From Escherichia coli (GTDB lineage Bacteria; Pseudomonadota; Gammaproteobacteria; Enterobacterales; Enterobacteriaceae): a stretch of 7,900 nucleotides of DNA. Positions within the stretch are counted from its first letter, which is position 1; every line of letters starts with the position of its first letter. This document shows positions 1 to 7,900 of this stretch, piece after piece. The stretch is from NCBI RefSeq assembly GCF_003334255.1, contig NZ_QOWU01000093.1; one strand, 5' to 3'. Both the position numbers and the translations under genes were made by a program. The notes beneath the pieces are model-generated. The model searched no databases. It saw nothing but the letters and a program-made list of their open reading frames with translations, and was not told where the DNA came from.

Positions 1-484
1 CAGGAGGTGCCGTCGGAAGATGCCAGGGCTGATAATCCGTTACAGAGGCTGTAATGGTTGCCTCCGGAGCAGTTTGCGGTAATGCCGTTCCCGGGAATGG
101 ATTGCCAGTGCGGGGACTGTGGAGCTTAATTCCGGTGTTGGTGGCCTTTCCGTTGATTTTGAGCCAACAGCCCTCCTGTGACTGACAGGCTGCCTCGTCA
201 TTCCATTCGTATCTCCAGTAACAGGGGGTTGTATTGTATTTTAATGTGCCGGTTCAGGCGTGCGTTTCCCGGCGCGTCTGCACCGGCTTAACCAAATTCA
301 ACAGGGATAAAATAGTGTAAATAACCGAAGTATTACTTGCAGAATCGGGGGAAGCATCCGGGGTTTTATTCAACAGGCATGGGAGGCTCCGGCTCTGACA
401 GACATTGTACTGTGGAATGTTGTTACAGGTTGGGGCGGCAACCGTGCCAGGAGACCATGAGCCGTTCACGGCATTAAAGGCCAC
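1..484 (-). pseudogene. Possible gene remnant of unknown product: one minus-strand frame is open from the window edge to 484 except for a single in-frame TGA at 254-256
   Basis: The listed ORF 254..484 (-) and the stretch 1..253 are in the same frame (triplets 224, 227 ... 254). I translated 1..253 by hand and found no stop and no ATG/GTG/TTG, so it cannot start independently. About 160 codons with one stop is unlikely by chance, but I recognise no family. Confidence 0.2.
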
Positions 485-1056
485 ACTTCAGTCGCTTACA
501 TTCCCTGTGGTGGCAGGCATCTTCCGTTAAGGCGTCAGAGCGTTACCAACGTTATGTTGTCATGGCTCACCTTTCATAGTCGATGCTTATCTGGTGACTG
601 AAACTAGCCGCAGATAAAGAGTGTGAAGTTGATACCATGGAGTGGAGTGACGTGCAGGCAGGAGATTCGCTCTATGCAGGGTTGTGAGATGAATTCAAAC
701 CGGCTGTCAGCGCCAGTAATATTTGAAGATTCGTCCGGTTGTTATCCAGTGTGCATTAAAAACCCAGACATTATGGACAATACAACGGCTTCCATAACAG
801 GGAGGAGCCTGTTTATTATCCGGGCGTAATGACTCACCTTTGTGGGCTTTTTCCCGTCGTGCTTTTAACGTTGAAGGCATTTTCTGCCTGCCGATTCAGG
901 ACAGCGACAAAAGCCATATCAGACTATTGGTCAATGATGACCAGCGTCTGGAGTAGATGATAAGCCAAATTGATAAACTGGAATATGTGATGAAAGTGCA
1001 ACGTAATCAGTCCAATCCGACGATGTTTAACAAGAGTACGGTGTTTTTTCAGTAAG

Positions 1057-1839
1057 TCATTCGTCTTCTGAATCAGGTGTAATGATCTTTACAGAAGCAT
1101 TCCGGCAGTGCGTAACATAATCTGCCGGTAACGGACGCTCGCTAATCAGAACATCAAATGCAGAGAGCGGTGCGAGGCTGGCAGAGGCTACTTCATCGAA
1201 CAAGGCGTGGCGGGCGAGCAAAATTTTCCTTAGTCCACGGGCCATCGCTTTACGCTTAGTGGCAAGATCTTCGGGATTAAACCAGCTGACGCCAAAGTGA
1301 TCATGTACACCGCTGGCGGAAATAAATATTTTTCGCGGATTGAGAGAGTCTAATGGCGAAGAGTTACTGGCATCGTAAAAAGCATCACTTCTGGCACGAT
1401 ACGTACCACCACAAAGTATTGCTGTCACATTAGGTTTTTCATTCAACGCAACAAAGACACGATGTGAGTAACAGATGCCAGTGAAGGTGATTGCATCCGG
1501 GATCATGCTTATAACGAGCGGTATCTCCTGGCCATTATCAAAGAAGATCAGATCATTTTCATTAACCATTCCGGCGGCCAGAATTGCAATAGGTAAGTCA
1601 TCACGATGATTTCTCGGAACGTCCTGGATTACTGGCATGGATGGTGCGGGTTTATGCACCATTACAATATAGCCACCCAGTAGGGTCAGTGGCAGAGGTT
1701 CATCTTCCTGATGGAGATCGCGACGAATAGTCATTACAGAAACTTCCAGCATTCGTGCCGCGTCTTTCAAATGGATTCTGTCGGTTTTCTTAAGTATTTC
1801 AATCAAACGTCGGATACGCTCTTTTTGCTTCGTTTCCAT
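1057..1839 (-). CDS. deoQ: DeoR-family transcriptional repressor (N-terminal HTH, C-terminal sugar-phosphate-binding domain); likely deoxyribose operon regulator DeoQ
   Basis: N-terminus METKQKERIRRLIEILKKTDRIHLKDAARMLEVSVMTIRRDL closely matches my recollection of E. coli DeoR (METRREERIGQLLQELKRSDKLHLKDAAALLGVSEMTIRRDL). ATG is the complement of 1837-1839, with GGAGAG upstream on the minus strand; the ORF track starts one codon earlier at TTG (1840-1842). Divergent from a kinase-permease operon, as in deoQ/deoKPX. Confidence 0.85.
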   Translation of the reverse strand: METKQKERIRRLIEILKKTDRIHLKDAARMLEVSVMTIRRDLHQEDEPLPLTLLGGYIVMVHKPAPSMPVIQDVPRNHRDDLPIAILAAGMVNENDLIFFDNGQEIPLVISMIPDAITFTGICYSHRVFVALNEKPNVTAILCGGTYRARSDAFYDASNSSPLDSLNPRKIFISASGVHDHFGVSWFNPEDLATKRKAMARGLRKILLARHALFDEVASASLAPLSAFDVLISERPLPADYVTHCRNASVKIITPDSEDE

Positions 1840-1856
1840 CAACTCTCTCCGTAAAA

Positions 1857-1872
1857 TGTTATAAAAATAACA
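1857..1872. promoter_or_regulatory. DeoR-type operator-like palindrome TGTTA-N6-TAACA (TGTTATAAAAATAACA) next to the deoQ start
   Basis: A perfect 8-bp inverted repeat AATGTTAT/ATAACATT lies at 1855-1874. The core has the same half-sites and spacing as the E. coli DeoR operator consensus as I recall it (TGTTAGAATTCTAACA). It sits in the deoQ-deoK divergent intergenic region. Confidence 0.45.
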
Positions 1873-2082
1873 TTATGGCATTAGTAAACATTGTTTTAGT
1901 TACCATACTATACGACCGACCCTTTGAAATGAAAAGGGTATAGCCTGCTGAATTTTCGGTATTAATCCTGTTAGGTTGCTTATGATTAGATAGTGTTGGC
2001 CTGAGTGATAAGACTGGAAGTCTATTAAATAAACATCGGGTTGATGTGCTAATCGCGATCTCAGTCACAAATGATGCAAAAG

Positions 2083-2098
2083 TAACATACCAATGTTA
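2083..2098. promoter_or_regulatory. Second palindrome with the same half-sites in everted order (TAACATACCAATGTTA), about 45 bp upstream of the deoK ATG
   Basis: The inverted repeat TAACAT/ATGTTA is read directly from the sequence. A further TTGTTAT half-site lies at 2110-2116 and an AACATTGTT element at 1887-1895. Candidate DeoQ operator cluster. Confidence 0.35.
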
Positions 2099-2141
2099 TT
2101 TAAATACCATTGTTATGCGAAAGTTTATAAGAGGTAGTGAA

Positions 2142-3077
2142 ATGGACATTGCAGTTATTGGTTCCAATATGGTGGATCTCATTACTTACACTAATCAGAT
2201 GCCTAAAGAAGGAGAAACTCTGGAAGCACCTGCCTTCAAAATCGGATGTGGTGGGAAAGGTGCTAATCAAGCGGTGGCGGCGGCTAAATTGAATTCAAAA
2301 GTCCTGATGCTGACTAAAGTAGGTGATGATATTTTTGCGGATAATACTATTCGTAATCTTGAATCTTGGGGAATTAATACCACTTATGTTGAGAAAGTCC
2401 CCTGTACCAGCAGTGGTGTTGCGCCGATCTTTGTTAATGCTAACTCGAGCAATAGTATTTTAATAATTAAGGGGGCGAATAAATTTCTTTCCCCGGAAGA
2501 TATCGATCGAGCTGCAGAAGATCTGAAAAAATGCAAATTGATCGTTTTACAACTGGAAGTTCAACTGGAAACAGTTTACCACGCGATTGAGTTTGGTAAG
2601 AAAAATGGTATTGAAGTGTTATTAAATCCGGCTCCGGCATTGCGTGAGTTAGATATGTCTTATGCCTGCAAATATGATTTCTTTATCCCGAATGAAACAG
2701 AACTGGAAATATTAACCGGTATGTCGGTTGATACTTATGATCATATTCGTTTGGCCGCACGTTCGTTAGTTGATAAAGGGCTGAACAATATTATTGTTAC
2801 CATGAGCGAAAAAGGCGCATTATGGATGACCCGTGATCAGGAAGTCCATGTTCCTGCATTCAAAGTAAATGCTGTTGATACTAGTGGCGCTGGTGACGCA
2901 TTTATTGGTTGCTTTTCCCATTATTATGTTCAAAGCGGTGATGTTGAAGCCGCTTTGAAAAAAGCCGCTTTGAAAAAAGCCGCTCTCTTTGCCGCTTTCA
3001 GCGTCACAGGGAAAGGTACGCAATCATCTTATCCGAGTATTGAACAATTTAATGAATTTTTAACCTTAAACGAATAA
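2142..3077 (+). CDS. deoK: Ribokinase/PfkB-family sugar kinase, likely deoxyribokinase DeoK (311 aa from this start)
   Basis: Start MDIAVIGSNMVDL with SD AAGAGG at 2129-2134, 7 nt upstream of the ATG at 2142. Ribokinase motifs GCGGKGANQAVAAA and DTSGAGDAFIG are present. The ORF-track start at 2046 has no SD and adds a non-conserved leader, so I prefer 2142. Context: divergent DeoR-like regulator and a downstream FucP-like permease. Confidence 0.85.
   Translation: MDIAVIGSNMVDLITYTNQMPKEGETLEAPAFKIGCGGKGANQAVAAAKLNSKVLMLTKVGDDIFADNTIRNLESWGINTTYVEKVPCTSSGVAPIFVNANSSNSILIIKGANKFLSPEDIDRAAEDLKKCKLIVLQLEVQLETVYHAIEFGKKNGIEVLLNPAPALRELDMSYACKYDFFIPNETELEILTGMSVDTYDHIRLAARSLVDKGLNNIIVTMSEKGALWMTRDQEVHVPAFKVNAVDTSGAGDAFIGCFSHYYVQSGDVEAALKKAALKKAALFAAFSVTGKGTQSSYPSIEQFNEFLTLNE
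2949..2985 (+). repeat. Perfect 15-bp direct tandem duplication (GCCGCTTTGAAAAAA x2, plus a partial third copy GCCGCTC) inside deoK, in frame
   Basis: Read directly: unit 1 is 2949-2963 and unit 2 is 2964-2978, giving AALKK-AALKK-AAL in the protein, C-terminal to the GAGD motif. Confidence 0.95.
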
Positions 3078-3104
3078 TCATCCTGCACAGTTAAAGGTAG
3101 CACT

Positions 3105-4421
3105 ATGAACGATAAAAACATCATTCAGATGCCTGATGGGTATCTGAATAAGACCCCCTTGTTCCAGTTTATTTTGTTATCGTGTTTATTCCCGCTATGG
3201 GGATGCGCAGCTGCATTAAATGACATATTAATCACTCAATTCAAAAGTGTATTTTCGCTAAGTAAATTTGCTTCAGCATTGGTGCAGAGCGCATTTTATG
3301 GAGGTTATTTTTTAATTGCAATACCAGCATCCCTTGTGATTAAAAAGACCAGTTATAAGGTGGCAATTTTAATTGGCCTGACGCTGTATATTGGTGGTTG
3401 TACACTTTTTTTCCCTGCCTCGCATATGGCAACCTACACTATGTTCCTTGCGGCTATTTTTGCGATTGCGATTGGCCTGAGCTTCCTTGAAACTGCAGCG
3501 AACACATACAGTTCGATGATTGGTCCAAAAGCCTACGCTACATTGCGGCTCAATATCAGCCAGACCTTTTATCCGATTGGTGCTGCGTCTGGTATTTTAT
3601 TGGGCAAATATCTGGTTTTCTCCGAGGGGGAAAGCCTTGAGAAGCAGATGTCCGGAATGAACGCCGGGCAAATTCACAACTTTAAGGTGCTGATGTTAGA
3701 GAACACCCTTGAACCGTATAAGTATATGATTATGATTCTGGTTGTGGTCATGGTGTTGTTCCTTTTAACCCGCTTCCCAACCTGTAAAGTGGCACAGACA
3801 AGTCACCATAAACGCCCGTCAGCAATGGATACGCTGCGCTATCTGGCTAGAAATCCGCGCTTTCGTCGTGGTATTGTGGCTCAATTCCTTTATGTGGGTA
3901 TGCAGGTCGCAGTATGGTCATTTACCATCCGTCTGGCGCTGGAGTTGGGCGATATCAACGAACGTGATGCTTCAAACTTCATGGTCTACAGCTTTGCCTG
4001 CTTCTTTATTGGCAAGTTTATAGCCAACATCCTTATGACACGTTTTAATCCGGAAAAAGTCCTGATTCTCTATTCCGTTATAGGGGCGCTGTTTCTGGCA
4101 TATGTTGCACTGGCTCCAAGTTTCAGTGCGGTCTATGTCGCCGTCCTGGTAAGTGTTTTGTTTGGCCCTTGCTGGGCGACGATCTATGCAGGAACACTGG
4201 ATACAGTTGATAACCAACATACAGAAATGGCAGGAGCAGTCATTGTTATGGCTATTGTTGGCGCAGCGGTGGTTCCGGCAATTCAGGGATATATTGCAGA
4301 TATGTTCCACTCACTACAGCTTTCATTCCTGGTTTCTATGCTCTGTTTTGTCTATGTCGGTGTCTACTTCTGGCGTGAAAGCAAAGTACGTAATGCACTG
4401 GCTGAAGTCACAGAGTCCTGA
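3105..4421 (+). CDS. deoP: MFS transporter of the L-fucose:H+ symporter (FucP) family; likely deoxyribose permease DeoP (438 aa)
   Basis: Strong resemblance to FucP as I recall it (ALNDILITQF versus NNLNDILLPQF; SAFYGGYFLIAIPASLVIKK versus SAFYFGYFIIPIPAGILMKK), and hydrophobic throughout. SD AAAGG is upstream; the gene starts 27 bp after the deoK stop. Confidence 0.9.
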   Translation: MNDKNIIQMPDGYLNKTPLFQFILLSCLFPLWGCAAALNDILITQFKSVFSLSKFASALVQSAFYGGYFLIAIPASLVIKKTSYKVAILIGLTLYIGGCTLFFPASHMATYTMFLAAIFAIAIGLSFLETAANTYSSMIGPKAYATLRLNISQTFYPIGAASGILLGKYLVFSEGESLEKQMSGMNAGQIHNFKVLMLENTLEPYKYMIMILVVVMVLFLLTRFPTCKVAQTSHHKRPSAMDTLRYLARNPRFRRGIVAQFLYVGMQVAVWSFTIRLALELGDINERDASNFMVYSFACFFIGKFIANILMTRFNPEKVLILYSVIGALFLAYVALAPSFSAVYVAVLVSVLFGPCWATIYAGTLDTVDNQHTEMAGAVIVMAIVGAAVVPAIQGYIADMFHSLQLSFLVSMLCFVYVGVYFWRESKVRNALAEVTES

Positions 4422-4432
4422 GGAGAATCGTT

Positions 4433-4969
4433 ATGAGTACGCGTATTTATTTGTGGCGGGCGCTTTTTGGCGAAAAACCTCGTATCTTGCTGGAAAATAG
4501 TGATTTTACTGTCACGTCTTTTCGCTATGACAGTGGTGTCGAGGGGCTTAAAATTGCAAACAGTCGTGGACATTTAATTATTCTTCCCTGGATGGGGCAG
4601 ATGATTTGGGATGCGCAATTTGATGGACACAGTCTCACCATGTGCAATATGTTTCGCCAGCCTAAACCGGCGACAGAGGTGATAGAAACCTATGGCTGTT
4701 TTGCCTTTCATTCAGGTTTGCTGGCTAATGGCTGCCCATCTGCGGAAGATACTCATCTGCTACACGGTGAAATGGCCTGTGCCGCGATGGATGAAGCATG
4801 GATGGAATTAGAGGGAGATATGTGACGCCTTACCGGGCGTTACGAGTATGTAAAGGGATTCGGGCATCATTATCTGGCTCAGCCAGCAGTGGTCCTTCAC
4901 AAATCCTCTACACTGTTCGATATTAAGATGGCCGTAACCAATCTGGCTTCTGTAGATATGCCACTACAA
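4433..4969 (+). pseudogene. deoX: deoX-like gene (putative aldose-1-epimerase/mutarotase-like), disrupted by an in-frame TGA at 4823-4825 and 3'-truncated by the IS66-family terminus
   Basis: ATG 4433 with SD AGGAG overlaps the deoP stop (translational coupling). The 130-aa ORF ends at TGA, but the same frame stays open for 48 more codons (RLTGRYEYVKGFGHHYLAQPAVVLHKSSTLFDIKMAVTNLASVDMPLQ) up to stops that overlap GTAAGCG at 4970-4975. HLLHGE and VTN...P segments loosely resemble aldose-epimerase-family proteins such as YphB; that family assignment is tentative. Confidence 0.55.
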
Positions 4970-5001
4970 TAGTAAGCGGCTCGCCAGAACCGTCTTAATA
5001 T

Positions 5002-5183
5002 TTACTGAGAGCTCAGATCAACTTTCCAGGGCAACAGATCGCGTACCCGATTTGCCGGCCAGTCCTGGATATGTTCAATGACGTAACGCAGCCATTTTTC
5101 TGGCTCTACATTGTTCAGACGGCATGTGCCGATCAGCGAGTACAACACCGCCGCATGTTCGCCACCGCTGTCGGAACCCGCGA
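5002..5183 (-). CDS. tnpC: IS66-family transposase TnpC, 3' exon (C-terminal 60 aa: (F)AGSDSGGEHAAVLYSLIGTCRLNNVEPEKWLRYVIEHIQDWPANRVRDLLPWKVDLSSQ)
   Basis: Hand translation of the minus strand. It joins in frame to the upstream exon across the proposed intron, using T at 7008 plus TC at 5183-5182 to form the Phe codon. It is not in the ORF track because it has no start codon of its own. Confidence 0.75.
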
Positions 5184-5186
5184 GTC

Positions 5187-5222
5187 GAGTCAGCCGGAGA
5201 GAATTTCACTCCCCGGCTGCTC
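5187..5222 (-). ncRNA. Group II intron domain VI with bulged branch-point adenosine (plus 5190, 7 nt from the 3' splice site)
   Basis: Minus strand GAGCAGCCGGGGAG / loop UGAAAUU / CUCUCCGGCUG-A-CUC forms a 14-bp helix with one bulged A, followed by GAC and then the exon. Confidence 0.6.
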
Positions 5223-5225
5223 ACG

Positions 5226-5259
5226 GAACCGTACGTGACACTCTCGCGTCATACGGCTC
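5226..5259 (-). ncRNA. Group II intron domain V (catalytic hairpin)
   Basis: Minus strand GAGCCGUAUGACGCGAGAGUGUCACGUACGGUUC: 34 nt with the AGC triad at positions 2-4, a 2-nt bulge on the 3' strand, a GAGA (GNRA) tetraloop and G-U wobbles at the canonical places. It starts 4 nt after the IEP stop. Confidence 0.88.
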
Positions 5260-5263
5260 TTGA

Positions 5264-6496
5264 TCACTCATTCGATGCACGTAGTAAATACCAGTGGACA
5301 AATAGCTTCGGATACTCCTTCCTTACCAGCGTCAGCTTTCGCTGAGCCCTCCGGTTCGAAAGTCTGTATTTAGACTGCATCCACTTGAGCAGACGTGACT
5401 GCATTGCACTCCACAGTCGATAGTTGAAATTTCTGGACCAGAACTTTCCGTAGTACTCGATCCAGCCTCTCACTATCGCATTGTAGCGCCTCGCAAAATC
5501 CAGCAAACTCTCAGCTGTTGAGCGATGTATACGCCACTTCTTGATTGTTTCTGTTATTTTGCGCATTGCTGCATTTGACGCACCCGGCATGCATTTTCGG
5601 TACAGTTCGCCTTTGAAATTCTTCAGCGTACGCACTTTGAAGTCATATCCGAGAAAGGTGAAACTCGTTGCGACGTTTCTCCTTTTAAACGTGTCAATGT
5701 AGGCGATATTCGTTTTCCCTGCATTCAGGACCAGCCCGACTTCCGAGAAGCGCTCCGATAACCTGTTCTTCAGCCTTGTTGCATCACTCATTCGTGAACA
5801 ATGTACTACAATATCATCAGCGTACCTCTCAAACGGTACCCCCCGATATTCTCTTTCCATCCACAAATCAAATGCATAGTGAAGGAACAAGTTAGCAAGT
5901 AGCGGACTAATGACCCCGCCCTGCGGAGTGCCTCGTGTTCGGGTTATTAATTCTCCATTTTCACAACTCTGCATTGGTGCTTCCATCCAGCGTCGACAGT
6001 ACAGGATGACCCATTTAGGCATCCCGTGGTGTTCCAGTGCTTTGAGCACCAGATCATGTCTCACATGGTCGAAAAACGCACTGATGTCCACTTCCAGTAT
6101 CCAGCTATAACGCCAGCACCGGATGGCACATTGTTTCAGAGCGTCATGAGCTGATTTGCCTGGTCGGTAACCATAAGAATCAGCATGGAAAATCGGGTCA
6201 AGCTTTTCTTCCATAAAAAGTTTTATCGCTCCCTGAGCAATTCGATCGGATACTGTTGGGATCCCCAGAATGCGCTCCTTGCCATTCGGCTTCGGGATCC
6301 GTTTTTCCAGCACAGGTGGCGGAAACCATGTTCCCGAACATAGCCGGTTCCAGATCTTGTATAGATTGCCATCACGTTGCTGGTCGAACATTTTCAAAGT
6401 CTGTCCGTCGCATCCGGGGGCTCCCTTGTTGCGACGCACATCCAGATATGATGCCCAGACCAGTGCTTTTGGTATTTCGAATGATTTTCGTTGCAT
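5264..6496 (-). CDS. Group II intron-encoded reverse transcriptase/maturase (410 aa; RT domains 0-7 plus X/maturase domain, no recognisable C-terminal DNA-binding/endonuclease extension)
   Basis: RT motifs are present: NKGAPGCDG (RT0), GIPTVSDRIAQ, YGYRPGKSAHDAL, TPQGGVISPLLANL and YADD (plus 5813-5824). The maturase motif RGWIEYYG follows. ATG start at 6494-6496; the reading frame is intact. Confidence 0.92.
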   Translation of the reverse strand: MQRKSFEIPKALVWASYLDVRRNKGAPGCDGQTLKMFDQQRDGNLYKIWNRLCSGTWFPPPVLEKRIPKPNGKERILGIPTVSDRIAQGAIKLFMEEKLDPIFHADSYGYRPGKSAHDALKQCAIRCWRYSWILEVDISAFFDHVRHDLVLKALEHHGMPKWVILYCRRWMEAPMQSCENGELITRTRGTPQGGVISPLLANLFLHYAFDLWMEREYRGVPFERYADDIVVHCSRMSDATRLKNRLSERFSEVGLVLNAGKTNIAYIDTFKRRNVATSFTFLGYDFKVRTLKNFKGELYRKCMPGASNAAMRKITETIKKWRIHRSTAESLLDFARRYNAIVRGWIEYYGKFWSRNFNYRLWSAMQSRLLKWMQSKYRLSNRRAQRKLTLVRKEYPKLFVHWYLLRASNE

Positions 6497-7007
6497 CAGT
6501 TACATCATCCCCTTATGGGTTGTGTCTTTTGCAATGAATGTGATCCCCATCCCTTCGCTCCAGACCCATTACAGATCTTTCATCACTACTACGAATGGGT
6601 CCGCCCCTGTTTCCCGATACGTGCCGGAAACAGGTTCTCACGTTCCCTGAGATGGTCTGGCCCGGGATCCTGCTGCCTTAACACCGGATGCCGCGCAGTC
6701 AGTAAGCAGGTGTCTTCTGCGCTTATCAGAGGACGGCTGTACGGCCCCATTTTGACATCATCTAAGATTTCGATGCTTCATCGGACAGTTTACTTTCGTT
6801 CAGCTTCCCGAACCCCACGTGACAGTAGATCTCTGCCTTTTCCCGAGTCGCTCACCACTACATTCCTTAGAATGAAGCAGCACCGGGTCGTTTGGTCAGT
6901 GTTCCTGCAAACCCTGACCGGAGGGCCCACCTCCACCCACCTCAGAGCATGGATAACTTATGCTGCAATTTTCATATTGCCGCTATCAGTTCTCCTTCGT
7001 GACACAC
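6497..7007 (-). ncRNA. Group II intron domains I-III (and the start of IV), 5' ribozyme portion
   Basis: Position and length fit, being about 0.5 kb between the 5' GUGUG and the IEP start. The internal secondary structure was not resolved by eye. Confidence 0.55.
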
Positions 7008-7823
7008 ACAACCAGTTCTTCCGGCCCACGGCCACACCCCGTAAGGCGTTCTCTGCGATGTTGTTGTCGATTTCCACCCAGCCATTGCTGCAGTACACGT
7101 TCAGGGCCTCCCACTGTTTCAGCAGGTATGCGAACGCTTTCGCCGTATCCGAGTGACGCGACAGGGTTTTCATCTTTTCACGCAGCCAGCTTTCCAGGGA
7201 TTTCAGCAGCGGTTTCGTTTTCAACTGACGTTCGGCAAGGCGCTGCTCCGCCGTCATTCCCCTTATCTCTGCCTCGATGGCGTACAGTTCGCCGATCCGT
7301 TTCAGCGCTTCCTCCGTCAGGGCTGACGGGGTGCGAACGTGCACATCGTGGATTTTACGGCGGGCGTGAGCCCAGCAGGCGGCTTCCGTTATCCGGCCAT
7401 CCCGGTACAGCTCGTTGAACCCGGCGTATGCATCCGCCTGCAGTACACCACTGAACCCCGCAAGATGGGTCTGCGGATGGATGCCTTTTCTGTCCGGGCT
7501 GTAAGCGAACCACACCGCCGGCGCCAGCGTTGACCCGGCGTTACGGTCGTCACGAACGTAGGTCCATAACCGCCCGGTCTTCGTTTTCTTATTGCCTGGC
7601 AACAGCACCGGGACAGGCGTGTCATCAGCATGGAGCTTACCGTCAGTCAGCACATAGTCCTGAAGCGCTTCTTCCAGCGGTGACAGTAGCCGGCAGCATG
7701 CATCCACCCAGCCCGACAGCAGTGAACGACTCAGCTCCACACCTTGCCGGCCGTATATTTCTGACTGGCGATACAGCGGGGTGTGCTCTGCATACTTCGA
7801 GGTCAACACGCGGGCCAGCAGCC
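7008..7823 (-). CDS. tnpC: IS66-family transposase TnpC, 5' exon (central region, N-terminally truncated)
   Basis: Translation ...[34 protein letters not shown]...[20 protein letters not shown] matches the IS66 TnpC pattern. ORF-track entry 6958..7809 is this frame reading 16 codons into the intron before a stop. No IS66-like coding continues beyond 7823. Confidence 0.75.
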
Positions 7824-7900
7824 CATAAGCGCTAACTTAAGGGTTGTGGTATTACGCCTGATATGATTTAACGTGCCGATGAATTACTCTCACGATAACT
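7824..7900. mobile_element. Probable IS186-like (IS4-family) terminal region abutting and truncating the IS66-family tnpC
   Basis: CATAAGCGCTAACTTAAGGGTTG at 7824-7846 matches my recollection of the IS186 terminal inverted repeat. It is preceded by a GC-rich stretch (GCGGGCCAGCAGCC), in keeping with the GC-rich targets I recall for IS186. The tnpC frame hits a stop at 7837-7839. This rests on memory only. Confidence 0.45.

Follow-up and report, generated by a model that had tools for sequence, protein, structure and literature searches.

Identity and organization of the locus

The 7,900-nucleotide stretch of Escherichia coli DNA analyzed here (hereafter, the window) carries a regulator gene and, divergent from it, three closely packed genes, raising the question of whether these form a working, horizontally acquired deoxyribose operon and where such a module came from. 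Based on gene content and order, positions 1057–4971 are the deoQ-deoKPX deoxyribose locus already described in some E. coli and Salmonella. Because its last gene, deoX, is cut by a mobile element, the window copy is a commonplace accessory locus in partial decay, and it belongs to a system that is itself already known. The window contains the following features:

818–1055, plus strand: 3' remnant of ilvN (acetolactate synthase I small subunit), pseudogene, 239 bp, nt 53–291 of the gene
1057–1839, minus strand: deoQ, DeoR-family repressor of the deoxyribose operon, intact 260-aa ORF
1840–2141, no strand: divergent control region, 302 bp, 34.1% GC
2142–3077, plus strand: deoK, deoxyribokinase (PfkB/ribokinase family), 311 aa, ORF open
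2947–2961, plus strand: 15-bp in-frame tandem duplication in deoK, unit AAGCCGCTTTGAAAA, adding AALKK
3105–4421, plus strand: deoP, deoxyribose permease, FucP-type MFS transporter, 438 aa, intact
4433–4971, plus strand: deoX remnant, pseudogene of a mutarotase-like gene, first 539 of 1014 nt
4972–5183, minus strand: IS66-family terminal inverted repeat (GTAAGCGGCTCG...) and tnpC 3' end, truncating deoX
5184–7007, minus strand: group II intron in the IS66 tnpC, 1824 nt, GTGTG...AC
7008–7824, minus strand: upstream part of the IS66-family tnpC (NF033517 transpos_IS66, 316.8 bits)
7825–7900: end of IS421 (IS4-like), cutting tnpC at 7824/7825

The deoX truncation, the deoK duplication, and the ilvN stub beside deoQ were absent from the first-pass annotation of this DNA.

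The regulator deoQ lies on the minus strand, followed by deoK, deoP, and deoX, all on the plus strand. The name deoQ-deoKPX, given in the first-pass annotation, is confirmed by the orthology of DeoK and DeoP, by matching gene order and spacing, and by DeoQ, which is identical in sequence to the UniRef entry Q67FX4_ECOLX ('DeoQ'). Two details of the packing that had been described are also present: the 27-bp gap between deoK and deoP (3078–3104), and the deoP stop codon within the deoX Shine-Dalgarno sequence (the TGA at 4419–4421 opens TGAGGAG, with the deoX ATG at 4433). The deoP-deoX gap is 11 bp, and Citrobacter loci have identical 27-bp and 11-bp spacings. As regards the proposed tight operon, the spacing stands; an intact operon does not, given the truncation and nonsense codon in deoX and the 5-residue insertion in DeoK. 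The regulator was correctly recognized as DeoR-like: the best NCBIfam match of its 260-aa product is the DeoR repressor model (230 bits), and because this score lies below the cutoff of 244, DeoQ is a paralogue rather than DeoR itself. Amino acid identity of DeoQ to the Salmonella and Citrobacter proteins is 81–82% (82% to the Salmonella diarizonae homologue).

When eight intergenic regions from E. coli, Salmonella, Citrobacter, and Cedecea were aligned, a block conserved across the genera was found at about 2049–2141. It contains GTAACAT/ATGTTAT half-site repeats (2082–2117) and a CRP-like CGCGA-N6-TCACA motif (2054–2069), the latter in a block invariant across the four genera. On the deoQ side lies a perfect 20-bp palindrome, AATGTTATAAAAATAACATT (1855–1874). 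Palindromes with ATGTTAT/ATAACAT half-sites are located close to both deoQ and deoK. This conservation suggests that the palindromes are candidate DeoQ operators and, tentatively, that CGCGA-N6-TCACA is a CRP site. Another potential CRP site, TGTGC...TCACA (2045–2069), was rejected because its spacing is 15 rather than 6. A simple sigma-70 scan of the control region returned one site, no more than expected by chance.

Decay of deoX and an atypical deoK allele

The extent of the deoX remnant was determined by aligning it with the full-length strain 1105 allele. The gene is truncated after nt 539 of 1014 (window 4971/4972), and an IS66-type inverted repeat starts at 4972, in a segment (4972–5183) that matches the tnpC 3'-end region in strain 1105. 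The locus end placed at 4969 in the first-pass annotation is thus the truncation point of deoX, and the third gene is not a working deoX-like gene. Within the remnant, an internal TGA (4823–4825) occupies deoX codon 131, which is TTA in other alleles and a Leu codon in all close relatives; gene callers nevertheless list 130-aa and 179-aa products of the remnant as proteins. DeoX homologues adjoining deoKP are uniformly 337–339 aa (70/70), and invariant C-terminal residues, including R306-P307-E308-G309, are missing from the remnant. The lost 3' part was not found within 10 kb in relatives. Of the complete E. coli genomes searched, none has the deoX-IS66 junction; it is present in the relatives L004–L018. 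An 8-bp overlap of BLAST matches at 4964–4971 was considered as an IS66 target duplication and rejected as alignment extension only.

Full-length E. coli DeoX (the L001 allele) is 82–84% identical in amino acid sequence to the Salmonella and Citrobacter proteins and matches Pfam DUF4432; searches against NCBIfam and PDB sequences returned no match. Its AlphaFold2 model (pLDDT 82.5, pTM 0.85) is predicted to have a galactose-mutarotase-like beta-sandwich fold, the best Foldseek match being 3ty1, a putative aldose 1-epimerase (TM 0.77, E 1.8e-13), followed by GalM structures. Christensen et al., in 2003, are said to have described deoX as 'required for optimal utilisation' of deoxyribose. Full-text literature matches for 'deoX' were unrelated uses of the word only.

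The deoK duplication (TRF: period 15, 2.5 copies, 100% matches) inserts AALKK into the helix that follows the GAGD motif. Strain 1105 lacks it, as does the usual 306-aa allele, and none of 42 diverse DeoK homologues has an insertion at this position. Among about 1600 records from complete E. coli genomes, the best ten all have a span of 116 bp rather than 131, and so lack the duplication. The fold is kept in the AlphaFold model of the 311-aa protein (pLDDT of about 77 over residues 261–280), so the kinase may be fully active despite the insertion, and the presence of the 311-aa allele across many assemblies (338 index blocks) speaks against an obvious harmful effect. This widespread allele may instead have altered kinetics or specificity and not be neutral. 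With a deoX pseudogene and an atypical kinase allele, the window copy ought not to count as a functional deoxyribose pathway when genomes are annotated for presence/absence or metabolic-model analyses.

Distribution and related systems

The deo module was present in 1626 of 5426 complete E. coli genomes, always in island-like contexts. Some of these genomes contain 2–3 copies, and the genome of the window may hold a second, intact copy elsewhere. The module is absent from K-12, as the first-pass annotation stated: in the three K-12 regions compared, the sole match to the module region of the window is the resident ilvN, and the ilvN-75 bp-uhpA slot is without deo genes. In its native state, K-12 MG1655 is unable to grow on deoxyribose (PMC6452873).

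The likeness to Salmonella deoQKPX proposed at first reading was verified. The locus of Salmonella enterica shares with the window its four genes, their order and orientation, the 27-bp and 11-bp gaps, the conserved control block next to deoK, and the placing of ilvN at a distance of 1 bp from the deoQ stop. Protein identities are 95–97% for DeoK (97% for Salmonella DeoK fragments), 95% for DeoP, 82% for DeoQ, and 83% for full-length E. coli DeoX. In contrast to the window, the Salmonella locus is complete and chromosomal, between ilvBN and uhpAB, whereas the window module is island cargo with a 239-bp ilvN stub, a truncated deoX with a nonsense codon, a 5-residue insertion in DeoK, and GC content about 8 points lower.

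The similarity to copies on islands of pathogenic E. coli was likewise substantiated. In the 1626 complete genomes the module has 97–99% nucleotide identity to that of the window. The copies of the deoK operon on PAI II AL862 and related islands (AL862, 55989, CFT073, EC185, and NCTC 86 ROD 40) carry a full-length 337-aa deoX and a 306-aa DeoK, neither of which is found in the window. The left flank of the window (zinc-ribbon, YagK/YfjJ, AlpA, and YfjI genes) is of the same island type as that of strain BH100N, in which deoX is followed, about 1 kb further downstream, by a PTS ascorbate-type transporter operon. A vpe sugar-uptake locus and the deoK operon occur together in NCTC 86 ROD 40 (PMC5382810).

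The K-12 rbsDACBK-R system is a more distant relative. RbsK and DeoK both belong to the PfkB/ribokinase family and have the same GAGD anion-hole motif, but RbsK is a distant paralogue (164 bits). The two systems also differ in transport (ABC versus MFS permease), in the accessory protein (pyranase RbsD versus mutarotase-fold DeoX), and in the regulator (LacI-type versus DeoR-type DeoQ). The kinases overlap in substrate: Salmonella DeoK also phosphorylates ribose and is able to sustain growth on that sugar (PMC13432705), and RbsK, when mutated or over-expressed, can stand in on deoxyribose (PMC6452873, PMC13432705).

Base composition and origin of the module

The module has a GC content of 43.3% (deoK 40.1%, deoQ-deoK intergenic region 34.1%), compared to 49.9% in the group II intron and 58.5% in the IS66 tnpC fragment. 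It is thus more AT-rich than the adjacent mobile DNA, as had been noted at first reading. GC3 of deoK (33.7%) is below that of all 47 K-12 chromosomal genes sampled. Codon adaptation is unremarkable, with CAI values of 0.34–0.42 for the module genes versus a K-12 mean of 0.39 (reference set: 28 K-12 ribosomal-protein, elongation-factor, and rpoA genes). The AT-richness had been taken to fit horizontal acquisition; the composition and the accessory, island-type context are as described, but normal codon adaptation and saturated synonymous divergence speak against a recent event, and AT-richness is weak evidence for one.

The ilvN remnant, disrupted by a 1-bp deletion and an in-frame TAG, reaches to within 1 bp of the deoQ stop codon. 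It shares 90% identity (215/239) with K-12 ilvN and 75% with the Salmonella ilvN region, and its substitutions are skewed in direction (16 GC>AT vs 3 AT>GC). The same ilvN pseudogene is annotated beside deoQ in three other E. coli strains as well, and in Salmonella (L019) an intact ilvN lies 1 bp from deoQ. The order ilvBN-deoQKPX-uhpAB is found in Salmonella, Citrobacter, Raoultella, Klebsiella indica, and Enterobacter. Synonymous divergence of the module from Salmonella and Citrobacter is saturated (dS at least 1.3; ilvB/ilvN: 0.9–1.8), with dN/dS of 0.01–0.06 in the full-gene comparison (about 0.02 for DeoP, which is 95% identical in amino acid sequence to both the Salmonella and Citrobacter homologues). 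Nucleotide identity to the E. coli module is at most 84% in every species representative.

Taken together, the saturated dS, the ilvN stub, and the ilvBN-uhpAB order argue that the E. coli module is an old Escherichia-side copy rather than a recent Salmonella import. Because the ilvN piece sits in the position that it holds where deoQKPX lies between ilvBN and uhpAB, a chromosomal Escherichia-side segment was apparently captured onto islands. The remnant speaks for an origin on the Escherichia side, with drift toward AT afterwards. This origin rests on one 239-bp pseudogene, and the donor may have been an unsampled close relative or an ancestral E. coli. A more specific history, to which we give roughly even odds, is that the module is a relic of an ancestral ilvBN-deoQKPX-uhpAB slot that was lost from the chromosome, saved on islands as ilvN'-deoQKPX, drifted to low GC, and is now being dismantled in the window lineage. 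If so, the dismantling would consist of the removal of the deoX end by IS66, then the nonsense mutation, plus the DeoK insertion. A concrete, testable history of the module emerges from the ilvN stub together with the vacant ilvN-uhpA slot of K-12.

Alternative explanations

RefSeq names the kinase rbsK ('ribokinase') and the permease fucP ('L-fucose:H+ symporter permease'), which would make this a ribose or L-fucose cluster. The broad equivalog models TIGR02152 (ribokinase; DeoK: 359.7 bits) and TIGR00885 (DeoP: 319.9 bits) do exceed their cutoffs, and Salmonella DeoK acts on ribose and supports ribose growth (PMC13432705), but the E. coli-specific models do not reach theirs (PRK11142 [RbsK]: 245 bits, cutoff 341; PRK10133 [FucP]: 280.8 bits, cutoff 427). 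DeoK scores 164 bits against E. coli RbsK structures versus 623 bits against the nearest DeoK cluster, and its UniRef name is 'Deoxyribokinase'. No rbsDACB or fucAIKU genes are adjacent, and there is strong orthology and synteny with the experimentally characterized Salmonella deo locus. The deoxyribose assignment survived this check for a different sugar pathway, and a ribose or fucose cluster is hardly credible. An intact, functional deoQ-deoKPX, in which the short third ORF is a genuine small deoX-like gene, is very improbable and, at the sequence level, already refuted: that impression arises from three closely spaced plus-strand ORFs in a row, with Shine-Dalgarno sequences, and from the 130-aa and 179-aa products reported by gene callers, yet the third ORF is colinear with codons 1–179 of a 337-aa protein and then meets the IS66 inverted repeat, the homologues are of full length with C-terminal residues that are lost here, and the stop replaces a conserved Leu codon.

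[quoted passage not shown] The very high protein identity (DeoK 95–97%), the location on pathogenicity-island-type DNA, and the atypical composition are in its favor. However, nucleotide identity is only 76–83%, and the saturated dS equals or exceeds that of the flanking core ilvB/ilvN. Salmonella deoK has 48% GC and not the 40% of the window gene, CAI is normal for E. coli, and the ilvN remnant is closer to E. coli. Such a transfer is improbable, and the stub together with the empty slot weakens the common statement that S. enterica was the source.

Proposed function and state of the window copy

The best explanation, with a probability of about 85%, is a deo module copy with a dead deoX, of Escherichia-side origin, captured by islands and subject to AT drift. 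In a working module, DeoP, a FucP-type MFS symporter, imports 2-deoxy-D-ribose, and DeoX, a mutarotase-fold protein, probably interconverts anomeric or ring forms. DeoK converts deoxyribose to deoxyribose-5-phosphate, which core DeoC cleaves to acetaldehyde and glyceraldehyde-3-phosphate; deoC is absent from the window and is encoded elsewhere. In the absence of deoxyribose, the divergently transcribed DeoQ represses the operon, for which the palindromes of the 302-bp region would serve as operators. This scheme agrees with the described deoK and deoC pathway (PMC6365646), with the lack of growth on deoxyribose of Salmonella strains without deoK (PMC13432705), and with deoxyribose use conferred by the PAI II AL862 E. 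coli deoK operon (PMC7545054, PMC5382810). The published growth on deoxyribose concerns intact alleles only (PMC7545054, PMC13432705).

In the window copy, deoQ and deoP are intact, and the control region appears so as well. The 15-bp duplication in deoK would be a slipped-strand event that adds AALKK to a helix predicted to line the nucleotide pocket. The deoX gene is dead: an IS66-family element has taken its distal 47%, and a TTA>TGA change, probably a later one, stops it at codon 131. The preceding history would be the capture of ilvN'-deoQKPX, a chromosomal Escherichia-side segment, onto genomic islands, with the native slot empty in K-12 and AT drift following. Judging from these lesions, the most likely phenotype of the window allele would be reduced or lost growth on deoxyribose. 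Deoxyribose use has been documented as contributing to fitness in the gut and the urinary tract, both for pathogenic E. coli and for some commensals (PMC3147056, PMC7545054), and the accepted function of the deo system is unchanged by our findings.

The interrupted IS66 element

The tnpC of the IS66 element is itself interrupted by the group II intron, the boundaries of which were set from an uninterrupted IS66 copy in L001 and from the sequence itself. Rfam identifies Intron_gpII at 5184–5261 and group-II-D1D4-2 at 6818–6934, and the intron carries an intact 410-aa reverse transcriptase/maturase ORF (5264–6496; TIGR04416, 394.7 bits). At the right end of the window, where IS421 cuts tnpC, the relatives L013 and L004 run uninterrupted past 7824.

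Identity and organization of the deo locus

The region at about 818–4971 of the window is an already known deoxyribose-utilization system, deoQ-deoKPX, and this copy of it is partly decayed. The first-pass annotation had named the locus correctly, as indicated by exact-sequence look-ups in UniRef (regulator: Q67FX4_ECOLX, named DeoQ; kinase: Deoxyribokinase) and by orthologue identities of 81–97%. Over the full genes, identity to the Salmonella diarizonae and Citrobacter homologs is 95–97% for DeoK, 95% for DeoP, 81–82% for DeoQ, and 82–84% for the full-length DeoX of E. coli strain 1105 (locus L001), with dN/dS values of 0.01–0.06. DeoK fragments from Salmonella share 97% identity. Neither these identities nor the deoxyribose literature point to a different sugar pathway, the alternative against which the name had been set. 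Deoxyribose does not support growth of Salmonella strains without deoK, and ribose is a further substrate of DeoK (PMC13432705). The only kinase route for deoxyribose is formed by deoK and deoC (PMC6365646). In E. coli, the ability to use deoxyribose is conferred by the deoK operon of PAI II AL862 (PMC7545054, PMC5382810), and K-12 MG1655 requires mutations in rbsK and rbsR to grow on this sugar (PMC6452873).

The locus carries the RefSeq names 'rbsK' and 'fucP' because DeoK and DeoP meet the cutoffs of the broad NCBIfam models for ribokinase and FucP but fail the E. coli-specific RbsK (245 vs. cutoff 341) and FucP (280.8 vs. cutoff 427) models. The nearest NCBIfam model to DeoQ is DeoR, which it matches below the cutoff (230 bits vs. 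244), as expected of a paralogue.

Features of the window (ORFs from the ORF listing and direct reading)
1057–1839, minus strand: deoQ ORF, 260 aa
1840–2141: AT-rich intergenic spacer of 302 bp between deoQ and the first plus-strand ORF
2142–3077, plus strand: ORF 1 (deoK)
3105–4421, plus strand: ORF 2 (deoP)
4433–4825, plus strand: ORF 3 (deoX, up to the internal stop)
4972–5183 and 7008–7824: IS66-family tnpC region in two parts, split by a group II intron
5184–7007, minus strand: complete-looking group II intron (GTGTG...AC), from Rfam domains
7825–7900: end of an IS421 (IS4-like) element that interrupts the IS66 tnpC; the source contig ends there

Truncation of deoX

The tight operon described in the first pass holds for its spacing, which is exact: the deoK-deoP gap is 27 bp (3078–3104), the deoP stop codon TGA (4419–4421) opens TGAGGAG, and the deoX ATG lies at 4433, 11 bp from the deoP stop. 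Both spacings (27 bp and 11 bp) are also present in Citrobacter loci. The third gene, however, is only a remnant that retains 539 of 1014 nt and has TGA at codon 131, a position that is TTA in strain 1105 and eight close relatives. Alignment to strain 1105, which carries an uninterrupted IS66 copy, is colinear over 705–4971 (98.1% identity) and then jumps to the IS66/intron region, which sits 3.4 kb farther along the strain 1105 sequence. The deoX part ends with ...CCACTACAATA and is followed from 4972 by GTAAGCGGCTCG. In strain 1105 this second sequence directly borders the 3' end of the IS66-family tnpC, and it agrees with the GTAAGCG start of IS66-family terminal inverted repeats. The missing 3' part of deoX was not found within 10 kb in the relatives.

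The 70 DeoX homologs found adjoining deoK-deoP, which span Enterobacteriaceae, Pasteurellaceae, and Bacillus, all have lengths of 337–339 aa. Full-length DeoX matches Pfam DUF4432, and its AlphaFold model (pLDDT 82.5) has as best PDB match 3ty1, a putative aldose 1-epimerase (TM 0.77), followed by galactose mutarotases. In the truncated product the C-terminal half is missing, and with it the invariant R306-P307-E308-G309. In Salmonella, optimal deoxyribose use reportedly needs both deoP and deoX (work attributed to Christensen et al. 2003). Four substitutions separate the window from the related E. coli loci L004/L005 over 7.2 kb, and three of them (4525, 4534, and 4824) fall inside the 539-bp remnant, the pattern to be expected of a pseudogene with relaxed constraint or of a small patch of recombination.

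Within the adjoining mobile elements, the intron encodes an intact RT/maturase of 410 aa (394.7 bits). The 5' part of the same intron, as a remnant attached to tnpC, is also found in strain 1105 (L001, about 17851–18320). The closest relatives, L013 and L004, lack the IS421 insertion, which is therefore the latest event in the window.

A tandem duplication in deoK

Compared to the common 306-aa allele, deoK contains a 15-bp tandem duplication at 2947–2961 that adds AALKK to the protein. At 2947–2984, the 15-bp repeat unit AAGCCGCTTTGAAAA is present in 2.5 tandem copies vs. 1.5 in the common allele (TRF: period 15, 2.5 copies, 100% matches). Because wild-type deoK already has the 8-mer AAGCCGCT twice, 15 bp apart, slipped-strand mispairing would be the obvious mechanism. 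The resulting segment, ...VEAALKKAALKKAALFAAFSV..., lies in the helix following the GAGD motif, at a place where length is constant in all 42 aligned homologs. In an AlphaFold model of DeoK with the insertion, the fold is kept with a short extra helix, and local confidence falls to ~77; the predicted fold is compatible with both altered and unaltered activity. Many public assemblies have this allele: the exact 311-aa DeoK was found in 338 of their indexed blocks.

Base composition and control region

The AT-richness noted earlier is real: the module has a GC content of 43.3% (deoK: 40.1%; spacer: 34.1%) vs. 49.9% in the intron and 58.5% in the IS66 tnpC fragment, and the GC3 of deoK (33.7%) is under that of all 47 K-12 genes sampled. 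It is not good evidence of recent import, since the CAI of the module genes is ordinary (0.34–0.42 vs. a K-12 mean of 0.39; reference set: K-12 ribosomal-protein, elongation-factor, and rpoA genes) and the dS of the deo genes to Salmonella and Citrobacter is at least 1.3 or saturated, a divergence no shallower than that of ilvB and ilvN (0.9–1.8). Homologs of deoK in eleven Enterobacteriaceae and Edwardsiella species have 43–53% GC and, Leclercia excepted, are somewhat lower in GC than their own flanks; in the low-GC Providencia and Proteus, deoK has 40–41% GC and is not lower than its flanks.

An alignment of eight intergenic regions revealed an invariant block adjoining deoK (about 2049–2141) that holds GTAACAT/ATGTTAT half-site repeats and a CGCGA-N6-TCACA element, and a perfect 20-bp palindrome, AATGTTATAAAAATAACATT, adjoins deoQ. 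The palindrome and half-sites are plausible candidate DeoQ operators and CGCGA-N6-TCACA a plausible candidate CRP site, which would fit earlier work on Salmonella. A simple sigma-70 promoter scan picked out one site, a number not exceeding chance expectation. Between the deoQ start codon and the operator-like palindrome, in the deoQ ribosome-binding region (1842–1852), the window lacks a CT dinucleotide and one A that strain 1105 has in short (CT)n and A runs.

Origin of the module and order of events

Window 818–1055 is the last 239 bp of ilvN, frameshifted and with an in-frame TAG. It stops 1 bp from the deoQ stop, as does the intact ilvN in Salmonella (L019). Three other E. coli strains have this remnant annotated at deoQ. 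The remnant keeps the ilvN-deoQ junction of Salmonella and Citrobacter. A scan of species-representative genomes found the order ilvB-ilvN-deoQ/deoKPX-uhpA-uhpB in Salmonella diarizonae, Citrobacter, Raoultella, Klebsiella indica, and Enterobacter, and the K-12 slot is empty (ilvN-75 bp-uhpA). The remnant shares 90% identity with K-12 ilvN and 73–84% with that of the other genera, and its differences from K-12 comprise 16 GC>AT vs. 3 AT>GC changes.

Our reading, based on this short pseudogene, is that the module stems from a genome on the Escherichia side, where it formerly occupied the ilvN-uhpA slot; the module and its ilvN stub would then have been captured onto mobile islands, with later drift of the captured module toward AT. 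The donor may instead have been an unsampled close relative. Among the scanned representative genomes, none is more than 84% identical in nucleotides to any of the window's deo genes. A recent transfer of the module from Salmonella, as reported in PMC5382810, conflicts with descent from the Escherichia side.

The accessory status proposed for the module in E. coli is supported by its presence, at 97–99% identity and in island contexts, in 1626 of 5426 complete genomes; the deoX-IS66 junction was found in none of these 5426. A 7985-bp contig of E. coli assembly GCA_965136505.1 (L017) matches the window at 100% identity, and the deoX nonsense allele is common to the related loci L013–L018, of which L013–L016, those reaching far enough left, have an island-type left flank with YfjI, AlpA, YagK/YfjJ, and zinc-ribbon genes. 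Relatives L004–L011 contain the deoK duplication and IS66 truncation without the nonsense codon, and in these relatives the module adjoins ykgR/ykgP at about K-12 coordinate 313,807. We infer that the duplication and IS66 truncation came first, in either order, followed by the nonsense mutation and then by the IS421 insertion at 7825.

The left flank is a mosaic: window 1–1060 is a 99.9% match to island DNA of strain BH100N, strain 1105 matches the left flank only from 705, and the L004/L005 lineage diverges left of 585–587, where the module is linked to ykgP/ykgR chromosomal DNA by about 100 bp of unassigned sequence. Beyond IS66, L013 (14997–20393) and L004/L005 (17288–20936) encode an MFS transporter, a GFO/IDH/MocA oxidoreductase, and a TPP enzyme, with an additional PfkB/DUF2090 kinase in L013. 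These genes look like an inositol-type catabolic cluster, and the island therefore appears to collect sugar-use modules.

Follow-up and report, generated by a model that had tools for sequence, protein, structure and literature searches.

The closest described counterpart of the locus analysed here is the deoQ-deoK control region of Salmonella, which Christensen et al. reportedly dissected experimentally in 2003 and which has divergent promoters in a 324-bp spacer. DeoQ is said to act there on tandem operators in both promoter regions, deoQ and deoK (Kd values of 54 and 2.4 nM), and deoKPX is reportedly repressed by both DeoQ and DeoR and under catabolite repression. A further source, citing the 2003 study, states that Salmonella DeoQ recognises palindromic sequences (PMC2222622).

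The other close relative is the DeoR system of E. coli, for which the O1 and O2 palindromes have been quoted and in which distant operators act through DNA loops (PMC5326754). We found both palindromes upstream of deoC in K-12 (O1, TGTTAGAATTCTAACA; O2, TGTTAGAATACTAACA), confirming the DeoR operator consensus that a first-pass annotation of our sequence had given. In K-12 these two operators lie 599 bp apart, and a further one, OE (TGTGAAAATTTTATCA), is located 279 bp upstream of O1.

The deoK operon enables growth on deoxyribose in pathogenic and some commensal E. coli. Reviews locate it on a pheV pathogenicity island, and it has been linked to how well strains compete in the host (PMC7545054). 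Strains reported as carriers of deoQKPX include Nissle 1917 and CFT073 (PMC7924626). Our searches show that the region is present in about 1,600 of 5,426 complete E. coli genomes, at 93–99.5% identity. We analysed the copy contained in a 7,900-nucleotide stretch of E. coli DNA, hereafter the window, in which the relevant genes are the following.

1057–1839, minus strand: deoQ, DeoR-family repressor gene, 260 amino acids
2142–3077, plus strand: deoK, ribokinase-family deoxyribokinase, first gene of the operon (TIGR02152 ribokinase, 360 bits)
3105–4421: FucP-like permease in the deoP position (NCBIfam match)

The first-pass annotation had described a DeoR paralogue in a divergent deoQ-deoK arrangement, and the NCBIfam matches bear this out: a DeoR paralogue facing away from a ribokinase-family kinase, with a FucP-like permease next in line, is the deoQ/deoKP arrangement. 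The top NCBIfam match of the deoQ product is DeoR (PRK10681), at 230 bits, under the 244-bit cut-off, and the protein shares 38% identity with K-12 DeoR across 253 amino acids. The gene shown as deoK is 87–95% identical to the gene beside deoQ in all 42 related loci described below. With deoQ starting at 1839 (minus strand) and deoK at 2142, the spacer between them is 302 bp long (1840–2141) and has a G+C content of 34%.

In the window deoX, an aldose-1-epimerase family gene (337 amino acids in ETEC H10407), is a pseudogene at 4433–4971 with a stop at codon 131; its homology ends at 4971, around codon 180, from where IS66-like sequence follows. A group II intron on the minus strand (5184–6934; domain V/VI at 5184–5261, D1–D4 at 6818–6934), with a reverse transcriptase/maturase reading frame at 5264–6496, sits inside an IS66-family element, whose transposase fragment occupies 6958–7809. 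Near its 3' end (about 2950–3077), deoK carries a 15-bp in-frame insertion relative to ETEC H10407 (311 versus 306 amino acids); the C-terminal region reads KKAALKKAALF in place of VEAALKKAALF and resembles a short duplication.

The deoQ-deoK spacer contains a cluster of TGTTA/TAACA half-sites that the first-pass annotation proposed as operators of the DeoR paralogue. Our preferred reading, to which we assign a probability of about 0.82, is that these half-sites make up the operators of the divergent deoQ-deoKPX control region and are bound by DeoQ. Judged from sequence, the operator unit would be A-TGTT-N8-AACA-T, a palindrome of 18 bp that shares its geometry with the DeoR operator TGTTA-N6-TAACA. 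The sites and the associated elements are listed here in order along the spacer.

1856–1873: box Q1, ATGTTATAAAAATAACAT, a perfect palindrome adjoining deoQ, with zero mismatches to ATGTT-N8-AACAT; includes the 16-mer at 1857–1872
1875–1891: Q2 remnant, ATGGC-N7-AACAT, right half conserved, left half and spacing degenerate in E. coli
1907–1912, minus strand: predicted deoQ -10 hexamer, TATAGT
1930–1935, minus strand: predicted weak deoQ -35 hexamer, TTTTCA, 17 bp from the -10 hexamer and inside a stem-loop
2051–2072: CRP-like site, AATCGCGATCTCAGTCACAAAT, near-invariant in 43 spacers, ending where K1 begins
2071–2088: box K1, ATGATGCAAAAGTAACAT, left half imperfect, right half perfect, one mismatch
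2093–2110: box K2, ATGTTATTTAAATACCAT, left half perfect, right half imperfect, one mismatch

All the repeats noted in the first pass were recovered at the positions reported: the 16-mer TGTTATAAAAATAACA at 1857–1872, the everted sequence TAACATACCAATGTTA at 2083–2098, AACATTGTT at 1887–1895 and TTGTTAT at 2110–2116. TGTTA or TAACA occurs six times in the spacer against 1.4 expected from its composition (P ~0.003), and only about 0.3% of random spacers of matched composition would be expected to contain either a TGTTA-N6-TAACA unit or the everted counterpart. Extending this pattern by one flanking base per side gives ATGTT-N8-AACAT, which with at most one mismatch is found three times in the 302-bp spacer, against 0.04 expected in composition-matched simulations (P ~5e-5), and only once more in the remaining 7.6 kb of the window. 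A repeat finder returned the 20-mer AATGTTATAAAAATAACATT around Q1 (1855–1874) with copies at 2070–2089 (75%) and 2092–2111 (85%), 22 bp apart.

We then compared the spacer with its orthologues. A scan for DeoQ across 100,044 species genomes yielded 42 loci with a DeoQ identity of 63–85%, from Salmonella, Citrobacter, Raoultella, Klebsiella indica, Leclercia, Trabulsiella, Edwardsiella and other Enterobacterales; deoK is adjacent to and divergent from deoQ in all 42. The spacers range from 185 to 353 bp, and the two from Salmonella (arizonae and diarizonae) are 324 bp long, exactly the length reported in the 2003 work. Phylogenetic footprinting against Salmonella, a check that the first-pass annotation had proposed, was carried out on 43 aligned spacers (the window and its 42 orthologues), and Q1, K1 and K2 are kept in every one of them.

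Conservation within the boxes is concentrated in their arms. Mean information reaches 1.95 bits in the half-sites, compared with 1.24 in the box centres and 0.76 in the remainder of 1840–2050; arms that are kept around a centre that varies are what a DNA-binding protein acting as a dimer usually leaves. When half-site pairs are counted over all spacers, the inverted N8 geometry dominates, with 141 pairs versus 87 for the everted N4 arrangement. The segment 2051–2141 is nearly invariant throughout, so that on the deoK side only the pattern of variable columns tells the operators apart from the promoter, the CRP site and the 5' leader. Not every half-site of the cluster shares this conservation: the TGTTA at 1969 is invariant within E. 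coli and shows no conservation in other genera across the 43 aligned spacers.

Of six E. coli alleles compared, the five chromosomal ones have invariant boxes, and the sixth, on plasmid pEC16, has a decayed K1. This plasmid (pEC16-AU-EG1, NZ_CP194962.1) holds the sole plasmid-borne copy among the approximately 1,600 E. coli matches, with a frameshifted deoQ alongside the degraded K1. A separate group of five loci (L023, L025, L028, L039 and L042) has short spacers of 185–216 bp that are without Q2 or the TATAGT block and retain Q1, the CRP-like site, K1 and K2; with the TATAGT block missing, deoQ must use a different promoter there.

On the deoQ side, a box at the position of Q1 is present in 43/43 spacers, with zero mismatches in 41, its half-sites carry about 2 bits around a variable centre, and it is invariant in the six E. 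coli alleles. The proposal that 1857–1872 is a palindromic operator-type site is therefore upheld by its conservation in all 43 spacers, and the existence of a site on this side fits the suggested autoregulation of deoQ.

Next to Q1, Salmonella and Citrobacter carry a second box (ATGTGTTTCTGAGAACAT) 20 bp further on, with N8 spacing and one to two mismatches, and such a Q2 is present in about 24 of the 43 spacers, 20–21 bp from Q1. The E. coli sequence at this place contains no match to ATGTT-N8-AACAT at two or fewer mismatches. The half-site noted earlier at 1887–1895 stands in part: AACAT (1887–1891) is conserved as the right half of Q2, at about 1.8 bits where the region exists, while the adjoining TTGTT is not conserved. 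A tandem pair, K1 and K2, is seen on the deoK side, and the E. coli deoQ side shows Q1 with a half-conserved N7 Q2; Salmonella has both boxes there.

In the region, the minus-strand pair TATAGT/TTTTCA was the sole promoter-like match. Wherever a spacer retains its -10 segment, ACTATAC, that segment is invariant, and the AAAAG block at 1932–1936 is conserved. From this pair we infer a deoQ start near 1900, which would place Q2 and Q1 at roughly +9 to +44.

The stem-loop of the first-pass annotation exists, its 6-bp version lying at 1920–1938, one base from the 1921–1939 originally given. In its longer form (ACCCTTT-GAAATGA-AAAGGGT, 1919–1939) it has a folding energy of -8.8 kcal/mol and a z-score of -3.3. 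It has no Rfam match and lacks conservation beyond E. coli. We rejected a role as a functional RNA element: the left arm carries about 0.2 bits, the right arm coincides with the conserved AAAAG of the predicted deoQ -35, and the structure is probably upstream of both start sites. We regard it as incidental.

On the deoK side, the CRP-like site matches TGTGA-N6-TCACA, read directly from the sequence, at 3/5 and 5/5 positions, and it fits the catabolite repression of deoKPX reported in Salmonella; the first-pass annotation had not noted this site. K1 occupies a fixed position in all 43 spacers, with variable columns confined to the box centre, and K2 always follows 22 bp after it (43/43), being the 85% copy of the Q1-centred 20-mer. 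A distance of 22 bp is about two helical turns, indicating that K1 and K2 are on one face of the DNA. The everted 16-mer at 2083–2098 is probably no unit of its own: the 20-mer copies and the N8 matches define K1 and K2, so that the everted sequence is the junction between them, formed by the perfect right half of K1 and the perfect left half of K2 in two tandem N8 palindromes.

The window's own sequence gave no plus-strand promoter-like match, and the literature search found no deoK transcription start data. Candidate deoK -10 hexamers lie at 2089–2094, 2100–2105 and 2105–2110, the last of which pairs with RTAACA as -35. All three are inside K1/K2, and K2 overlaps every candidate -10 hexamer or start site; operator and core promoter would therefore overlap whichever is used. 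The first three positions of the K1-K2 spacer (2089–2091) are ACC in the window. The other five E. coli alleles have GCT or GAT there, and most other genera have GAT, which in those genera forms the candidate -10 hexamer GATAAT. Together with the broken deoX, the ACC may mean that the locus is decaying in this strain.

TTGTTAT at 2110–2116 was also considered as an operator half-site. It was rejected on the grounds that it has no partner at N8 spacing, and its conserved part, CATTGTT, is probably promoter or leader sequence. Two further conserved features were observed here: a AAATAAACA block and an (A)ATGAT block at 2021–2045, upstream of the CRP-like site, in most genera, and the deoK leader at 2111–2141 (consensus TTGTTGTGTGATTGTTTCTGAGAGGTAGTAAA), nearly invariant across genera beyond what a ribosome-binding site needs. 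Within this leader, other genera have two copies of ATTGTT at a distance of 11 bp, and E. coli has one.

The identity of the binding protein was approached through the DNA-binding domain. The helix-turn-helix of DeoQ, HLK.AARMLEVSVMTIRRDL, is invariant in the 42 orthologues and matches that of DeoR at 17 of 24 positions, with a single residue difference in the recognition helix VS[V/E]MTIRRDL. This near identity explains the shared TGTT/AACA arms, and it also leads us to expect that DeoR would bind the same boxes. TGTTA/TAACA arms 6 bp apart are both intact in Q1, with one intact in each of K1 and K2, and the boxes agree with the DeoR consensus TGTTAGAA.TTCTAACA at 12/16 (Q1), 10/16 (K1) and 9/16 (K2) positions. 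In turn, the DeoQ box pattern is matched by deo O1 and by deo O2, each time with a single mismatch. The inner GAA/TTC of the DeoR operators is absent from all boxes, whose inner positions vary between genera. DeoQ probably binds the 18-bp box as dimers within a higher oligomer.

These similarities raise the question of whether the boxes are mainly DeoR operators, with DeoQ acting elsewhere or only modulating. Q1, with perfect arms at the DeoR spacing and the highest of the consensus scores, would suit such a role, the functional operator OE is no nearer to the consensus than K1 or K2, and DeoR, too, was reportedly a repressor of the Salmonella operon. We nevertheless consider this unlikely, because every box is missing GAA/TTC, Q1 has TGTTC or TGTTT instead of TGTTA in most genera, the boxes accompany deoQ in 43/43 loci together with an invariant DeoQ helix-turn-helix, and DeoQ itself is said to bind at nanomolar concentrations in Salmonella.

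A different partition of the deoK side, with the everted repeat AACAT-N4-ATGTT (2084–2097) as the unit and the outer imperfect halves as incidental, draws on two perfect inner halves and on an everted pair found in 42–43 of 43 spacers, each of K1 and K2 having one imperfect half. It is more improbable still: the deoQ side has no everted pair at N4 spacing, inverted N8 recurs at Q1, Q2, K1 and K2 as well as at DeoR O1, O2 and OE, the outer halves, ATGAT and ATCAT, hardly vary either, and the N4 spacer varies within E. coli at 2089–2091. That the half-sites arose by chance in an A+T-rich spacer, the deoK-side conservation reflecting promoter, CRP site and leader only, we find scarcely credible. 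The low G+C content and the conservation of the 90 bp before deoK as a block would allow it; on the other hand, the composition-matched simulations speak strongly against it, and Q1 is an island of conservation with a variable centre in an otherwise variable stretch. Our preferred reading thus remains that of DeoQ operators arranged as inverted N8 boxes.

On this reading, DeoQ at K1/K2 would cover the core deoK promoter just after the CRP-like site, and the bound repressor would consequently exclude RNA polymerase. Deoxyribose or a phosphorylated derivative would release DeoQ, upon which CRP-dependent transcription of deoK could start. At Q1 and the Q2 remnant, downstream of the predicted deoQ promoter, DeoQ would exert a weaker autorepression through a block of initiation or early elongation. 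DeoR may reinforce repression at both the deoQ and the deoK sides, and its binding at the boxes would couple the use of deoxyribose to nucleoside catabolism.

The comparison lends no support to looping between the two sets of sites, which the first-pass annotation had raised by analogy with DeoR: the Q1-K1 distance, 215 bp here, spans 81–251 bp across genera and keeps no constant helical phase. In Salmonella, DeoQ reportedly binds the deoQ and deoK regions independently.

A more tentative proposal, which we think rather unlikely, concerns a rewiring of the deoQ side in E. coli. The spacing of Q2 is lost, and the E. coli Q1, with perfect TGTTA/TAACA arms, is more DeoR-like than the Q1 of other genera. 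Autoregulation of deoQ might then be more DeoR- than DeoQ-dependent, and DeoQ could act on deoCABD. If true, the catabolism of deoxyribose and that of deoxynucleosides would be linked in both directions in pathogenic E. coli.

All that we observed agrees with what was reported for the Salmonella orthologue, the spacer length among it. Salmonella enterica deoQ-deoKPX has the same gene order and palindromic boxes at both promoters, in tandem at deoK, and the arizonae and diarizonae spacers carry Q1, Q2, K1 and K2 at homologous positions and a CRP-like site before deoK. The E. coli spacer differs in being 302 rather than 324 bp long, in placing Q1 about 10 bp nearer to the deoQ start codon, in an A/T-only Q1 centre between its perfect arms, and in a Q2 without N8 spacing.

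The DeoR operators O1, O2 and OE of deoCABD are likewise 16-bp palindromes with TGTTA/TAACA arms 6 bp apart, several to a control region and bound by a paralogous repressor with a near-identical recognition helix; they differ in their conserved inner GAA/TTC. Unlike these looping operators, the deoQ-deoK boxes form adjacent pairs 20–22 bp apart; from one set to the other, spacing is not conserved. GlpR, AgaR and UlaR, of the DeoR/GlpR family, offer a further parallel, with several close sites overlapping a CRP-dependent catabolic promoter and a divergent, autoregulated regulator, although their half-site sequences differ from those of the deoQ-deoK boxes.

The earlier reading is therefore partly supported: operators of a DeoR paralogue and autoregulation appear right in outline, and the anatomy is corrected. 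Work on the Salmonella orthologue had already made the system known, and the picture it gave is unchanged. What is added here is a cross-genus box, A-TGTT-N8-AACA-T, a fixed 22-bp tandem at deoK and an E. coli-specific loss of Q2, and the exact operators are useful for annotation, for reporter design and for the question of how DeoQ and DeoR share their targets.

Follow-up and report, generated by a model that had tools for sequence, protein, structure and literature searches.

The window, by which we mean the whole 7,900-nucleotide stretch of Escherichia coli DNA analysed here, carries a deoQKPX locus in which a divergent DeoR-type repressor gene, a kinase gene, an MFS permease gene and an epimerase-like gene are found in the expected order, which is intact in the public loci L002 and L021. 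The kinase gene, deoK, contains a perfect 15-base tandem repeat close to its 3' end. The features are listed below with the evidence for each.

1057..1839, minus strand: deoQ, divergent DeoR-family repressor (NF007961, 230 bits; RefSeq annotation).
2142..3077, plus strand: deoK, PfkB ribokinase of the deoxyribokinase type, 311 aa (TIGR02152; start codon as annotated by RefSeq in the related E. coli records L001 and L002; comparison with Nissle).
2673..2675, plus strand: codon 178 of deoK, TAT (Tyr), the lineage-specific change C178Y, linked to most expanded alleles (alignment; comparison with Nissle).
2886..2897, plus strand: GAGD motif, G249 A250 G251 D252, which includes the catalytic Asp and precedes the insertion by 18 residues (invariant columns; sequence).
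2947..2984, plus strand: perfect tandem repeat of period 15, 2.53 copies, consensus AAGCCGCTTTGAAAA (Tandem Repeats Finder; sequence; chance estimate).
2949..2963, plus strand: repeat unit 1, GCC GCT TTG AAA AAA, encoding A270 A271 L272 K273 K274 (sequence).
2964..2978, plus strand: repeat unit 2, the same as unit 1, encoding A275–K279, the extra AALKK (sequence; alignment).
2979..2984, plus strand: partial third unit, GCCGCT (sequence).
3105..4421, plus strand: deoP, fucP-like MFS permease, intact (TIGR00885, 319.9 bits).
4433..4825, plus strand: deoX/deoM remnant, aldose-1-epimerase family, 130 aa (open reading frame; comparison with sister loci).

The kinase scores 359.7 bits against the NCBIfam ribokinase profile TIGR02152 (cut-off 299.65), matches ribokinases in the PDB at E = 2e-61 and keeps all of the family motifs (GGKGANQ, PNETE and DTSGAGD) in an alignment of 38 sequences. 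The glycine-rich motif of the sugar site, G35-C36-G37-G38-K39-G40-A41-N42-Q43, is present in invariant columns, as are D246, G249, A250, G251 and D252 of the C-terminal DTxGAGD motif, which provides the catalytic Asp and the anion hole. The NXXE motif is present as P183 N184 E185 T186 E187, with P183, N184, E185 and E187 in invariant columns. In addition, the protein is 95% identical to a Salmonella protein named deoxyribokinase by UniRef, and the two fall in one 90% cluster. Profile, annotation and alignment thus identify the gene product as DeoK, the ribokinase of deoxyribokinase type that belongs to the deoQKPX locus, in agreement with the deoxyribokinase assignment made in the first-pass annotation; public databases already list the proteins, named generically as "ribokinase".

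The DeoK of the window equals WP_000350265.1, the common E. coli DeoK (that of Nissle 1917 and strain 48, among others), with two changes: the substitution C178Y (nucleotide 2674) and the insertion of AALKK. At least 90% of the 38 aligned family members have Cys at position 178, as does the common E. coli protein. Nissle 1917 has been shown to grow on 2-deoxy-D-ribose, an ability that was credited to its deoQKPX cluster (PMC7924626), and the one-copy C178 DeoK is for this reason taken to be active in vivo. S222, at a position where glycine is near-invariant in the family, was considered as a possible defect and rejected: it is the normal E. coli state and is present in the deoxyribose-using Nissle 1917.

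The fourth gene of the operon has been shortened in two steps. It encodes 337 aa where it is intact (L002 and L021), 179 aa in sister loci, where IS66 has inserted after window position 4971 and cut the gene short, and 130 aa in the window, where a T-to-G change at 4824 creates a TGA stop (4823–4825) that is shared with L020 and L030. The IS66 transposase gene is itself split into two pieces (C-terminal, ~5002–5148; N-terminal, 6958 onward) by a group II intron at ~5150–6950 on the minus strand. The intron has Rfam hits at 6818–6934 and 5184–5261 and carries an intact 410-aa reverse transcriptase/maturase open reading frame (5264–6496, minus strand; TIGR04416, 394.7 bits). Likeness to L003, L004 and L013 ends at 7824 within the IS66 transposase gene, so that the element seems truncated or rearranged over 7825–7900, and seven mismatches to L020 that cluster at 7658–7729 suggest a different IS66 copy there. 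On the other side of the locus, at ~830–1055 just upstream of deoQ, the window has the same DNA that RefSeq annotates in L001, L002 and L021 as an acetolactate synthase small subunit remnant, frameshifted and with an ACT domain.

Tandem Repeats Finder reports a single perfect array at 2947–2984, with a period of 15, 2.5 copies, 100% matches and 0 indels, which reads GAA GCCGCTTTGAAAAAA GCCGCTTTGAAAAAA GCCGCT C. The perfect in-frame 15-bp tandem duplication claimed in the first-pass annotation is therefore present, but its boundaries had been placed at 2949–2985 and have to be moved. The AA at 2947–2948 also belongs to the array, giving a repeated tract of 38 bases, and the partial third copy comprises six bases (2979–2984) rather than the seven proposed, since base 2985 is C where the repeat unit has T. 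Together with the AA at 2977–2978, the GCCGCT at 2979–2984 makes up the downstream copy of the 8-base sequence AAGCCGCT, which already exists in the one-copy allele. The repeat is in frame with the 311-codon deoK reading frame, and both the sequence and the 38-sequence alignment bear out the proposal that AALKK is inserted with the frame preserved; which of units 1 and 2 is the newcomer is indistinguishable. The 15-base unit has a chance expectation of 0.01 in the window, and two matches were found in 0 of 200 shuffles. Two further short repeats lie nearby. Another GCCGCTTT is found at 2993–3000, 29 bases past the second unit, within ...TTTGCCGCTTTCAGC...; it could mediate out-of-frame deletions, none of which was seen among the loci examined. 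A second tandem repeat, TTGCGA x 2.5, lies inside deoP at 3460–3474 and is trivial (score 30).

The two-copy DNA is identical in 10 independent public assemblies (loci L003–L012). A scan of metagenomes for the repeat junction returned one contig only, L020, which follows the haplotype of the window for 7.7 kb and shares both its two repeat copies and its 4824G stop; this contig served as a replicate and not for the counting of events. Because L020 reproduces the haplotype of the window, the two-copy allele is real and replicated.

The ancestral state was assessed within deoK-bearing genera and within E. coli. The 38 aligned DeoK sequences comprise that of the window, its one-copy E. coli counterpart and 36 homologues of other genera, including Salmonella, Citrobacter, Pluralibacter, Providencia, Moellerella, Aeromonas, Vibrio, Photobacterium, Pasteurellaceae and Bacillaceae. 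The five-residue insertion is confined to the protein of the window and is missing from the other 37, all of which have one copy, so that the two-copy arrangement is not universal among homologues; had it been, it would have counted as ancestral. Within E. coli, a 141-base query whose identity bands tell one-copy from two-copy alleles found this part of deoK in 1,601 records among 5,426 complete genomes, and 1,600 of the 1,601 gave 89.4% identity over 126 bases, the one-copy signature. The remaining record, at 99% identity or above, is strain EC98, in which deoK is interrupted by IS1 and likewise has one copy. The two-copy allele was thus not found in 1,600 deoK-positive complete E. coli genomes, nor in the other genera aligned. 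Because the 37 other sequences and the 1,600 complete E. coli genomes all carry one copy, the comparison indicates that one copy is ancestral and that the duplication is derived. The EC98 element (L001, 3839–4616) lies a few codons upstream of the repeat, is flanked by a 9-base target duplication, TCAAAGCGG, and represents an independent inactivation of deoK in another strain.

Exact-sequence look-ups of public contigs were used to count the alleles on two protein backbones, that of the window (Y178) and the common one (C178). Protein length is 306 aa with one copy, 311 aa with two and 316 aa with three, and all three forms are full-length.

Y178 backbone (that of the window): 0 copies, absent; 1 copy, 55 contigs; 2 copies, 131 contigs; 3 copies, present; 4 copies, absent.
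Common C178 backbone: 0 copies, absent; 1 copy, at least 1,000 contigs; 2 copies, 17 contigs (WP_225380749.1); 3 copies, 1 contig.

The truncated fourth gene, the extra stop and C178Y suggest that selection on the operon is relaxed in this clade, which would account for the abundance of expanded alleles on the Y178 backbone and their scarcity on others. A single metagenome study contributed most of the C178 two-copy contigs, which are mosaic assemblies and may be chimeras of several strains, and for that reason their value as proof of an independent origin was downgraded.

The DNA of 33 public loci was also set against the window, and haplotypes were drawn up from the anchored shared region and a table of SNPs. 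Within the Y178 clade, three sub-haplotypes can be separated on the left-flank junction (near 586/587) and on the bases at 3350, 4525, 4534 and 4824.

Sub-haplotype A (ykg flank, 4525A/4534C): 1 copy, L013, L014 and L017–L019; 2 copies, L003–L012; 3 copies, L032 and L034.
Sub-haplotype B1 (island flank, 3350T): 1 copy, L015 and L016; 3 copies, L033.
Sub-haplotype B2 (island flank, 4824G): 2 copies, the window and L020.

One, two and three copies are found on backgrounds that are 0–3 SNPs apart over more than 4 kb, and in the closest comparison, between L014 and the two-copy loci of sub-haplotype A, the 15 bases are the sole difference over 5.5 kb. Expanded alleles are found in addition on several C178 haplotypes (L022–L031 and L035; proteins P0137, which is WP_225380749.1, and P0139), and three-copy alleles occur on three backgrounds: A, B1 and, in L035, C178. 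As reconstructed from these haplotypes, the pattern takes a minimum of four or five unit changes if there is no recombination, and several events even if there is. The sub-haplotypes rest on one to three linked variants plus the flank junction, and recombination among close relatives could give part of the pattern. Because copy number varies within sub-haplotypes, the haplotype comparison identifies the repeat as a small, recurrently changing in-frame VNTR and as a homoplastic strain marker. The suggestion that the duplication might serve as a strain marker accordingly holds in so far as copy number is polymorphic, but not as a mark of descent in the simple sense, with one, two and three copies found inside the same sub-haplotypes. 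At the left island boundary (585–587), the window, L015, L016 and L020 run into a YagK/zinc-ribbon island (flank 1–586), the left flank of L003–L014 and L017–L019 instead joins ykgR-ykgMO-ecp, and the junction itself is marked by an indel of 6 bases (CAGCGG) or of 2.

The one-copy and two-copy proteins were modeled with AlphaFold to place the insertion on a ribokinase structure. The two-copy model still folds as a ribokinase, at a TM score of 0.85–0.88 against human ribokinase. The helix that runs from the GAGD anion hole spans residues 250–265 in both models. In the one-copy model it is followed by a 2-residue loop and a helix at 268–282, and in the two-copy model by a 4-residue loop and one continuous helix at 270–287, which holds both AALKK units. 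The insertion, 18 residues after the catalytic Asp252, is thus predicted to be helical, as the first-pass annotation had it, though not within the helix of the GAGD motif but at the start of the next one. Human ribokinase N295, which touches the 2'-hydroxyl of the bound nucleotide (PMC12621476), aligns to A276 of DeoK in one-copy numbering, equivalent to A281 in the window, the second residue past the duplicated block. Because A281 is the N295 equivalent, the insertion is placed where the nucleotide-pocket helix starts, at its N-terminal end. Each unit would add AALKK, ~1.4 helical turns, to this end of the helix. The unit on the pocket side restores the native sequence, so that the contact residues would retain their local context, and the extra residues are predicted to extend the helix and the preceding loop away from the core. 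Human ribokinase has two residues more at this site than the one-copy DeoK, which suggests that the site tolerates some length variation. The insertion nevertheless ends two residues short of the nucleotide-contact position, so that it may affect ATP binding. AlphaFold confidence falls from 91.5 in the one-copy model to 84.1 in the two-copy model overall, and from 97 and 96 to 75 and 86 in blocks 261–270 and 271–280. This drop was not accepted as a sign of destabilization, since the inserted columns are empty in every aligned homologue, though it could reflect real strain.

The one-copy E. coli allele, GAAGCCGCTTTGAAAAAAGCCGCTCTC, already contains the octamer AAGCCGCT twice at a spacing of 15 bases (1.5 copies), and the matching period-15 direct repeat in Salmonella and Citrobacter is 6 bases long compared with 8 nt in one-copy E. 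coli. The octamer pair would provide the substrate for slipped-strand mispairing during replication, with the nascent strand misaligned between the two copies of AAGCCGCT so that one unit is gained. This first gain would lengthen the perfect repeat from 23 to 38 bases and make further gains and losses easier. The locus would from then on behave as a small variable-number tandem repeat, with units gained and lost (one, two or three) among very close relatives, and relaxed selection on the deoxyribose operon of this clade would let the length change persist. A one-copy state that is stable in 1,600 of 1,600 complete genomes, together with two-copy lineages that vary, fits the picture of easier slippage after the first gain. 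The recent slipped-strand event proposed in the first-pass annotation is likewise consistent with the identity of the copies and with an exact one-copy parent allele that still circulates. We therefore consider it probable that the repeat is a derived in-frame 15-base duplication of deoK in a narrow E. coli clade, made by slippage, VNTR-like thereafter and tolerated; the slippage mechanism and the direction of the individual changes are what we infer from the octamer pair and the haplotypes. As to its consequence, the expanded repeat is most likely a tolerated change, neutral to mildly deleterious and not adaptive, and we likewise infer that it lacks a strong functional effect.

A different view of the consequence is that the insertion, alone or together with C178Y, destabilizes or inactivates DeoK and is a step in the pseudogenization of a disused deoxyribose operon. 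The IS66 truncation of the downstream epimerase gene and the extra stop in the window point in this direction, as do the tyrosine at a position at least 90% conserved, the fall in model confidence around the insertion and the two residues that separate the insertion from the nucleotide-contact position. The allele counts are of the same tendency, with two-copy contigs outnumbering one-copy contigs by 131 to 55 on Y178, compared with 17 to at least 1,000 on C178. Against this, the deoQ, deoK and deoP frames are open and full-length in all loci examined, the catalytic motifs are all intact, the fold is kept in the model and the loci examined included none with a frameshift in the repeat region. 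We regard an inactivating lesion as possible, if rather doubtful.

The origin of the copy-number states could also be simpler than recurrent slippage, with one stable duplication carried to the different flanks and backbones by descent and homologous recombination and the three-copy alleles as rare one-offs. Recombination is frequent in E. coli, the expanded alleles all lie in near-identical DNA, where a recombination patch would be traceless, and the invariance of the one-copy state over 1,600 complete genomes implies that gains are rare and favors a single gain with later changes over repeated one-to-two gains. Yet three copy-number states are found within sub-haplotype A and two within B1, and three-copy alleles on three backgrounds call for several independent changes or several recombination events. 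A single-origin lineage marker is thus an unlikely description of the repeat, which we continue to treat as a tolerated duplication that became VNTR-like.

It is also conceivable that AALKK copy number is under selection for altered DeoK activity, nucleotide affinity or regulation, as an in-frame 'rheostat'. Within the clade the two-copy form outnumbers the one-copy form (338 versus 147 index blocks), the repeat adjoins the nucleotide-pocket helix and its copy number changes recurrently. However, neither the 1,600 complete genomes nor any other genus aligned has the allele, its frequency in one clone is explicable by hitch-hiking and the operon shows decay rather than refinement, so that adaptive tuning appears quite improbable. 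The fuller version, in which a hypermutable AALKK repeat would tune DeoK nucleotide binding or stability and commensal clones would make kinases of graded activity from a metabolic 'rheostat' contingency locus, is a long shot. A sequencing or assembly artefact has practically no chance of being correct, as the 38-base array is far shorter than any read and different projects have yielded the same two-copy DNA in at least 11 independent assemblies, while a 5.2-Mb contig also contains it.

Compared with the DeoK proteins of deoQKPX loci in Salmonella enterica and in E. coli, where pathogens and commensals such as Nissle 1917 carry them, that of the window is 95% identical to the Salmonella protein and two changes away from that of Nissle, and the gene order is the same; the window differs in C178Y, the five-residue insertion and the truncated fourth gene. 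With phase-variable contingency loci the repeat shares recurrent, reversible, repeat-mediated mutation, whereas it brings no frameshift and no promoter-spacing effect, and it lies in the gene of a cytoplasmic sugar kinase rather than a surface or restriction-modification gene. The unit of 15 is 3 x 5 and the one-, two- and three-copy alleles are all open and full-length, so the repeat does not act as an on/off switch, as had been anticipated from the preserved frame.

The intragenic VNTRs of enterobacteria used in MLVA provide a closer comparison. Like them, the deoK repeat is coding, has a unit divisible by three, is polymorphic among close isolates and shows homoplasy. It differs in its narrow range of one to three copies. 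Most of the species is monomorphic for a single copy, as all 1,600 deoK-positive complete genomes are, and variation is confined to lineages that already have a second copy. A literature search found the deoK repeat in no typing scheme and no paper describing its polymorphism. In practical terms the repeat provides a PCR-sizeable marker of one E. coli clade with a decaying deoxyribose island, though copy number is homoplastic and hence unsuitable alone for phylogeny. Deoxyribose use has been linked to gut colonization by pathogenic E. coli in work cited in PMC7924626 and PMC5382810. The importance of the repeat would rise only if the insertion altered DeoK activity.

The repeat also illustrates how an 8-base microhomology can lead to an unstable coding repeat after a first duplication, and in this it resembles the CTGG x3 hotspot of lacI, which gains or loses one unit by slipped-strand mispairing. 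The two have in common perfect head-to-tail units, a prior direct-repeat substrate and the gain or loss of whole units among close relatives. In contrast to the lacI type of slippage, the deoK unit of 15 bases is a multiple of 3 and yields a protein length variant rather than a null allele. The deoK repeat is thus a fresh example of a well-known kind of mutation and suggests no new mechanism or element type.

Follow-up and report, generated by a model that had tools for sequence, protein, structure and literature searches.

Why does the deoX gene at this Escherichia coli locus stop after 130 codons, and what has become of the rest of it? The window, by which we mean the whole 7,900-nucleotide stretch of DNA that was analyzed (contig NZ_QOWU01000093.1 of assembly GCF_003334255.1), contains a deoX frame that ends at an in-frame TGA, stays open beyond it, and then meets the end of an insertion sequence. 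The original prediction was that the gene had been inactivated twice, by a nonsense change and by an IS66-family insertion, with a sequencing error or a recoding site as other explanations for the TGA. If both lesions are real, then the question becomes which of them silenced the gene and how the present arrangement arose.

The deo locus and its truncated third gene

[quoted passage not shown] The deoQ/deoKPX genes have been described in Salmonella enterica and in E. coli pathogenicity islands (Christensen et al. 2003, PMID 14526015, and Bernier-Febreau et al. 2004, PMID 15385522, as these are cited in PMC7924626, PMC5382810, and PMC7545054). The window matches E. coli accessory DNA with genes annotated as a DeoR-family regulator, a ribokinase-like kinase, a fucP-like permease, and an "aldose 1-epimerase family protein" (1,014 nt, 337 aa), and the locus with these four genes was assigned to deoQ/deoKPX. 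Its features are as follows.

1057 to 1839, minus strand: deoQ, DeoR-family repressor, 260 aa, open frame; differs from the D8 protein only by D234E
2142 to 3077, plus strand: deoK, deoxyribokinase of the PfkB family, 311 aa, open frame
3105 to 4421, plus strand: deoP, MFS permease, annotated as fucP-like, 438 aa, open frame; Pfam MFS_1
4433 to 4971, plus strand: deoX remnant, nt 1 to 539 of 1,014 (codons 1 to 179 plus 2 nt)
4823 to 4825, plus strand: premature TGA, derived from Leu131 TTA by a T-to-G change at 4824
4970 to 4972, plus strand: TAG at the deoX/IS junction, which arises from the fusion itself (CAA TA/G TAA, with the slash at the fusion point)

The open reading frame list of the window gives a 130-aa frame at 4433 to 4825, and translation of 4433 to 4975 yielded 130 codons, the TGA at 4823 to 4825, 48 sense codons, the TAG at 4970 to 4972, and a TAA at 4973 to 4975. 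Alignment with three intact 1,014-nt reference genes, from E. coli strain 48, S7, and D8, agreed with this translation and bore out the identification of the gene as deoX. The window sequence was identical to the strain 48 allele at 538/539 nt, the single difference being the T-to-G change at 4824, and was 97 to 99% identical to the S7 and D8 alleles. Homology to all three ran unbroken across the TGA and stopped exactly at window position 4971, which is deoX nt 539. Because homology continues past the TGA, the 48-codon open frame is homologous deoX coding sequence rather than a chance open frame. Thus, the possibility that deoX orthologues end naturally near residue 130 and are followed by unrelated sequence was contradicted by the intact alleles, which are 1,014 nt long. 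The remnant also occupies the expected position as the third gene of deoK-deoP-deoX, beside the divergent deoQ. An alignment had been proposed as a check on whether the stop replaces a conserved tryptophan codon (TGG). It does not; codon 131 was TTA, for leucine, in all of the intact alleles examined.

Intact DeoX (337 aa) has a single Pfam domain, DUF4432 (PF14486), with model positions 2 to 303 aligned to residues 34 to 335; as a query it matched no NCBIfam model and, by sequence, no PDB structure. A complete DUF4432 domain is not present in residues 1 to 130, which can still be encoded, or in residues 1 to 179, which could be encoded without the TGA. In relatives that lack the TGA the 179-aa product is terminated by the junction TAG. 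With more than half of DUF4432 missing, neither the 130-aa nor the 179-aa product would be expected to fold or to be active. From its sequence the remnant is classed as a pseudogene and not as a functional member of the DeoX family.

Anatomy of the element that truncates deoX

The sequence GTAAGCGGCTCGCCAGAACCGT at 4972 matched the end of ISCro1 in S7 and the end of the IS66 element in D8, and the outer flanks of these elements were mutually unrelated. The prediction that deoX meets an IS66-family terminus at 4972 was therefore correct; the inverted repeat there starts GTAAGCG. What follows the terminus is a composite of several mobile elements.

4972 to 5183, minus strand: right end of an ISCro1-like IS66 element, 212 bp, with inverted repeat GTAAGCGGCTCGCCAGAACCGTCT and the 3' end of tnpC
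5184 to 7007, minus strand: group II intron in tnpC, 1,824 nt, from Rfam and Pfam; ends GUGUG...AC read from the sequence
5264 to 6496: ltrA reverse transcriptase/maturase frame, 410 aa, open; Pfam RVT_1 and GIIM
7008 to 7824, minus strand: tnpC fragment of a different IS66 member, in register onward from the intron site (ISCro1 position 213)
7825 to 7900, plus strand: end of an IS4-family, IS421/IS186-like element in the IS66 tnpC, which runs off the window

The 212-bp segment was 99.5% identical to ISCro1 of OkiPb01677 and 96% identical to that of S7, and the corresponding open reading frame in ED1a had the Pfam domain DDE_Tnp_IS66_C. The intron was recognized both from ribozyme domains that Rfam placed on the minus strand (RF00029 at 5184 to 5261, 57 bits; RF01999 at 6818 to 6934, 93 bits) and from its reverse transcriptase/maturase frame, and it was 97.4% identical to the intron in D8. 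The segment beyond the intron was 93% identical to the IS66 element beside the myo-inositol (iol) island of STO_Bone1B and 73 to 75% identical to ISCro1. The same second IS66 type extended over 2.8 kb of L004, a 150-kb contig that carries the TGA, lacks the IS421 insertion, and displays the whole element; there it was 98% identical to the STO_Bone1B element. IS66 genes tnpA, tnpB, and tnpC were all found in L004 and ED1a (PF01527, PF05717, PF03050, PF13817), and the window has only tnpC fragments.

Positions 7810 to 7900 matched places annotated as IS421 family transposase in 2,188 genomes, and 76 bp of that element lie within the window. Its target was the GC-rich sequence CAGCAGCCC/CGGTCCGG of the IS66 tnpC. 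Contigs L004 and L013 are otherwise near-identical to the window and have no IS421; their IS66 sequence simply continues. Thus, of the events at the locus, the arrival of IS421 is the latest.

The present arrangement is not a simple insertion

IS66 elements are flanked by an 8-bp target-site duplication after simple insertion, and ISCro1 in OkiPb01677, which has GTCCACTC on both sides, served as a positive control for a clean 8-bp duplication. Thus, one would be expected here. In L004 the element is bounded by the inverted repeats GTAAGCGGCTCGCCAGAACCGTCT, at 10540, and AGACGGTTCAGGCTGTACGCTTAC, ending at 14798, which are 79% complementary over 28 nt. In L004 and L015 the sequences bordering the element were CTACAATA next to deoX and CATTTGTT at the opposite end. 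These differ, so there is no 8-bp target duplication for this copy. An apparent match of 8 bp between the flanks of the window and D8 elements was rejected as partial and due to chance.

Past the far inverted repeat in L004 lie an MFS transporter gene, iolG2, and iolD, which belong to the iol island, and the far end of the element in ED1a likewise adjoins iol genes. STO_Bone1B has the identical junction between the IS left end and iol; the other end of its IS meets a helicase remnant, and there is no deoX nearby. It had been proposed to look for the missing 3' part of deoX beyond the far end of the composite. This was done, and none was found; nucleotides 540 to 1014 of deoX (475 nt) were absent from 16/16 truncated-allele loci, in sequence reaching up to approximately 10 kb downstream. 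The IS66 terminus at 4972 thus stands as predicted, whereas a simple insertion does not, and the sequences indicate that the present arrangement is the product of a deletion or rearrangement.

It is nonetheless necessary to consider a simple ISCro1 insertion in which the 3' half of deoX is intact past the element or was moved elsewhere by inversion. ISCro1 inserts repeatedly around deoX, and one locus (L019) has an intact, intron-free ISCro1 at the identical deoX junction. In addition, nine contigs from other assemblies (L025 to L030) start at deoX nt 540 (one starts at nt 539). These contigs are the reciprocal side of the break in the window, and three of them (L026, L028, and L029) extend past the deoX stop into native flank. 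However, they carry an S7-like allele and have neither IS bases nor the expected CTACAATA duplication ahead of deoX, and they most likely represent an assembly-graph branch in genomes with both intact and truncated deo copies. An exact look-up of the 3' product from M181 of the strain 48 allele retrieved nothing, and it was the S7-type allele that gave the nt-540 contigs. The junction pattern was unmatched in a collection of genome contigs that holds one genome per species and so carries little weight. The reciprocal junction CTTAC+CTACAATA+TATGTGCC was unmatched in metagenome contigs, a weak result because the forward junction, used as a control, matched one contig only. Given that the far end in L004 and ED1a adjoins iol genes behind a nonmatching flank, with no deoX 3' sequence within 6 to 10 kb, a simple insertion is unlikely, and a deletion or rearrangement is preferred.

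A chimeric IS66 element joined at a group II intron

The type of IS66 element changes exactly at the intron, with ISCro1 on one side and the other IS66 member on the opposite side, in the window (4972 to 7824) as well as in L001 (9122 to 13465) and L014 (9559 to 12000). In D8 the same intron sits at the identical tnpC site, between nucleotides 212 and 213 from the IS end, with ISCro1-like sequence to either side. Strain 536, by sequence match, also carries this D8-type ISCro1-like element with the intron, and L019, with its intact intron-free ISCro1, shares the deoX junction. A switch of IS type exactly at the intron suggests recombination through intron copies.

It is possible that the 3' part of deoX was lost when two copies of a single group II intron recombined homologously. 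One copy would have been within the ISCro1 in deoX and the other within a different IS66 element bordering the iol island, and the exchange would have fused the two elements and removed the intervening DNA. The 3' flank of deoX would then also be a preferred landing zone for ISCro1. We offer this proposal tentatively. The recombination partner, a second IS66 type with the intron, was not observed; pINV of RMDEC465 was considered as its source and rejected as too mosaic. If the proposal is true, then mobile introns nested within insertion sequences would provide portable sites for recombination through which genomic islands of E. coli are reshaped.

Order of the two lesions

The exact 179-aa product, in which the leucine is restored and which ends at the junction TAG, was found in 470 index blocks, including ED1a (CU928162.2), a figure that possibly also counts contigs merely terminating at nt 539. 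The exact 130-aa product was found in 76 index blocks and on approximately 50 contigs in NCBI, ENA, and Logan. The junction is present in all 16 of the truncated-allele loci retrieved, of which 10 have TGA and 6 have TTA. Records that combine the junction with TTA outnumber those that combine it with TGA. The common junction, the TTA in intact alleles, and the relative rarity of the TGA type indicate, by parsimony, that the cut came first and the nonsense change later. Thus, on the available sequences, it was most likely the IS cut that first inactivated the gene, and the TGA would have arisen afterward in a remnant that no longer functioned. This order is inferred from parsimony.

The distribution of the remaining differences fits this order. 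Over 7,238 bp the window differed from L016 and L018 at four positions (4525, 4534, 4824, and 7375), three of which lie inside the 539-bp remnant. Under a uniform model, the probability of at least three of four differences in the remnant is approximately 0.002, or approximately 0.016 if two adjacent changes are counted as one event, both figures being post hoc. This clustering fits a neutrally drifting remnant among other, constrained genes.

A very unlikely alternative is that deoX was still intact when the TGA arose, and that selection on the gene was thereby relaxed before the IS cut it, an order that the title of the original prediction could be taken to imply. The present sequence can be reached by either order. 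Furthermore, at 4525 and 4534 the window agrees with the intact alleles and it is the ED1a type that has the derived bases, so that the window type does not simply fall inside the group of ED1a-type sequences sampled. The ED1a type has two derived synonymous changes in common with L019 but the chimera in common with the window type. Such a pattern is not a clean tree, and some recombination between lineages must be assumed. However, far more records, ED1a among them, combine this junction with TTA, and a TGA-first history requires either a second, identical junction or a reversion or conversion of TGA to TTA. A full-length deoX with the TGA at codon 131 was found neither among 954 genomes nor among the products of split genes that were searched; exact look-up of products starting from M166 returned other frameshift alleles and one scaffold-gap artifact, and no TGA131 allele with an intact 3' part. 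The older IS cut therefore remains the preferred order.

The TGA is genuine and has no recoding role

Of 954 complete E. coli genomes in which this deoX segment is present, none has the TGA at codon 131, which might be taken to mean that it is a sequencing or assembly error and that the IS cut is the sole real lesion. The deoX/IS junction was likewise absent from this complete-genome E. coli collection, to which the RefSeq accession of ED1a does not belong, and frequencies in the collection are therefore uninformative for this lineage. The suggestion of an error was not sustained, as the 130-aa product recurs on approximately 50 contigs from several assemblies, and all 10 retrieved loci with that product, which come from different samples, carry both the TGA and the junction and are 99.7 to 100% identical to the window. 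One of them, the NCBI contig L008 (GCA_965136505.1), is identical to the window at 7,900/7,900 positions. With samples and assemblers that differ, a single faulty source for all of the TGA records is unlikely, and an error can be given almost no credence. A stop codon is also not surprising in such a remnant; 61 of the 1,611 possible single substitutions in it (3.8%) yield one, and a nonsense change among a few neutral substitutions is unremarkable.

Programmed recoding of the TGA, as selenocysteine or by read-through in a functional gene, is scarcely conceivable. In E. coli, termination is comparatively leaky at a UGA followed by C. The base after this TGA is C, the frame is open for 48 further codons, and the T-to-G change gives a local hairpin one extra G-U pair. 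However, the ancestral codon is leucine TTA in all intact alleles examined, the open frame is plain homologous deoX sequence, and read-through would stop at the junction TAG after 179 aa with more than half of DUF4432 missing. At the TGA site no Rfam family matched, and the local fold was no better than that of shuffled sequences (z = -0.53). A selenocysteine or programmed UGA codon would be expected at a position conserved as Sec or Cys, with a SECIS-like hairpin and a full reading frame after it. These features are lacking, and the sequence comparisons identify the TGA as ordinary gene decay.

Proposed sequence of events

We consider it highly probable that deoX in the window is a nonfunctional remnant that was cut by an IS66 element now present as a chimeric, rearranged element, that later acquired a neutral TGA, and that was followed by IS421. 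In the first step of the proposed history, which the junction shows directly, the right end of an ISCro1-like IS66 element cut deoX after nt 539; the last 475 nt are gone from the locus. In the second step, the ISCro1 element in deoX, with its intron, would have undergone recombination with another IS66 element bordering the iol island, probably by way of the intron. This would have deleted the DNA between the two elements and left the structure that is seen in the contigs. In the third step, a T-to-G transversion would have changed Leu131 TTA to TGA in one sublineage, as a neutral change whose place in the order follows from parsimony. In the last step, which is directly visible in the sequence, the IS66 tnpC of the window strain received an IS421 insertion.

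The other operon genes and other losses of deoX

The original prediction held that deoQ, deoK, and deoP look intact and that selection has been relaxed on the third gene only. The frames of all three are indeed open. In relatives deoQ carries the annotation DeoR family regulator, and the identical gene in L004 has the Pfam domains HTH_DeoR and DeoRC; the product of deoP differs from the strain 48 protein by a single amino acid change, N54K. There is a caveat for deoK, in which a 15-bp in-frame tandem duplication at 2947 to 2961 (AAGCCGCTTTGAAAA) repeats AALKK (311 versus 306 aa) and which also has C178Y relative to WP_000350265.1 in the alignment with strain 48, S7, D8, and L011. The duplication may be present or absent within both the TGA and the TTA types, and is absent in L011 and in ED1a L015; because it is polymorphic in both types, it is a slippage-prone repeat. 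Therefore, relaxed selection is compatible with the data for deoX, whereas its confinement to deoX is not established, given the duplication in deoK. As deoX is the last gene of the operon, neither of its lesions would be expected to be polar on deoK or deoP. Beside deoQ, the segment homologous to 828 to 1054 is annotated in relatives as an acetolactate synthase small-subunit or ACT-domain pseudogene (L001 1624 to 1850; L003 542 to 768).

Other deoX alleles carry frameshifts in the GGGTTCGGG stretch, a 1-bp deletion and a 1-bp insertion, in L031 (nt 430) and in L033, L035, and L036 (nt 426); some of these assemblies also split deoK, which makes their sequencing quality uncertain. L034 was rejected as a similar frameshift allele, as it has a scaffold gap of Ns. 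These alleles hint at repeated loss of deoX.

ISCro1-type IS66 elements were also seen at four sites within approximately 250 bp after the stop of an intact deoX (L003 5387, L021 4835, L022 4763, and L023 4869). The four insertions are in unrelated E. coli genomes and have the same orientation throughout, and the copy in OkiPb01677 has the clean 8-bp duplication GTCCACTC. The region just 3' of deoX may be a local hot spot for ISCro1 insertion.

Implications

The 130-aa open reading frame has the public name "DUF4432 domain-containing protein" and should be marked as a pseudogene remnant. The lineage of the window and the wider ED1a-type lineage lack DeoX, and their use of 2-deoxy-D-ribose may be poorer. 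Reportedly, Christensen et al. in 2003 found deoX to be important for optimal, though not for all, deoxyribose use. The phenotype may thus be partial, with growth possibly retained in part. This bears on metabolic models in which deoxyribose use is scored on the presence of only deoK and deoP.

In addition, the locus offers a compact example of mobile elements nested in one another (an IS66 end, a group II intron, a second IS66, and IS421) and illustrates how secondary lesions accumulate in a pseudogene. It has little importance beyond annotation. All of the kinds of element are known and the sequences are already public; the possible intron-mediated recombination of IS66 elements is the only mildly novel angle.

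Comparison with known systems

The window has the same gene order as the deoQ/deoKPX loci of Salmonella and E. coli, with deoQ divergent from deoK-deoP-deoX, in accessory DNA between mobile elements, and its nucleotide identity to intact E. coli deo loci is 97 to 99.8%. Unlike the intact loci, it has a deoX cut to the first 539 nt, the TGA at codon 131, and the 15-bp duplication in deoK.

The closest counterpart is the ED1a (CU928162.2) type, which has the identical deoX/IS66 junction, the chimeric IS66 element with its intron, and the iol flank, and which is 99.7 to 99.95% identical over window positions 585 to 7824. In contrast to the window, the ED1a type has TTA at codon 131 (the 179-aa product), differs at 4525 and 4534, and has no IS421. 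The left-hand context diverges near window position 585 (compared with L015 to L020, positions 1 to 2168); the ED1a type has ykgM, ykgO, and ykgR there, whereas the window has DUF3987, AlpA, YagK/inovirus Gp2, and DUF7828.

With ISCro1 and the IS66 family the element shares the GTAAGCG inverted repeat, the tnpA-tnpB-tnpC organization, and the DDE_Tnp_IS66 transposase. Unlike ISCro1, this copy combines parts of two IS66 members that meet at a group II intron, lacks an 8-bp duplication, and is broken by IS421. The ISCro1-like elements with the intron in D8 and 536 have the same intron at the same tnpC site; the exons in the window, in contrast, belong to two different IS66 members.

Follow-up and report, generated by a model that had tools for sequence, protein, structure and literature searches.

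The closest described system is E.c.I3, a group II intron reportedly described by Dai and Zimmerly in 2002 and said to have an entry in the Zimmerly database; the original source of that reference entry was presumably plasmid pB171. Its host element IS679 we take to be a member of the IS66 family, as in Han et al. 2001.

According to Leclercq & Cordaux (2012, PMC3522654), IS679 is ‘specifically’ targeted by E.c.I3, fragments of E.c.I3 occur on the Shigella virulence plasmid, and the E.c.I3 copies are marked ‘D’ in their Table S2. Table S1 of Toro & Martinez-Abarca (2013, PMC3552965) assigns Sh.dy.I1 to class D, and the intron database gives an intron the name of a reference intron when the nucleotide identity exceeds 95% (PMC3552965).

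More distant relatives are RmInt1, RmInt2 and Sr.md.I1 of Sinorhizobium, which likewise have an RT-X protein without D/En, a IIB-type ribozyme and an IS as homing site. Sr.md.I1 also sits in an IS66 transposase ORF, and the targets of all three are recognised by EBS1, a 5-nt EBS2 and EBS3 (PMC4615759). Class D introns without En are known from these three to retrohome with a bias towards the lagging-strand template (PMC4615759). Their mobility and splicing have been shown experimentally, whereas E.c.I3 is known here from sequence. A third point of comparison is E.c.I9, a class D intron in a Rhs-associated IS of E. coli ATCC 8739.

Here we have analysed a stretch of E. coli DNA of 7,900 nucleotides (NZ_QOWU01000093.1, assembly GCF_003334255.1), referred to as the window. 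Positions 5184–7007 of its minus strand are very probably a full-length E.c.I3 at its natural homing site in the tnpC gene of an IS66-family element. E.c.I3 is a mobile group II intron found in Escherichia and Shigella, of class D and with a ribozyme of type IIB. The intron is complete at 1824 nt, as judged by Rfam matches, by copies that are 98.0–100% identical and by the uninterrupted tnpC that its exact removal would leave. A sequence-only reading of the window had described an intact group II intron nested in an IS66-family transposase gene; every element that it listed is present, and the database and Rfam searches supply the name that it lacked, the catalogued E.c.I3 of class D, with Rfam models RF00029 and RF01999 both matched. 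The intron is therefore not new: it is already catalogued and carries annotation in many genomes, and it is at a known homing site.

Relationship to catalogued introns

By megablast, the window intron is 98.0% identical over 1824/1824 nt to a copy in E. coli 536 (NC_008253, 4007952–4009775). These coordinates are those of the copy ‘E.c.I3-2b’ in Table S3 of Leclercq & Cordaux, which is 99% identical to the database reference (PMC3522654). Membership in E.c.I3 thus follows from the 98.0% identity to E.c.I3-2b together with the IS66-family tnpC host. The two copies agree in their length of 1824 nt, in their site in an IS66-family (IS679-type) tnpC and in their 410-aa RT-X protein. They differ in about 2% of positions, the window having six changes at intron positions 17–33 and a C rather than a G at position 269, within EBS1.

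The Shigella plasmid copies on pSD1_197 and pWR501 are 98.4% identical to the window over intron positions 37–1824. The match on pSD1_197 of Shigella dysenteriae ends exactly at 29397, which is the boundary given for Sh.dy.I1. In these copies the 5' exon and intron positions 1–36 are missing, and a +1 frameshift leaves an ORF of 375–392 aa; the window copy is complete. The assignment to class D (IIB3) comes from the class D listings of the near-identical Sh.dy.I1 and E.c.I3 copies and from the likeness of the intron-encoded protein (IEP) to that of E.c.I9 (44% identity).

E.c.I9 has conserved sequence in common with the window intron in J2/3–domain III and in domain V, but has a larger domain II and an H-repeat/ISAs1-type element as its homing site. 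The DNA of the rhizobial class D introns can be aligned with the window in short ribozyme and RT segments only, at 70–88% identity, and their target differs. The one copy examined of a Sinorhizobium medicae relative is fragmentary and lies outside an IS66 gene.

Structure of the ribozyme

The intron reads from 7007 downwards. Its 5' end is GUGUGUCACG, and its 3' end at 5184 reads ...CUCGAC. The first five bases, GUGUG (7003–7007, minus strand), are the 5' splice-site consensus, as had been read earlier, and the boundary that they define is fixed independently by comparison with an uninterrupted tnpC. With termini GUGUG...GAC the intron fits the general pattern of 5' GUGYG and 3' AY.

A segment of domain I (6818–6934, minus strand) matches the full length (1–118) of the Rfam model group-II-D1D4-2 (RF01999) with 93.4 bits (E=1.2e-18). 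At the other end of the intron, the whole of model RF00029 is matched at 5261–5184 with 57.1 bits (E=1.7e-9; the gathering score is 40). Both matches are well over the gathering scores of their models. Domains V and VI had been expected at 5187–5259, and the covariance model places them within 5184–5261.

Alignment to RF00029 and direct reading agree on a domain V of 34 nt (5226–5259, minus strand), with an AGC triad, an AC bulge and the anticipated GNRA tetraloop, here GAGA. Its sequence is GAGCCGUAUGACGC-GAGA-GUGUCACGUACGGUUC. The same alignment with manual pairing gives the domain VI helix (5187–5222, minus strand), in which the branch-point A is bulged at 5190, the seventh nucleotide from the 3' end, exactly as proposed from the sequence. 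The presence of a domain V and of a domain VI with a bulged A identifies the element as a group II intron, and none of the set of hallmarks found at 5184–7007 is attributable to chance.

The six substitutions clustered at intron 17–33 separate the lineage of the window from that of strain 536. Folding predicts hairpins of similar stability for both versions of this region, with different parts of the stem extended. Close to the 5' end, a 7-bp stem that is fully paired in the 536 lineage has two mismatches in the window lineage, where an alternative helix is longer. A 6-bp helix between intron positions 2–7 and 482–487, which appeared in the minimum-free-energy fold of intron 1–511, is regarded as a folding artefact.

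The intron-encoded protein

Domain IV contains an uninterrupted ORF (5264–6496, minus strand) for a 410-aa RT/maturase with RT and X domains, a YADD motif and no D/En. It lies between domain III and domain V, and its stop codon is 4 nt before domain V. The protein matches the NCBIfam model for group II intron RT/maturases (TIGR04416) at model positions 2–352 of 353 with 394.7 bits, the cutoff being 300 bits. RT0–7, YADD and X are all present in a protein encoded within domain IV, which identifies it as a group II intron RT/maturase and bears out the ORF reading made previously.

Pfam recognises RVT_1 at residues 67–285 and GIIM at 311–385, and the protein ends 25 aa past GIIM. Pfam and NCBIfam profile searches gave no match to an HNH or other nuclease domain. 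The earlier observation of an IEP with no recognisable endonuclease domain stands. The protein is without DNA-binding and endonuclease domains, as in class D. Its 44% identity to the class D IEP of E.c.I9 extends over the full length and includes the C-terminal LFxHW (...YPKLFVHW in one and ...LELFAHW in the other).

Between the ORFs of the window and the 536 copy there are 13 differing positions, eight synonymous and five nonsynonymous. On these counts the pattern of change is more conservative than would be expected of neutral drift.

The exon junction and the host transposase gene

The 5' exon (7008–7824, minus strand) encodes about residues 192–463 of an IS66-family TnpC, as established by translation and blastp, and contains IBS1 (7008–7014) and a candidate IBS2 (7017–7020). 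The 3' exon (5002–5183, minus strand) translates in frame as FAGSDSGGE...LSSQ* and comprises the final 59 codons and the stop codon of tnpC. Removal of 5184–7007 joins ...GRKNWL to FAGSDSGGE... in frame and gives a normal TnpC C-terminus ending LSSQ*; translation thereby confirms the join that had been predicted. In a blastp comparison with a 523-aa ISCro1-type TnpC the identity is 80%, residues 192–523 being contiguous with the intron.

At the nucleotide level the ligated junction reads ...CTGGTTGT followed by TCGCGG. A ligated exon sequence of 511 nt was searched against complete E. coli genomes, and the uninterrupted IS66-family (ISCro1-type) tnpC of plasmid NZ_CP027334 agrees with it except for one mismatch in 379 nt, with none within 30 nt on either side of the junction. 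A reference without the intron therefore has the sequence predicted for the joined exons. The last base of the intron is C and the last of the 5' exon T; the first base of the intron is G and the first of the 3' exon T. Because the bases flanking each boundary differ in this way, the splice sites cannot slide.

The downstream end of the host element is present. A terminal inverted-repeat end of an IS66-family element lies at 4972–5001 (minus strand; GTAAGCG... on the plus strand), and the alignment with E. coli D8 breaks at 4971/4972. The GTAAGCG... sequence we take to be the IS66-family end motif. This end adjoins a truncated aldose 1-epimerase gene.

The upstream part is cut off. All alignments of the IS66 part end at 7824. 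Positions 7825–7900 (plus strand) belong to the terminus of an IS186/IS421 element (IS4 family) that has inserted into tnpC: all 76 bases agree (76/76) with thousands of copies that carry the annotation ‘IS4-like element IS421 family transposase’. The break in tnpC at 7824/7825 is about 820 nt upstream of the intron. A complete IS66-family element would have tnpA, tnpB, tnpC and both terminal repeats. Contiguous with the intron are just one end (4972) and 64% of tnpC, its 3' part; the host IS at this locus is defunct.

The sequence-only reading had gone on to propose that splicing restores TnpC, and that transposition of the host might depend on it. For the C-terminus this would hold. It does not hold for the transposase, nor for transposition dependent on splicing at this locus, because the IS186/IS421 element also cuts tnpC at 7824/7825. 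The same insertion may have deprived the intron of the tnpC promoter. The closest complete RefSeq genome covers 90% of the window at 95% identity, and none contains the whole window.

Predicted recognition of the 5' exon

Intron positions 1–510 were scanned against the last seven bases of the 5' exon, UGGUUGU. The best duplex with exon positions -7 to -1 is formed by 5'-ACAGCCG-3' at intron 268–274 (6734–6740, minus strand), in an 11-nt hairpin loop, the setting expected of an EBS1, and it is assigned as such. The EBS1/IBS1 duplex has 7 bp, including two G.U pairs, and a predicted energy of -7.8 kcal/mol.

Position 269 varies between copies together with its exon partner. The 536 and D8 copies have G269 and exon C(-2), and the window, pSCU, SW, L011 and L012 copies have C269 and G(-2). 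Such covariation looks like a compensatory change in favour of EBS1. It is suggestive rather than strong, because two copies in L010, on an EIEC pINV plasmid, combine C269 with C(-2) and so have a C x C mismatch.

For EBS2 the candidate is UCUU at intron 241–244 (6764–6767, minus strand), in the hairpin loop GAAAUCUUA, which could form 4 bp with AAGA at exon -13 to -10. This would leave a 2-nt linker, as in RmInt2. A second 4-bp candidate is GUUC at intron 195–198. We tentatively prefer UCUU because of its hairpin-loop context and because of the analogous loop of E.c.I9, where UCCU can pair with GGGA in its own exon.

Domain I is thus identified by RF01999 and by an EBS1 complementary to the 5' exon, with EBS2 tentative. 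Of the two exon-binding sites that folding of domain I had been expected to yield, EBS1 was located at 268–274, and EBS2 is represented by the 4-bp candidates.

Distribution and probable recent mobility

Of 5426 complete E. coli genomes, 167 have a megablast match to the intron, and for 56 of these the coverage is 80% or more. There are also matches in 271 plasmid records, mainly Shigella and EIEC virulence plasmids and E. coli plasmids. An intron identical at every position (100%) is carried by the IncI1-type plasmid pSCU-106-1, and several isolates of wastewater or clinical origin have chromosomal copies of 99.9% identity. E. coli ED1a (NC_011745) has two E.c.I3 copies.

The nine 5' junctions examined share a single site, after AA(A/G)AACTGG(C/T)T(G/C)T. 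In tnpC this is the position after ...AAR AAC TGG YTS T, inside the conserved motif G-R-K-N-W-L-F. Variants of the target site among IS66-family elements are GGAAGAACTGGTTGT followed by TCGCGG, GGAAAAACTGGCTGT and GGAAAAACTGGCTCT.

The host genes are much more diverse than the introns. The 5' exons of the window and of pSCU-106-1 are 75% identical, despite the 100% identity of their introns, and the 99.9% copy of strain SW071611 is in a tnpC that is 82% identical to that of the window. Other host tnpC genes are 73–78% identical to it. Compared with other E.c.I3 hosts, the IS of the window has an ISCro1-like 3' end, with 73–82% identity upstream. In pSCU-106-1 and SW071611 the intron-bearing IS retains tnpA and tnpB as well as upstream tnpC.

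An intron of 100% identity in a tnpC of 75%, and one of 99.9% in a tnpC of 82%, point to recent homing into different members of the family. Recent retrohoming is the best explanation for near-identical introns in such different IS66-family members, with recombination between copies as the alternative. What is mildly new here is the apparent recent movement of this sub-lineage between IS66-family elements that have diverged from one another.

We would go further only tentatively, and suggest that the window intron might belong to a sub-lineage of E.c.I3 that is currently spreading and for which every member of the IS66 family in E. coli, and not just IS679, could be a target. The target of about 15 nt encodes the conserved KNWLF, and the whole IS66 family would therefore be open to the intron. 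If this is true, homologous copies of the intron might promote recombination between otherwise unrelated IS66 members.

A competing explanation, which we consider rather unlikely, is that the window copy is a dead relic: structurally complete but inactive in catalysis or translation, and no more than a passenger in a broken IS within a genomic island. The state of the host agrees with this: an IS186/IS421 element divides its tnpC, and next to the IS there is a deletion. So does the visible decay of many E.c.I3 copies: that of pWR501 has lost its first 36 nt and has the +1 frameshift, that of D8 has deletions of 10 nt and 2 nt, and that of L011 has a stop codon in the ORF. Leclercq & Cordaux argue that most enterobacterial intron copies have been inactivated or lost (PMC3522654), and one 5' stem is weakened in the window lineage.

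Against it, compared with five others the window copy has no indel, that of strain 536 among them, and its ORF is intact with YADD; the substitutions in the ORF are skewed towards synonymous changes. An identical intron, or one differing by a single base, is found in at least three IS66-family hosts that are 75–82% identical to each other, which would be hard to obtain without recent mobility. Drawing on the intactness of the sequence, we infer that the window copy is probably still competent as an intron.

Proposed mechanism and possible role in the host

From RmInt1, RmInt2 and Sr.md.I1 we infer the following steps of splicing and retrohoming for a competent E.c.I3. In the tnpC transcript, the intron RNA would fold with the assistance of its own maturase. 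The 5' exon would be recognised by the pairing of EBS1 with IBS1 (intron 268–274 with exon -7 to -1) and by a short EBS2/IBS2 pairing. Splicing would proceed by branching at the bulged A at 5190, leaving a lariat that remains bound to the IEP. The resulting RNP would reverse-splice into single-stranded DNA of unoccupied IS66-family sites at replication forks, and synthesis of cDNA would be primed by nascent lagging-strand DNA. The last two steps are proposed in this form because the IEP has no endonuclease.

A different role would be that of a functional regulator of the host IS, in which transposase is made only after splicing and transposition is consequently coupled to splicing or throttled by it. 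The intron interrupts a conserved TnpC motif in frame, and after exact splicing the ORF would be whole again; moreover, tnpA, tnpB and upstream tnpC are kept by the intron-bearing IS of pSCU-106-1 and SW071611. However, in the window the tnpC is also split by IS186/IS421 and no transposase is possible, the sequence has no sign of regulation, and the targeting of IS elements is generally read as a safe-haven strategy of the intron and not as a host function (PMC3522654). We therefore regard a regulatory role as improbable. For intact hosts such as those in pSCU-106-1, a dependence of transposition on splicing would in principle make sense, but the question is moot at this locus because of the interruption of tnpC by IS186/IS421.

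That the region is instead a different RT element merely resembling class D (a retron, a DRT, an Abi-type RT, or a group II intron of class IIC or class E) can be practically dismissed, since the weak matches of the IEP to Drt3a, retron St85 RT and Drt2 score far under their cutoffs (e.g. 77 against 200 bits) and that to TIGR04416 is over its cutoff, ribozyme domains I, V and VI are all found by Rfam, and two compilations made independently place near-identical copies in class D.

Annotation

The correct annotation of the region is E.c.I3, a class D group II intron, in a disrupted IS66-family tnpC. Outside annotation its importance is small, the recent mobility in the E. coli population being one modest point. 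The E.c.I3 lineage would nevertheless be a reasonable natural system in which to study endonuclease-independent retrohoming in a genetically tractable host, because identical introns in divergent IS66-family hosts indicate very recent mobility in E. coli.

Current pipelines break such a region up into a series of pseudogenes, labelled ‘ltrA, missing N-terminus’, ‘transposase domain-containing protein’ and an antisense ‘hypothetical protein’. In other genomes, PGAP flags the identical ltrA as a pseudogene, incomplete and ‘missing N-terminus’. Damage to the ORF was considered and rejected, since the TIGR04416 match begins at model position 2, the protein has RT0, and an identical sequence of 410 aa has been deposited as complete. 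For these reasons the flag is judged to be an annotation artefact, which we put down to the reference protein used. Public records contain this exact 410-aa sequence on 732 contigs, under the name ‘group II intron reverse transcriptase/maturase [Escherichia coli]’.

Apparent mosaic structure and nesting of the host transposase gene

The tnpC gene that houses E.c.I3, a class D group II intron, belongs to an IS66-family element, and in a sequence comparison of window 7008–7824, its 5′ exon, the gene looks mosaic. Over the final ~168 nt ahead of the intron plus the entire 3′ exon, it shares 99.7% identity with an ISCro1-type element (comparison locus L005). Further upstream the identity drops, to give an overall value of ~80%. 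The part closest to IS186 is matched at 92% identity by an ISEc8-type fragment. Recombination among IS66-family members may be the source of this pattern.

The same gene is hit ~820 nt upstream of the intron by an IS186/IS421 (IS4-family) terminus, which occupies window 7825–7900, with the breakpoint at 7824/7825 (±1). There is consequently a three-level nest in the window, the intron lying within an IS66-family element that is also interrupted by IS186.

The pINV plasmid of EIEC RMDEC465 has six places that match the intron. Among its sequences is a second E.c.I3 copy (34774–40646), split by a complete IS66-family element (tnpA-tnpB-tnpC); the nesting here is the reverse of that in the window, with the IS66-family element inside E.c.I3. 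IS66 transposase ORFs reportedly also house two further introns of class D, Pa.de.I1 from Paracoccus denitrificans and Sr.md.I1 from Sinorhizobium medicae (PMC3552965 Table S1; PMC4615759).

Small open reading frames

Antisense ORFs of 93, 126 and 221 aa are found on the plus strand opposite intron domains I–IV (window 6256–6650 and 6491–7156), the longest, of 221 aa, crossing the intron/exon boundary. In other genomes PGAP labels the equivalent ORF as a (frameshifted) ‘hypothetical protein’, and for the Shigella virulence plasmid pWR501 it gives WP_227804374.1. All three are almost certainly spurious.

On the minus strand, intron position 504 is T in the lineage of the window and C in other lineages. 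T504 creates a two-codon mini-ORF, AUG AUG UAA (window 6500–6508, intron 500–508), which ends 3 nt before the start codon of the intron-encoded protein, within the presumed Shine-Dalgarno/domain IVa region.

Flanking genes

The aldose 1-epimerase-family gene (window 4433–4971) has a premature stop at 4823–4825 and is cut off at the start of the IS66-family end (4972). Compared with E. coli D8, the window lacks ~3.4 kb comprising DoxX, a hypothetical gene and an isochorismatase pseudogene. Two alignments to the D8 locus overlap by 8 bp (CTACAATA; window 4964–4972, D8 locus 7245–7252 and 10615–10622), and this overlap suggests a microhomology-mediated deletion adjoining the IS66-family end.

Further away, the rbsK-like sugar kinase gene contains an in-frame 15-bp tandem duplication (GCCGCTTTGAAAAAA twice, window 2949–2978), which adds AALKK to the protein and gives a gene of 936 nt, against 921 nt in strain D8.

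Follow-up and report, generated by a model that had tools for sequence, protein, structure and literature searches.

The Escherichia coli group II intron E.c.I3, so named in the Zimmerly group II intron database, is a catalogued element: Leclercq and Cordaux list positions 4007952–4009775 of NC_008253 (E. coli 536) as copy E.c.I3-2b, assign it to class D, and give IS679 as the target of E.c.I3 (Tables S2 and S3 in PMC3522654). The intron Sh.dy.I1, carried by plasmid pSD1_197, appears as D192 in Toro and Martinez-Abarca's table of class D introns, and according to the naming rule of the database, an intron with >95% nucleotide identity to a reference copy is given the same name (PMC3552965). 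The intron-encoded proteins (IEPs) of class D end with a C-terminal motif, LX3AX3PXLF[V/A]HW (PMC4615759).

The locus of interest lies in a 7,900-nt stretch of E. coli DNA (contig NZ_QOWU01000093.1; hereafter, the window), and all of the intron and IS66 features described below are found on the minus strand. We conclude with high confidence that the intron in the window is E.c.I3, of bacterial class D (IIB3), that the copy is intact, and that it interrupts an IS66-family transposase gene in the sense direction, between the first and second bases of the phenylalanine codon in the sequence GRKNWLF. The element, its class D label and its preference for IS66-type targets have all been catalogued, and so the finding itself is already known and ordinary. 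The listed target, IS679, is an IS66-family element too. To these published facts we make two minor additions: a stop codon that lies within the closing helix of domain IV, with covariation support, and that is invariably separated from domain V by 4 nt; and an indication that the intron can use more of the IS66 family as targets than a single IS.

Comparison of the window with E. coli 536 by ungapped BLAST gave 97.7% identity over 2001 nt, including the flanks; over the 1824-nt intron itself the identity is 98.0%, and the window intron maps base for base onto NC_008253 4007952–4009775. Identity with Sh.dy.I1 on pSD1_197 is 98.4% over 1788 nt. With 98.0% identity to the 536 copy, the window intron falls within the naming rule for E.c.I3. 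It also shares the fixed site of that element: the copies in the window, in 536, on pSCU-106-1 and in EC2 are all found at GRKNWL/F in an IS66 tnpC gene (here and below, the slash marks the point of insertion). The complete intron occupies positions 5184–7007, beginning with GUGUG at the 5' end and finishing with GAC at the 3' end, as determined by BLAST against E. coli 536 and by inspection of the ligated exons.

The host is an IS66-family tnpC gene. Its 5' exon (7008–7846; truncated at its 5' end near 7846) ends with ...GRKNWL and the first base of the Phe codon, and its 3' exon (5002–5183) encodes the remainder of the protein (..FAGSDSGGEH..SSQ, then the stop codon), the IS66 element itself ending at about 4972. 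Joining the two flanks restores a single IS66-family transposase reading frame that ends in SSQ and a stop codon, with an expected ligated exon junction of ...AACUGGUUGU/UCGCGG.... A 300-nt query made of the ligated exons matches uninterrupted IS66 transposase genes of the "ISCro1 family" at 99.7%, with no gap, which fixes the junction to the base. No terminator-like site was found between 6900 and 7300. Insertion inside a coding sequence, as the original prediction had proposed, is therefore borne out, and more precisely the intron interrupts an IS66-family transposase gene in frame.

Several features of the surrounding DNA were observed along the way. The similarity to IS66 tnpC runs out at about 7846, and what is left of the tnpC frame is preceded by an in-frame stop, so that the element lacks tnpA, tnpB and the first third of tnpC. 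A few E. coli records have a diverged IS66 fused at this position to the IS4-like element IS421, and the last 54 nt of the window (7847–7900) are probably the end of an IS421-like element. On the other side, the left flank (1057–4971) is a sugar-utilisation island, 98.5% identical to E. coli chromosomes, which encodes a DeoR-family regulator (minus strand), a ribokinase-like kinase, a FucP-like permease and an aldose-1-epimerase-like gene; it resembles the deoxyribose island (deoQKPX) known from pathogenic E. coli. Positions 2947–2984, close to the 3' end of the ribokinase-like gene, consist of a perfect 15-nt tandem repeat in 2.5 copies, AAGCCGCTTTGAAAA, which encodes ...AALKKAALKKAAL...; the reference match in E. 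coli BH100N is 15 nt shorter here, and so the window contains an extra, in-frame copy of five amino acids. The aldose-1-epimerase-like gene (4433–4972), which encodes 337 aa in the E. coli reference, is interrupted at about 4972 by the IS66 end and, in addition, contains a premature stop at 4825, making it a pseudogene in the window.

The intron has the make-up of a six-domain group II ribozyme: a 34-nt domain V, a bulged A in domain VI, and matches to both Rfam RF00029 and Rfam RF01999. The conserved core of domain I (6818–6934) matches RF01999 with 93.4 bits (E=1.2e-18), a family that is likewise detected in E.c.I9 and in a rhizobial intron of the RmInt1-like kind. In the comparative alignment, the closure of domain III at intron nt 462 is backed by strong covariation. 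Domain V, GAGCCGUAUGACGCGAGAGUGUCACGUACGGUUC, covers positions 5226–5259 and was located by RF00029 and RNA folding; the RF00029 match, which encompasses domains V and VI, scores 57.1 bits against a gathering score of 40 (E=1.7e-9). Folding of 5262–5184 with RNAfold places domain VI at 5184–5222, with a single bulged A at 5190. This residue is 7 nt from the 3' splice site, and is the candidate branch point in the folded model.

Target recognition can be partly reconstructed. EBS1, ACAGCC, lies in a hairpin loop at 6735–6740, and IBS1, GGUUGU, is formed by the final 6 nt of the 5' exon (7008–7013). The two were assigned by their pairing with each other, by the position of the junction (for IBS1), and by homology comparison with an RmInt1-like intron, in which EBS1 occupies the same position. 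In the window, the EBS1/IBS1 interaction consists of five Watson–Crick pairs and one G.U pair; in pSCU-106-1 and EC2, IBS1 is GGCUGU and all six positions pair with EBS1. The stem of the EBS1 hairpin covaries. A search for EBS2, as 4–8-nt complementarity between exon positions -25 to -7 and intron nt 100–400, found no candidate that is consistent across seven aligned relatives, E.c.I9 and the RmInt1-like intron. Two weak candidates were noted (intron nt 194–198, GGUUC, and intron nt 203–207, the latter by homology with the RmInt1-like intron), neither of which is conserved across the relatives. With EBS2 not convincingly located and EBS3 not found, the three-part target pairing typical of IIB introns is only partly demonstrated.

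The IEP is encoded at 5264–6496, as an open reading frame of 410 amino acids and a UGA stop, identified from Pfam, NCBIfam and the translation. Pfam detects a reverse transcriptase domain (RVT_1; aa 67–285, positions 5642–6298, E=4.7e-41), which includes the motif YADD (aa 225–228, positions 5813–5824), followed by a maturase, or X, domain (GIIM; aa 311–385, positions 5342–5566, E=4.5e-14). The NCBIfam model for group II intron RT/maturases, TIGR04416, matches aa 11–376 with 394.7 bits against a cut-off of 300, and profile positions 2–352 of 353 are covered. RVT_1 and GIIM alone were detected by Pfam, with no HNH or zinc-finger match at E<=10; similarly, no endonuclease or DNA-binding domain was found by Pfam and NCBIfam at relaxed thresholds. 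The original prediction of a reverse transcriptase and maturase with nothing further, and with no recognisable zinc-finger or HNH tail, accordingly holds up, as it does against a profile search for a degenerate endonuclease domain. Neither is there a longer protein that could be restored by a frameshift: the distance from the stop codon to the 3' end of the intron is 82 nt, consisting entirely of domains V and VI, and thus there is no room for a hidden or frameshifted endonuclease domain.

Some further observations concern the beginning of the IEP gene. In E. coli 536, pSCU-106-1 and EC2, the corresponding ltrA features are annotated by PGAP as pseudogenes ("incomplete, missing N-terminus"), with a start 90 nt too late. 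The 410-aa reading frame is full length when judged against TIGR04416 and against its own family, and the pipeline annotation as an N-terminally incomplete pseudogene looks like an artefact. Just 5' of the AUG of the IEP (6497–6520; intron nt 488–511) there is a Shine–Dalgarno-like AAGGGGA, followed by a two-codon mini-ORF (AUG AUG UAA) and then CUG AUG; a GAGGA box 8–12 nt ahead of the start codon is kept in relatives. This region may be part of the protein-binding subdomain IVa.

The tail of the IEP is informative as to class. The protein ends ...LFVHWYLLRASNE, and aa 388–402 (5291–5335), LTLVRKEYPKLFVHW, correspond to the class D C-terminal signature as defined in PMC4615759. Written out as L-TLV-R-KEY-P-K-L-F-V-H-W, the tail has the expected residue at seven of the eight specified positions of the motif, with R in place of A, and is followed by eight conserved residues, YLLRASNE. 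When the A position is left free, the motif is present in 107 of the 120 closest homologues listed, 102 of which end exactly eight residues past it (typically in YLLRASNx); in the relatives inspected by eye, the "A" is likewise not A. Hence, the stretch in which the original prediction saw no zinc finger is itself the class D signature.

Protein similarity points in the same direction. By BLASTP, the IEP is 46.7% identical (362 bits) to an RmInt1-like rhizobial protein of 419 aa that carries a perfect class D motif, and 44% identical (320 bits) to the IEP of E.c.I9, also class D; against E.c.I4, of class A, the values are 28.8% and 126 bits. Among proteins with solved structures, the best matches are to class C reverse transcriptases (155 bits for the GsI-IIC RT and 136 bits for 7uim, which we take to be the E. 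rectale IIC RT), ahead of the 6me0 maturase RT (110 bits; presumably a CL-class IEP) and LtrA (105 bits; ML). We know of no solved class D structure with which the IEP could be compared. By this score proxy, which stands in for a tree and covers classes A, C, CL and ML but not E (the sister of class D), the IEP would group with class D. The endonuclease-bearing classes (CL1, CL2, ML and B) were rejected, there being no C-terminal HNH or DNA-binding match and no coding room past the stop. The original prediction had left the class unresolved; it can be settled as class D (IIB3), given that the same element is already published under this class, both as E.c.I3 (Table S2 in PMC3522654) and as Sh.dy.I1, and given that the tail quoted in the prediction holds the class D motif.

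Two other accounts of this small IEP were weighed. The protein could be the remnant of a longer, endonuclease-bearing protein of class CL, ML or B that has lost its tail by deletion or frameshift, and its short length is the sole support for this account, together with the PGAP flag of incompleteness in other genomes, which is, however, placed at the N-terminus and not at the C-terminus. Set against it are the 82 nt of domains V and VI after the stop; the lengths of the relatives' proteins, which are mostly about 409–433 aa among the 120 homologues listed, with RVT_1 (with or without GIIM) as their only domains bar two stray extra Pfam hits; the recurrence of the same C-terminal motif, with the same eight-residue ending, in those homologues; the near-complete coverage of TIGR04416; and an N-terminus that aligns, from residue 4 onward, with residue 9 onward of the 419-aa class D protein. 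We regard a truncated remnant as very improbable, and conclude that the IEP never possessed a DNA-binding/endonuclease module. Much the same verdict applies to the suggestion that the element is a class C (IIC) intron, the other common class of small, endonuclease-less introns in bacteria. Introns of this class find their target through a stem-loop in the DNA, settle behind terminators or attC sites, and lack EBS2. While the size of the IEP, its want of an endonuclease domain and its top solved-structure matches (GsI-IIC RT and 7uim) would suit class C, the scores against class D proteins are more than double, the C-terminus bears the class D motif, and the same element has been published as class D. 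Further, the intron interrupts a coding sequence in frame with no terminator-like hairpin within 300 nt upstream, a context that argues against class C, and all ten of the relatives with a usable 5' or 3' flank lie in IS66 coding sequence rather than after hairpins. On the basis of insertion context, C-terminal motif and score ratios, the class C reading was dropped as having next to no chance of being correct, in agreement with the original prediction, where it was considered unlikely. The assignment to class D is retained below.

A different doubt attaches to the activity of the window copy: the element may be E.c.I3, but this copy could be a stranded passenger, no longer transcribed, spliced or mobile, in an IS66 deprived of its 5' part and its promoter. 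The host element has no IS66 sequence upstream of about 7846 (with tnpA, tnpB and the first third of tnpC gone), and so expression would depend on read-through transcription. The distribution of the intron leans the same way. Part of the intron is found in 167 of 5426 complete E. coli genomes and a full-length copy in 56; intron-bearing genomes have the intron in a median of one place, many contain fragments only, and most of the places are on plasmids. Uninterrupted target junctions are far commoner, being present in 1686 of these genomes (counting matches that cover at least 80% of the junction query). Against stranding, the reading frame is intact and includes YADD, all of the ribozyme elements examined are conserved, identical or nearly identical copies in three different IS66 genes point to very recent mobility of this sequence variant, and read-through transcription could still give expression. 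We consider a stranded copy unlikely, though considerably less so than either of the accounts in the previous paragraph; the question bears on the activity of the copy and not on its identity as E.c.I3.

The copies in other genomes deserve closer description. The intron on pSCU-106-1 (NZ_CP053235.1) is 100% identical to that of the window, with a 5' exon that is only about 76% identical; the intron on the E. coli EC2 chromosome (NZ_CP058571.1) is 99.9% identical, with a 5' exon at about 82% and a 3' exon that cannot be aligned. That is, the closest intron matches carry flanks unlike those of the window, and the exact window junction is absent from the complete E. coli genomes searched. The presence of identical introns at the same codon of diverged hosts indicates, as far as sequence comparison goes, that the intron moved recently by itself, through retrohoming or an equivalent transfer, and was not inherited together with one IS. 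It also suggests that the usable range of targets in the IS66 family is wider than a single IS. If so, earlier counts of homing sites, which were made at >=90% similarity to one IS, would underestimate the target pool, a point of possible interest for the modelling of intron and IS dynamics.

More distant relatives (67–82% protein identity) were found in Pectobacterium, in marine gammaproteobacterial genomes, in a Candidatus Uhrbacteria assembly and in metagenomes. Wherever a flank was recovered, these lie in IS66-family transposase genes, and the readable 5' junctions are all at the same codons, ...AAYUGGCUNU/U.... A speculative reading would make the GRKNWLF codons of any IS66-family transposase a near-universal landing pad for this lineage across distant bacteria. 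Were it true, E. coli would offer the intron far more targets than the literature's picture of "IS679 only, sites saturated" allows. A separate observation was made on a Rhizobium sp. T1470 plasmid (NZ_CP148092.1, positions 28–2685), where a group II ORF with a missing 5' part and a D-like tail comes after a complete IS66-type tnpC, and domain I of a second intron (RF02005) comes directly after the first; the two introns seem to be nested or arranged in tandem.

We turn now to the position of the IEP stop codon, which the original prediction had placed 4 nt from domain V. The spacing is as described: UGA at 5266–5264 is followed by UCAA at 5263–5260, and domain V begins at 5259. The structure of domain IV accounts for it. 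Domain IV opens, directly after the end of domain III, with GAUCAC (intron nt 463–468; 6540–6545), the 5' strand of its closing helix. The 3' strand, G-UGA-UC (intron nt 1741–1746; 5262–5267), combines the third base of the last sense codon with the stop codon and the two leading bases of the spacer; the remaining AA, at 5261–5260, is the junction between the domain IV helix and domain V. The gap is 4 nt long, then, because the stop codon sits in the 3' strand of the closing helix and a 2-nt junction follows. Both strands were assigned by covariation: across 11 distinct introns of the lineage, 98.5% of cells in the helix are paired (compared with at most 41% in slid-register controls), and three of the six pairs show compensatory double changes. 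An attempt to pair the segments before and after the ORF with RNAduplex returned one uninformative pseudo-duplex of 118 nt, and the comparative alignment was used instead.

A UGA stop and a gap of exactly 4 nt are found in all 11 lineage introns, whose proteins range from 67 to 100% identity. Among other endonuclease-less introns the gap ranges from 0 to 5 nt: it is 3 nt in E.c.I9 (class D), 3 nt in the RmInt1-like Neorhizobium intron (D-like, with a perfect class D motif), 0 nt in the Rhizobium sp. T1470 intron (D-like by its C-terminal tail, with a 5'-truncated ORF), and 5 nt in E.c.I4 (class A). Compact spacing is therefore a real feature of the window intron but no peculiarity of it, being invariant in the lineage and common in endonuclease-less classes; we consider it real, explained and ordinary, and normal for class D.

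Two bolder ideas can be built on these observations, and we see only a slim chance that one or the other is right. Either the fixed layout of stop codon and helix goes beyond an economy of dual coding and is a built-in switch, by which a transcript is translated or folded for splicing but never both at once, or the GRKNWLF codons of IS66 are indeed the near-universal landing pad mentioned above. Under the former, termination at the UGA would oblige the ribosome to unwind the closing helix, and the 5' strand of domain V would lie within the ribosomal footprint.

The window intron has an intact RT–maturase reading frame, a complete ribozyme, a junction that restores the host frame and an EBS1/IBS1 pairing, and its population pattern is typical of a mobile element. 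The IEP reading frame fills the loop of domain IV completely, with the UGA forming part of the closing helix. By analogy with RmInt1 and its relatives (PMC4615759), we infer a similar retrohoming route. The IEP, once made, would assist splicing and remain on the lariat, and the lariat RNA would reverse-splice into a target recognised mainly through EBS/IBS pairing. Without an endonuclease, cDNA synthesis would be primed from nascent lagging-strand DNA at the replication fork.

How, then, does this intron compare with known systems? Class C introns, such as GsI-IIC and E. rectale IIC, resemble it in having a small RT–maturase without endonuclease, and provide its best matches among solved structures. 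They differ in that they sit after terminator or attC hairpins, whereas the window intron lies within a coding sequence and has a class D tail, and the window IEP reaches against class C half the score that it reaches against class D. E.c.I9 and E.c.I2 are other E. coli class D introns, found in Rhs/ISEc1-type elements, and have homing sites that differ from that of the window; E.c.I9 shares with the window intron its class, the RF01999 match and a short gap between stop codon and domain V (3 nt), at 44% protein identity.

Parallels are also found in RmInt1 of Sinorhizobium meliloti, the prototype of class D/IIB3, and its relatives. Like the window intron, they have an RT-X protein of about 410–419 aa without the D/En domains, the class D C-terminal motif, EBS1 in the same position, and the habit of homing into insertion sequences; their stop codon, too, can lie within a few nucleotides of domain V (3 nt in the Neorhizobium intron). 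They differ in protein sequence (about 47% identity), in the A of the motif consensus, which is R in the window, and in target, which for RmInt1 is ISRm2011-2 and for the window intron IS66 tnpC. The closest described system of all is E.c.I3 itself, as found in E. coli 536 and ED1a and, under the name Sh.dy.I1, on Shigella dysenteriae pSD1_197. These copies are 97.7–98.4% identical to the window intron and share with it the 1824-nt length, the boundaries, the RT-X protein, the insertion point and the class D label. The differences lie in the host: the 5' exon of the window is only about 74–76% identical to those of 536 and pSCU-106-1, marking the window host as a different IS66 member, and IBS1 reads GGUUGU in the window as opposed to GGCUGU or GGCUCU in the E.c.I3 copies.

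Follow-up and report, generated by a model that had tools for sequence, protein, structure and literature searches.

At the right-hand end of the stretch of Escherichia coli DNA analysed here (7,900 nt in total; hereafter the window), the tnpC gene of an IS66-family element breaks off, and 77 nt of other sequence follow before the window ends. This raises the questions of what interrupts the gene, how the interruption came about and what is to be expected beyond it. The explanation that we regard as very probable is that IS186 (IS4 family, alias IS421) transposed into tnpC of an IS66-family element situated at the end of a deoQKPX deoxyribose island. Sequence comparison established the identity of the three mobile elements involved, the exact position of the junction and the motif at the target.

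The deo island and the adjoining IS66-family element

The island is represented in the window by deoQ (1057-1842, minus strand), deoK, deoP (3105-4421) and the 5'-terminal 539 nt of deoX, a gene of the aldose-1-epimerase family (4433..4971, plus strand). Up to position 4971, these sequences share 98.4% identity with the island of strain FCI55, which is intact; beyond it the two diverge. deoX is truncated at 4972, where the terminal repeat of the IS66-family element, GTAAGCGG, begins. In fact, deoX is doubly inactivated, being cut at approximately codon 180 by the IS66 repeat and carrying an in-frame TGA at 4823-4825, which corresponds to a Leu131-to-stop change relative to FCI55. With deoX both truncated and provided with a nonsense codon, the deo island is decaying in the present strain. 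Comparison with WP_000350265.1 further showed that 15 nt (GCCGCTTTGAAAAAA) are tandemly duplicated in frame near the C-terminus of deoK, at about 2949-2978, so that AALKK is repeated. The deoX/IS66 junction of the window was absent from all complete E. coli genomes examined. If the IS66-family element had inserted into deoX in a simple manner, an 8-bp duplicate, CTACAATA, followed by the remaining part of deoX (TATGTGCC...), would be expected past the left end of the element.

The right end of the IS66-family element (4972..5182, minus strand) consists of the terminal inverted repeat (GTAAGCGGCTCGCC...) and the end of tnpC, here referred to as the 3' exon. This segment is 99.5% identical to ISCro1 of OkiPb01677, and the repeat at 4972 aligns with the ends of both ISCro1 and the D8 element. 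The middle part of tnpC, encoding the DDE domain (residues 185 to ~455 of 513), lies at 7010..7823 (minus strand) and shows 94% DNA identity to the tnpC genes of ISEc8-like elements and ISEc22; it is cut on its N-terminal side at the junction. Of the tnpA-tnpB-tnpC set that characterises the IS66 family, the window contains tnpC alone, and of this gene the two thirds distal to its start; tnpA and tnpB would lie past IS186.

The two parts of tnpC are separated by a group II intron of 1,827 nt (5183..7009, minus strand), which is located inside tnpC and in the same orientation. It was recognised by matches to Rfam families RF01999 at 6818-6934 (93.4 bits; gathering score 36) and RF00029 at 5184-5261 (57.1 bits; gathering score 40), and by an open reading frame for a reverse transcriptase/maturase of 410 aa (5264-6496, minus strand) with RVT_1 and GIIM domains. 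Removal of the intron joins the exons in frame (...GRKNWFAGSDSGGEHAA..., encoding ...GRKNWF|AGSDSGGEHAA...). Since the intron lies in the sense orientation and would leave an in-frame message if spliced, it need not by itself have inactivated tnpC.

The two exons of the IS66 remnant differ in their affinities, the remnant being a mosaic with its switch across the intron. While the 3' exon (4972-5182) is ISCro1-like at 99.5% identity, the 5' exon (7010-7823) is ISEc8/ISEc22-like at 94% and only ~74% ISCro1-like. This may be due to recombination among IS66 copies with the intron in them, or the mosaic may be a natural one. From 4971 to 7502, both exons included, the window is matched without a break by plasmid NZ_CP053235.1.

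The tnpC junction coincides with the left end of IS186

The similarity to IS66-family tnpC, which runs on the minus strand, stops at 7823/7824, directly after the ...GPGLLA codons at residue 184 of 513. This is where an earlier, sequence-only reading of the same DNA had noted an abrupt loss of homology (about 7823). That reading had also proposed an IS186 inverted repeat at the junction and a sequence comparison of 7824-7900, which returned IS186/IS421 at 100% identity. Indeed, the segment 7824..7900 (plus strand) is the left end of IS186/IS421 (E = 1e-31 against an 'IS4-like element IS421 family transposase'), and it opens with the 23-bp left terminal inverted repeat, CATAAGCGCTAACTTAAGGGTTG (7824..7846, plus strand), which complete copies of IS186 carry without any change at each of their ends. 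In K-12 MG1655, the matching sequence is annotated as 'insertion sequence:IS186A', with insL1 as 'IS186/IS421 family transposase'. The minus-strand tnpC frame crosses the junction and is closed after 13 nt of IS186 by an in-frame stop codon (7837-7839), again as previously described. One detail needs to be corrected: the junction had been placed after a G, while it actually follows the last C of GGGCCAGCAGCC, at 7823|7824. The C at 7824 can be assigned to either the target or IS186. With IS66 from 4972, the intron at 5183-7009 and IS186 from 7824, the three layered mobile elements that had been suspected beside the deo operon are all present.

The start codon of insL was found at 7879 on the plus strand, 56 nt from the IS186 end (ATG AAT TAC TCT CAC GAT AAC, encoding MNYSHDN). 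The end of IS186 seen here is therefore its left end, reading away from the IS66 remnant. Within the set of 5,426 complete E. coli genomes, 2,188 contain matches to 7824-7900 at ~100% identity, which add up to 8,459 places; the median is 3 for each genome with IS186.

The window itself corresponds, at 100% identity, to positions 42-7941 of draft contig CBCRYS010000126.1 (7,985 bp; assembly GCA_965136505.1), which extends 41 nt beyond window position 7900 and thus ends 118 nt into IS186. Over these 118 nucleotides (77 in the window plus 41), the sequence is that of K-12 IS186A from its first nucleotide onward, with 0 mismatches. An IS186 element has one DDE transposase ORF, and full copies in other genomes measure 1,339 bp, of which only the left 118 nt are visible here. 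This is typical of short-read assemblies, which break in multi-copy repeats, and the window and contig end at this point because multi-copy IS186 broke such an assembly. One could argue from the mere 118 nt on view that only a solo end of IS186, a fragment rather than a whole element, is present. We regard this as very unlikely: the visible part passes through the terminal repeat into insL and is identical to the active K-12 IS186A, and a break at ~118 nt into the repeat is what would be expected for a full-length, multi-copy element sequenced with short reads.

A preferred IS186 target in the GPGLLA codons of tnpC

The preferred target of IS186 is 5'-GGGG(N6/N7)CCCC, as stated in a passage of PMC6925257 that cites Chong 1985 and SaiSree 2001. 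In the window, the left half of the target, GGGCCAGCAGCC, occupies 7812..7823 (assigned to neither strand), and the sequence without the interruption is GGG-CCAGCAG-CCCC. Across the site, an uninterrupted ISEc8-like relative (L003) reads ACGCGGGCCAGCAGCCCCGGTCC. The restored target is therefore GGG-N7-CCCC, one G fewer than the consensus, and this fits the GC-rich target preference that the sequence-only reading had ascribed to IS186. In a restored 7.9-kb window, it is the sole G3-N7-C4 site and one among three G3-N6/7-C3 sites. That the junction coincides with the motif is not due to chance.

On the plus strand of the window the site reads GGGCCAGCAGCCCC and arises from the Gly-Pro-Gly-Leu-Leu-Ala codons of the IS66-family tnpC; the target motif is the reverse complement of these G-P-G-L-L-A codons, which specify residues 179-184 of the 513-aa TnpC. 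The motif is kept in ISEc8-like, ISEc22 and ISCro1-like tnpC genes and lost in one ISEc43-like copy, which is free of an insertion.

These observations suggest the following course of events. IS186 prefers a G run, 6-7 arbitrary bases and a C run, for which the GPGLLA codons supply a suitable site, and it inserted there in such a way that its left end and insL face outward from the portion of tnpC that remains. TnpC is thereby split between its zinc-finger/leucine-zipper part (residues 1-184) and the DDE catalytic domain. Consistent with such a split, PF13005 and PF13007 are found in the N-terminal fragment of TnpC and PF03050 in the retained fragment, where the called 283-aa product matches PF03050 DDE_Tnp_IS66. 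A transposase split in this way leaves the IS66-family element permanently disabled, and the copy beside the deo operon is dead.

Conceivably, a short-read assembler could have misjoined an IS66 fragment and an IS186 end, as the contig ends in a repeat and both IS66 and IS186 are multi-copy. Yet the join falls precisely where IS186 ends and where a canonical target for it lies, this same contig has been recorded from 2 samples, and the identical site has been hit in finished genomes (see below). We thus consider a misassembly extremely unlikely.

Expected sequences beyond the visible part of IS186

Transposition of IS186 into tnpC makes predictions for the DNA past the contig end. In a simple nest, the right end of IS186 would adjoin GCCAGCAGCCCCGGTCC..., and with a 10-bp duplication the sequence would read GTTAGCGCTTATG and then GCCAGCAGCCCCGG. 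By analogy with homologous nests in other genomes, it is probable that a full IS186 of 1,339 bp is present, followed by the 10-bp duplication GCCAGCAGCC and then by the 5' part of tnpC, tnpB and tnpA. Direct target duplications of IS186 usually span about 10-13 bp, and those at the homologous site in other genomes measure 10 bp.

A further prediction concerns the protein that a right-hand junction in the window orientation and with a 10-bp duplication would encode, namely TnpC residues 1-184 plus the read-through tail ISANLRVEPSEECDASVPR. This protein is recorded exactly on 6 contigs, all from other samples, on which the right junction reads ...GGGGCTGCTGGC|CATAAGCGC...TTGAACC. An exact look-up of the protein with the tail of an 11-bp duplication (...GLLAHKR) gave no record. 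In a search for the partner protein (TnpC 1-184 plus the predicted tail), the inspected cluster representatives included many truncated TnpC proteins, none of them with the IS186 tail, and the look-up of an ISEc8-type C-terminal partner yielded only one unrelated, frameshifted tnpC.

At the DNA level, an exact scan of species-representative genomes with a 38-nt junction gave 0 matches, and none of the complete E. coli genomes (n = 5,426) showed this combination of junction, orientation and IS66 variant when probed with 1,101, 140 and 80 nt. A scan of metagenomes for the right-hand junction returned one contig only, with IS186 in the opposite orientation.

The same tnpC site is occupied by IS186 in other IS66-family elements

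IS186 also occupies the homologous site in other IS66-family backgrounds, of which at least four were found, and both orientations are represented. Two of these loci are complete nests with 10-bp duplications. In the plasmids of ETEC O169:H41 (L007; e.g. NZ_CP024274.1), IS186 lies in ISEc43 in the same orientation as in the window, and the duplication GCAAGTAACC is followed by 5' tnpC, tnpB and tnpA. The second nest is located in cbrC (L010; NZ_OW968288.1), where ISEc22 carries IS186 in the opposite orientation, flanked by the 10-bp duplication GCCAGCAGCC. Another ISEc22 copy, near iha (L008; NZ_CM128582.1), has IS186 in the opposite orientation with the same 10-bp duplication and has lost part of 5' tnpC. 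Furthermore, in an ISEc8-like element on metagenome contig OCAB01000998.1 (L015 1-1901; 99.4% identical to L003), IS186 is found in the opposite orientation at the same tnpC site. The left end of this element is inserted at the equivalent of window position 317/318, just upstream of the deo island. This constitutes a second IS66::IS186 nest at the border of the island, independent of the first.

In two further cases, IS186 at the homologous site is joined to unrelated DNA. The first is the pheV island of JNEC-KY203 (L006), in which the IS66 variant is 87% identical overall and 100% identical over 70 nt of the flank; IS186 is in the opposite orientation, its other flank is DNA from upstream of serA, and no duplication is present. 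The second is a metagenome contig (L016; JGI 3300029851), one of the 6 that encode the predicted right-hand junction protein, on which IS186 lies beside the 5' half of an ISEc8-like tnpC from 2675 onward and leads into plasmid maintenance genes (DUF1380, YubE, methylase, StbA/ParM) without a target duplication. The latter copy represents a recombinant IS186 in plasmid surroundings. A candidate on plasmid pMTY14664_IncFII (L009), where IS186 lies beside IS66, was rejected as an example, as it involves a different site, GGGGCAACACCT.

Both outcomes, the intact nest and later recombination, thus occur at this tnpC site, and this bears on the main alternative for the window. According to this alternative, IS186 did insert into tnpC, but has since become a recombination joint whose other end adjoins unrelated DNA, recombination with another IS186 having inverted or deleted the segment that bore 5' tnpC, tnpB and tnpA. 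JNEC-KY203 and contig L016 show the very arrangement that would result, including the absence of a duplication at the site in JNEC-KY203, and the median of 3 copies per IS186-bearing genome would provide partners. Against it, the complete nests with intact duplications (L007 and L010) exist as well, and within the window there is no sign of rearrangement at the present copy. On balance, we regard a recombination joint as possible but rather unlikely, and the insertion of IS186 as part of a nest that continues into the remainder of the IS66-family element is the reading we prefer.

IS186 copies within IS66 as endpoints of rearrangements

The finished genome of JNEC-KY203 (NZ_AP045179.1) illustrates what can follow from such an insertion. 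It contains two inverted copies of IS186, at L006 6071-7409 and L014 ~13059-14398, each of which carries one half of a target duplication in the serA-rpiA region (GGGAACCTCC). While one copy abuts the IS66 tnpC site, the second, ~58 kb away, lies between a truncated cdiA and rpiA. This signature indicates an IS186-IS186 inversion of ~58 kb that included the pheV island. Since the flank on the cdiA side differs from the IS66 duplication, more than one event took place in JNEC-KY203. As judged from this one finished genome, IS186 copies in IS66 can serve as endpoints of large rearrangements. The idea that the end of the deo operon is a hot spot for rearrangements, as the sequence-only reading had it, is speculative for the present genome, with JNEC-KY203 as a real precedent.

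Taken together, the affected lineages comprise the mosaic element of the window, ISEc8-like elements, ISEc22, ISEc43 and the JNEC-KY203 variant, with IS186 in both orientations, and insertion at the tnpC site has taken place several times independently. We think it likely that the conserved G(P/A)GLLA codons of IS66-family TnpC constitute a conserved IS186 target (GGGCCAG[C/A]AGCCCC), and that IS66-family elements of different lineages have repeatedly and independently been knocked out by IS186. Should this be true, it would represent a small case, so far unreported, in which one IS family is the systematic target of another, and the IS186 copies left behind in islands and plasmids would later act as recombination anchors. 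The same nest recurs since the preference of IS186 coincides with a conserved motif of the IS66 transposase. This makes the IS66 site a warm spot that is explained by the known target preference of IS186.

Two additional observations concern the target choice of IS186. In NZ_CP025842.1 (L004 2501-3839), IS186 resides in the reverse transcriptase gene of a group II intron at a G5-N6-C5 site with an 11-bp duplication, GGCCCATACCC, and this is a further case of IS186 landing in a mobile element. In addition, the flanks of IS186 copies in fimA (~12 complete genomes) resemble the IS66 flank of the window over ~20 nt, which suggests that the target preference extends past the G and C runs.

Comparison with known systems

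The layering and nesting of known elements described here is a strain-specific instance and not a new kind of thing. It explains where the contig ends and, as a routine nested insertion of known elements, has little significance beyond annotation. In a full-text search of the literature, IS186 and IS66 were named together in a single paper, and there only in passing; the recurrent use of the GPGLLA codons as an IS186 target is the only, mildly new, point.

With regard to the individual elements, the IS186 of the window and K-12 IS186A are alike in the visible 118 nt, the left 23-bp repeat and the start of insL 56 nt in, and they share a GC-rich target of a G run, N7 and a C run; no difference is detectable in the left end, which is the part on view. 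The IS66-family element has the GTAAGCG terminal repeat of its right end, the end contained in the window, and a DDE_Tnp_IS66 TnpC in common with ISEc8, ISEc22, ISCro1 and the D8-type IS66::group II intron, while it differs from all of these in being a mosaic. The D8-type element, from strain D8, carries the same intron at the identical position, with 97.4% identity.

Among the nests, ISEc43::IS421 resembles the window most in its layout, with IS186 in homologous tnpC codons, in equal orientation and with the same split between the zinc-finger and DDE parts of TnpC, and it shows the 10-bp duplication with tnpB and tnpA beyond. Its host element, however, is only ~66-70% identical to that of the window, lacks the intron and occupies a different genomic location; given this low identity, it represents an independent event. 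In ISEc22::IS421 and the IS66 remnant of JNEC-KY203, the insertion site is identical to the base with that of the window. As IS186 is opposite in orientation in both, they too are separate events, and the JNEC-KY203 copy differs further in being a rearrangement joint.

The closest precedent for the targeting itself is the insertion of IS186 at lon (2001), which the passages of PMC3045373 and PMC6925257 that cite it present as site-specific, orientation-independent and directed to a G-run/N/C-run motif, as observed here. The lon insertions are selected for their phenotype and the site is hit very often; the IS66 site, by contrast, accounts for roughly 9 of about 2,780 IS186-bearing records.
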